64,000 nt of DNA, from NCBI GenBank assembly GCA_964016885.1, contig OZ024742.1:22878001-22942000 (forward strand). The letters are read 5' to 3'. Position numbers and translations under genes: made by a program. This DNA is from Eledone cirrhosa (taxonomy: Eukaryota). Positions 1 through 64,000 of the stretch are shown one piece after another. Position 1 is the first letter of the stretch. The number at the start of each line of letters is the position of its first letter. A model generated the notes under the pieces. The model made no database searches, was not told the origin of the DNA, and was given only the letters and a program-made list of their open reading frames with translations.

Positions 1-144
1 TTTGGGAGGGTCACGTTGCCAATAAGAAACACACGCACCAGTTGCTTTCACTTCAATTTATTATAATAAATTTATAATAAATTTATAATTTTATAAATTT
101 CTGGTTGGTTGGTTGGTTCCACAACCAGATAGTTGTTTATATAT

Positions 145-189
145 AGTCATAGTTCTTTCGTCACACACTCTGTGACCTCTTCAGTGACT
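145..189 (-). ncRNA. Minimal type I hammerhead ribozyme in the Penelope pseudo-LTR
   Basis: Minus strand reads AGUCA-CUGAAGA-G-GUCACA(gagug)UGUGAC-GAAA-GAAC-UA^UGACU: 5-bp stem I, intact core, 6-bp stem II, very short stem III. Confidence 0.82.
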
Positions 190-389
190 GGGGATTCCTT
201 TCTTTGTTTCTGTGCCTCTCCTTTGTTCTGTCCTACGCCATTTTATTTCTGTGTGTGTGTTGTGTGCTCAAAGTGCGCATGCGCCACATCCGGGTGTCTG
301 TGTGTGTTTATGTTCATTTATTTATTTGTTTATTTACATGTTACTGGTTGGTTGTTTGTTCTATGTGTGTGTGTGTTTTCATTTTGTCC

Positions 390-1280
390 TTAATTGTAAG
401 TTGTGATGTTGCTGTTCCACTCATATTTTCTATTTAATTTTGGTTGTAATTCTTTTATGTTTATTGCCTCTGTAATTTGTCTAAACATTGCGTCTTTTCT
501 GTGTGTAGATTCTATTTTTATTTCTATGTTCTCTAATTTACCCTTGTGTTGTATTTTAGAATGTTGGTAGAGTACAGATGATTCTTTATTATCTTGAAGG
601 TCTCGCCAGTGTTCATTTATCCGTTCTCCTACACTACGAGCTGTCTCACCTATGTACACTATATTTTTGTCTCTACATTGTCCTTCAGTACATCTTATGC
701 TATACACTACATTTCTAGTTTTACAGTTAATATGGGGGCTTATTTTACAGGTTATACATTTCTTATCTATATATGAGGGGCTTTGAAAAGGGTATATCTT
801 GCTAATACGTGTTTTTACGGAGGTACCTGGTCTTTCTACTATCTTAATATTGAGTTTATGTTTATTTAGGGCCCTTCTAAATTTGTAAGCTAATTCACCT
901 CTAGGGGTTGTATCGATGAACATTACACTCTGGTATTTATTGCTATCATACCATGAGTTTATTCTATTGGCCTTGTTCCTAGTTCTTTCTATTCTATTCC
1001 AAAATTTGCTCCTATACAAGGTGCAGGTCCCATTTATGTCATTATTTACCATTTTTTCCCATTTGGTTCTGGCTCCTCTATACACTCTGATTTTATCTCT
1101 CTGATTGTAGCCAGAGAACTGCATACGGTGGATGAAGTGTTGTATGTGTCTCTCCAGTTCTTCGGGGTTGCACATGCGGGACACATTTCTCATCACCCGT
1201 ACCAAATCCGCAATCAGTATGTTGATTTTGGTATGGTCCGAAACGGCCGAGTTTCGGTGGATCAGATGTTTGGAAGTCAT
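390..1280 (-). pseudogene. 5'-truncated Penelope-like polyprotein fragment (RT C-terminus + GIY-YIG)
   Basis: 296 aa open frame with GIY-YIG motifs; RT catalytic core absent because the element switches strand at about 1348. Confidence 0.88.
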
Positions 1281-1348
1281 GGGTTTGGCATAATGGGAAT
1301 GGAGGATTTGTTTTCTTTTGTTAATGGTATCTAACCAGAGCTCTGTGT

Positions 1349-1546
1349 AGGAACAAGGCTAATAGAATAAACTCATGGTATGATAGCAATAAATACCAGA
1401 GTGTAATGTTCATCGATACAACCCCTAGAGGTGAATTAGCTTACAAATTTAGAAGGGCCCTAAATAATCATAAACTCAATATTAAGATAGTAGAAAGACC
1501 AGGTACCTCCGTAAAAACACTTATTAGCAAGACATACCCTTTTCAA
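1349..1546 (+). mobile_element. Short inverted internal arm of the same Penelope-like element, ending in (TA)n
   Basis: Reverse complement of about 783-981; encodes MFIDTTPRGELAYKF... Confidence 0.88.
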
Positions 1547-1563
1547 ATATATATATATGCATT

Positions 1564-1626
<63 letters not shown>

Positions 1627-2659
1627 ATATTAAATAAATGGAAACTATATTTATAAAACCATATTTTTTCTATTGTATATATTTCAAGGGTACCAAAAAC
1701 ATTCATCAGATAAAATACAAAGAGTGTTTTATAAACTTTGACGTAGCCAAGGAAATCATACCTTATCAGTTGAATTTTCTTGGGTATATCATTAAATATT
1801 TACTCTTGGGTATATCATTGAATATTTCCTCCAGAAAACTGACGAGTGCTCTGAATCAGTTATAAACATTTATATTTGTTGTATTTTCAACAAATTAAAT
1901 ATCCCTTCTACTTATAAATATATATATATATTTATATATACACATATATATGATAAAGAACACAAAAGCGTGTATTTGCATACATAGATACAAACATATA
2001 TAAATATTTACACACATAAATTCATATATACATAGCTGTGTAAATACAAATATGTCATGCATATATATACGTACATACAGACACACATAAATACACATAT
2101 ATACACACGTACGTACGTATACACACATATTCCTAATTATATATATATATATTAATATACAGGGGCAGTGAAACTGGGGGGGGGGGGGTATGACTTACCC
2201 AATAATTATAATAATTTCCCAAACTACCAAAACACATCTACTTGTATATGCGCTACAATTTGTGTACATGTTATGTACAAATGGGAGAGATAGATATAAA
2301 TTTCTATTTATTTGCCACCAGGGCATCAAAGATTGGGACAAATACAAAGGGGGGAGTTTACATACATTTAAAAAGACGTGTAAAAACATATAACAAATTA
2401 AATTTAACAATCGATGTCCTCAATGGGGAGGGGCGTTGACATGGATCTCACACACCCCCGAAAAAATGTGCAACCCTCCTCATCAGGAGCACAAAGAGCG
2501 GGTGCTTCCTTCCCCTTCTAATTCTTCTCCTCTCTCACCTACAAGCTGATATAGAGAGAAGGCCCATTCACTCGGGCCATTCTCGCTACTTTCACCCACC
2601 TTTCATAAATCTTGCTGGGGTAGAGCACCTCTCTCTCCATTCTGATCCTTCTTCTAAAG

Positions 2660-5600
2660 TGGTACTTGAAAAAAAAGACCAGTTGTTAGCCGGAGAGAAA
2701 GGTGTCTGACCTCAGTCCATTCAACCTTGTCCACCATACAACTTCTTTCGCCATAGCTATCACACAGAGGAAAACCGCCTCTCCTTCGTTTTTGAAAGGG
2801 GGAGGCGGTTTGAACGTGACAATGTTCTCGGTGGTCAACCGGATTGGTCCCACCCGCGACAGTAGTAGTTCCACATAGCCCCACATCTAGCAACGCCCGG
2901 GAAGTGTACGAATGCGTGTGCGACGGTTTCCTCGTCACGCACACATCTCGGACAGATCTTCTTAGAGGGGTCCCTACCCGGGCGCCCGTGTCTGTAGAGC
3001 TTGTCCCGAACGGGTAGAGATCCTCGGTAAAATTGCCAAGCCAGGGACTTTTGGAAGTTGTCCATCGGTCCCGGGCCAAACGTCCTACCGAACAGACTTG
3101 TCAGCTCATCTTCCTCCATGCCCAGAGCCTCTCCGAGAGCGTCGTCGCACTTACTGCGCACCAACCCTCTATAGAATGTTGAGGTTGAGTCTCCACTGAT
3201 TGCCGGATCCGCTTGCCAGAGGGCCGTGAGCGCCTGGGCACATTCAATGTGCCAGTCGCCCACTTTTCTCGGTCTTTGCTTGACCCAGGATTGCAGCTCG
3301 GTGAGTGAGACGAGTCTCGGAAAGGCTCGCCTCACAAACAGGGCCCACACCGGCTAACCGGTGAGGAATAGCTGGAGGTGCCGTAGCCTTAATGCGTATC
3401 TACGCATCGTCAGCCACAGCATCCCCAGCCCTCCGTTCGAAGGGTGTTGACAGCAGATGGATCTTCTCACCAAAGGAGCCCGTTTCTTCCAAAGTAATCG
3501 GAAGAGCGCGCGCTCCATTTTGGCGAGTGTTTTCTCTGGGCAAGACACGACGGTCAAGCGGTAGTAGATGACGGACGCTATATAAGCGTTCGCCACCTCC
3601 GCTCGACCTTTCAAGGATAGTTTGCACTCGGCCCACTTCTGGGCAAATGCAAACACCTTGCCCGTTACCTTGTCCCAGTTTTTCTCCACCTGTCCGGTCC
3701 GAACTAGACCCCGAGCATCTTCACCGGTTCCTCCGTCCAGCGTCCGACGATGCCGTCAGAGGGCATCGGTTTGCCCCTCCACGTCCCGAGTTGCAAACCG
3801 ACGGACTTGTCCCCGTTCAGCTTGGCTCCTGTGAACCTTTCATATTCCTCCAGTAAGGTGCCGATCTGCCCGATTTCCGAGGCGCACGACACCATTACTC
3901 TCACGTCATCGGCATAGACCGACACCGCTTTCCGCAATCCCGGTTCCAAGGGGATACCCTGCAACAGCACCAGCTTCCGCAGCAGTGGCTCGAGAGCCAG
4001 GTCATACAGGAGGGAGGAGAGAGGGCATCCCTGTCGGATGGATCGCGTGATTTGGAACGGCTCCGAGAGGTAGCCGTTCACCTTGACCCCCGAGTAGGTT
4101 ATGCTGCTGTGCATTGCAGCAATCCAGCCCCTGAAAACGGGTCCGAAGCCTGCCGCAGCGAGCACCGCATCTAGGTACCGATGGTCAACCCTATCGAACG
4201 CCTTAGATTGATCCAAGTTGATCAGGGCCCCACCAAAGCCGGGTTCGTTCCCTACCCTCTCTACGATGTATCGCATGAGGTGGAGGTTGTCGTGTATGGA
4301 CCTGGACGGGATTGCGCATGTCTGCGCTTCTCCCACCAGGTTCCCGACGACAAGCGCCAACCTCTTCGCTAACACCTTGGCCAAAATCTTTAACTCTGTG
4401 TTTAGCAGAGTTATGGGCCTGAAGTTATCTATGTCATCACCCTTGTTCTCGTCCTTCCTCACCAGCGTGACTACGCCCTTGGTCACAGAACTGGGAATTC
4501 TCCCGTTCTGTTGCCAGTTGCAGTAGACCGCCTCGAGGAGACCGGAGTACAAGCCCGGCATCGCTACATAAATTTCGTATGGTAGACCATCGAGACCCGG
4601 AGATTTGCGTTTGCCGCATTGGCTCAGCACTTCCCCTATTTCAGCGGCTGAAATCGGCCTCTCGCAGGACTTCGCCTCCTCGTCCGAGAGCCGCGCCAGA
4701 CCGTCGAGGTATGGACCGAAATCCATGGCCCCACCCGGCCCACCGCCTCTCCCGAACAGTCGTGCAAAGCGCCGTTGAAAGGCCACGCTCATCCGCTCAG
4801 GTTCAAGGATCACGCGTCCATCCTGGTTCTTCAAAGACCGAATCGTGGACTTGTTTCCACTTTTTGCCTCTGTCACTCGGGCCCAGCTAACAGCTTTAGC
4901 TCCCTCGTTATCCAGAGCACGTATTTTACTCCTGACAACGCAGCCCTCGTGCTTCGCATCAAAGAACTGGTCTAGGACCGTTCTTGACGCCAGCACGCCG
5001 GCCACGTTGCCACTCCTAATCGCCTCTTCTACTCTATCTATTAATTCCCTTTCAGTTCTATTCCTATCTGATGCTAATTCCCGACTAAAACCTATCGATT
5101 CTATTCTAATTTCTCTCTTGAGAGAGCCCCACCACCCGCTGTTGACAATTGCCCCCGTCAACCGCTGCTTAACTAGTGTGCTAATCCGCTTACTGTAAGC
5201 TTTATTTGTCGGTAAAGACAAGTTTAGCTTCCAGTAACCGGGTTCCTGTCTATGAGTTCTATCAAGGTTGACCACTCCGGTCACCAACTTGTGATCCGAA
5301 TAGTCAACCATGAATATTCGTGGACAGCTTAATATGTCCCTATCCTTATTTCTAACTCGGAAACTATCTAGGTACGATCTAGATGTTCCGGTGCGGTTAG
5401 TCCACGTCCACAGTGACACAGTCGGAAAATCTAGTCGATATCTATCGGCCAGATCAAATCGGCCGATTAATCGTTTGAGGCTGTTACACTCCCCTCTATC
5501 GGTACATGCCCCTACATAGTCCCAACGTGCATCCAGGATACCATTCTAGTCCCCCACTAAAAGCAAGGAGCGAGACGTTCCCAGGAAATTCTCCAGGCGT

Positions 5601-5935
5601 TGGAAGATGTCTGGTCGCGGTGTCCCACCTTCACTACTGCCGACGTCTAAAACCACCAGTCGACCCTCCGGGTCCAGGTGTACCTTCTTTGTGGCAAGAC
5701 CCAGGTATTTTCGCAGCAGAAAGACAACCCCACCCCCACCCCTCAGCTGACCAAGAGATGCGTAGATCTCAAAGTCGTTGAAGATGTGGGCCAGTTGGCG
5801 CTCGCTGCTGATCCTGGACTCGCAAATAACCATTACATCCACTCTGTGCGACCTGAGGTCATTTAAGAGTTTGCCCTGTTTCCAGGACATCCCCAGGCCG
5901 CGTGCATTCACACATCCAACTCTTATATTGGCCAT
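2660..5935 (-). pseudogene. LINE ORF2 (APE endonuclease + reverse transcriptase + C-terminal zinc motif), with stops and frameshifts
   Basis: NARGL...ICES, LLVGD, YSDHK, PGYWKLN, KSPGLDGLP, FRPITLLN, LDQSKAFDRV, RQGCPLS, YADDV, CPRC...ETVAHAF across ORFs 5546..5935, 3704..5419, 3354..3689 and 2835..3350. Confidence 0.93.
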
Positions 5936-5976
5936 GTTGGTGCTGAAGAGTTAAAAGGAAGAGGAAAGGAAATTAC

Positions 5977-7779
5977 TTACCTCTTCGTCTCCTGGGGACG
6001 AGGCTGCACAATTTCCATGGGGCTGTTGGAAGGGTTGTTTGGTAGGGTGGTGGTTTGTGGTGGGGTGAGGACATCAGTGTGTGGTGAGATTAGGGTGTTT
6101 GGTGGGGTGTGGGTGTCTGGTGTGGGGGTGGGGAAACATCTCAATAGGACGCTGTTAAGTGGTTTGGTGCAGTTGGTCCCCACATGCATTGGATGGTTCT
6201 TTTTCAAAGTTACATAGGTTTCCGTTGGGACCCTAATCATCATTAGGTGCGGTTTGTTCGCTGCGTAGGTGAAAGTGATCCCTTCGGTTTCCACCGAAGG
6301 GTTATTTTCTATTGCTTTCATCAAAGTTTTATTGTTCTTTTTAATGTATGTATAGAGTTTTAGTTGCGTTGTGTTTGTTTTTGTTTGTTGTTCTTGTGCG
6401 TGTTTGCATTTTGTAGTATGTGTTATGTTTTGGGGAGGGGTGTGTTTTTTTGTTTGTGATGTTTGTTCTGTTTGTGCTGGTGGTTGTGTGTTTGTAACAT
6501 TTTTGTTAATGTGGTGACTTTTTTTTTCCTTTTCACCTGTTGAAAGGGTTCTCCCTCGTCGTCACTGGGTGACGTTGATACGGAGTCCTCTTCCGTGTTG
6601 TTGGGGAGGGGTATATTTTGGGGTTTTGTTGTGGTTGCTTTTGTATTGGTTTTAGGTGGGGAGGGGTTGGGTGGAACAGTGTTTTGTGTTGTTATTTTTC
6701 CGTGTTGTTGTGGTTGTTGTTGTTGTTGTTGTTGTTGTGGTGGTGGTGGTGGTTGTGTTGTTGTGTTTTGGGGTTGGCAGAAGAGCCTTTTTTTGAGGGC
6801 AGGCAGCCCTCAGGTGACCCCTGCTTAAGCAGTGGTAACATGACGGCCGCCTTCCCTCCACTGAAATGTTTATATAAGTTAGCCCGTCCAGAGGCACGCG
6901 TTGTGGGATATTCGCTATTCGTTCTGGGCTCATTTGCACCAGAACTTCTACGCTGGTCCCACCAAATACACCTCCGGAGGACTTTCCTATTGAAATTATC
7001 CTGTCCCTCATCAAAGTCAATGATTCCACATAGTATCCACCAAATATTTACATTTGGTGTGATACTCATGATTTTTATTCTTTGTGTCCTTTTTCCCCTG
7101 TGTGTGGGGAAAAAGGTGAAGCGGGACACATTTGGTTGATACCGAGTATTTTTGTGCTGTTGACTGGTTATTCATTAGCATCGAAATGCTACCAAACAGT
7201 TTTCCTTTTTGTATGAAGGTTATGTCCTTCATTGCATCTTTTAGAACCAGCTCAATTTCATTTTGTGATAATTGAGCTGGTTGTCTTGTTTCGTTCGATA
7301 TTGTCCTGAAAACCACAGTTTTCAGGACAGTCTCTCTACGTAATTCCTGTGGAGAATTGGTGCTAAAAGCACCGTTTTCGCCAAAAGTCACGAATTGTTT
7401 TGCGTCTTGTAGTAGTTGTTTAGCATTTGTTATGTCAATTGGCGTGTATAGTTCGTTTTTTTTTTAGAGTCTGTGCGAACGTTGTTTTGGTGTTGTCGTC
7501 TTTTTTGTTGCTGTTGTTGTTGTCACTGTTGGTAATATTGTTCATGTTTTCCTTGGTGTTGCTATTGTTGCAGTTGTTGGTTGTGGTGTTATTGTCATTG
7601 TTTTTGTTGTTGGTGCTGGTATTATTTACCGGGTTTGGTTTCGGGGTTTCAATATTTTCAACGTTTTTCGATAATGCAAGGGGGGAAGGCTGCAAGATTT
7701 GTATTCCTACCTTCCCTCCACCACTTTCCTTAGTGAACGTGGCACTCATGACAGTGTGCGAGGTTGAAATGGCATCCAT
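5977..7779 (-). pseudogene. LINE ORF1 (gag-like, zinc knuckle), frameshifted
   Basis: CYHCLSRGHLRAAC in 6652..7029(-); Asn/Thr low-complexity tracts; lies directly upstream of ORF2. Confidence 0.78.
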
Positions 7780-7989
7780 TGCTGACTACCAAGTCTATAC
7801 AGTTTTGAGATGAAAATGAAAATTTCGCCCCAGAAAGGGGCGAAAATTAGTTGACTCGACGTCTGAAGGCCCAGGCAAGGGGTTAAACTAAACAATGCTA
7901 TTAAATTGAGCAATGAACTCACATTTTTTTTTTTACAATAATCCGTAAAAATCCGGAGCGAAGTAATTCACGTCTATATCAAGTGCTAA

Positions 7990-8122
7990 TTGATATAGAG
8001 AGTGGATAAGAGAGGAGGTGTATTAGTTTTAGATATAGAGAGGGTAGCGTTTGGGTTTATAGCAAATACAGAGAGGGGGATTAAAAGAGAGTTTTGTGTG
8101 ATAGACATAGAGAGAAGAGACT
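7990..8122 (-). repeat. CTCTCTATATC-type minisatellite remnant at the LINE 5' flank
   Basis: Reverse complement matches the start of the array at 58125-58260 (ctctctatgtctatcacacaaaactctcttttaat...). Confidence 0.8.
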
Positions 8123-8260
8123 GGATATGCGCGACCATTTATGCACCTGTTATGTTTATCGCATATCGACGTTTTCTGGCTAAGTGCAAAGTGCTAAAGT
8201 AATCACTACAACTAAATTGTCCAACCCCTCCCCCCACATTTAGAATGTCTTCCACCGCAC

Positions 8261-8326
<66 letters not shown>

Positions 8327-8327
<1 letters not shown>

Positions 8328-8928
8328 TAGCCAAATTACCCGCGCCTTGCTGCGTTTCACGCATATTTTTTTGTAAGAAAATGATGATTAATTTTAAATA
8401 AGTGATATAATTTATGGAGAAAAACTTAACATTTCAATATTACTCAACGTAATTGTAATGTATGAAAAATTGGAAAACATTACTTTTTTTTAATATATCA
8501 AATAAAAATTACATTATTAAATCTTATTCTTATTTTGTTTCTCGTAAATAATTATTTTCAAAATATCAATTCAAAAATTTTGTGAATAGGCATCATATCT
8601 TGTCATTTACCTATGGTTTAAATTTCATATAAATCGAAAGGGTAAACATTTTCAGCGGGGGTTTATGCTCCCGGGGAACCCAAATAGGGGTTTATCTCCA
8701 ATTGGGGTGTCATATAAATCGAAGAAAAAAAGTTTCGGCGGGGGCATTCAGCGGGGGTTTGAGCCCCGAGGAACCCTTTGATTGAAATGAAATATACTTA
8801 TTCATATACCCTGGGCAATGTAGTTTCAGAATATATATGGTTATGGGGGTCTATCTCCAAAACCATAGGATGAGTTCGTGAACAAACAAACAAACAAACG
8901 GACAGGAACTACAACTTTATATATATCA
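8327..8928 (-). mobile_element. Non-autonomous Helitron-like element
   Basis: Minus-strand 3' end cgcagcaaggcgcgggtaatttggCTAG|t (GC-rich hairpin remnant + CTAG); 5' end tatatataaag...(gttt)n; inserted in a TA tract. Confidence 0.7.
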
Positions 8929-8993
8929 AGCGAAAACCTAATATATCCCTTCCATATACTGTACCGATTGTGTTGTTATTTCTGTTTACCTTT

Positions 8994-9036
<43 letters not shown>

Positions 9037-9256
9037 GGAACAGTTCTGTATGGCGACAGTTTGTGATTTGAACTCGGAAATTTTATATTCTCCGAGTGAG
9101 AAGAACCCTCTGACGAAAGTCTTCTTCTCAATGGATTTCCGCATGGATTATCCATTTATTTTGAGAGTTAAAACCGCGCGGTAAGGGTAATTTTAGCAGG
9201 TACAGTGAACTTTAAAAAATTTATTTAAAAACTTTTTCTTATTTGCTAAACTTTGA

Positions 9257-9318
<62 letters not shown>

Positions 9319-9322
<4 letters not shown>

Positions 9323-9670
9323 GGAAAAAATGAAACGAAATTTCATTTCCCACTCTTAGTACGGCTGTTACTTAAATATAAGTATGTACACGTACATAAA
9401 TATATGTATACAGACGTACAGTAGTATGTATATATATATATATACATACATGCACACATATATATATGTACGTATGTGTTGAACAAACGAGCAACGATGG
9501 TTGCTGGACACTACGGCTTAATACGGGATGTTTGTTTACAAACACACCGAGCATTATAATAAATGTTCGGTGAATCCATACGTACATATATATATGTGTG
9601 CATGTATGTATATATATATATATACATACTACTGTACGTCTGTATACATATATTTATGTACGTGTACATA

Positions 9671-9676
<6 letters not shown>
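9319..9676 (+). mobile_element. Truncated and 5'-inverted copy of the 425-nt hammerhead repeat (ribozyme itself missing)
   Basis: 9319-9475 is an inverted arm like 40377-40508; 9477-9676 matches 40571-40772. Confidence 0.85.
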
Positions 9677-9709
<33 letters not shown>

Positions 9710-9714
9710 GACAG

Positions 9715-9912
9715 ATCGCTCCACTAACACGTGCACCTTTACCATATGCACAAAGGGACTCAGTATGACACAGTGTGAAACAGTATGACAGAGGTTAGCT
9801 CTTTGAATTACAAGTTTAACTCATTGTCGTTAACTGTTTAGACTGGAGCAACGTGAAGTAAAATGTCTTGCTCAAGGACACAACACACCGCTGGGAATAG
9901 AACTCACGATAT
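9715..9912 (-). mobile_element. CORE-type tRNA-derived SINE, degenerate
   Basis: ctggagcaacgtgaagtaaaatgtcttgctcaaggacac is the reverse complement of the CORE-like block; B-box remnant follows. Confidence 0.7.
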
Positions 9913-10031
9913 TAAGACAGTTAAAAACCAGAATCAGCAGACGACGCTCCTTCAAGTATATTTATATATATAGTTAGATAAATCGATACACGCACACACA
10001 CATACACACACATATATATATAGAAATACAT

Positions 10032-10066
<35 letters not shown>

Positions 10067-11170
10067 CACATACAGACACAAGTACTCACACAGCAGATGC
10101 ATACACACATCTCACACACACGCCTACAAACACTCACATACTACACACACACAAACACCACTCACCCACACAAACACGGATGCACATACGCCCAGAGACA
10201 CTCGCACACCAAAGACATACACACACACACACCTCACACATACAAACACACAGATATAAAATTACTCACATATTACACACACATACAGACACACCACTCA
10301 CACAAACAGACAGGTCTACAAACACACATATATACACACACTCCACGCGAAAATGCATATAATATACACATGCACATGGCGTATGAACATGCACCACACA
10401 CATACACACACCTATACAAATACTTGACTTAATAAAGTATAATATTCAATTAATATAGATCTAAGCACTGCAACAAAACCTAAACCAAATTTGAAAACAA
10501 CATTTCTAAAACTAGCATTGATTTAATAACTTATTTCATTGTATTTTCATGGCCTCTACTTCCTCAGGTTCTAACATATTCTAGAAATATGGAAAACAAG
10601 AGATAGGGGAGAAAAATAAATAATAAAACTCTTGTGAAATTAAATTATTCTAATTATTAATAAGATTTTTCTGCACAAATTATATTCACCCTTAACAAAC
10701 AGCAGACATCCACAAATATAGATGGAGTTGATGACTAAACATTTGAATGAAAAACATGACAAGAGTTGCCTTGTTATAAAACTGAACTATATGTGTATGT
10801 ATACATATATATATATATACACACATGCACAAACACACACATACACACACACATATATATATATATATATATGTATGTATAATATATATACTGTATATAT
10901 ATATATGTATATATACAGTATATATATGATACTGGCGTACCTTTTCATTAATATACAATCTCTATCTCTTATTATGCATCTAGTCATTTTTTAATATGAA
11001 TATATATATATATATAATTCTGGCAATATTATTACACAAATATGACCCTCCCCAAGTATAACAATATAACAATATATATATATATATATACGTGTGTTTG
11101 TAAGTATATATATATATATATATACTTATGTAAGTATATGTAAGTATATATATATACGTGTGTTTGTAAG

Positions 11171-11208
<38 letters not shown>

Positions 11209-11283
11209 AACATATATTATCGATATACATAATCATACATTATATATATAATGTATGTTTATGTATATATATATACACACATA

Positions 11284-11324
<41 letters not shown>

Positions 11325-11338
11325 CATTATACATATAC

Positions 11339-11405
<67 letters not shown>

Positions 11406-11477
11406 ATATATTATCGATATACATAATCATACATTATATATATAATGTATGTTTATGTATATATATATACACACATA

Positions 11478-11522
<45 letters not shown>

Positions 11523-11551
11523 CATTATACATATACATTATACATATACAA

Positions 11552-11600
<49 letters not shown>

Positions 11601-11627
11601 GATATATATACATATGTATATATATAT

Positions 11628-11675
<48 letters not shown>

Positions 11676-11948
11676 TGTGCATACTTACAATTTCATTATT
11701 ATTTTCATTATATTTCAGGTTAAGTTTGTTTTCAGAATGGAATTATCTTTTCTCAACTTAATGCGATAAGTTTTACTAAAACTTTTACATTCATAAATCT
11801 TTAGGTTCTATTCAGTTACTCTCACCAATTCACCAACTTTCTCTCTACTTTCTAACACACATACTTTTTGTTACACTTCAGGAATATTTTCGTGAGAGAA
11901 TTGAAATATAAATTTTATCATCATCATCATTATCATTTTGTTGTCAAA

Positions 11949-12135
11949 GGCGTTGGATTGACAGTATTGGTAGAGGGTCGGACGCCATGCTTTGACGCAT
12001 ACAGTTACGGCCCTTGCCATTCTGAGTTCAAATCCCGCCGAGGTTTACTTTGCCTTTCATCCTTACGGGGTCGATAAAATAAAGTACCAGTAATGCAGTG
12101 GTTAATTGTTGGCCCTGTGCCAAAAGTAGAAACGA
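11949..12135 (+). mobile_element. tRNA-derived SINE (Meta-domain type)
   Basis: A-box-like head, B box gagttcaaatccc, body gcctttcatccttacggggtcgataaaataaagtaccag, shared 3' tail. Confidence 0.88.
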
Positions 12136-12289
12136 GATTAATATTAATTTTCTTCTGTGATCGGCAATATAAAGTCATGTTCTAGGGTTGATGTAAGCAC
12201 ATTATCTCTTGCCTCCAAATTTGCTTCAAAATGTTCAAGGTTTGACTGAATTTATCTACATCTAGGATGATTTAGCGTTATTTCTATCG

Positions 12290-12428
12290 CCGGGTTAAAC
12301 CCTCGGCTATTGCTGGTACTCATTTACACATGAGTGTAAGAGTACAACGTGGAATAAAGTGTTTTGCTCAAGAACTCAACGTATTATCTGGTCCAGGAAT
12401 CAATCCATAGCCGCCAGAGCACGCGCCT
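12290..12428 (-). mobile_element. CORE-type SINE fragment
   Basis: caacgtggaataaagtgttttgctcaagaac block, as at 9850 and 59615. Confidence 0.6.
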
Positions 12429-12445
12429 TCCAATATTGCTTAGCC

Positions 12446-12655
12446 AAGGGCGGTGGATTAGCAGTATCAGTAACTCTATGTTGCCTTGCAACATAGAGTT
12501 ACAGCCCTTTACGATCTGAGTTCAAATCCCGCCAAGGTTAACTTTGCCTTTCATCCTTACGGGGTCGATAAAATAAAGTACCAGTCACGCACTGGGGTCG
12601 ATATAATCGACTTTCCCTTCTCCCAAAATTGCTGGCCTTGTGCCTATATAAGAAA
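12446..12655 (+). mobile_element. Meta-type SINE with a 16-bp target-site duplication
   Basis: ccaatattgcttagcc at 12430-12445 and 12656-12671. Confidence 0.9.
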
Positions 12656-12704
12656 CCAATATTGCTTAGCCTGGGCTTGAATTAGTAATAAATATAACTT
12701 TCAA

Positions 12705-13265
12705 AGTTGGCGAATTGGCAGAGATATTAAAACATCTGATAGAATGTTTTGCGGTATTCGTACGCCTCTCAGCTTTCCGCGTTCAAATCTCCCTAAGATC
12801 TACTTTGACTTCCATCCATTCGAGGTCAATAGAAAGTACAGTCTAGTACTAGGGTCGATTCTTCCTGTATATCTCTTGCTCCCTTCCTCTCTTTTACTTT
12901 CTATCCTTCTCTGGAAGAAATCTGCTGTGTTCAGACCTGGAAAGGAGATGAGCTCCGCCAGGCTTACAACATATACCCAACAAACGACGTATGACACTAC
13001 AACGCCCCTACAACTCCGCCTGGAGGTATGGGACCATACCATTACCTTAGAGTGGTAGATTGACAGAATCGGTAGAACGTCAGACAAAATCTTTTGCCGT
13101 AATTAGTTACGTCATTTTATTTTCAGTGTTCAAATCTTACCGAAGTTTAATTTTCATCCTTACGAGGTCGATGAAATACATTACCAGTAATGCACTGGGG
13201 TCGATTTATTGGATGTTTCCCTTTCATTTTAAATTGCTGGCCTTGCAACAAAAGTAGAAGCAATT
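12705..13265 (+). mobile_element. Two older, degenerate Meta-type SINE copies (about 12705-12860 and 13050-13265)
   Basis: Decayed A/B boxes and ttcatcc...ggtcga...taccag body. Confidence 0.65.
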
Positions 13266-13348
13266 ATTTTCTTTTGAATTGCTTACCAGGTAGAAATTTG
13301 ACTTGTATATTTTCTCGTTCTTTAATGAAAGACTTTGCCTCTCTATTG

Positions 13349-13553
13349 TAATAGTCTTGATCACTTGATTCTCCTACTTCACACTCCAAAAGCTGTGACC
13401 CTAAAAAAAAAAAGACCCAAAACATTTTTGTATTTTAAAATACAAATTTTTTTTTCTTTTAGATTTTTACCTCAACGAGATAAAAAAATAAGTAAAATAA
13501 GGGTGAGAGCTTTTGGAGTGTGATGTAGGAGAACCATATGATCAAGACTATTA
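13349..13553. repeat. Fold-back/MITE-like inverted repeat, arms about 55 bp
   Basis: taatagtcttgatca...ctccaaaagct..accct versus agggt..agcttttggag...tgatcaagactatta. Confidence 0.8.
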
Positions 13554-13747
13554 TGAATCAAACAATACAACATTTCTTTAATTATTTTCCTCACACGAAA
13601 AGAATGTTCTTCTGCCGCCTAGGAGATCAGGTAGTCACAACAAGAACAACAGCAACAAATTAACTCAAGAAGAAGACATCCTGCTGAAATATTGAAATCC
13701 ATGAAAATACAACACATCTTTCCCACATGTAGTGGATTCAGGGCAAA

Positions 13748-14163
13748 TCACCAACACCACCACTACCACCGCCACCACCAATACCACCACTACCACCGCT
13801 ACAAACCACCACCATTACCACCGCCACACCACCACCACACCACCACCACCAGCACTCCCACCCCATATCCCACCACCACCACCACCACACCACCACACCA
13901 CCAAACCACCGGACTACCACACCACCACCAAACCACCACACCACCAGACCACCACACCACCACACCATCACCACTACCACACCACCACCACACTACCACA
14001 CCACCACCACCACACCACCACCACCACCACCACCACACCACCACACCACCACCACCAACAACAACACCACCACACAGCCACAACACCACCACCACTACCA
14101 CCACACCTCCACCGCCACCACCACTGCCACCACTACCACACCACCGCACCACCACACCACCAT
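13748..14163. repeat. Cryptic (CCA)n/(CACCA)n simple repeat
   Basis: Direct inspection; source of the spurious His/Pro/Thr ORFs. Confidence 0.95.
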
Positions 14164-14379
14164 CTGTAGATTAGAGAAAGACAAGAAGACGTCTATGTGA
14201 GGGAGTCAAGCTAATCGTGATCTTGTCTTCTTGTGAGGGTCTCAATGATTACCCATCTGAAGCCTCCGCCCTCCCACTGTTGGGGAATATGCTTTGTTAC
14301 ATATATAACTTAGTATTAAATATATATAAACTTTAGCGATACAATGTACAATTAATATTTGTTGGATAATTATATAATC

Positions 14380-14560
14380 GTTTCTACTATTGGCACGAGG
14401 CCAGCAAACACCAGTGCATTACTGGTACTTTATTTTATCGATCCCGTAAGGATGAAAGGCAAAGTTACCCTCGGCGGGATTTAACTCAGAATGGAAAGGG
14501 CCGTCACACTATGCGTCAAAGCATGGCGTCCGATCCCCTACAGATACTGACAATTCAAAT
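14380..14560 (-). mobile_element. Meta-type SINE
   Basis: Reverse complement of the family consensus. Confidence 0.85.
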
Positions 14561-15269
14561 GACACATACTCTCGGGTTTCGAATAATGCCCCCCCCCCCC
14601 ACCTCTTATTAATTTTCCAGATTTTTTCCAACACCATCAATGTAATTCCACCACCACAGTTACACCCCCCCACTCATTAATTTTTGCTAATCTATATCTA
14701 GTGAAATTTTATTTTAAGTGGTAACATTCCTTTGAGAATTAATTTTCTTCAGACATTAAATCACATTAATACATGACAAACAAAAAAAGTACACTACGAC
14801 AAATACCATACATTATAAAATAAACGGGTTGGGCTCTTAATATGTAAACTAAACGAGTATTTCTGGTTTTTAAAAAATCGTACAATTACCGATTTTCCAA
14901 CACCCCTCTTATTCCAACTCTGCCCCTATTATGTGGGTCCCGAGAATACAGAATGAAAAAGAAAATGGACCAATGCTGATAGTAGTAGTTAATAAAAGAC
15001 AAAGAAAGCAAACACAAAAGAAAAAGAAAAGGGAGGGGAAAGAGCAAGGATTGTTAAACTACCTAAGAAAGGGAGAAGGAGAAAGGGTGACAGACTCTAC
15101 ACCTAAGTCAGTACAGTGTTTCAGCTGAGCTCTGTCGACAAAGGGAGAAGGAGAGAGGGTGACAGACTCTACACTAAGTCAGTACAGTGTTTCGGCTGCG
15201 CTCTGCCGACAAAATATCATTGTAATTGAAATTCAGATTCAGGTCCTCTTCGTAGTATATGGTAGTCAA

Positions 15270-15610
15270 TGCCATTTAAAAAGAATTAATGAAACGATAG
15301 TCAATGTCATTTTCTTCAGAGAAAACAATAGCGAATTGAGAAATCACAGCTCCGATACCATGGACATGGTGTTAGAATATCTCAGAAAAGAATCACTGCA
15401 TAGATTTTACGGGCAAAAACCAACCGGCAAAAGAGACCCAGGAGTAAACCCTGAGCAAGATGGTTGGATAACATACATGAGCTTGGTTAATCTCGCTTGG
15501 GGATCCAGTCAGATCAATTGGAGACGATTGCTTCTGACATGACCTGCTGGAAGGAGTGTTTGAGGACTCTGCCCCCACGACCCTCTCAGGAATAAGTGAG
15601 TGAAGAAAAA
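15270..15610 (+). mobile_element. 3' fragment of an RTE-type LINE
   Basis: Broken frame RIEKSQLRYHGHGVR...GKRPRSKP*ARWLDNI, the typical RTE ORF C-terminus. Confidence 0.72.
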
Positions 15611-15975
15611 GAAAAAGAGAATAAAACGTGTAAGGATCTGGAAAAGATGAAAGGCGAAGATGCCAGATCTGAACACAGAGTAGCGCTATGAGCTGCAACA
15701 CAGAGTAGCGCTATGAGCTGCAACAAATACCAAGGCGTTTTCGACACTAACAACTCTGCTGCTTCAACGGCATATTTATACATACATATACATACACACA
15801 CACGTATGTGTATGCATATATATATATATATATATATACATGCATACATATATGCACATACATATATGCATGTATGCATATATATATATATAAAGAGAGA
15901 GATAGAGATAAATATATGCATAATGTATAAATATACACAACCACACACATCATATATATATATAGACACACACAT

Positions 15976-16050
<75 letters not shown>

Positions 16051-16133
16051 TATATATATATAAAGACACAAAATAGAAGCAATACTCATAAATATGTATT
16101 CATAGAAACATATATGTGTTTGAGTATGTTTTT

Positions 16134-16682
16134 TGCATGAGCGTATATGTATACATCTATGCATCTCTGCGTCTATGTGTATGCATGTGAGCGTATATGT
16201 ATACATCTATGCATCTCTGCGTCTATGTGTATGCATGTGAGCGTATATGTATACATCTATGCATCTCTGCGTCTATGTGTATGCATGTGAGCGTATATGT
16301 ATACATCTATGCATCTCTGCGTCTATGTGTATGCATGTGAGCGTATATGTATACATCTATGCATCTCTGCGTCTATGTGTATGCATGTGAGCGTATATGT
16401 ATACATCTATGCATCTCTGCGTCTATGTGTATGCATGTGAGCGTATATGCATACATTTATGCATCTATGCGTCTATGTGTATGCATGTGAGCGTATATGT
16501 ATACATCTATGCATCTATGCGTCTATGTGTATGCATGTGAGCGTATATGCATACATTTATGCATCTATGCGTCTATGTGTATGCATGTGAGCGTATATGC
16601 ATACATTTATGCATCTATGCGTCTATGTGTATGCATGTGAGCGTATATGCATACATTTATGCATCTATGCGTCTATGTGTAT
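16134..16682. repeat. 50-bp tandem minisatellite, about 11 copies
   Basis: Unit atgcatgtgagcgtatatgtatacatctatgcatctctgcgtctatgtgt. Confidence 0.97.
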
Positions 16683-17132
16683 ATATGTGTGCGTTGATAC
16701 GTTCCTTTATGCAATACAATAATCCAGAATGCAGGAATCCCATCCAATATATTGATAGTACGTTAGCATCTAGATGTTTCTTATATTAGCAAGACAACAA
16801 TATATGTTTATAGATTTTTCCTTTGCAAATCAATCCTCCGACTGAACGAAATCTAGATGATGTAAATGAAGAAAATATCAGGAATTTCTACTCCTCCTAC
16901 ACTACCATATGTAATATTGTTTTTGTATTGATTTTTTTCTGGGGTGGGGGGCGGAAAGGAGGCATTGGTTCCCTGCTTGATGACATTGGATTACTTGGCA
17001 GTGATTAAAAATATATTGAGTGTGTGTGCTTGACATGTTTAGGTCATAGGATTTCTCAGGCAAAACATATATATAGATACACACACACGCATATATATAT
17101 ATATATGTATATATATATGTATATATATGTAT

Positions 17133-17196
<64 letters not shown>

Positions 17197-17359
17197 TTAC
17201 ACATGCCTATAGAAAAACATGGTCACTTACGCATAAATGTGTATAGGCGCACACACAAACATGCACACATTTATATGTGTGTGTGCACACACAAACATAC
17301 ACACATTTATATGTGTATATATAAGGAACACACACACACACAGACACACACACACACAC

Positions 17360-17396
<37 letters not shown>

Positions 17397-17502
17397 TACA
17401 CACATATATATATAAATATATATATATATATTTATTAAAATACCAAATTAAAGTTTAAGCAAAGAATCGCTGCTCTACGGTTCTTATATATTTGATATAT
17501 TA

Positions 17503-17583
<81 letters not shown>

Positions 17584-17798
17584 GTGTGTGTGTGTGTTCC
17601 TTACATATATATATAACAAAGTAATTATTCAGGTAAATGAATATTTATGCCGATAACCTGAAGCTCGAGTAAGTTACTTTACTTCTTTTTTTTTTACATA
17701 TATGTACTGTATATTTGTAGAAAGATATGTTAGAGGTGCAACATCGCCTATCTTTATCTTTGCTATATTTTGTATTATTATTATTAATATTATTATTG

Positions 17799-18315
17799 GG
17801 CGGTGGATTGGCAGTATCGGTAGAGGGTCGGACGCCATGCTTTCCCGCATAGTTACGTCCCTTTACGATCTGAGTTCAAATCCCGCCGAGGTTGACTTTG
17901 CCTTTCATCCTTACAGGGTCGATAAAATAAAGTACCAGTAATGAACTGGGTAATTGCTGGCCTTGTGCCTAAAGTAGAAACAATTATTAAAGCATCGGAC
18001 AGCATGCTTTGTGGCATAGAGTTACGGCCCTTTTCCTTCTGAGTTCAAATCTCGCCGAAGTTAGCTTTGTCTTTCATCGTTAAGTGGTCGATAAAATAAA
18101 GCACCAATAATGCACTGGGGTCGATTTATTCGACTTTCCCCGCCCCTAATATTGCTGTACTTGTACCTAAACCCCAAACCCTTATTATCATTATTTCTGG
18201 ATTGACAGTATCGGTAGAGCGTCGGACATCCATCCTTTACGTTCTGAGTTCAAATTCCGCCGTGGTTAACATTTTCTTTCATCTTTACGCGGTCGATAAA
18301 ATAAAGTACAAGTTA
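17799..18315 (+). mobile_element. Three head-to-tail Meta-type SINE copies (about 17799-17985, 17990-18180, 18198-18315)
   Basis: Repeated B box and Meta-type body. Confidence 0.85.
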
Positions 18316-18519
18316 TAGCTAACATGATAGAGGCTGGAACTGGATTGATTTGATAAAATGTGGAAAGCATTGACTTGGCATTGTAAAAGGAACAGCTAAT
18401 TCAATGGATGATATAATATAGAAATCCCCTGAAATTTCTGGCTTTGTGCCTATGTTAGAAATCCTCATCATCATCATCTATAGCAACATTATCATAATTA
18501 TTATGATGGAGTAGAATTG

Positions 18520-18895
18520 TTTTGGGACCTCGAGATCAAGACCTCAAAGTCCAACATAACCACCCTGATATTGTAAAAGCAATCAACTCCATAAAATGGA
18601 TTCTAATGGATATAGTGGTCCCCGAAGACCACGATGTGGATGAAAAGGAAATGGAAAAGATCAATAACTATGCAGACCTTCCCAGAGCTATTAGAACTAA
18701 GCACCATGTAGAGACAAATGTTATGCCAATCGTCATTGGGGTGCTAGGCAGGGTCTCGAAACACCTTACGCCTTTCATCAAATGCCTTTGGATCCCTGAC
18801 TTCATAGTCAGTGCTCAAATGTCTAGGACTGCACGAATGCTGCGTGATATATTGAACCTCTCAGGATCAGGGACTGACCTGAAGCTATTTAACGT
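18520..18895 (+). mobile_element. 3' fragment of a restriction-like-endonuclease LINE (R4/Dong/NeSL type)
   Basis: HNHPDIV...ILMDIVVP...KEMEKINNYADL...VMPIVIGVLG, the PD-(D/E)xK RLE domain pattern. Confidence 0.8.
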
Positions 18896-18954
18896 TTCAC
18901 ATGGCAACTGATTGCTAGATTAACCTTACAAAATATATGATATTATTATTCCAG

Positions 18955-19134
18955 GGCAGTGAATTGGCAGTAACGGTAGAACGTCGGACGCCATGCTTTG
19001 CAGCATAGTTACGGCCCTTTATGATCTGAGTTTAAATCCCGTCGAGGTTAACTTTGCTTTTCATCCTTACTGGGTCGATAAAATAAAGTACCAGTAATAC
19101 ACTGGGTAATTGCTAGCCAAATGTAGAAATAATA
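18955..19134 (+). mobile_element. Meta-type SINE with TSD (attattattccagg on both sides)
   Basis: Family consensus; flanking duplication. Confidence 0.85.
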
Positions 19135-19743
19135 ATTATTATTCCAGGCGTCTCTGCTAAGTGTTTTGTTCATTCTCCAGGTAGGAATAGTGATATCATA
19201 AAAAACACCTTCAGTCATTTATTGGGAAAACAATTCACTTACACACACACAAATACATATATAGAGATAGAGGGAGTAGGAGATAGAAAAAGTGAGAGAA
19301 AGGGGTGGGGGGGGGGGGGGGGTTGAAAAAAAAAGAAGGGAGAAGTGTGTGTGAGATAGAGAGGGAGAGAAGAGGTGCTAGATAGAGAGAGAAACAGAGA
19401 AAGAAGGGGTACAAGATAGTGAAAGAGAGCAAGGAGGAGATGCGAGAAGGAGAAAGAGAGTGAGAAAGATGTTAGAAGAAATAACAGAATTATCAATGTA
19501 CCACCGTGAGTGTGTACCGGAATCTAACTGTGTTAACATAAATTACACACAAGTTAGAACACCGAACTCTGTGGGATATTTTATAATGAATTATGGTAAA
19601 TGAAAGAGAAATAGTTTAGTCTTGCTAGCAAATACCAATGTTGATGTATGTGTTGTTAGTTTTTTTATATTCGTTGCATTTTCATCAATATTTAGAGTTG
19701 AATAAAATATATTTCAATTACATTCTCTTTCTCCTCGCCCCTC

Positions 19744-19890
<147 letters not shown>

Positions 19891-20116
19891 TCTGCATTGG
19901 AAAACTTTCGAATTTCAAATATCAAATTTTTTCAATAATTCCTAAATGAATCAGCTGTTTACACTTCTAGCTACAGGCGTAAACTATTTCAAAAAGACAA
20001 TATTGGTGACAAATGACGTTTTAGTGTCGTGGTAAACGCACTCATCCGTCTTCGATAGATGGTATTTTGAATTTTTTGTAGACCCATTTGAATCCCCCTT
20101 TTCTCTTTCAAATAAT

Positions 20117-20301
20117 TGTTTCTACATTTGGCACAAGGCCAGCAATTACCCAATGCATTACTGGTACTTTATTTATCGACCCCGTAAGGATGAAAGGCAA
20201 AGTTAACCTCGGCGGGATTTGAACTCAGATCATACAGGGAGGTAACTCTATGCTTCAAAGCATGGCGTCCGACCCTCTACCGATACTGCCATTCCACCGC
20301 C
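20117..20301 (-). mobile_element. Meta-type SINE with an 18-bp TSD
   Basis: ttttctctttcaaataat at 20099-20116 and 20302-20319. Confidence 0.9.
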
Positions 20302-20339
20302 TTTTCTCTTTCAAATAATATATATATAATATATAAATG

Positions 20340-20660
20340 ACGTAGACATACACTAGAACAGGAGGGAACAATAGTTCCACTGATGATTTTGCAGATGTGC
20401 AACGAAAGAACTTTGATAGACTATATATATATTTATATCTGTATTTTTAACCGTTGGTCAATCAATGATAATTAAATACATTAACTATGGAGATATAAAA
20501 GATACAGAAGCGAAAACCAACGAAACAGTGAGTGTGTTCTGTTATTATATCTGGCAATATTATTACAACAATATGACCCTCCGCAAGTATGACAATATAT
20601 ATATATATATATTGTCATATTTGGGGAGGGTCATATTACTATAATATTGCCAGAAATATA
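20340..20660 (+). mobile_element. Penelope-type pseudo-LTR relic with a hammerhead-like motif and a palindromic end
   Basis: CTGATGA-tTTTGCA(gatg)TGCAAc-GAAA-GAAC-TT at 20380-20413; terminal atgaccctcc.caagtat.acaatat motif shared with family A, present twice in inverted orientation around (TA)n. Confidence 0.6.
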
Positions 20661-20685
20661 TAACATATATGCATATATGTATATA

Positions 20686-20855
20686 CAGTGGCCGACTGGG
20701 TCAAAAAATATTGGCTGGCAGGAGATGAAGGGGGCCCACCTACATATAGAATGCTAGCATTGGCCCCTAAAATACATACTCCAGTGGGCCCTACAATGCT
20801 ACAGTGGACTCCTTGTGCCCATTTGCCACTGGGCAACCTGGACAGTCCGCCACTG
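20686..20855. mobile_element. MITE with CAGTGGC(C/G)GACTG terminal inverted repeats, flanked by TA
   Basis: ta|cagtggccgactg ... cagtccgccactg|ta; partial second copy at about 21700-21800. Confidence 0.78.
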
Positions 20856-20875
20856 TATATATATGTATATATATA

Positions 20876-20952
<77 letters not shown>

Positions 20953-21199
20953 ACAGGGATAAAAAGACGATTATTAGGAAGAAAAAAATATTTTTTTCCC
21001 TTTTTATTTCTTTCTCTCTTTTTTCTGGGTTAGAAAATGATTAAAACGAAATATATTTATATATATAGGAAAAGTAACAAACAAAACCAATAACAAGGAG
21101 TGCAGTTACCAGTGTTTGTTAATAATCAAATTAAATTAATTCAACAGTTAAATACACATAGGAATAATGAGGTTGTTACCAAAGGGGCAGAAGATTGAC

Positions 21200-21642
21200 A
21201 AGTCGACCCTAAATATGAATAATGGCTCTAGGAAAGCCATGAACGTCACCACATCTTTTAAACTTTGATTTTGAAAGTAAGTTTAGAATTATTAATTTTC
21301 ATTATACTTTTGCAGTTGTCTCGGCGGCCTAGTTAGAGGAATCATAGGCGGTGGTGATCCTGGTCTGAAGTTCGATCCTGGTCGAGAGTAGGGTTACCGG
21401 TAAACCTTTTCAGTTTTTTTTCTATGGGATGCAAAATAAAACTGGAAAAAGTCATACGAACCTCCTGACCAGGATTGAACCCAAGGACAGGATCTCCACC
21501 GTCTTTAGTAACTACCGCTAGCCCACATAGACAACTACGAGAATCTTAAGAAAATTCATACTTATAAACCTACTTTCAAAAGTTTCAAACCAAAGTGATG
21601 CGGTGTCTTTCTTAATGTTTTGCTCCAACTTAAGGTCGACTT
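21200..21642. repeat. Old fold-back element with two convergent tRNA-like units
   Basis: aagtcgacc.taa / tta.ggtcgactt ends; diverged arms of about 190 bp, each with A-box-like and B-box-like motifs. Confidence 0.65.
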
Positions 21643-21823
21643 CTTAGTCATTTGTGTGTTCCATAAACTTTCTTTCTCTGAGACATCAGGCATTTTAAGA
21701 AAGCTAAGCATTTGCCCCTAAAATACTACAGTGGGCCCTGCAATGTTACTTGGGGCCAACTTACCATTGGGCATTCTGGCAACCTGGCCAGGCTTCCACT
21801 CTCTCTCTCTTTCTCTCTCTCTA

Positions 21824-21870
<47 letters not shown>

Positions 21871-21960
21871 TATATATATAATATATATATATATATATAA
21901 TATATATATATATATATAATATATATATATATATATAATATATATATATATATAATATAT

Positions 21961-22013
<53 letters not shown>

Positions 22014-22639
22014 ATATATATATATACATATATAATATATATATATACATATATAATATATATATATATATAATATATATATATACTGCCTAGCCAGAAG
22101 AATTTGTACCCTTGAAGAAGATACGAATAGCAGGAACAAACGCCTACCAGAACTGAGAGAATTTTTGAAAAATATTCCCAAATGCAAATACGAACTGTAA
22201 AAGCAGAAATCTAATTTACTGCATTAAATGCCCGAATTGTGAAGAACTATATGTCGGTCAAACTGGAAATGCATTATGGGAACGTGCACGGGTGCACCGA
22301 CAGCAAATCAGAGACCCCTGAGTAACCATCTAGCAACATGTTGTCAGAAAATATTTATAATATTTCCATTCAACAAACTACACAGCCCAAGTGAAATCAA
22401 GAGAAAAATTAAAGAAAATAATTTTATTGATAAATTCCAACCCAAGTTAAAAGAACACTAATCATACTTAGGGGTATTACTTCTACTATGACTATGCCTA
22501 CGACCATGTCGACTATCACCACTAACAACAATAACAACAACAATAGTAATAATAAAAGTGATGTTGATGTTGATGATTACTGAAGATTTTTTATAAAAAC
22601 CCTAGAAAATGCTATTTTCATCATTTCTAAAAATAACAA

Positions 22640-23045
22640 AACAATTGATGCTTTGGATAGGGTCAAATAGATGTCGTTAGACATGCACAACCAAACGTAA
22701 CGCCTAAACCAATCAGCTTTAGTAATCTAGTGAAACCACACACCGATTGGTCGAAATACAGTTACAAAACTTAGCATTCTCTAGCCCCATTTTGCTGTAT
22801 ATAAGGCACAGATTTTACCCATCTCATTACAGTCAACTTGACTGTCACCACTGAATATGAACCTGAAGATTGCAAAAGCATGAAAGTACTTGTTCAATTA
22901 ACATTTAACATGTAACATTCTACCATACTATTTCATTATCATATCATTATAATTTTAAACGATTGTAAATAAAACGAGTAAATCAGACAAAGTTGGAAGT
23001 CCTTTTATTAATATAATCTTCTATACACAATCATACACACCCGTG
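22640..23045 (+). mobile_element. Non-coding hammerhead-bearing repeat (pseudo-LTR-like); second copy at 27083-27300
   Basis: 22835-23045 aligns with 27083-27300; both end in acacacccgtgta followed by TA-rich repeat; 5' boundary uncertain. Confidence 0.7.
22858..22896 (+). ncRNA. Minimal type I hammerhead ribozyme (U.U at the base of stem II)
   Basis: UGAAC-CUGAAGA-U-UGC(aaaa)GCA-U-GAAA-GUAC-UU^GUUCA; palindromic stem III AGUACU. Confidence 0.78.
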
Positions 23046-23081
<36 letters not shown>

Positions 23082-23544
23082 AATATTGAACTCAAATGAG
23101 ACTCAAAATTGACGAGAGGGAAGATCACATAAATATACTTTAAAATAAAGGAACCTAATAGGAGATATATCTTGCTTTAATATTTCGGTCAAACAGGCGC
23201 TCTTCAGACAATGAAAACAGAATATTGTTCAAGCGTCGAAATAATAACAAATATGAAGCTACTAGTGTGCATTTAGCATGAATGCATCCATATCTATGGA
23301 ATAATGTACTGCTGAGTCAACAACATTCTATGTATTAATAACAATTCATGCTGTCAGTCGAGAAATTGGTTTTCTCACAATAAACAAATCGAAGCCTGTG
23401 TAAATTACATTATTATGATGCACCACGTATTACATATATTCTCCCGCTGAATTCAATAACATTTTTCTCAGCAGTGATTAATTAGAAATAAAGAAAGCTT
23501 CTGCAGAGATCTAATTACGAAAATGACGTCTTGTATATATATAT

Positions 23545-23670
23545 ATATAAGATAAGTTTATCCCGGGTTCAATCGGGGATAACCATAGCAAGTAAGGTAC
23601 TCAATACAAAGCAGAGTATACATATTTAATATAGAAAGGCTTCTACAGGACTAGAACTGTTTCATTCTAT
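23545..23670 (-). repeat. Dispersed repeat of about 125 bp, inverse copy at 30912-31032
   Basis: ggactagaactgtttcattct / agaatgaaacagttctagtcc and gtaaggtactcaatac / gtattgagtaccttac. Confidence 0.75.
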
Positions 23671-23974
23671 TTATACCTTGGGGTGGGGGTGGGGTGGGGG
23701 TTTCATGTTTGTTGGGGGCGGGGGGGGGACTCCTCATAGATAACAAATTAGAATACTTAGCAAACCTCCCAATTTTACATATCAAACGCTTGACACAAAA
23801 AATTGGAATTGAAAAGTTATATATACAGGTAGTGAATTTATAAACTCTAATCATTCCAAAACTAAAAAAGCTCAGCTGAGGGCACAAATAAATTGCTACG
23901 GCCGTCACTGGAACCCGGGGCAATTGTCTTTGTTGCCCAACCCCCTAACCCCGCCAATTAAATCCAGCCCTGAG

Positions 23975-24188
23975 TGTGGTGTAGTGTCAGAATTGGTAGA
24001 ACGTCGAGTAAAATGACATTGTGATAGTCTATCTCTTAATATTCTGAATTCAAATTCTACCGAATCCATCTTTTCATTTCTTCCTTCCAGGGACGACAAA
24101 ATAAAGTAGCAACCAAGTACTGGAATTTTTTTAATCAATTTTGCCTTTCCTTCAAAATTTACTGGTCTTGTGCCTAAATTAGAAATCA
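23975..24188 (+). mobile_element. Degenerate Meta-type SINE
   Basis: Decayed head, B box and tail ctggtcttgtgcctaaattagaaa. Confidence 0.65.
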
Positions 24189-24285
24189 ATGTTTAATTTA
24201 ATGAACTTAGTAGAAGATAATTTAGATGGCTAGAGGCACCACTCACATGTTGTAAACACACTCACATACGCACTCACACACCGGT

Positions 24286-24330
<45 letters not shown>

Positions 24331-24657
24331 CACATACATACACATAAGTGCACAAATCAATCATTTATGCAGATAGATGGAAATATTTAAAGAACTGTAT
24401 TTAAGAAGAACCGGTAGATAATCAGGTTTATTTTTAAACTTCATATAGAGCCCATTCATATGAAGCCAGCGATATTTCAAGCAATGGGCCAGTTATTCAT
24501 GTGAAGTCTTTCAATAATAGATTCATTTATAGAAAGTTCTGATTATAGAATTCTAATACAATTTCTAGAGTAGCCACCATTTCGTTTGTTTCAATGGGAT
24601 ATATATTCTTCTCGCCATTAATGTAAATTATATTTAAAAGCATATAATTATACGTAA

Positions 24658-24710
<53 letters not shown>

Positions 24711-24733
24711 TAGATAGATAGATATATATATGA

Positions 24734-24764
<31 letters not shown>

Positions 24765-24799
24765 TATATACATACGCACGCACAAACACACACACACAC

Positions 24800-24868
<69 letters not shown>

Positions 24869-24905
24869 TATATACATACGCACGCACAAACACACACACA
24901 CACAC

Positions 24906-24965
<60 letters not shown>

Positions 24966-25125
24966 ACACCTTATAAAGGATGTATTTTCTATATGTATGT
25001 ACAGGTATATATATATTTCTGCTGTGTAGCGGGGCTTTGAATGTATGTTTGTATAGCGTTATAGAGAGAGAGAAAGGCAGACAGGTATATAAATAGATAG
25101 AGAGTTAGAGGGGGGAGAACGAGAA

Positions 25126-25194
<69 letters not shown>

Positions 25195-25302
25195 GAACGA
25201 GTCACTGACAGACAGACAGACAGGTAGAGATAAACTTTATTTGACTGGAATCCGTTCGCAACACTCTTTCATACCAAACTACACACACACAAACACACGC
25301 AC

Positions 25303-25382
<80 letters not shown>

Positions 25383-25654
25383 GCATACACACGCACACAC
25401 ACACACACACATACAAGCATACGCGCACCTACACGTACACACACAGACATACACACAGACACACACACACACGCACACATACACACATACTCATGTGCAC
25501 ACACACACATACATACACACACATACACGCACACACAGAGACATGCACACGCATATTCACACGTACACACACACGCACGCATATATATATATATGTATAT
25601 ATGGAAAAAGGGAGAAAAAGACGATTATTAGGAAGAAAAATATATATATTTACG

Positions 25655-25731
<77 letters not shown>

Positions 25732-26472
25732 ATGTGTGTGTGTGTGTGTGTGCGTATATGTGTGCGCGTGTGTGTATGTGTGTGTGTGTGAGAAACATAT
25801 ATGTTTTGTAGCTATTATTAAGTTATTGTCAATGTGAAATTCTCTTTCATTTATTTAACTGAATAGATTTCCCAAAAAATCTCTGCCAAAGTTTGGTTAT
25901 TCCTATGAAAGCACTGTTTGAACCGAGCTATAGAAAATAATATGAACGGCTTCGAAGATATATGAATACTAATGATAACTGTAACAATTGTTGTAACTCC
26001 CCATCAGGGATTTATCATGGGGGACAGAGAAATTAAAAATTATGCACAGTTAATTCTCTGCAAGAGAGAGTTGAGTCTTCTATTAAAAACACATTGGTAA
26101 GTATTAGTAAGGAAATGGTGAATAGCAGCTAGAAATATTCAGGTACATTCGTCTCTAAAGAACAGAGATGTGAGGACAGAATAAAAATATACTAATTTAA
26201 TTATGCCATAATTTTTAGGTATTATAAGACAGGTTTTTCTTTGTGCATGTTTTCTTCTCTCAAACTCTCTGTCTGTTTATCTATCTATTGTATCTATTTC
26301 TTTATTTATATATGTATGTATGCACACACTCACATACACCGAGACACACACACATACAAACACACACATATACACATATATATGTACATGTATACACACA
26401 CATATATATATAAACATATAAATTTACACAAACACAAACATGCGCACGTACACACACCTATATGTATATATA

Positions 26473-26572
<100 letters not shown>

Positions 26573-26859
26573 GGTGTGTGAGTGTGAGATATCCGTGCTT
26601 TATGGAATTCTAACAGTGTTATGTTAGTCCTGTTGTATAAATTATCTCTTATTATTTTCAGTGTGAATTGCTCTTAATGGTGGGCATGTGTGGATCATGA
26701 TTGTGATGTCATTATTTCGTTTACTGGAGCACCGGCTGATAGTATCGTCCAGTCTCTCTATCCCTCTCTCCTAACACACAGACACACACGCACAGACACA
26801 CACACATCACACATACAGACACACACACATATAATAATAATCATTTATTCTAAAGATAT

Positions 26860-27030
26860 TTTTTCCAATTACAACCCACCCGGCCCCTCAATCTATCTTA
26901 ATTCTCATTCTTCAGATCAAGGACTAGCGTCCGAAACGTTAAGACCCTCTTCCTGCTAAGCGTTAACCTAATATATCCCTTCCATATACTGTACCGATTG
27001 TGTTGTTATTTCTGTTTACCGTTTACATAC
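26860..27030 (+). mobile_element. Penelope-type pseudo-LTR end with a decayed hammerhead (26909-26944); its 3' 65 bp is repeated at 8935-8998
   Basis: TCTT-CAGATCA-A-GGAC(tagc)GTCC-GAAA-CG-TT-AAGA; two core mutations. Confidence 0.6.
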
Positions 27031-27333
27031 ATACACACATACATACATATATATATAAATATATATATATATGAAAATTGCAAACTTGACTGTCACCACA
27101 GAATATGAACCTGAAAATTGCGAAAGCATGAAAGTACTTTTTTAACTCAATCAACACTTAACATTTAATATTCTACCATACAATTTCATTCTAATACCAT
27201 TATAATTTTAAAGGATTGTAAATAAAACGAGTAAATCAGACAAAGTTGTAATTCCTTTTATTAATATAATCTTCTATACACAATCATACACACCCGTGTA
27301 TATTTATTTATATATTTATATCTATCTATCTAC

Positions 27334-27404
<71 letters not shown>

Positions 27405-27408
<4 letters not shown>

Positions 27409-28278
27409 CGTTTCTGAATTTGTTTAGCAAGATTCTTTACCTGAAAACGTGTGTTGAAACCGATATTGTTATACTTTGGGAGGGTCATGTTGCCAATAAG
27501 AAACACACGCCCCAGTTGCTTTCACTTCAATTTATTATAATAAATTTAGAAATTTAGGAATTTAGAAATTTCTGGTTGGTTGGTTGGTTCCACAACCAGA
27601 TGGTTGTTTATATATTGTCAAAGTTATTTCGTCACATATTCTGTGACCTCTTCAGTGACTGGGGATTCTTTTCTTTGTTTTTGTGCCTCTCCTTTGTTCT
27701 GTCCTACGCCATTTTGTTTCTGTGTGTGTGTTGTGTGCTCAGTCTGCGCATGCGCCACATCCGGGTGTCTGTGTGTGTTTATATTCGTTTATTTATTTGT
27801 TTATTTACATGTTACCGGTTGGTTATTTGTTCTATGTCCGTGTGTGTTTTCATTTTGTCCTTAATTGTAAGTTGTGATGTTGCTGTTCCACTCATATTTT
27901 CTATTTAATTTTGGTTGTAATTCTTTTATGTTTATTGCCTCTGTGATTTGTCTAAACATTGCGTCTTTTCTGTGTGTAGATTCTATTTTTATTTCTATGT
28001 TCTCTAATTTACCCTTATGTTCTATTTTAGCATGTTGGTACAGTACAGATGATTCTTTACTATCTTGAAGGTCTCGCGAGTGTTCATTTATCCGTTCCCC
28101 TACACTACGAGCTGTCTCACCTATGTACACTATATTTTTGTCTCTACATTGTCCTTCAGTACATCTTATGCTATACACTACATTTCTAGTTTTACAGTTA
28201 ATATGGGGGCTTATTTTACAGGTTATACATTTCTTATCTATACAGGGGGGTCTTTGAAAAGGGTATGTCTTGCTAATA
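27405..28278 (-). mobile_element. Inverted 5' arm of the Penelope-like element (GIY-YIG end + pseudo-LTR + extra tail)
   Basis: Reverse complement of 29729-30530 plus about 70 bp not present at the right end. Confidence 0.9.
27617..27659 (-). ncRNA. Hammerhead motif of family A, stem III mutated
   Basis: GUCA-CUGAAGA-G-GUCACA(gaaua)UGUGAC-GAAA-UAAC-UU^UGAC. Confidence 0.6.
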
Positions 28279-28289
28279 AAACGGGCAGT

Positions 28290-30147
28290 GACCCTGTCAC
28301 GTGACCACCAACACGGCCAGTCTGTGGAGCTAACATTGCTAGTAACTACAGACTGTCCTACTTCCTCTCCCTGATCATACGCCCTATCATTGAAATGTCC
28401 CCAGATGTATGTGACAGCACGGAGGACCTCCTCCGCAGAATCGGCGAGCGTAACCGATCTAGGGACCTAACAAACTGCATAATAGGTAGTATGGATGCTG
28501 TGTCTCTGTATCCATCTATTGACGTGGATTTTGCTGTGAAGAAATCCGTAGAAATGATCAGTGAGAAGAATGTTAAGTTCCGTGGGATTGATACCAGTGA
28601 GCTGGGACTCCTACTTAAACTTACCTATAGTAATAATTACCTAGACACATATGACCTTAGCAACCTGTGCCCTACAAGACCAGCAAGAGGCCGACCACCT
28701 ACCATTACCTCAATGGCCAAGAAAACCCACACAGATAGATGGAACGGGTGGACCAGAGCCATACGGACACCCGAAAACCACGATGAACTGAAGAAAATGA
28801 TTGCACATGCGGTAGGGGCCAGCATAAAACTAACCCTTAAGGTACATATGTTCAAATTTAATGGAAAAACATATGCCCAAGAGAAAGGAGCAGCCATTGG
28901 TGTTAGCATTGCAGGCGACATAGCTAACTTATTCATGGTATAGTGGGACAGTAGACTTAAACTTAAACTTAAAGAACAATTAGAAGACCCCTTAACCCTC
29001 ATAATGTACTCCCGCTACGTTGATGATATAAACATCGTAGTTAAGACACCCCCACTAGAGAACAGTCAGGAACTAGAGAAAAACACAATGGAAATCATCC
29101 AGCAAATAGCTAACTCCATCCACCAGAGTATTAGAGTTACTATAGACTACCCAAGTAAACACCCCAACCATCGATTACCTGTACTAGACACAGAGCTCTG
29201 GTTAGATACCATTAATAACAAAAAACAAATCCTCCATTCCCATTATGCCAAACCCATGACTTCCAAACATCTGATCCACCGAAACTCGGCCGTTTCGGAC
29301 CATACCAAAATCAACATACTGATTGCGGATTTGGTACGGGTGATGAGAAATGTGTCCCGCATGTGCAACCCCGAAGAACTAGAGAGACACATACAACACT
29401 TCATCCACCGTATGCAGTTCTCTGGTTACAATCAGAGAGATAAAATCAGAGTGTATAGAGGAGCCAGAACCAAATGGGAAAAAAATGCTAAATAATGACA
29501 CAAATAGGACCTGCCCCTTGTATAGGAGCAAATTTTGGAATAGAATAGAAAGAACTAGGAATAAGGCTAATAGAATAAACTCATGGTATGATAGCAATAA
29601 ATAGCAGAGTGTAATGTTCATCGATACAACCCCTAGAGGTGAATTAGCTTACAAATTTAGAAGCGCCCTAGATAAACATAAACTCAATATTAAGATAGTA
29701 GAAAGACCAGGTACCTCCGTAAAAACACTTATTAGCAAGACATACCCTTTTCAAAGACCCCCCTGTATAGATAAGAAATGTATAATCTGTAAAATAAGCC
29801 CCCATATTAACTGTAAAACTAGAAATGTAGTATATAGCATAAGATGTACTGAAGGACAATGTAGAGACATAAATATAGTGTACATAGGTGAGACAGCTCG
29901 TAGTGTAGGGGAACGGATAAATGAACACTGGCGAGACCTTCAAGATAGTAAAGAATCATCTGTACTGTGCCAACATGCTAAAATAGAACATAAGGGAAAA
30001 TTAGAGAACATAGAAATAAAAATAGAATCTACACACAGAAAAGACGCAATGTTTAGACAAATCACAGAGGCAATAAACATAAAAGAATTACAACCAAAAT
30101 TAAATAGAAAATATGAGTGGAACAGCAACATCACAACTTACAATTAA
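28290..30147 (+). pseudogene. Penelope-like reverse transcriptase / GIY-YIG endonuclease, with stops and a frameshift
   Basis: IIGSMDAVSLYPSI, YAQEKGAAIGVSIAGDIANLFM, YSRYVDDI, LPVLDTEL, HYAKP, then VVYSIRC...YIGET across 28395..28943, 29004..29495 and 29614..30147. Confidence 0.92.
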
Positions 30148-30348
30148 GGACAAAATGAAAACACACACGGACATAGAACAAATAACCAACCGGTAACATG
30201 TAAATAAACAAATAAATAAACGAATATAAACACACACAGACACCCGGATGTGGCGCATGCGCAGACTGAGCACACAACACACACACAGAAACAAAATGGC
30301 GTAGGACAGAACAAAGGAGTGGCACAAAAACAAAGAAAAGAATCCCCA

Positions 30349-30391
30349 GTCACTGAAGAGGTCACATAATGTGTGACGAAAGAACTTTGAC
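30349..30391 (+). ncRNA. Hammerhead motif of family A
   Basis: GUCA-CUGAAGA-G-GUCACA(uaaug)UGUGAC-GAAA-GAAC-UU^UGAC. Confidence 0.72.
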
Positions 30392-30718
30392 AATATATAA
30401 ACAACTATCTGATTGTGGAACCAACCAACCAACCAGAAATTTTATAAATTCCTAAATTTATAAATTTATTATAATAAATTGAAGTGAAAGCACTGGTGCG
30501 TGTGTTTCTTATTGGCAACATGACCCTCCCGTTCGTTCGGAGAAAATTTTCCCCGAACGAACTAGCCGTGTCCGAAGGAACCTGCAGCCGTAGAATCAGC
30601 CAGATCCATACAGTGATCATGTCTCGAGCTACCTGCCGGCGAAACAATTGTAACACGCAATAAACTGAGTCCAGATGCATAACTGATTTTTCGTTGTTTT
30701 ATACAATCCACACTCTAC

Positions 30719-30854
30719 TCAGGTGGTAGGAGAGAGTGGAAAGTGGGAAGGTCATTGGTTGAAAGAAAAGGGAATTCATTTAATAGCTAATTCTTTAATT
30801 TTTTTTTCTTTCAACCAAAGACCTTCCCACTCCCCACCCTCTCCTACCACCTGA
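30719..30854. repeat. Fold-back inverted repeat, arms about 50 bp
   Basis: tcaggtggtaggagag...ttggttgaaagaaaa versus ttttctttcaaccaa...ctctcctaccacctga. Confidence 0.85.
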
Positions 30855-31028
30855 ACAGATATAAATACCACAACATTTATTTTTGGAAAGCCAGATTCCT
30901 CATGATTTCTAAAGAATGAAACAGTTCTAGTCCTCTAGAATCTCATCTATATTAGCACTTTTATACTCTGCTATGTATTGAGTACCTTACTTACTGTGGT
31001 TACCTCCGATTCAACCCGGAATAACTTA

Positions 31029-31126
<98 letters not shown>

Positions 31127-31495
31127 CTTAAAAATAGATATAAGTATAAGAAGAACGTGGTGGTGGTGGAGTTTTCCTCATCAGTTGCCTACTGGAGATG
31201 TCGGATATTCCAACGCTTTAAAGACAATATATCTACCCCCTGAGCGTTGTTGGTTTTTCCGTGTTTTTCTATTTTCTTCCCTTTTTTCCTTTTTTCCTTT
31301 TTTTCCTTTTTTCCTTCTATTTTCCTTCCGTCTCTCCTCCATCTTCCCAATAAGTTACCCAGTTATTGAACGCTCTGGGGGTAGATATATTGTCTTTAAA
31401 GCGTTGAAATATCCGAGACCCCAGTAGATAACTGATGAGGAAAACTTCCCCACCCCCGTTCTTGCTTTCTTCTTATTCTTATTCCTATTTTTAAG
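31127..31495. repeat. Fold-back/MITE-like element, arms about 120 bp with a pyrimidine-rich spacer
   Basis: 31127-31248 is the reverse complement of 31369-31495 (caacgctttaaagacaatatatctacccc). Confidence 0.85.
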
Positions 31496-31531
31496 ACTAA
31501 CTTTCTAGCAACTACAGAACCACCCTGTTAT

Positions 31532-31664
<133 letters not shown>

Positions 31665-31673
31665 CATATACTG

Positions 31674-31704
<31 letters not shown>

Positions 31705-31793
31705 GATTCCAGTTCTTCACAGAAATAGCAACACAACCAGGAGCCGGACATATCGATGTATTGATGGAGTAAAACACAATTCAACAACATGTG

Positions 31794-31844
31794 TGCCTGA
31801 AGAGGTCACAGCCAATGATGGCTGTCAGCGAAATATATATAGCA
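31794..31844 (+). ncRNA. Type I hammerhead motif, short stem I
   Basis: UGC-CUGAAGA-G-guc-ACAGCCA(auga)UGGCUGU-cag-C-GAAA-UAUAUA-UA^GCA. Confidence 0.6.
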
Positions 31845-31948
31845 GTATATCTATAATTTATAATAAACGAAGCCAAATTTGACATATTTGACTTAATTAT
31901 TTAATATACATACACACACACACACACACACACACAGACACAGACACA

Positions 31949-32053
<105 letters not shown>

Positions 32054-32054
32054 G

Positions 32055-33245
32055 ATATAAGATCAAAAGATGGTTAAAAGTGTTCCAAGTATTTTATTAT
32101 GCGCATTTCAAAAACAAATATCATCATGGGATGATATCTGCGTTCTCATCAGATAAAATCGGGTGACATGAAGCTTAAAAAACACTTGTGAATAGTGAAG
32201 TTTTAAATCAACATATAAAAAATAAATTAAGATTGATGTATGAGATTGGGAAAAAAGTGAGGGGGGTGGGGTGGAAAAGATAAGGAAGAGGAAGAGATGA
32301 GAGTAAAGGATGGTGGGGGAGGAGTATAAGAAGGAAGGATGAGAGAGGACGAGAGATGGGTGATAGAGAGAGAGAGATAGCCTTTACAACTGAGAAAAAA
32401 AAATATATTGTCTCACAGAGAGAAATTAAAAAGCCGTTGGAAGATAATAGATAATTTAAAAGATTTTGAAATTAAAAGTTAATGAGGTTTATGCATGAAG
32501 AAAAAGGAATTAAGAATAGTATTAAATTAAGGTTTGTATATTGAAGGGTTTAATAATATGTGCGAGGAAAAGAATTTATTAATATGTATTATTAAAATGA
32601 AAATATTAATGTTATTAAGGATATAATGTGAAAAGAAGGAGAAGAATGAATGAGTTATGAATTTAGAGGAATTAATTAGGGTTTAAGTTTCTTTTTATGT
32701 AATGTAATATGTGTACGTAAATAGTTTGTTTAAAATGAGCGCGGAAGGAAAGAAGAAAATAATGTTTAACGAAGAAAATATCTAACATCAAAAAGTATAT
32801 ATGTTTACGAAATATTTTCTAATGGTAATAATATAATATATTAAAAGAAATTAGTTAGGGTTTAAGTTTATTTTTATGTATTGTAATATGTAAAAGTCAA
32901 ATTAAGTAATAGTTTAAAACGAGCATGAAAAGATGGAGGAGATAAGAAAAATTTAAGGAAGAAAAAAATCTAATGTCAAAAAATTATATGTTTACGAAGG
33001 ACTTCTAATGGTAATACTATAATGTATTAAAAAAATAATTTTTATGGCCAATGATATGAGGAAAGATGGAAGAATGGATAATATTGTGGTAAGTAATAAT
33101 AAGAATTGAGAAGTAGTTGGGAAGAAAAATTACAGATTAGAGGTTAGAAATTAAAAAGAAAAAAGGAAGAAAGGAAAATGATAAAGAGGAATGATATAGA
33201 ATGAGTAAATTGTATTATATAATATATAATATTGAAATAAGGTAG
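32055..33245 (-). mobile_element. AT-rich decayed Penelope-like relic with an internal duplication of about 170 bp
   Basis: Strong strand-biased composition, hammerhead at its 3' end, 32675-32845 similar to 32853-33030; no readable ORF. Confidence 0.5.
32091..32159 (-). ncRNA. Type I hammerhead ribozyme with a long stem II
   Basis: AUUUUAU-CUGAUGA-GAACGCAGAUAUCAUC(ccau)GAUGAUAUUUGUUUUU-GAAA-UGCGCA-UA^AUAAAAU. Confidence 0.8.
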
Positions 33246-33350
33246 AAAGATTATACTATTATATTATTTATACTCCAGTCCTACAAACTGTAGAGTGCTA
33301 CTTATCCGATATTTGCATTGCTTTATTGTGCTACAATAAAACTCACCTCC

Positions 33351-33418
<68 letters not shown>

Positions 33419-33689
33419 CATTGGAGAACGTAGGATTGAAAAGTTACGGTGTTCATATTTTCGGCAAGGACATAGGGTTAATGGGATCCGACTGGAGACT
33501 GAAACCTCGTCGTTATTTCAAACGTGCAGAGCTTTCATAGACAATACAAGGAATCATCTCCCTACAATACAGGGACTCACAACTCTAAAGTTTAGATGGA
33601 AGGTCATAACGTTTTGTGACGTCATTGTTTTATTAAGCCTCTTCTCCAAGAAACGTACTTAAAACATACTCACACACACACTAACAAGC

Positions 33690-36400
33690 CCACACACCCA
33701 TAACATACATTGATAACTCACCCACAATATATCATACATGAACATGACACACCCATAACATAACCACAACATAACATACACACACTTAACATACCCATAT
33801 CATAACACACACACACACACATAACATACCTACAACATAACATACACACATAACATACCCATATCATAACACATACACACACATAACATAGCCACAACAT
33901 AACATACACACACATAACATAGCCACATAATAACATACACATACACACACATAACATAGCCACAACATAACATACACACATACACACACACATAACATAG
34001 TCACAACATAACATACACATACACACACATAACGTACACACAACATAACATACCCACAACATAACATACACACACACATAACATACCCACAACATAACAT
34101 ACACATACACACACATAACATACCCACAACATAACATACACATACACACACATAACATACCCACAACATAACATACACATACACACACACATAACATAGC
34201 CACACGACAACATAACATACACATACACACACATAACATACCCACAACATAACATACACATACACACACACATAACATACCCACAACATAACATACACAT
34301 ACACACACACATAACATAGCCACACGACAACATAACATACACATACACACACATAACATACCCACAACATACACATACACACACACATAACATACACATA
34401 CACACATAACATACACATACACACACACATAACATAGCCACACGACAACATAACATACACATACACACACATAACATACCCACAACATAACATACCCTCA
34501 ACATAACATACACACACATAACATACCCACAACATACACATACACACACACATAACATACACATACACACATAACATACACATACACACACACATAACAT
34601 AGCCACACGACAACATAACATACACATACACACACATAACATACCCACAACATAACATACACATACACACACATAACATACCCTCAACATAACATACACA
34701 TACACACACATAACATACCCACAACATACACATACACACACACATAACATACACATACACACATAACATACACATACACACACACATAACATAGCCACAC
34801 GACAACATAACATACACATACACACACATAACATACCCTCAACATAACATACACATACACACACATAACATACCCACAACATACACATACACACACACAT
34901 AACATACACATACACACATAACATACACATACACACACACATAACATAGCCACACGACAACATAACATACACATACACACACATAACATACCCACAACAT
35001 AACATACACATACACACACATAACATTCCCACAACATAACATACACATACACACACATAACATAGCCACAACATAACATGCACATACACACACATAACGT
35101 ACCCACAACATAACATACACATACACACACACATAACATAGCCACACGACAACATAACTTACACATACACACACATAACATAGCCACAACATAACATACA
35201 CATACACACACACATAACATAGCCACACGACAACATAACATACACACACACACACATAACGTACCCACAACATAACATACACATACACACACACATAACA
35301 TAGCCACACGACAACATAACATACACATACACACACATAACATACCCTCAACATAACATACACATACACACACACATAACATAGCCACACGACAACATAG
35401 CATACACATACACACACATAACATACCCACAACATAACATACACATACACACACACATAACATAGCCACACGACAACATAACATACCCTCAACATAACAT
35501 ACACATACACACACACATAACATAGCCACACGACAACATAGCATACACACACACACACACACATAACATACACATACACACGCATAACATAGCCACACGA
35601 CAACATAACATACACATACACACATATAACATACACATACACACACATAACATACCCTCAACATAACATACACATACACACACACATAACATAGCCACAC
35701 GACAACATAGCATACACATACACACACATAACATACCCACAACATAACATACACATACACACACACATAACATAGCCACACGACAATATAGCATACACAT
35801 ACACACACATAACATACCCACAACATAACATACACATACACACACACATAACATAGCCACACGACAATATAGCATACACATACACACACATAACATACCC
35901 ACAACATAACATACACATACACACACACATAACATAGCCACACGACAATATAGCATACACATACACACACATAACATACCCACAACATAACATACACATA
36001 CACACACACATAACATAGCCACACGACAACTAGCATACACATACACACACATAACATACCCTCAACATAACATACACATACACACACACATAACATAGCC
36101 ACACGACAACTAGCATACACATACACACACATAACATACCCTCAACATAACATACACATACACACACACATAACATAGCCACACGACAATATAGCATACA
36201 CATACACACACATAACATACCCACAACATAACATACACATACACACACACATAACATAGCCACACGACAACATAGCATACACATACACACACATAACATA
36301 GCCACAACATAACATACACATACACACACACATAACATAGCCACACGACAACATAGCATACACGCACATAACAGCTACAAACACACACACCACACCCAGA
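33690..36400. repeat. Complex CA/CATAA-based satellite of about 2.7 kb
   Basis: Alternating modules cataacatagccacacgacaa, cataacatacccacaa and cataacataccctcaa linked by catacacatacacaca. Confidence 0.95.
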
Positions 36401-36634
36401 AACATATAGAGTCAATACTAGAATCTGGTGGTTATTATTGAAGTAAAATCTATCTTCTACCTTTTACAATCCACTATTTCCACTCTACGAACTTAGAAGC
36501 CTACTTACTATGATCCTCTTCCTAAAGGAATACACCACAGAGAGCATTCTTCGTTGTCAACATATCGTTTGTAATAAATCTCATAGATTCTAATATAAAA
36601 TAATAACTAACATACACATATACGCCTCCATACA

Positions 36635-36715
<81 letters not shown>

Positions 36716-36845
36716 CTATATATATATGTATACATATATATATATATACATATAAATACTTATGTATACACATACGCAATATATACACCCCCATGTATAT
36801 ATATGCATATATGTATATATATATATGTATATATGTGTGTGTATG

Positions 36846-36886
<41 letters not shown>

Positions 36887-36996
36887 CATATACTTACACA
36901 CATATATATACACACACATATACACACACACACACATATATATATATATAAAACACATATACTCCCACACACACACACATATATATATACACACAC

Positions 36997-37124
<128 letters not shown>

Positions 37125-37132
37125 ATATACAC

Positions 37133-37196
<64 letters not shown>

Positions 37197-37679
37197 ATAT
37201 ACACACACATATATATAACACATACTTAAACAAGTAAAACACAACAAGAGCCATCAAAATTTTAAATACTTCAACATATTTTATCCCAACTCAACATTTT
37301 TCTCATCAGTTTTCCACTGAAATATCGAGAAATTCACGATTCTCTTATTTTATTATTTCTACGATTAGCCTCTTTCAGTAACCTTTCTATAATATAATGC
37401 TAACATAGTGTAATTTTTCTTCACACCATTCGTCTGTAACTTCCCCTTGTTGTATGATGACATAACCTAGCTGTAGGCTTTCAAAATCCATGTACACATC
37501 TTTCTATTGAACCAAACCGTTTTATTTCGAATATTTCCGACAATATGTAAACTTTTTCATCCAGAATTTCAAACTCCGGATATCTAAGATGTTGTTTTAG
37601 TTTCTTATTGAGTTTTTTTTACATTTCTACATTTGATACTAATTTCTACGTCAAAGCAATCTCGCAGCCGTCACATCGT

Positions 37680-37800
37680 AATCATCATTCATCATCATCA
37701 TCATCGTCATTGTCGTCAACTTTGTTGTCATCGTCGTCATCGACGTCGTCGTCGTCATCATCATCGTCATCACCATCGTCATCGTCATCGTCATCATCAC

Positions 37801-37841
<41 letters not shown>

Positions 37842-37904
37842 CCATCATCATCATCCTCATCATCATCATCATCATCGTCATCATCACCATCATGATCATC
37901 ATCG

Positions 37905-37950
<46 letters not shown>

Positions 37951-37985
37951 TATCATCATCATCATCAGCACCAACAACAGCAGTA
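37680..37985. repeat. (CAT)n/(CGT)n trinucleotide tract
   Basis: Direct inspection. Confidence 0.95.
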
Positions 37986-38304
37986 GCTGTTACAGGTAAA
38001 CTGCAATGTATTTCCTTGAGAGTTATGAGAAATTAGTAGCTATGTAAACAATAGAATCGAAGACAATAGCAAGAAGTAGAATTTACAGCTTTGGTTTTTA
38101 ATTGATGTTATTTAAGTTTTCAAAATTATGGAAAATCTTCTGCTTTATGTAGACAGTCCCCAGCATGGAACAACCTACCTGCATTAGTTGTTAGCTGTCG
38201 GGACACTTCATCTCTCAAAACCTCCTTGCTTCCCCGAAATTTGCCAAAACTAGACCTGATATTCCCCTTCCATAAAGTGAACAGTGTATGAGTTATGATA
38301 TAAT

Positions 38305-38478
38305 TGTTTCTACTTTTGGCACAAGGCCAGCAATTACCCAGTGTATTACTAGTACTTTATTTTATTGATTCCGTAAGGATGAAAGGCAAAGTTAACCTCG
38401 GCGGGATTTGAACTCAGAATGGCAAGGGCCGTACCTCTATGCGTCAAAGCATGGCGTCCGACCCTCTACCGATACTGC
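38305..38478 (-). mobile_element. Meta-type SINE
   Basis: Reverse complement of the consensus. Confidence 0.88.
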
Positions 38479-38481
38479 TAA

Positions 38482-38747
38482 TATTGTGTACAGTGCTCAG
38501 ATGCAATACAACTCATCAAAGGTACATAGAAAAATTGTTTCTACTTTTGGCACAAGGCTCAAATGTGAGAAAAGTGAACAGTGTATGAGTCATGATACAC
38601 ACATACACACACATACACACATGCGTGCGTGTATCATGACTCATACACTGTTCACTTTTCTCACATTTGAACCTTGTGCCAAAAGTAGAAACAATTATTC
38701 TATGTACCTTTGATGAGTTGTATTGCATCTGAGCACTGTACACAATA
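38482..38747. repeat. Near-perfect inverted repeat, arms about 118 bp with a CA-rich loop
   Basis: 38482-38600 is the reverse complement of 38628-38747. Confidence 0.92.
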
Positions 38748-38771
38748 ACTTTCATTATATCATAACTCATA

Positions 38772-39160
38772 GGCGGTGGACTGGCAGTATCGGTAGAGGG
38801 TTGGACGCCATGCTTTGACGCATAAAGTTACGGCCCTTGCCATTCTGAGTTCAAATCCCGCCGAGGTTAACTTTGCCTTTCATCCTTACGAGGTCGATAA
38901 CATAAAGTACCAGTAATGCACTGGGTAATTGCTGGCCTTGTGCCTAAAGTAGGAACAATTATATCATAACTCATAGGCGGACGATTGGCAGTATCGGTAG
39001 AGGGTCGGATGCCATGCTTTCCAGCATAGTTACGTCCATTAACGATCTGAGTTCAAATCCCGCTGGGGTTGACTTTGCCTTTCATCCTTACGGGGTAGAT
39101 AAAATAAAGTACCAGTAATGCACTTGGTAATTGCTGGCTTTGTGCCAAAAAGTAAAAACA
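38772..39160 (+). mobile_element. Two tandem Meta-type SINEs separated and flanked by the same 18-bp sequence
   Basis: attatatcataactcata at 38754-38771, 38958-38975 and 39161-39178. Confidence 0.9.
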
Positions 39161-40013
39161 ATTATATCATAACTCATACACTGTTCACTTTTCTCATATT
39201 TGTACATTACTCTATGTATATTACATGCACCTTTGATGAGTTGTAGTGCACCTGAACACTGTACACAATAATTCTCATTACTATTTCTGTTTTGCTTTCC
39301 TAGCACAACTAAATGTAGATAGTTATATCTCGTATAGTACTTTAGTAATATAAAACTAATAAACTATTTTATTAGATGATAAACATAATAACTGAAATTT
39401 CGGGTTTTATAATTTTCAGGTATTGACAAACATATTCTATAAGTTCTTTGTTATGTTGAAAGAAGACACAGCGAAGAAAAGAAAGATAAGAAAAGGTTAG
39501 AAAAATATAGAAAGACATAACAAGTTATTTATTGGTTGGCACAATTTAGAATAACAATGAAAAAATATATTTAAATAAAGAAGATATTGTTATTAGATGT
39601 AAATAAATATCTTACTATCTGACTTTATGCTAAAGAATTTAAGATATTTAACTTTTAAGGGTTATAGAAGAAAGTTTTAAAACAGCTAAAATCTCTACAC
39701 ATATACAAATAGACGAGGTAACACAATCTTATACGATTATTACGCTAAGTAGTCACACATAGAACTTTATTTACTATGATTATTTCTTTATATTCAAATT
39801 ATTTTGAAAAGACATCGTAAAATCTCAGTGAAGCAGAAACTGAAGCTAGAATGTTTACACTGATTACACCGTATACCAAACAGATTTAACTCACAAATAC
39901 CTTACCAATTCTACACCACTACACAGCGTTACAAGCTTAGGGGAAAAAACCAAAAGAATTAAAACATTAAAAATATATATAGTCTTGCACAACAATCTGA
40001 GGGTAACCTATAA

Positions 40014-40083
<70 letters not shown>

Positions 40084-40278
40084 GTATTTACATACATAAA
40101 CACATACACATATATAGTATATACATATATATATATACAATATATACATACGTACATATGAGTATATATTATATCTATCTATATATATACATACACTCAC
40201 ACGTATATATACATACACGTGTTTTTTGTATGTATATATCGATGTGTGTATGCACGTGTCTTTAATTGTGAATCTATG

Positions 40279-40377
<99 letters not shown>

Positions 40378-40516
40378 AACGGAAAAAATGAAACGAAATT
40401 TCATTTCCCACTCTTAGTACGGCTGTTACTTAAATATAAGTATGTATACGTACATACATATATGTATACAGACGTACAGTAGTATGTATATATATATATA
40501 CATACATGGAAGGGAT

Positions 40517-40559
40517 ACGTTGCTGACGATAGCTAATAAGCTTGAAACTAGTACAGCGT
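40517..40559 (+). ncRNA. Type I hammerhead ribozyme, predicted cleavage after 40553
   Basis: ACGUUG-CUGACGA-U-AGCU(aaua)AGCU-U-GAAA-CUAG-UA^CAGCGU. Confidence 0.85.
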
Positions 40560-40941
40560 TCCTTTGTCAGTGTTGAACAAACGAGCAACGATGATTGCTG
40601 GACACTACGGCTTAATACGGGATGTTTGTTTACAATACAAGCACACCGAGCATTATAATAAATGTTCGGTGAGTCCATACGTACATATATATATGTGTGC
40701 ATGTATGTATATATATATACACACTTCTGTACGTCTGTATACATATATGTATGTACGTGTACATACTTATATTTAAGTAACAGCCGTACTAAGAGTGGGA
40801 AATGAAATTTCGTTTCATTTTTTCCGTTTACCGTTTTCGGTGCCCCCGGCCGATTAACCCACTCGATATGCAAATTGGGCTGCTCAGCCGTTAATATGCA
40901 TAAGGTAAGTATATACGTTCAACAATCTGGCAGGAAGGTAT

Positions 40942-40984
40942 ACGTTGCTGACGATAGTTAATAAGCTTGAAACTAGTACAGCGT
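40942..40984 (+). ncRNA. Type I hammerhead ribozyme, predicted cleavage after 40978
   Basis: Same motif, stem II AGUU/AGCU (wobble); stem I extends with CUGGCA/UGUCAG. Confidence 0.83.
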
Positions 40985-41289
40985 TCCTTTGTCAGTGTTG
41001 AACAAACGAGCAACGATGGTTGCTGGACTCTACGGCTTAATACGGGATGTTTGTTTACAAGCACACCGAGCATTATAATAAATGTTCGGTGAATCCATAC
41101 GTACATATATATATATGTGTGCATGTATGTATATATATATATATATACTACTGTACGTCTGTATACATATATGTATGTACGTGTACATACTTATATTTAT
41201 ATATATATATATCCGTGTGTATCGTAAATGAAATTGTAGATATATTCTAGAGAAGGATAAAGTGAGAGAAAAGAAGTGGAACAGAGAAC

Positions 41290-41840
41290 TAGATGAATAA
41301 TCGATCCAAGTATTAGACTAGTAGTTTTGTATTGACCTCGAATGAAAGAAAGGTAAAGTTGAGCTCGGAGGAATTTGAACTGAGAGAGCCGAGAACCGGA
41401 TCGAATACTGGAAAGCATTCTACCCGACCTTCTAATGACTCTGCCAATTCACTGATTGTTTCAACATATAACCATTCTATATATATCCTCTTGACGGAGC
41501 TGGATAGAATAGATTAGCAGATGATAATGACTAGATAAACTTTGAAGAGCCCTCTGCTGGATCAGAGATGATTTGGTGTTAAACAATTAAACTACAAACA
41601 CTACTACAACAATAACATTAAATACAATAACAACGATGTATGACATAAGCTTAAGGCCAGCAATATTTAGGAAGAAGATATCGATTATATCGACACTAGT
41701 GCATAACTGTTATTTAATTTTATCGACCTCGGTAGGGTGAAAGGCAAAGTTGACTTCAGCTGGATTTGAACTAGGAACGTAGAAAGTCGTACTTAAACAC
41801 CACAAAGCATGTTGTCCGACGCTCAACCGATACTGTCAGA
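41290..41840 (-). mobile_element. Two degenerate Meta-type SINEs (about 41290-41450 and 41650-41840)
   Basis: gaaaggcaaagttgac...gatttgaact motifs. Confidence 0.65.
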
Positions 41841-42084
41841 TAACAACAACAGATATTTATTGAATTGATCATCATTCGATAGTATAGTCACTGTATGGAA
41901 GTTGGTCACTGAAGGTCTAAATTCAAATCAGAGCGAGGACAATCTTGCATTCTGTTCTACATGGTTTAGTAAAACAAAATACCATTTACAAACTCCGGTT
42001 GGTTTAATCGATTCTACCCTGCTCAGTAATTTGTGGCCGTGTACCTATACCTGACATGAATAATAGAACTGTTTAAATAAGATG

Positions 42085-42390
42085 TACTTAGAGGGTAAGG
42101 TGCTGGGCGCGCGATCGTATGATTATGTGTTAGATTTCTAGACCGGGTGGCGCATCATGACCTCCAGCAAGACACTTTCTTTCACAATTTCTCACTCCAC
42201 TATTTTAGCAAAAATGTGCTCTACTTCCAATTCAAGAGGCCACACTTAGCACACACTGTGTCACACCAAACCGCCCTCAGAAGTATGTTAAGGGTAGATG
42301 TGTAATACTCCGTCAATTACACATTAATTTCTGAAGACGGCTGTTCTGTTGGTCAATCAACTAGAACACTCATCGTCTAAACCGACGGAG
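42085..42390 (+). mobile_element. Degenerate CORE-type SINE
   Basis: agcaagacactttctttcac...ccact block after a decayed tRNA head. Confidence 0.55.
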
Positions 42391-42539
42391 GTTTAATTCA
42401 TAAATTTCACGGCATATGACATTATATGATATCACCCCCCCACACACACACACACACACATAACCCAGACAGCACCTTGGCTTCCATATTTATCAACTCA
42501 TATACTATAGACTACGGAATATCCGTTTATTTCAGGCAT

Positions 42540-43520
42540 TGTTCAAAATAACAATAGCGACACGTGCCAATACTTTTCTCTGCCTAACATAAATATACAT
42601 GTAAGTCTTATGAAATGCCATCATGCAGAAAAATATTACAACATATTGAATTGTGAGATCCTTCCGTTTCCATTTGCGCAAATTAAATTTACGATTTCTT
42701 TCTTTGACAGAAGTCTTACCAACTGGCAAATGACAAAAGCGTTAATAGTGGCAAAATGAGCCAAACAGACACCAAAAGATATTAGAATTACCTCGCAGTT
42801 ATATGAAAAATCTGAGAGCAATTCTTTCTCTCTATCACTCTCAAAACGACTTAATCTGAAAAGCGTAGGTAAATGGAAAAAGGAAATTGAGAAAAAGATT
42901 AACTAGTCTGCAAAAGGTCGCTATTTCAATGACATTCTCGTAGTCAACATTGCTCCATGAAGTGACAATATATTCATAATTCACAAAAGAATTATCGGAT
43001 ATGCATGACTAAGTTACTCAGTTTAAGAATCGTGGCAGAACGAAAATGCAATATATATTTAATATAGTAATACTCGTCCATAGGGTAACTAGAAGACGAT
43101 AGAAAAAAAAAGTGGGGAGATGTAAAGGGGAAATGAATTGCGAAAGTAAAATAAATAAAAATAAAGAAGAACCAAAATAAAATAAAAATTAAAAAAAAGA
43201 GAAAAACGTAAAGAAAAAAGTGTTGCAAAAGAGTTTGGAAATCTTAAAGAGAAATGAAGTATAGGAGGTCAGCATGAGGGGGAAAGGTCTTTTCTATGTT
43301 ATGATTTACAATACTGCTAATACGACTGGCTGAGAATACAGTTTTGACAGCTCATCAAGATGGTGTTGTAGAACGAATGAAAAGAAAGTTCTCAGAACAA
43401 TAGATCCTTCGACTGTATTGAAAATTCGGTGCTATCCTAATAAAGGAAGCGTAACAAGTTTTCTAACACTAGTATTATTAGACGTGTGAACCTGCTGCCA
43501 ATCAAAAGAGCTTCTCTTCA
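42540..43520 (+). mobile_element. Possible very old Copia-type integrase relic
   Basis: Broken-frame motifs GKMSQ, SAKGRYF-MTF and TVLTAHQDGVVERMKRK in the expected order. Confidence 0.35.
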
Positions 43521-44184
43521 TCTAACAATCGTATTTAGTTCGTCAATGACACGATTGTGAATAGATATATATCCCTCACGCTTTCCCTTCCCCCATTCCT
43601 CTCATTCTTTCCATTATAGCATACTCCCCCTCTCTCTTGCACTCACTCTCCCCTTCCTCTCACTATCGTCATTACATTTCACTCCTGCATCCCCCCCCCA
43701 CTTCTCTCTCTTTACAAAACTCTCCATTCTCACTCTTCCACCTCATTCTTTACTTTCTTTTTATATCTCTCTCTCCTTTTCTATCCTTCTTCTCTTCTCC
43801 CTCTCTCAACTTTCTCTTCTGTTTTCTCTCCCTCTTTCCATAAATCTCTCCTTCTCATCCACCCATACTCTTGTTATCTACATCTCCCTCTTTTCTATAC
43901 CTTTCTCTTTTCAAATACGTCCATTTCCATTCACATTTCCCCTTCTCCTATCCCTTTCTCGACACCCTCTATTGGTATATATCTACCATTCTTTTCACAC
44001 CCTATCACCCCCTCTATCAGAAAATTAACCTTTCTCTCTCTGTTACACTCTTCCTCTCCCTCAAAACCAAAGGCCCCCTGGCAGATCTTTCTATAAACCC
44101 TTAACAACATTATTGGCAACAAATGCTCATTTAATATTTAAGAACGAACACAGTTTATAGAAGTGGACATGTGGCGAATCTTTC

Positions 44185-44792
44185 TCTCTCACCCTCTAGC
44201 CCCCCCCCCCCCCCCCATATCTATCTCCTTCTCGCTCACCCCATCTCTCTCTCCCTCTGGCTCACCCACTCTTCCTCTCCCTCTCGCTCACCCCATCTCT
44301 CTCTCCCTCTCGCTCACCCCCTCTCTCTCTCCTTCTCGCTCACACCCTCTCTCTCTCCCTCTGGCTCACCCCCTCTTCCTCTCCCTCTCGCTCACCCCAT
44401 CTCTCTCACCCTCTCGCTCACCCCTCTCTCTCTCCTTCTCGCTCACCCCCTCTCTCTCTCCCTCTCGCTCTCCCCCTCTCCCTCTCCATCTCGCTCACCC
44501 CATCTCTCTCTCCCTCTCTCTCACCCCCTCTCTCTCCCTCTCTCTCTCACCCCCCTCTCTCTCACTCTCGCTCTCCCCCTCCCCCCTCTCTATCACCCCA
44601 TCTCTCTCTCCCTCTCTCTCAACCCCTCTCTCTCACCCCCTCTCTCTCCCTCTCGCTCTCCCCCTCCATCTCGCTCACCCCATCTCTCTCTCCCTCTCTC
44701 TCACCCCCTCTCTCTCGCTCTCGCTCAACCCCCTCTTTCTCTCCCTCTCGCTCACTCCTCTCTCTCCCTCACGCTTCGCCCTCTCTCTCCCC
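44185..44792. repeat. Pyrimidine-rich minisatellite (ctcgctcacccc + (ct)n units)
   Basis: Direct inspection. Confidence 0.92.
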
Positions 44793-44911
44793 CAAATTAT
44801 ATACAGCAGCTGATAAGCTACTATGAAATATGATGTGGGAGGAGCAGGCAGGTAGATGCTTAGTATTATCTTCAATATTATTACTACTGTTACTACTGTT
44901 AGAGTAAGGAG

Positions 44912-45480
44912 GGCGGTAGAGCGTCGGACAACTTGTTTTATGGCATAGGGTTACACCCGATCTGAGTTCAAATCCTGCCGAGGTTAGCTTTCCCCTTCAT
45001 CATTACCAGGGTCGATAAAATAAAGTACCAGTAATGCACTGATATAGATTTAATCGACTTTCCCTTCCGCCCAAATTGTTGGCCTTTATTACTAGATTGG
45101 AAGTATCGGTAGAGGGTCGGACATCATGCTTTGACGCATAGAGTTATGCCCCTTGCCATTCTGAGTTCAAATCCCGCCGAGGTTAACTTTGCCTTTCATC
45201 CTTACGGGGTCGATAAAATAAAGTACCAGTAATGTACTGGTAATTGCTGGCCTTGTGCCTAAAGTAGAAACAATTATTACTAGTATAAAAGGGCGGTAGA
45301 TTGGCAGTATCGGAAGAAGGTCAGACAGCATGATTTGCAACAAAGAGTTCCGGCCCTTTATGGTCTGAGTTCAAATCCCGTCGAGGTTAACTTTGCCTTT
45401 CATCCTTGAGGGGTCGATAAAATAAAGTACCAGTGATGCACTGCGAGTTTTGCTGGCCTTGTGCCAAAAGTAGAAACAAT
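44912..45480 (+). mobile_element. Three head-to-tail Meta-type SINEs
   Basis: B box and Meta-type body repeated at about 44960, 45160 and 45365. Confidence 0.88.
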
Positions 45481-45489
45481 TATATATAT

Positions 45490-45607
45490 ATCACCAGGAA
45501 AGTTTTGAGGAAATAATTTTTTACGAATGAAACAGTTCGTAGAAATGATTTCTGGGGCACGAGAACTGATTCATTCGTAAAAAATTCTTCAAAACATTTT
45601 TGCTGAT
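45490..45607. repeat. Short fold-back
   Basis: ttttacgaatgaa.cagttc versus gaactg.ttcattcgtaaaa, with outer gttttgagga / tcttcaaaac. Confidence 0.75.
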
Positions 45608-45885
45608 TTCTTAAGTATGAGGCAACTCTAGCCCGATAGAAGTTATTTCAATAATAAAATGAATATATCTATACTCTACAAATGTATTGTCTCCCTTTTT
45701 TGACAGCTTGATTCGAGATTTACATCGGGGCCCTTCCATAAATATAAATATTCCTTTTATGTGCTAAACCTTATTCTTTCTTATATATATCTGAAGAAAT
45801 GTAGCTAAAATAATTGCTTTTTAACTATTTCTGATTGTATTCATATGCATGTAATATTTCACCTGAATTAACACGGACGCAGTGG

Positions 45886-45917
<32 letters not shown>

Positions 45918-46171
45918 TTCAAATATTAACAAATAGAATATCCTGTGACCTCTGAAATATGTATAAAATTTAATTGGTCACAAGAACATCTATATTTGAA
46001 TTTAATATTAATAACTCTAGGAAATATTTTACTGTAGAGTGCTTCCAATCTACTGTAAAACTCATTCTTTGATGTACTCATTGAATCTTGTTTAACTCTT
46101 TAATATATATATATGTATATATATATATTTATTAAAATAACAGATTTATTAAGATACATATATATATATAC

Positions 46172-46202
<31 letters not shown>

Positions 46203-46288
46203 CGTATATATATGTATATTTATATACATACATATATACATACACACACACATATATATATATAGATTTATATATATATATGTATATA

Positions 46289-46332
<44 letters not shown>

Positions 46333-46440
46333 CGTATATATATGTATATATATACATATATATATATACGTATATATATGTATATATATACATATATATA
46401 TATATACGTATATATATATATAAATATATATATATATATG

Positions 46441-46472
<32 letters not shown>

Positions 46473-46497
46473 CGTATATATATATATATATATATAC

Positions 46498-46568
<71 letters not shown>

Positions 46569-46652
46569 TATATACATATATATATAAAAATCTCTATATA
46601 TATAGATATATATATAGATATAATGAATAGATATATATATAGATATAATGAA

Positions 46653-46689
<37 letters not shown>

Positions 46690-46782
46690 CGAAGGAAGTG
46701 AGGTAAGGAACCAGGTGGACCATAACGCACCAGATTACTCGATACTTTGGGTAGTAGAGTAGGTAATAGGAAGAGATTCAGG

Positions 46783-46897
46783 ACCCCGACGGCACAGCTG
46801 AAGCCATTTCGACGTCTATATCTGGACTATAATCTGAACTAATCTGGACTCAGTCCAGATATAGCCGTCGAAACGGCTTGCGCTCTGCCGTCGGGGT
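46783..46897. repeat. GC-rich hairpin, stem about 46 bp
   Basis: accccgacggca...tttcgacg.ctatatctggact versus agtccagatatag.cgtcgaaa...tgccgtcggggt. Confidence 0.85.
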
Positions 46898-46915
46898 TTT
46901 TAACCTTTTCCTATA

Positions 46916-46983
<68 letters not shown>

Positions 46984-47833
46984 ATGCAAGAAAAAACAAA
47001 CATAGGTAGAAAAACTCTTGTTAATTTCACTCTTTATATGGTAATGGGGAAAAAAGTTCGACGTCTTGGGGTTTAGCTCTCCATCAGGAGTACGAAATAG
47101 AGACAAAATCACAAAGGACAGATACAGAAAATAAACGGTAGTCCAAGTAAAGTAAAAAAAAACGAAAATAAAGAGACCAAACAAGACAAACCGTTAGATA
47201 GTCTTGATAATATATATGTATATATATATATACAATAAAGTATGTCCGTAGAAACATTTGATAAAACATATACACTATCTACTCTCCCAATCAGCATAAT
47301 CAACCAAACAAAAAAACCAATTAAACCAGGCTATAAGATTAAAAGGTACCTATAAAGTAATAGATAAATAAACGACAGACATCTATTCGCGATCAACAGC
47401 TATTGAATATTTACCCAGCATTTCAATAGCACGTGGAAATCGATTAAATATATCGTCAACCATACTCAATTAGGTATAAAATTAAAGTTAGAAGAAAAAA
47501 TGTATATAAACATACGAAGAATACGTTTCTACCCAATGGGGTTTCATTCGCTTTTGGAAATATCCGATCAAGGATAAATTCACGAACTTCGAAATCATCA
47601 GGAAACAAACCCACTTGGACGAACATTTTTCTTAAATGATCCCCGCCAGAAACGAATTCAAAATGGCTAAGAACTGTGACGTGGCAGAGGTCAAATAAGA
47701 AAGAATGTGATTGGTGCCTTACGGCTAGTGGGCTGGTTGCTAGAAAGCACAGCCTAATATTGCCTAAATTGCATCTCAACCATATGGGAGATTATCAAAT
47801 ATAAAGATTTACATATACACAAACTAGAAAAAG

Positions 47834-47897
<64 letters not shown>

Positions 47898-48018
47898 TTT
47901 TCATATATATATGAAAGATAATAAAGAGTAGGTAAATACGAACAACAATTACATGCAGTTGGGTAAAGGGAGAGGAGTTTCAATTTCCTCTGAAGAAGGA
48001 CCAGGAGTAGCTTTGTCC

Positions 48019-48195
48019 GCCAGTATCGCTAGAAGTCGGACGCCCTGCTTTCCAGCATAGTTACGTATCTTTAACGTCTAAGTTCAAATCCCGCCGTGAT
48101 TAACTTTGCCTTTAATCCTTACGGGGCCGGGCCGATAAAATAAAGTACCAGTAATACACGGGTTAATTGCTGGCCTTGTGCCAAAAGTAGAATCA
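48019..48195 (+). mobile_element. Meta-type SINE, slightly 5'-truncated
   Basis: Family consensus. Confidence 0.85.
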
Positions 48196-48651
48196 ATTAT
48201 GACTCTGCACGTGGACAGTGCAGGAAAGTAAAGAAGGGAGATCACTGTGTTTGGTAATCCAGAACAGTAAAATAAATCTTCTGTAGTTTCACACCTATGG
48301 TAGAAGTTAGAAAAAAGACGTTTCAATGTAGCGGAGGATAGTCATTCATAAGGAAAGACATTGGACGGCTATATGAAGAACAAGAAGTGAACAACCTCTC
48401 TCTCTCTCCCCTCTCTCTCACTCTCCCTCTCCCTCTTATATATATATAAATATATACACAGAGGGAGAAAGTAACGAGGAGAGGGACGTATATAAGTCAT
48501 ATATATGAAGGTAAATTTAAATTGAATAAGGTGAGGTTTTAAACTTGTTACCATAAAATTAAGAATCATACAAAATATATTCTGTTGTGACATTAACTGC
48601 TGACATCTGAATGTAATGCAGTTATTCAAGCATAACATTGAATTTCAAGCA

Positions 48652-48720
<69 letters not shown>

Positions 48721-48731
48721 ACACATACACT

Positions 48732-48783
<52 letters not shown>

Positions 48784-48849
48784 TACATATATATAAATGT
48801 GTGTGTGTGTGTGTGTGTGCGTGTTTTTGTGGGTATATATATATATCTA

Positions 48850-48910
<61 letters not shown>

Positions 48911-49519
48911 TGTGTATAATAAGAGACCGTGTATTTATATATGATATTTGTGTGTGAGTGTGTGCGCACATATGAGGCATATTTAATATATGAGGCATCA
49001 AATCTATTCCTCTGCTGTATCATTTTTATTAAATTATCCCTACATATTTGTTAGGAGTTTATTTAAATGAAATACCCAGACTTTGTAAGCGAGATACGTG
49101 GAACTCTAAATTGCCATTAAAATTCTATAGATTTACACAAACAGAATTTATAATATTTTCTTTTTTCAGTTTATTTATCAAACTTATTTAAATCTATTTA
49201 TTTTATTCATGCAAATCGTACGAATAATGTATTTCCACACGAGAGAAGCTTTAAATTTGCCAATTTAAATATAATTCAAATCGTATAATTTCCATAAAAT
49301 TTAGATTCCCAGCCGGCAATGGTGCCAACAACTAGCTAGCATGCACCAATGCCTCTCCTTCCATGCCCTCACCTTCTCATAGATTATCACTTACAATCAT
49401 CATCTGTGCTTCATCCTGGTGATTCTATCTTTTCCAAGACACACACACACACACACACACACATACATATATATGCATGCATAAATAGATATGCATTTAC
49501 AATATATAATTATGTATGC

Positions 49520-49652
<133 letters not shown>

Positions 49653-49830
49653 ATATATACGTGTGTTTTTTTATGTGAGTATATGTATGTATCTTCACAC
49701 ATGCCTTTGAACTATATATATCGGTGTGTGTTTTCATATATTTTCACTCAAGCACACCCACACATACACAAACACATACACCTCGCGACACACACACAGA
49801 CACAGAGACAAACACACGCATACCCCCCCC

Positions 49831-49906
<76 letters not shown>

Positions 49907-50201
49907 ACTGTGCGGGTGTATGTTTTCATATCCATTTATAAAAGGGAATTTCAATATTTGACATATATTTTAAATAGGAGGATGAAGAGTTACGGAAGAA
50001 TTCAAAATCATGGATTAGCATATGTAAATCAGTCGATGTGTCTACGCTTTGTCTTTAGTTTTGGAAATGTGGGCATACACGTTTGTGTTTAATAAAATAT
50101 CTTGAGTAATTGTAAACATTTTACATGAGGCGAACAATAGACGTATTAATTTACTTGGACGACACTGCAATAATATAAGGTGAAAACATAAATAGATAAA
50201 G

Positions 50202-50308
<107 letters not shown>

Positions 50309-50393
50309 ATACACATATATATATTCAAACATATATATATACATACATATATATATATATACATATATAAATATCTAAATATATATATATACA

Positions 50394-50894
50394 TTACATT
50401 TAAGTACCAGCCGTACTAAGATTGAGAAATGAAATTTCGTTTCATTCTTTTCCATTTATCGTTTTCGGTGCGCCCGGCCGACTAACTCACTTGAATGCAA
50501 ATTAGGCTGCTCAGCTGTTAATATGCATAAGGAAAGTATATACTTTCAGACGTTCAACCATCTGACAGAAAGGTATACGATGCTGACGATAGCTAATAAG
50601 CTTGAAACTAGTACATCGTTCCTGTGTCAGTGTTGAACAAAAAGATGACGATGGTTGCCTGAAAACTGTACGGCGTAATTCGGGCTGTTGGTTTGTTTAC
50701 AAACAAACCGGGCATTATAATAAATGTTCGGTAAACCCATACGCACATATATAAATGTGTGCATGTATGTATATATATATACATACTACTTTACGTCTGT
50801 ATACATATATGTATGTACGTATACATACTTACTTACATTTAAGAAACAGCCGTACTAAGAGTGAGAAACGAAATTTCGTTTTATTCTTTTCCAT
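50394..50894 (+). mobile_element. Diverged copy of the retrozyme-like repeat, about 1.1 units with a direct terminal repeat of about 60 bp
   Basis: 50394-50455 is repeated at 50834-50894; colinear with 40770-41199. Confidence 0.83.
50577..50619 (+). ncRNA. Type I hammerhead ribozyme, predicted cleavage after 50613
   Basis: ACGAUG-CUGACGA-U-AGCU(aaua)AGCU-U-GAAA-CUAG-UA^CAUCGU; perfect stem I plus CUGACA/UGUCAG extension. Confidence 0.87.
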
Positions 50895-50895
50895 A

Positions 50896-51941
50896 TCTAC
50901 TATATAAATTGGAAGTGGTCGGACGTTGTATATTTAAGTAAATAAGTAGGTGTAGTCGGATAAACGTCGAAACGGCTTGGTGGAATGCAGCGAAAATTTA
51001 CACAGTTATGCAGAATGACCCGAGGAGGCGTTGGGTCGACTCTCAAGCTACAAGCTTTCATGGTTACGGAGAAAATCGATGAAACCGGAATTTCCCATTC
51101 AAATTGAACTGAGAGTAATCTGTGAACGCAGAAGTAAATATTTCGAGAAACGTTGCAACCGAAGGAAAACAGGAAGACGACATTTTATTCGTGAAGACGT
51201 TCCCTGGCAATGAACGGAAAAAAAGTGAGGATAATACGTTGTTATGTGGAGCGACAGGAACAATTTCATGCAAAGACAAGACCAAATTTGTGGTATAAAT
51301 GGAGTCGTTAGACTAATATTCTATTTAAAATAACAGAATGATTTCCAGCCCGGAGTTTCAGAATGATGTAACTAAAATTGAAAACGAAAATGACAGCGGT
51401 TACTAAAATAGTAAATGTAAATAGTGAAGATTTAGGCCAGTACACACCTATGCCCCGAAAGACCTACACAAACACACGTACACACACACACACAGACACA
51501 CACACTCGCGCAGGCACGCGCGCGCATATGTATAAACTTTATGCATTTCTACAGTATTTTTACCAAACTTAAGACATAGGTTACTTATGTACACCGGATG
51601 GTTATGGGCACTTTCATTTTTCCAGATATTGATTATAAGGCCTCTCGCTTCATTGAGTCGACTGAAGCACTGCAGTGCAATGCAACAAAACGTCATAACT
51701 TCTGGAGTTCGCAACCGATTTTCACAAAACTTGACACATGGGCTACGTTTGTCCTACAGATGAATGTGAACACTCAGAATAGGGACATATTTAGTAGGGG
51801 ACCCCTGGGGGCAGGAAGCCCATTTTGGAAAAAGCCGATGATTTTGTAAAAGTATAGTTTTCGAAGCAGCACTGAAGTATTGACATAAATGGTATATACA
51901 ACTGCTATTTAATACCCGAGCAACGCCGGGTACCTCTGGTA

Positions 51942-51942
<1 letters not shown>
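50896..51942 (+). mobile_element. Non-autonomous Helitron-like element
   Basis: a|TCtactatataaa start; 3' hairpin acccg.gcaacgccgggt followed by gTAG|t; no TSD. Confidence 0.75.
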
Positions 51943-52009
<67 letters not shown>

Positions 52010-52069
52010 GAGATTTTTTTACAAAATGAAAAAAAACGAGATGTCCTACACGAGTGAAAGTATAAGGAA

Positions 52070-52757
52070 AATAAGATGAAATCGAAAATGCAACTGGGGT
52101 CTTTTAAAAATATTTATTTGGTTCGTTTACCGGTTTCGCAGTTCTTGTGCTTTTCAAAAGTAGAATTGAGATGGAGGGTTTGTGGTTTTTCTCGCATCTG
52201 GTTTGTGTTCGAATATTACTTCTGTTTTATATGGAAAAAAATGGCTCGAAATGCTAGGTTTTTAGAAAAGTAATTTGGTTGGTTGATGACTGTCATGTAA
52301 ATAACTATAATAAATTTCGCGCCAGTTGGCGTTACAAAGTTCTTATTTGCCTTTAAAAGATGCAGTCACATGAATATGCACATCAACTTTCGCGCCAGTT
52401 TGTGTTTAAATTTCTTTTTACTTAAGAAAAGTGGCTCAAGAAGGTTTTTTTTATAAATGTAATTTTGATTGGTTATAAATGAAATTATGACTGACACGTG
52501 AACAAGTACATTAAATTTCGCCTCCGTATTTGGGAATTTTTTTGTAGACATTTAGAGAATTTTGTGCCAAACAATGGTCAAGAAAAAAGGGAGGGGGAAA
52601 ATTGTTCTGGTTCAGTGAATATGGCTCATGTGCTGGGGTGTCAAAATTCAGACTTTCTATTGAAATAAGAAAAGTAGAAATATGTATTTTTATTTGTGTG
52701 CTGGTGTGTGTGCGTTCGTGCATGCGTGTGCGTGCGTGCATGCGTGTGCGTGTGCGT

Positions 52758-52826
<69 letters not shown>

Positions 52827-54049
52827 TGTGTGGATGGTTAGCATGTTATGATGTTAACATAATGTATATTAAACTATATTTAATGTAGGTCTATATTTTT
52901 TAATAAACATATTTTCCTTATTTATTCGTATTTGTTCTGTTGTATTGTCAGCGCAAAGATAAAATGGGAAGACTTGGAATTTGGGTGTCTTGGAATTTGG
53001 GTGTCACTTGCACATATGTCTAGATGAAACATCCCTTTTAACCTAGCAAGAAGAATTTACACAATTGTCTACAATTATGAAACTCGAAATAAAAGACTTC
53101 AAGAATTAAAGGAAATTCTGCTCGAAATACAGCACCAACCATTACTAATAAATAATGGAATAGAAAGGGCTAAAGCAATAGGCATTGATGAATTACGAAA
53201 ACAGAAACAAATTCAAGGTACGTTCAATATTCTATCATGTATCTCAACACACAACCCAAGAAATGCGGAAGCTTACAACATTATTCACAAGAACATCCCA
53301 CTATTGTAACAAGACCCAAGAATGAAAAAAGCCCTTGAAACACACAAAATAATCAAAAGACAAAGACAACCAAAATCACTAAAAACATTACACACCAATG
53401 CCAAATTACCTACCACAAACCCACAAGCAACTGTTAAAAAATGTGGTCACTCTAGTTGTGGAACCTGCACTTACCTCATTGAAGGCAACATGTATAAATT
53501 TCAATCAGGACAAAATTTTGTTGTAAAAAATCACTTGACTTGCTCATCAACAAATTTACTTTATGCCATTAAATGTAAAGGATGCAATGAAGATTATATA
53601 GGACAAACTAAACTCACACTCAGAAACAGAATGACAATTCATCGCCAACAATTAGGAGACCCTAACACAAGACAGATACCACTCAGTGCCCATCCATCTA
53701 GGCATATGCGCAAGTGATCAGACACACAAATTCTATGTCTTCCCATTTTATCTTTGCGCTGACAACACAACAGAACAAATACGAATAAATAAGGAAAATA
53801 TGTTTATTCGAAAATATATACCAACATTAAATATAGTTTAATATACATTATGTTAACACCATAACATGCTAACCATCCAAACAGACACATACACACACAC
53901 ACACACAAAACAGCTATATTCGAAATTAAAAACCAGAGCTGAATAAAACTTAACATAGTTAATATTTTAACACCCTAACATGCTAACCATAACCCCCCGA
54001 CACACACATACACAACTCCATCCCCATTTCTACTAATGGAATCATTTTC

Positions 54050-54138
<89 letters not shown>

Positions 54139-54368
54139 AGCACACAAATAATACATTTATTTCAATAGAAATCTGAATTTTGAAATCTCAGCACATCAGC
54201 CATACTCACTGAACCAGAACAATTCTCCCCATCCCTTTTTTGTTGACCATTATCTTTTGTTTGGCACAAAATTCTCTAAATGGCTACAAAAAAACTGCGA
54301 AACCGGTAAACGAATCAAATAAATATTTTAAAAACGAATCCAGTTGCATTTTCGATTTCATCTTTTTT
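52070..54368 (+). mobile_element. Penelope-like element (family B) with an inverted 5' arm
   Basis: 52070-52895 is the reverse complement of 53830-54368 (right arm has an internal deletion); coding relic lies between. Confidence 0.82.
53025..53840 (+). pseudogene. Penelope-like RT thumb + Cys linker + GIY-YIG, disrupted
   Basis: IPFNLARRI..., CGHSSCGTC, NLLYAIKCKGCNEDYIGQT...RMTIH. Confidence 0.85.
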
Positions 54369-54369
54369 T

Positions 54370-54437
<68 letters not shown>

Positions 54438-55044
54438 AACATATATATATACACTACATATATATATATAAATACACAATACAAAGAAATACAGAGATAC
54501 ATGCGAATACATACATATACATGCATATACCCACATAAATCCCTGAATTTGTGCGGTGCCAACCTTAACAGTTGTTGCTCTATGAATAATAGGGACAAAA
54601 TAATCTGAATCAATTAGATTGATTCAATATCAGAGCTATATAATACATTAGAAAGAAAGAAGAAACATTAGACAGAAAATAAAAAAAATATAATATACCT
54701 AAATTCCTTCGTAATCCTCGACTACGTAGTTTCGTGGCTACTTTGCAAAAACATTACATCATAGAGATGCAGTATTTTTGTGAGGTTTGCCGATTTATCA
54801 AGAGAATATCTCAATTAGAGTTTCAAAACACGTCCGTAGGACGCCAGATAGAATCCCGAAAGGCGGAGGAGATACTTCTCACGTGATACAGCGGTCAAGA
54901 AACAGAGTTAAGCCTCTTACAACCAAGAGAAAAATACCACAACAGGCGGAGGGGGTATTGATGTCAAGGCCGTAGACGTGTTGGCTAGGAAGGGCGAGAA
55001 GTGTGGACAGTGTAGGCTTATATATAAATACTTATATATAAATA

Positions 55045-55141
<97 letters not shown>

Positions 55142-55176
55142 GTAGTATATATATATGTGTGTATATATATATATAC

Positions 55177-55641
<465 letters not shown>

Positions 55642-55782
55642 TTAAAAGTTAAACAAGGTTCAATGAATACATCAAAGAATGAGTTTTACAATAGATTGGA
55701 AGCACCCAACAGAAAAAGGGTTTCCAGTGTTATTAATATTAATTCAAAATATTAACAAAATATATATTCTTTTGATCAATTA

Positions 55783-55849
55783 TATTTTATTATACATATT
55801 TCAGAGGCACTGAGTTATGTTGAACAGTACGTCCTCATCAGATAAAATA
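55783..55849 (-). ncRNA. Type I hammerhead motif in an AT-rich relic (about 55645-56600)
   Basis: UAUUUUAU-CUGAUGA-GGACGUACUG(12 nt)CAGUGCCUCU-GAAA-UAUGUA-UA^AUAAAAUA. Confidence 0.75.
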
Positions 55850-56757
55850 AAATGATACATGGCATACCTGACTTATTGGTAGTGATTAACTTATGACAAA
55901 ACTCAATATGTATACCCTAATATTGAGAAGATGAGATAACATAATACAAACAATAGAGAGGGTGCGTGTGATAGAGTTTTAGAAATATATGGCATCAATA
56001 TAACAGTTATAAAATTTTTATTTTAAAAACTACTGGAGAAAGAGGAGGGAGAGGAAAGCATAGGGGAAGAAACAGCTGGTGTGATAAAATATTCAGTAGG
56101 TGGCTTGAAAAAACAGGTGAAAGATGATTAAAGAGAGAGAGAGACAAAGGAGTAATTTATGTTCAAGTTTATATACACTGATTTCCATATTCTCATATTT
56201 GTAACACGTCCAAAATAATATAGTTGGTGGTTAATTTTCAAAATATTTAATTTAAGTTATTTCAGGGTAAAGAATAATATTTTAGGTTTTAAGAGTTAAT
56301 AGATATTTGTATTAATATTATAATATAATTATGTTTAATTTCTAAAATTCAAATTTTATGAAAACAAAATTTAAGGATTTATGAAACACGAGAAAGAAAA
56401 TACCTATAATGTTTTTCTATCTTCACGAAGGTAATCTATAGCAAAATTATTTATAATATTGACAACAGTTTCTATAATATAATTTATAAAATAATTATAG
56501 TTATAATTATTAAAGAATTTATTGTTAAAAGTTTGAATGCCTACAGTATCAACCGGCCTTATAACTAAACTTAAAGAGGTCCGAATTTTTAATTATATAT
56601 ATGTATCGATCAAAAAATAGAAAGATTATAGTTTATTATTTGTTTATAATTGAGGTGATACCTTTCAAATATATATAATATATATAATAATGCAATAATG
56701 AGGTGATACCTTTCAAATATATATAATATATATAATACATATAATATATATAATACA

Positions 56758-56957
56758 TTTGGCCAATTTAGTTGTAGTGATTAATTTACCTCTTTGCTCT
56801 CTCAATAGTCAGGTAACATGGATGTGCGATAAACATAACATGTGCATGAATTCTAGCGCATATCCAAATAGGTCTGTGTTTTGGTAGTTTGGTGAGAAAA
56901 TATAATTGTTGGAGGGGGTAGGGGGCATGCTCCCTTCCCCAGTTTCACCGCCACTCT
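56758..56957 (+). mobile_element. Uninterrupted (empty-site) copy of the TIR element split at 2160-8263
   Basis: caatttagttgtagtgatta...gcgataaacataaca...gcgcatatcca...gtgttttggtagtttgg...cccagtttcaccgccac. Confidence 0.72.
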
Positions 56958-57078
56958 ATGTATATAATTAAAAAGAAAATATGCTCTGTGCCTTTTCCTA
57001 GTTACTATGTCGAGCTTCTTCGTATTTCGTAAGAAACTGGTATTATATACAATTTATTCATCTCTTCTTCTCTCTCCT

Positions 57079-57162
<84 letters not shown>

Positions 57163-58124
57163 TTACATATATACATATATATATAAATTCGGCTCTTTAA
57201 ATTTGTAGAGCATTTTTTAAATGTCGAGTGAACCTGGCTGCTATTTTTAGTAGCATACATTTTACGAGACACGCTAGGCACTGAATGCCATGTGCGTTAT
57301 TCTAAAGGCGCGTCTCATTTAATCTTCTAAGAAACCTAGAAATGAAAGGTTTTATTAATTCGCAGATCCGCTGACGAGCAATAGAATTGGTAATTCCCTT
57401 CACTTAATGCTAAACAGTTTTGCCAAAAGCTGTCTGGATGTACACTTGATAGTTGTCACAATTTCGGTTTGTACTTTTTCTTAATTTATTCTTTTAAATT
57501 GAGTCTGGCAAACCATGTTGTTTATAGTTAGTATCCTATTCACCCTAGCGAATCTGGTCCTCTTTATTATATTGAATTATATATATATACATTCATTTAT
57601 TATGGCTATTGGTGAGCTTTTTTACTCTAAAGTCTCATCTGATAACAGGATCACAATTCTTGTCTGGTGAGTACGCCGGTGAGACCCCAGAGTAAAATGG
57701 CTTAGTCATAGTAAATGGATATTTAAAATCTACTTCGGTATTGAGTCCCATTATTACGTCCATCAATACTTCACGTTCTCTCGGGTCTTGAATAAACGTT
57801 CCCATTGCCCGCTTATCCCTTTGTCAGATTTTTTCCACACCACTCCCCGGTTTTTATATCACCCCTACTTCCCATCCGCTTATTAAATGTTGCTAATATC
57901 CGGCGAAATTTTATTGTATGTGATTCATATTGATACAGCAGCTGGAGAATCTAATAATAATTTTATTTGAAATTTAAAAATAAGAAAAAACATTATATAT
58001 GACAAAAGAAGAACATTACAAGAAATCCCATATTTACGAAGGTACACTATCCAATTACTGATTTCCTACGACACCCCATTATTGTCACTCCTATTATTTG
58101 GGACCCGAGAGCGCCAACAATCTT

Positions 58125-58962
58125 GCCTCCTCTCTATGTCTATCACACAAAACTCTCTTTTAATTTCCCTCTCTATATCTACTAAGAACAAATTCTTCCC
58201 TCTCTATATCTACCACGACACCTCCTCTCTTATCCCATTCTCTATATCTAAGACTAATACATTCTCTCACTCTCTATAAATATCTACACTTATCTCTCCT
58301 AATCCCACTCTCCCCCTCTCTATATCTAACATACAACACTCTCTCTCATTCCACTTTCACTCTATCCATCACTACCAAACTCTCCACCTCTCTATATCTA
58401 TTAATACCTATCCCGATCAATTCTCTCACTCTATTCATTACCACCAAGCTCCCCCATTCTCTATATCTACTACACGGAATTCTCTTCCAACCACCCTCTC
58501 TATATCCATTACTATCAAACTACCCCCTCCCTATATATACCATACAACGCTCTCTTTCAACCCCACTCTCGTTATCAATTAACACCAAACTCTTTCCCTC
58601 TCTATATTTATTACACAGACTCTCATTCAATCCCCCTCTCTATAACAATAAACCTCAATCTCTCCCACTCTCTATATCTTATATACAACACACTCTCCCA
58701 CCATTCCCCTCTATATTAATTACCACCAAACTCTCCCGCTCTCTATATCTATCTCTATATCTATCTCTATATCTATCTCTATATCTATCTCTATATCTAT
58801 CTATATCTATCTCTCTGCATATTTATTTGTCTCTACATAGCATGTACATAAATTGTAGCGCATATACAAATAGATGTGTGTTTTGGTAGCTTTAGGAGGA
58901 AAATATAATTATTAGGGAGGGGACATATCCCCTGCCCCCACCCCCCAGTTCCACCGCCACCG
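58125..58962 (+). repeat. CTCTCTATATC minisatellite (about 30-35 bp units) joined to the 3' half of the same TIR element
   Basis: Array 58125-58815; 58835-58962 matches 56833-56957 and the reverse complement of 2160-2280. Confidence 0.8.
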
Positions 58963-59052
58963 AAGGTGATGTCGATACAGTTTGACCACAAATAGCAGAG
59001 ATCCGTAAGAACTATGTCGCATAATTACATCCCTCCCTCTAACCTTTCTGAA

Positions 59053-59168
59053 GGCGTGTGGCTGAGTGGTTAGATAATTTGATTCGTAATCGTGAGGTTG
59101 TGAGTTCCATTCCCAGACCGGACGATGCGTTATGTCCTTAAACAAGACATTTTATTTCACGTTGCTCC
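59053..59168 (+). mobile_element. CORE-type tRNA-derived SINE, 5' part
   Basis: A box tggctgagtgg, B box gagttccattccc, then gtccttaaacaagacattttatttcacgttgctcc. Confidence 0.78.
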
Positions 59169-59482
59169 TTCTACCTGGAGTTGCGACCGATAGCTAGTAC
59201 TAACAATTCGAAAGACCAATGGAAACATTGTTTCCTCGGTCCGATTTGACGAAAGTCGATCGTTCTTAACTTCTCTGCCAGTTTTTTATGTGACATATAG
59301 TTTTGTTGTTGGTATATCACCTGTTTGAGTATAATCAGTTTATTTGTATATATTCTATTCGTAATGCGTTCGTCATAGAGCTGTACTCGTTCTAACATTG
59401 CATATTTCGGAACAAAATCTCGAGAAGAAGTGTAATATGGACCAAATATATTGTTTTAGTCTCGAGCCGAAGATCCATCAGG

Positions 59483-59688
59483 CCGGTGTTTATCCAAAAT
59501 TTCCTTGATGTTAAACAACTGATAGTAGAAGATTCTCTCTGGACAGGACGTTTATCTATCGCATCTATAACTCCTCGGCTACTTGTGGTACATATCTCAG
59601 CTGAGTGTACTGGAGCAACAATAAATAAAGTGTGTTTTACTCAAGAACTCGACGCCTGTCCAGGAATCGAACCGACAACATAACGATA
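59483..59688 (-). mobile_element. CORE-type SINE, degenerate
   Basis: actggagcaac...tgttttactcaagaac...ggaatcgaacc. Confidence 0.65.
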
Positions 59689-60170
59689 GTATGGTATAAA
59701 TTTGTTCAATTGTTAGTAGATCTCCAATTAAAGCTGTTTGTTTGCCTGTTGCAACTACGGAGCATTTGGACTATTATATCTCAATATGTTGTAGCTTCAA
59801 TATTACACAATTTCAGTTATGCAATAATATTTTAACTGACAACTTATGCCAATTCTCCTGATCGTTTTAGAGAAGTAACATCAACATGTTTTTAAACAAT
59901 CAAATGTATTCAGTTTTCATTAACTAACTTTAATCTGCTAAATTATATTTTCACTTCAGTTGACAATAAAATAACTCGAATTATTTGTTACTTTTGAGAA
60001 TTAGATCACGTAATTGTTTGAACACATTCTCTGGAGATATATTTTTATAATTATTTCGTAAATCTTTCAAGAGAGAGAGAGGGGGAGCGAGTAAGAGACA
60101 GAGAGAGAGAGACAGAGAGAAAGAGAGACAGAGAGAAATAGAGGGAGAGAGAGAGGGTGGTGAGAGAGAA

Positions 60171-60260
<90 letters not shown>

Positions 60261-60592
60261 GAAGAGTTCGTTTTCTATTGCTAATGTTATCATGTATCAT
60301 TTGAGGACAATTAAGAGATGAATATTTCCACGGATTGAGACATATCTTGGTGGAAGAAATATATATCATACATACAGGCAGAGAGTATTGGGTAAACTAC
60401 TTCAACCGAGAATTCTGGGATCAGCAGTATGACCCCTCTTTGGGGTTACGTAACGAAACAGTTGGTGGACAGTAGAGAAGATAATGGACAGCGGACCTTA
60501 AATGATTAAGGTTTTCGTGATATATAAGCTGTAGATTACTGTGAAGGAAAAATGTAGTGCTACTTTACATTATTATGGTGGATTTGCAACAC

Positions 60593-60985
60593 GGCGGTGG
60601 ATTGGCAGTATCGGCAGAGGGTCGGACGCCATGTTTTGACGCATAGAGTTACGGCCCTTGCCAATCTGAGTTCAAATTAAAGGCAAAGTTGGCTGCGGCG
60701 AGATTTCAACTGAGAATGTAAAGCACTGGAATAAATGCTGGTACACATTCATCCAACTCTCGTTTGATTCAACAATTCCATCATCCTTTCACAAATTAGG
60801 ATTTCTAAGTTAGGCATACGACCTAATGGGGAGGAGAAGCACAATTATATTGAGGCACAGTACTTGAGTGGTACTTTATTTTATCCAAACAGGAATGATG
60901 AAAGGCAAAGGAGACCTCGACACGATTTAAACTGACAGTGTAAAGGCTCAGATGAAATGCCGCAAAATATGTTATCCAACGCCCA
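60593..60985. mobile_element. Cluster of Meta-type SINE fragments (5' half on plus 60593-60678; minus fragments 60679-60770 and 60810-60985)
   Basis: Family motifs on both strands. Confidence 0.7.
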
Positions 60986-61618
60986 AAAAGATTCTCCCAT
61001 CCTACCACCCTACCCTTTGAAGAATAACGATCATTGTTACAAGTGATTACAATCATATTGACTAATCAGTGATAGGCTTGCAGCTTGTTATAACTTGGGG
61101 CCATACGAAATCCTTATTGATGAAACTGTTTGCCCTATTCTTGTTCATGAACATCTCAAAAAGGGGAAGGTTGATATAGCATTGGTATAGAATTAACCTT
61201 AAAGCGATACAATTTGTAAATTGATAATAAGTAAACAATCTAAACACAAATAGCAATTAACATATTGGCATTGTACCTTTTACAAATATGCAATTAAAAA
61301 CACTTTCGGGTCAAGAATATAATTAATTTTGATAGAGTGCCAAGCCGAAATTTGAGTTATACTGTAGGATGATCATACATTTGATAACAGATCTAATAGT
61401 CTATCACTGCCAACATATGTAATTACAATATAATCTACAAAGATTTACCAAAAAGAGATATGTAGCTTCTGTAAGATCATGATATATAATAAATAACATA
61501 AGAAAAACAGGTGGAAATAATCGACACAGCGAATTATACCTTGAACGCTATGACTAAATAGAGGTTTATACAGTAAGATGAATGCATTGATATAAATTAC
61601 TTATATATATATATATTT

Positions 61619-61767
<149 letters not shown>

Positions 61768-62944
61768 GGGGTAACAAATAATTGTTATATGCAGTCCACT
61801 TAGGTGTAGTCCAGTTATGGTACTCCGGGTAGTGGATGATATCAACGCTTGGCTAAGTTTGACTCAACAAGGCGTTTCCATAGTGATGCTGCGAGTACGC
61901 TGTAATTCCTATGTTGTAAACACTTGGAGTAATAATAGATCAGGAAAGAAGAGTGACACGGTTTGCTATACAAAAAAGGTTTTTAATCTCATTGCTGACA
62001 ATTGTTTCTCTGAACTGGTAGGTCTAGAGATCGCTATCCGCTTATTTTCACGTTACTCGATCGCCAATACAAAGTTATAATCAGTCAGTTCATCGGAGCT
62101 TGCGAGAATGAAGAGAATATACAGGCATGAAAAGAATATACATGCATGAAAAGAATATACAGACTACTATATGTAGTAGTAATGGCATTCAGTTAGAACA
62201 ATAACAACAATATCAACAATGTTAGCAATAAATTATTTGAAATAATCACAATATCAATCTAGGTGGGAAGTATAGTATATCTATGAATTTAGCGTGTAAA
62301 ACTAGCTGACATGAGGCAGATGTATACAATTGACATGTAAAAACTGTCGTAGGGTGTATTATATCAATTGTAAAGATAAGCTGGTGTTTTTAAACAATGT
62401 AGGTCAGGTGGCCGTAATAGTCGGTTTTTATCTGACCGATGAAGTATTTATCACTGTAGTGGTATTTGTGTGGTCTATATTGGATGAGAGAGCTGTCTAT
62501 CTTTCTCATCCTCAATAGCATACATGTATAAGACAACACTAACAAAGCTAAATAATGGGCAAGTTAATACAGAGGTTAAGGAGGCAATATATATATATAC
62601 ATATATATATACATATATATACACACACACATGCACACATACATATATATATATACATACACACACACATACAAATGCATACATACATACAAAGAGAAAA
62701 CATGCTGACTATAATTATAGCAAGAGGAAGGTAAAGTTCTGTTGTAGTATTTTGAAATGTTCTTGGATTTAGGATCAAGTGATGACAGCAGCTGAGAAGA
62801 GATAAGTTTATGGGTTGATGAGGTACTTACAGACATTAGTGTGGTATAGAACTAAGAAGGCTAAAATGTACTTAATGATTATATTTCTGTGGTGATTCAT
62901 GCAGAGTAGTGGGTATCTTAGTTGAAAGCTATGTTACGTCGGTT

Positions 62945-63497
<553 letters not shown>

Positions 63498-63927
63498 TAT
63501 TTTTTCTCTTTTTTCTGGGTTTGAAAATGTTTAAAACAAAATATTTTATTTTGTGTGAAGTGTTAAGGTATTAGTTAATTCATTTATTAATTAACTATGG
63601 CATTTATTTATTTATTTATATATTTAATAATTGTTTATTAACGGTTTCAGTAAGAAACAATGCGGGCTGTGTGGTTACTGTAAACAAAGTTTAAGATGGT
63701 AATATGGACGAAACAAGAGAAGAGCCCCTTCGTCACATGTTAACTGCAGATCACAGATGTTTCGGCACTTATGTATGTATGCATGTATGTATATATATAT
63801 ATATATATATATATGCATATTTCTATATTAAATTTGTTATATATAAATATATGCATATATTCATATATGCATATATTCATATATGCATTATTTAATGTAG
63901 AAATAATTATAGGACTAATATAGAAAT

Positions 63928-64000
63928 AATTGTTTCTATTTTTGTCACAAGGCCAGCAATTACCCAGTACAATACTGGTACTTTATTTTATCGACCCTGT
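63928..64000 (-). mobile_element. 3' end of a Meta-type SINE, cut by the window edge
   Basis: caaggccagcaattacccagt...ctggtactttattttatcgaccc. Confidence 0.85.

Follow-up and report, generated by a model that had tools for sequence, protein, structure and literature searches.

The locus at 40376-41199 is one aged copy of an abundant, non-coding jumping repeat with a predicted self-cutting RNA. It lies in the window analysed here, a stretch of 64,000 nucleotides from Eledone cirrhosa (contig OZ024742.1, positions 22,878,001 to 22,942,000), which holds two further copies of the same family. Positions within the repeat are numbered by unit 1 (q1-425 = 40508-40932), and the features are as follows.

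40356-40375, no strand: left (TA)n flank, putative target site
40376-40508, minus strand: inverted, 5′-truncated arm (q193-323), 96% alike to 40700-40830; it ends at q323 and adjoins (TA)n
40508-40932, plus strand: unit 1 of the direct arm (q1-425), 5′-truncated 9 nt upstream of stem I of hammerhead 1
40517-40559, plus strand: type I hammerhead 1, predicted GUA cut after 40553 (direct reading and descriptor scan)
40554-40978, plus strand: predicted cleavage monomer, 425 nt
40606-40788, plus strand: predicted long-range helix (40606-12/40782-88) round a hairpin (40644-71) and a TA/CA-rich self-complementary rod
40776-40830, plus strand: 55-nt "tail" between the fixed 3′ ends q268 (=40775) and q323 (=40830)
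40933-41199, plus strand: partial unit 2 (q1-268), which ends at the upstream fixed 3′ end and runs into (TA)n
40942-40984, plus strand: type I hammerhead 2, predicted cut after 40978 (direct reading and descriptor scan)
41200-41212, no strand: right (TA)n flank, putative target site
9318-9680, plus strand: second family copy, direct q63-268 plus inverted q169-323, without a hammerhead
50313-50892, plus strand: third family copy, of an older subfamily (81-86% alike), with one hammerhead at 50583

The locus and its two hammerheads

The original prediction described a free tandem array at 40377-41199. The locus instead consists of 1.6 units (40508-41199, units 1 and 2 being 93.8% alike) and an inverted arm that was missing from that description, with (TA)n on both sides. 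The inverted arm carries the 55-nt tail, and both fixed 3′ ends finish in TTTA. Because (TA)n forms both flanks, a target-site duplication is unreadable. We infer that the window copy is an aged insertion product of 1.6 units.

Direct reading and the descriptor scan agree with the prediction of two head-to-tail type I hammerheads, each with an intact CUGACGA/GAAA core and a GUA triplet, and direct reading again places the predicted cuts after 40553 and 40978, 425 nt apart. In hammerhead 1 a 6-bp stem I (40517-22/40554-59) is joined to CUGACGA (40523-29), a 4-bp stem II of AGCU/AGCU (40531-42), GAAA (40544-47) and the palindrome ACUAGU (40547-52), which was expected at stem III and is present in both hammerheads. 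The base of stem II carries a U·U mismatch (40530/40543) that had gone unmentioned. Hammerhead 2 differs by a single C>U change in stem II, giving a U·G wobble. Helix I has 6 bp, helix II 4 bp and helix III 1-2 bp with a palindromic loop; the term "minimal" was misapplied, the architecture being canonical type I by the definitions in PMC4209133. The helix AGCAAC/GUUGCU of the original prediction is perfect in unit 2 and reads AUUGCU on its second strand inside the 425-nt monomer (40594 = A); the remaining helices that were named are all present in the sequence.

A loose descriptor finds seven motifs in the window, three of them in the family described here (40523, 40948 and 50583); 100 rough dinucleotide shuffles gave 0.03 on average and never more than 1. 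The Rfam hammerhead models give no match to the locus (three unrelated matches at E<=10), and a wider Rfam search holds no hammerhead among the matches listed (150 of 161). Rfam microRNA matches in the window fall below threshold and come from TA-repeat noise.

Stem III of a single hammerhead is reduced to one pair over a CUAG loop, since two nucleotides are too few to close it. A dimer would allow the crossed stems I and the ACUAGU duplex to nest without a pseudoknot. Forced into a double hammerhead, 40505-41010 has a folding energy of -160.5 kcal/mol against -145.6 for two single hammerheads, a gain of 15 kcal/mol; the unconstrained fold is an inactive form at -164.0, which is 3.5 kcal/mol below the double hammerhead. 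With the inverted arm in the transcript, a long duplex is predicted (p=1.00) that disrupts the monomer fold, and the double hammerhead comes out 96 kcal/mol worse. The window copy is therefore a doubtful source of circles, and in the model a transcript begun upstream of the inverted arm would be unable to release one. The same U·U mismatch occurs in an axolotl retrozyme hammerhead, which as a monomer was cleaved to 22% within one hour and did better as a dimer (PMC7229834); one of nine predicted retrozyme dimers of Xenopus was cleaved in vitro (bioRxiv 10.64898/2026.07.22.740005).

The window contains repeats of several other kinds. A fold-back at 38287-38975 (arms 38482-38603/38626-38747, 98%, inside 38287-38478/38784-38975, 94%) is centred on a CA/TG repeat and made of a common ~200-bp interspersed repeat. 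A SINE-like repeat of ~202 bp with a B-box-like motif occurs in tandem pairs (38754-39178, 45093-45483, 41698-41839), and ARAGORN finds no tRNA gene in the window. GC-rich LINE-like endonuclease/RT frames lie on the minus strand at 2657-5545 (longest 613 codons), and minisatellite arrays at 33736-36373 and 16138-16694 have periods of ~81/162 bp and 50 bp. A match at 17083-17193 is microsatellite only.

A dispersed family with a conserved predicted fold

In DNA the unit is non-coding, carries one type I hammerhead and occurs in tens of thousands of copies. The 3.0-Gb genome holds 9,961 exact 32-nt cores and, across subfamilies, 27,601 exact 21-nt cut-site motifs, the reversed controls being 0 in both cases. 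A grouping of 178 cut-to-cut monomers, which came from overlapping loci, yields a young subfamily of ~419-433 nt, intermediates, a 442-nt group and a sister subfamily of 460-493 nt that is ~20% away from the young group. Both the descriptor and covariation place a hammerhead in each unit. The predicted monomer 40554-40978 has 38.6% GC. The unit is non-coding, as predicted, and offers only a stop-free frame of 162 codons, on the minus strand through the TA-rich part. No LTR-internal-LTR layout occurs in the mapped loci. An intron around the hammerhead was considered and discarded, the donor-like site at ~40904 being confined to the young subfamily and created by an 8-nt deletion. Parts of the unit are present in public contigs (three organisms, three studies); these contigs, from four sequencing runs of which one (X1) may derive from the source sample itself, show presence and fixed ends, not expression.

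The copies range from short insertions to arrays of kilobases. The array L114/L115 has ~40 units, L205/L206 extends over at least 18 kb, and 10 kb of L207 was read. Satellite-sized arrays of sister subfamilies occur at C2:60.577-60.595 Mb (L205/L206) and C2:382.99-383.04 Mb, one of the two with a ~4-kb higher-order period and an expanding internal (TA)n. The 4-kb spacing at C2:60.58 Mb, considered as a coding partner, turned out to be a higher-order array.

Folded as a circle, the monomer has a predicted energy of -136.2 kcal/mol and a z score of -6.6 (60 shuffles), which is inflated by the TA-rich rod. The predicted circle is 68% paired and closed by stem I with an extension (40561-40578 with 40917-40938). 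Across 16 monomers chosen over the subfamilies 97.7% of cells are paired, and 11 of the 103 predicted pairs are changed on both sides, compared with at most 5 in slid controls; the subfamilies are few and related, and the structure was predicted from the same alignment. The compensatory changes between subfamilies include the long-range structure at 40606-40788. One pair of stem I occurs as G·U in 12, A-U in 10 and U·G in 8 of 30 cases. Such changes point to an RNA under selection. Between young and sister monomers, 3 of 43 sites differ in the hammerhead and 64 of 342 elsewhere, a lower divergence that is only suggestive; many loci were picked by core patterns, so the invariance of the core is not independent evidence.

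Non-coding, tandem, high-copy units with a hammerhead in each and a covarying structure are the marks of a metazoan non-LTR retrozyme, and the identification made in the original prediction holds at the level of the family, of which we are, on these sequence features, highly confident.

Insertion ends and the probable template of reverse transcription

A total of 47 insertions (72 arms) were mapped from the first 100 of 6,964 matches to the q246-268 pattern, a sample biased toward copies reaching q268. Of the 72 arms in this sample, 66 end close to q268 or q323, and TA repeats follow directly in 49 of these 66. Two-armed insertions mostly have one end per arm (19 of 25), with q323 twice in one and one other end in five; one-armed insertions end at q323 (17 of 22), q268 (4 of 22) or elsewhere (1 of 22). 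When the sample was picked by q1-173 instead, 27 of 28 distinct insertions ended at the q268/q323 sites, and the public contigs likewise have loose ends at 40775 and 40830 that continue as (TA)n. Truncation at the 5′ end, partial tandems and adjacent inverted 5′-truncated arms recur in the mapped insertions. The 5′ ends that cluster at q129 probably reflect misalignment at a 5-nt insertion in the window copy.

Penelope-like elements (PLEs) have the same layout, with a tail at one end only and inverted arms (Craig et al., 10.1101/2021.04.23.441226), and in the PLE of Anolis the tail is the stretch between two internal start sites of reverse transcription (Frangieh et al., PMC11167929). By analogy, q268 and q323 would be reverse-transcription start sites. 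The insertion ends suggest that Penelope-like retrotransposon enzymes copy the unit round the genome, and it is very likely that its spread is PLE-driven. The choice between retrozyme and Penelope posed in the original prediction is thus a false one, as the insertions carry the Penelope signature of tail and inverted arm. The unit is likely to be a non-autonomous non-LTR retrozyme that is mobilised in trans by PLE machinery.

The proposed mechanism begins with multimeric transcripts that would cleave as a double hammerhead, ACUAGU pairing with ACUAGU between neighbouring units; this form of cleavage is proposed because each single hammerhead is weak. The monomers would be ligated into circles, in which the lone hammerhead would be nearly inert. 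A PLE reverse transcriptase/GIY-YIG protein, most likely Neptune-like, would nick both strands of (TA)n, prime internally at two sites 55 nt apart and read through the ribozyme junction for up to several units. Twin priming would yield a direct arm together with an inverted one, the tail being confined to one end, and some arrays would later grow by duplication at the DNA level. We tentatively read the insertions as a possible record of such twin-primed rolling-circle reverse transcription by a Penelope-like enzyme. The template would be a structured circular RNA, made by the ribozyme and without sequence in common with its helper, and each primed strand would run round it several times. If so, the start sites of reverse transcription of a retrozyme would have been mapped, and PLE proteins would recognise their parasites by RNA shape rather than by pseudo-LTR homology. 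The literature consulted gave no account of such a process.

If a cleaved linear monomer served as template, 5′ ends would pile up at q47. Such a pile-up is absent genome-wide, with 18 ends at the cut against 35 at a control site; 12 of these 18 were read and 6 of the 12 are true 5′ ends. Among the 72 mapped arms none begins within q44-50, and 52 contain a cut site. The template is therefore a circle or an uncleaved multimer, and a cleaved linear monomer is excluded as the usual one.

It is quite possible, though rather against our expectation, that PLE enzymes instead copy uncleaved linear multimers transcribed from existing arrays, in which case the hammerhead would be dispensable for insertion and the long arrays would stem from DNA-level expansion. 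Such a template predicts the same lack of a 5′ pile-up. Hammerhead mutants of the Anolis PLE left insertion unchanged, and uncleaved RNA is its dominant substrate in vitro (PMC11167929). There is also no ligation scar at the cut, where one-base insertions number 1, against 9 two bases away. Expansion at the DNA level is visible in L116, where units A and B alternate along the array but the inverted arm matches neither of them, and in L149, in which a variant is shared along one arm only. A heterodimer circle was considered for the A-B arrays (L116 and L034), for which later DNA duplication is likelier given the inverted arm of L116.

Against an uncleaved multimer stand near-identical units across the arms of young insertions such as L117 (5 differences in 6,253 cross-arm comparisons) and hammerhead pairs kept across subfamilies that are ~20% apart. 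Cross-arm divergence is also independent of unit rank (0.033 for the same rank, 0.032 for different ranks, p=0.47; 17 insertions having 40 or more sites in each class, of 33 rows, one duplicated locus being counted twice), a test of low power since young parent arrays would be uniform too, divergence between insertions being 0.039. On balance we lean slightly towards a circle as the usual template rather than an uncleaved multimer. In one insertion (L168/L169, C2:365192750 and C2:365193277) both arms have an insert of 19 nt precisely at the cut site, which was therefore probably in the RNA template; in this single case it is possibly a fragment ligated at the junction.

Candidate helpers and relation to known elements

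Hammerhead-bearing autonomous PLEs co-exist with the retrozyme in the genome. PLE-type frames of two Neptune-like families number 83,421 and 33,204 first-look candidates, with frames of up to 743 aa, many of them of 713 aa. We call these families Neptune-like on the strength of motifs and of cysteines clustered ahead of the GIY-YIG region rather than of a tree; Pfam leaves their frames unrecognised, and L155 did give RVT_1 and GIY-YIG. Both families have hammerhead-like motifs of their own and two ends ~90 nt apart, which are followed by (TA)n in 6 of 15 and 4 of 10 cases and in 5 of 19 and 8 of 22. Sequence kinship with the unit was found in neither family (30 + 30 loci, the second family without its 3′ region), and a relaxed hammerhead pattern led to no coding partner in 250 matches, of which 30 loci were read.

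Other PLE and hammerhead sequences are scattered through the loci. At L112:4100-8340 an inverted pair of Neptune-like elements has (TA)n at its centre, into which a retrozyme is inserted, an instance of shared target use. The window itself has fragments of Penelope-like RT and GIY-YIG frames (28305-30144, plus strand; 393-1358 and 62970-63335, minus strand) that are unrelated in sequence to the unit, other-family hammerheads on the minus strand (55791-55841 and 32098-32152) that are like the minimal motifs before Neptune-like open frames, and a hammerhead motif of another family on the plus strand (22863-22891). At least four further hammerhead families occur in the flanks of L019, L082, L088, L103, L055, L117, L141, L156 and L159. 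The genome is likely to hold other retrozyme or PLE families.

We consider it rather unlikely that the driver is a hammerhead-less Naiad or a member of another PLE clade, and not Neptune-like. Naiads prefer (TA)n, share these tails and inversions and have been recorded in Octopus spp. (Craig et al., 10.1101/2021.04.23.441226); several other PLE and hammerhead families are present in the fetched loci, and the 55-nt tail of the unit differs from the ~90-nt tails of the two Neptune-like families. These two families nevertheless are very abundant, have long open frames and target (TA)n, and a Neptune-like enzyme is still the preferred driver.

The unit could also be the pseudo-LTR of a coding Penelope-like element, its short copies being 5′-truncated remains. 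Its ends do have the PLE anatomy, and some copies (L016, L051 and L112) have PLE open frames next to them. In the mapped loci, however, q323 leads on to q324-425 with a further hammerhead or to host DNA, pure arrays extend over kilobases, and the neighbouring PLEs that were read are separated by (TA)n and have different hammerheads and tails of their own. This reading is very unlikely; no sampled copy is such a pseudo-LTR, the outcome against which the original prediction had staked its claim. A dead satellite or minisatellite, spread by DNA recombination only and with a chance or vestigial hammerhead, would account for the large satellite-like arrays with higher-order periods but is scarcely credible in view of dispersed copies with fixed 3′ ends, variable 5′ ends and inverted arms, and of compensatory changes that point to RNA selection.

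Non-LTR retrozymes, the class to which the unit is assigned here, are an established kind of element and have been argued to be non-autonomous PLE derivatives (bioRxiv 10.64898/2026.07.22.740005). PLEs were proposed as retrozyme helpers on co-occurrence and, in frogs, sequence kinship. In the present family the ends characteristic of PLEs can be read to the base across many insertions. Two putative start sites are now named, together with local helper candidates that have long open frames, so that an existing in vitro PLE assay could test circle versus multimer directly. In its host the unit may further be a large and hitherto unreported source of circular or double-stranded RNA. The literature listings consulted show no cephalopod retrozyme and no retrozyme tails or inverted arms; the family may already be catalogued in literature supplements, in Lunse et al. 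2017 or in Dfam/Repbase. As a class, metazoan non-LTR retrozymes are characterised by units of about 150-450 bp in dimers to multimers, by the lack of an LTR, a primer-binding site and a polypurine tract, by target-site duplications that, where they occur, exceed 4 bp, and by linear and circular RNAs of unit length in tissues.

The metazoan non-LTR retrozymes described from Acropora, Mytilus and axolotl (Rtz331/Rtz353; Cervera and de la Pena 2020, PMC7229834) are species-specific units. They resemble the present family in their tandem non-coding units of a few hundred nt with GC below 50%, in one canonical type I hammerhead per unit and in a self-paired circle that permits the hammerhead fold, which is predicted here. 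The weak palindromic helix III is shared with the axolotl hammerhead HHR_Amex1 and the U·U under helix II with HHR_Amex2, whereas here both weakening features are found in one ribozyme. At 420-490 nt the present unit is at or above the reported range, and it has a tail and an inverted arm, here known from DNA, features that were not seen in that account.

Li, Clavereau and Pollet (bioRxiv 10.64898/2026.07.22.740005) reach the same conclusion of PLE mobilisation, also with monomers, dimers and multimers, and find co-occurrence with Neptune/Poseidon, as here with Neptune-like elements. Their evidence is co-occurrence and pseudo-LTR kinship in 35 mostly vertebrate genomes, whereas here it is insertion anatomy, pseudo-LTR kinship with the two Neptune-like families not being found; "tail" and "mollus-" have 0 occurrences in the main text of that preprint.

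Among PLEs, the non-autonomous members of Chlamys, MRC1 for example, are as a rule similar to their autonomous partner at the 3′ end, and hammerheads are missing from most Chlamys (Craig et al.), whereas the present element has a hammerhead and its partner was not found. The tail of 55 nt is longer than the 30-40 nt reported for PLEs (PMC11167929; Craig et al.). The closest likeness in layout is to Poseidon PAc of Anolis (PMC11167929) and to Neptune/Naiad (Craig et al., 10.1101/2021.04.23.441226), which share with the unit two internal 3′ ends, a tail at one end, 5′ truncation, partial tandems, an inverted 5′ arm and AT-rich or (TA)n targets; in contrast to them, the present unit has no ORF and its hammerhead is canonical, not minimal.
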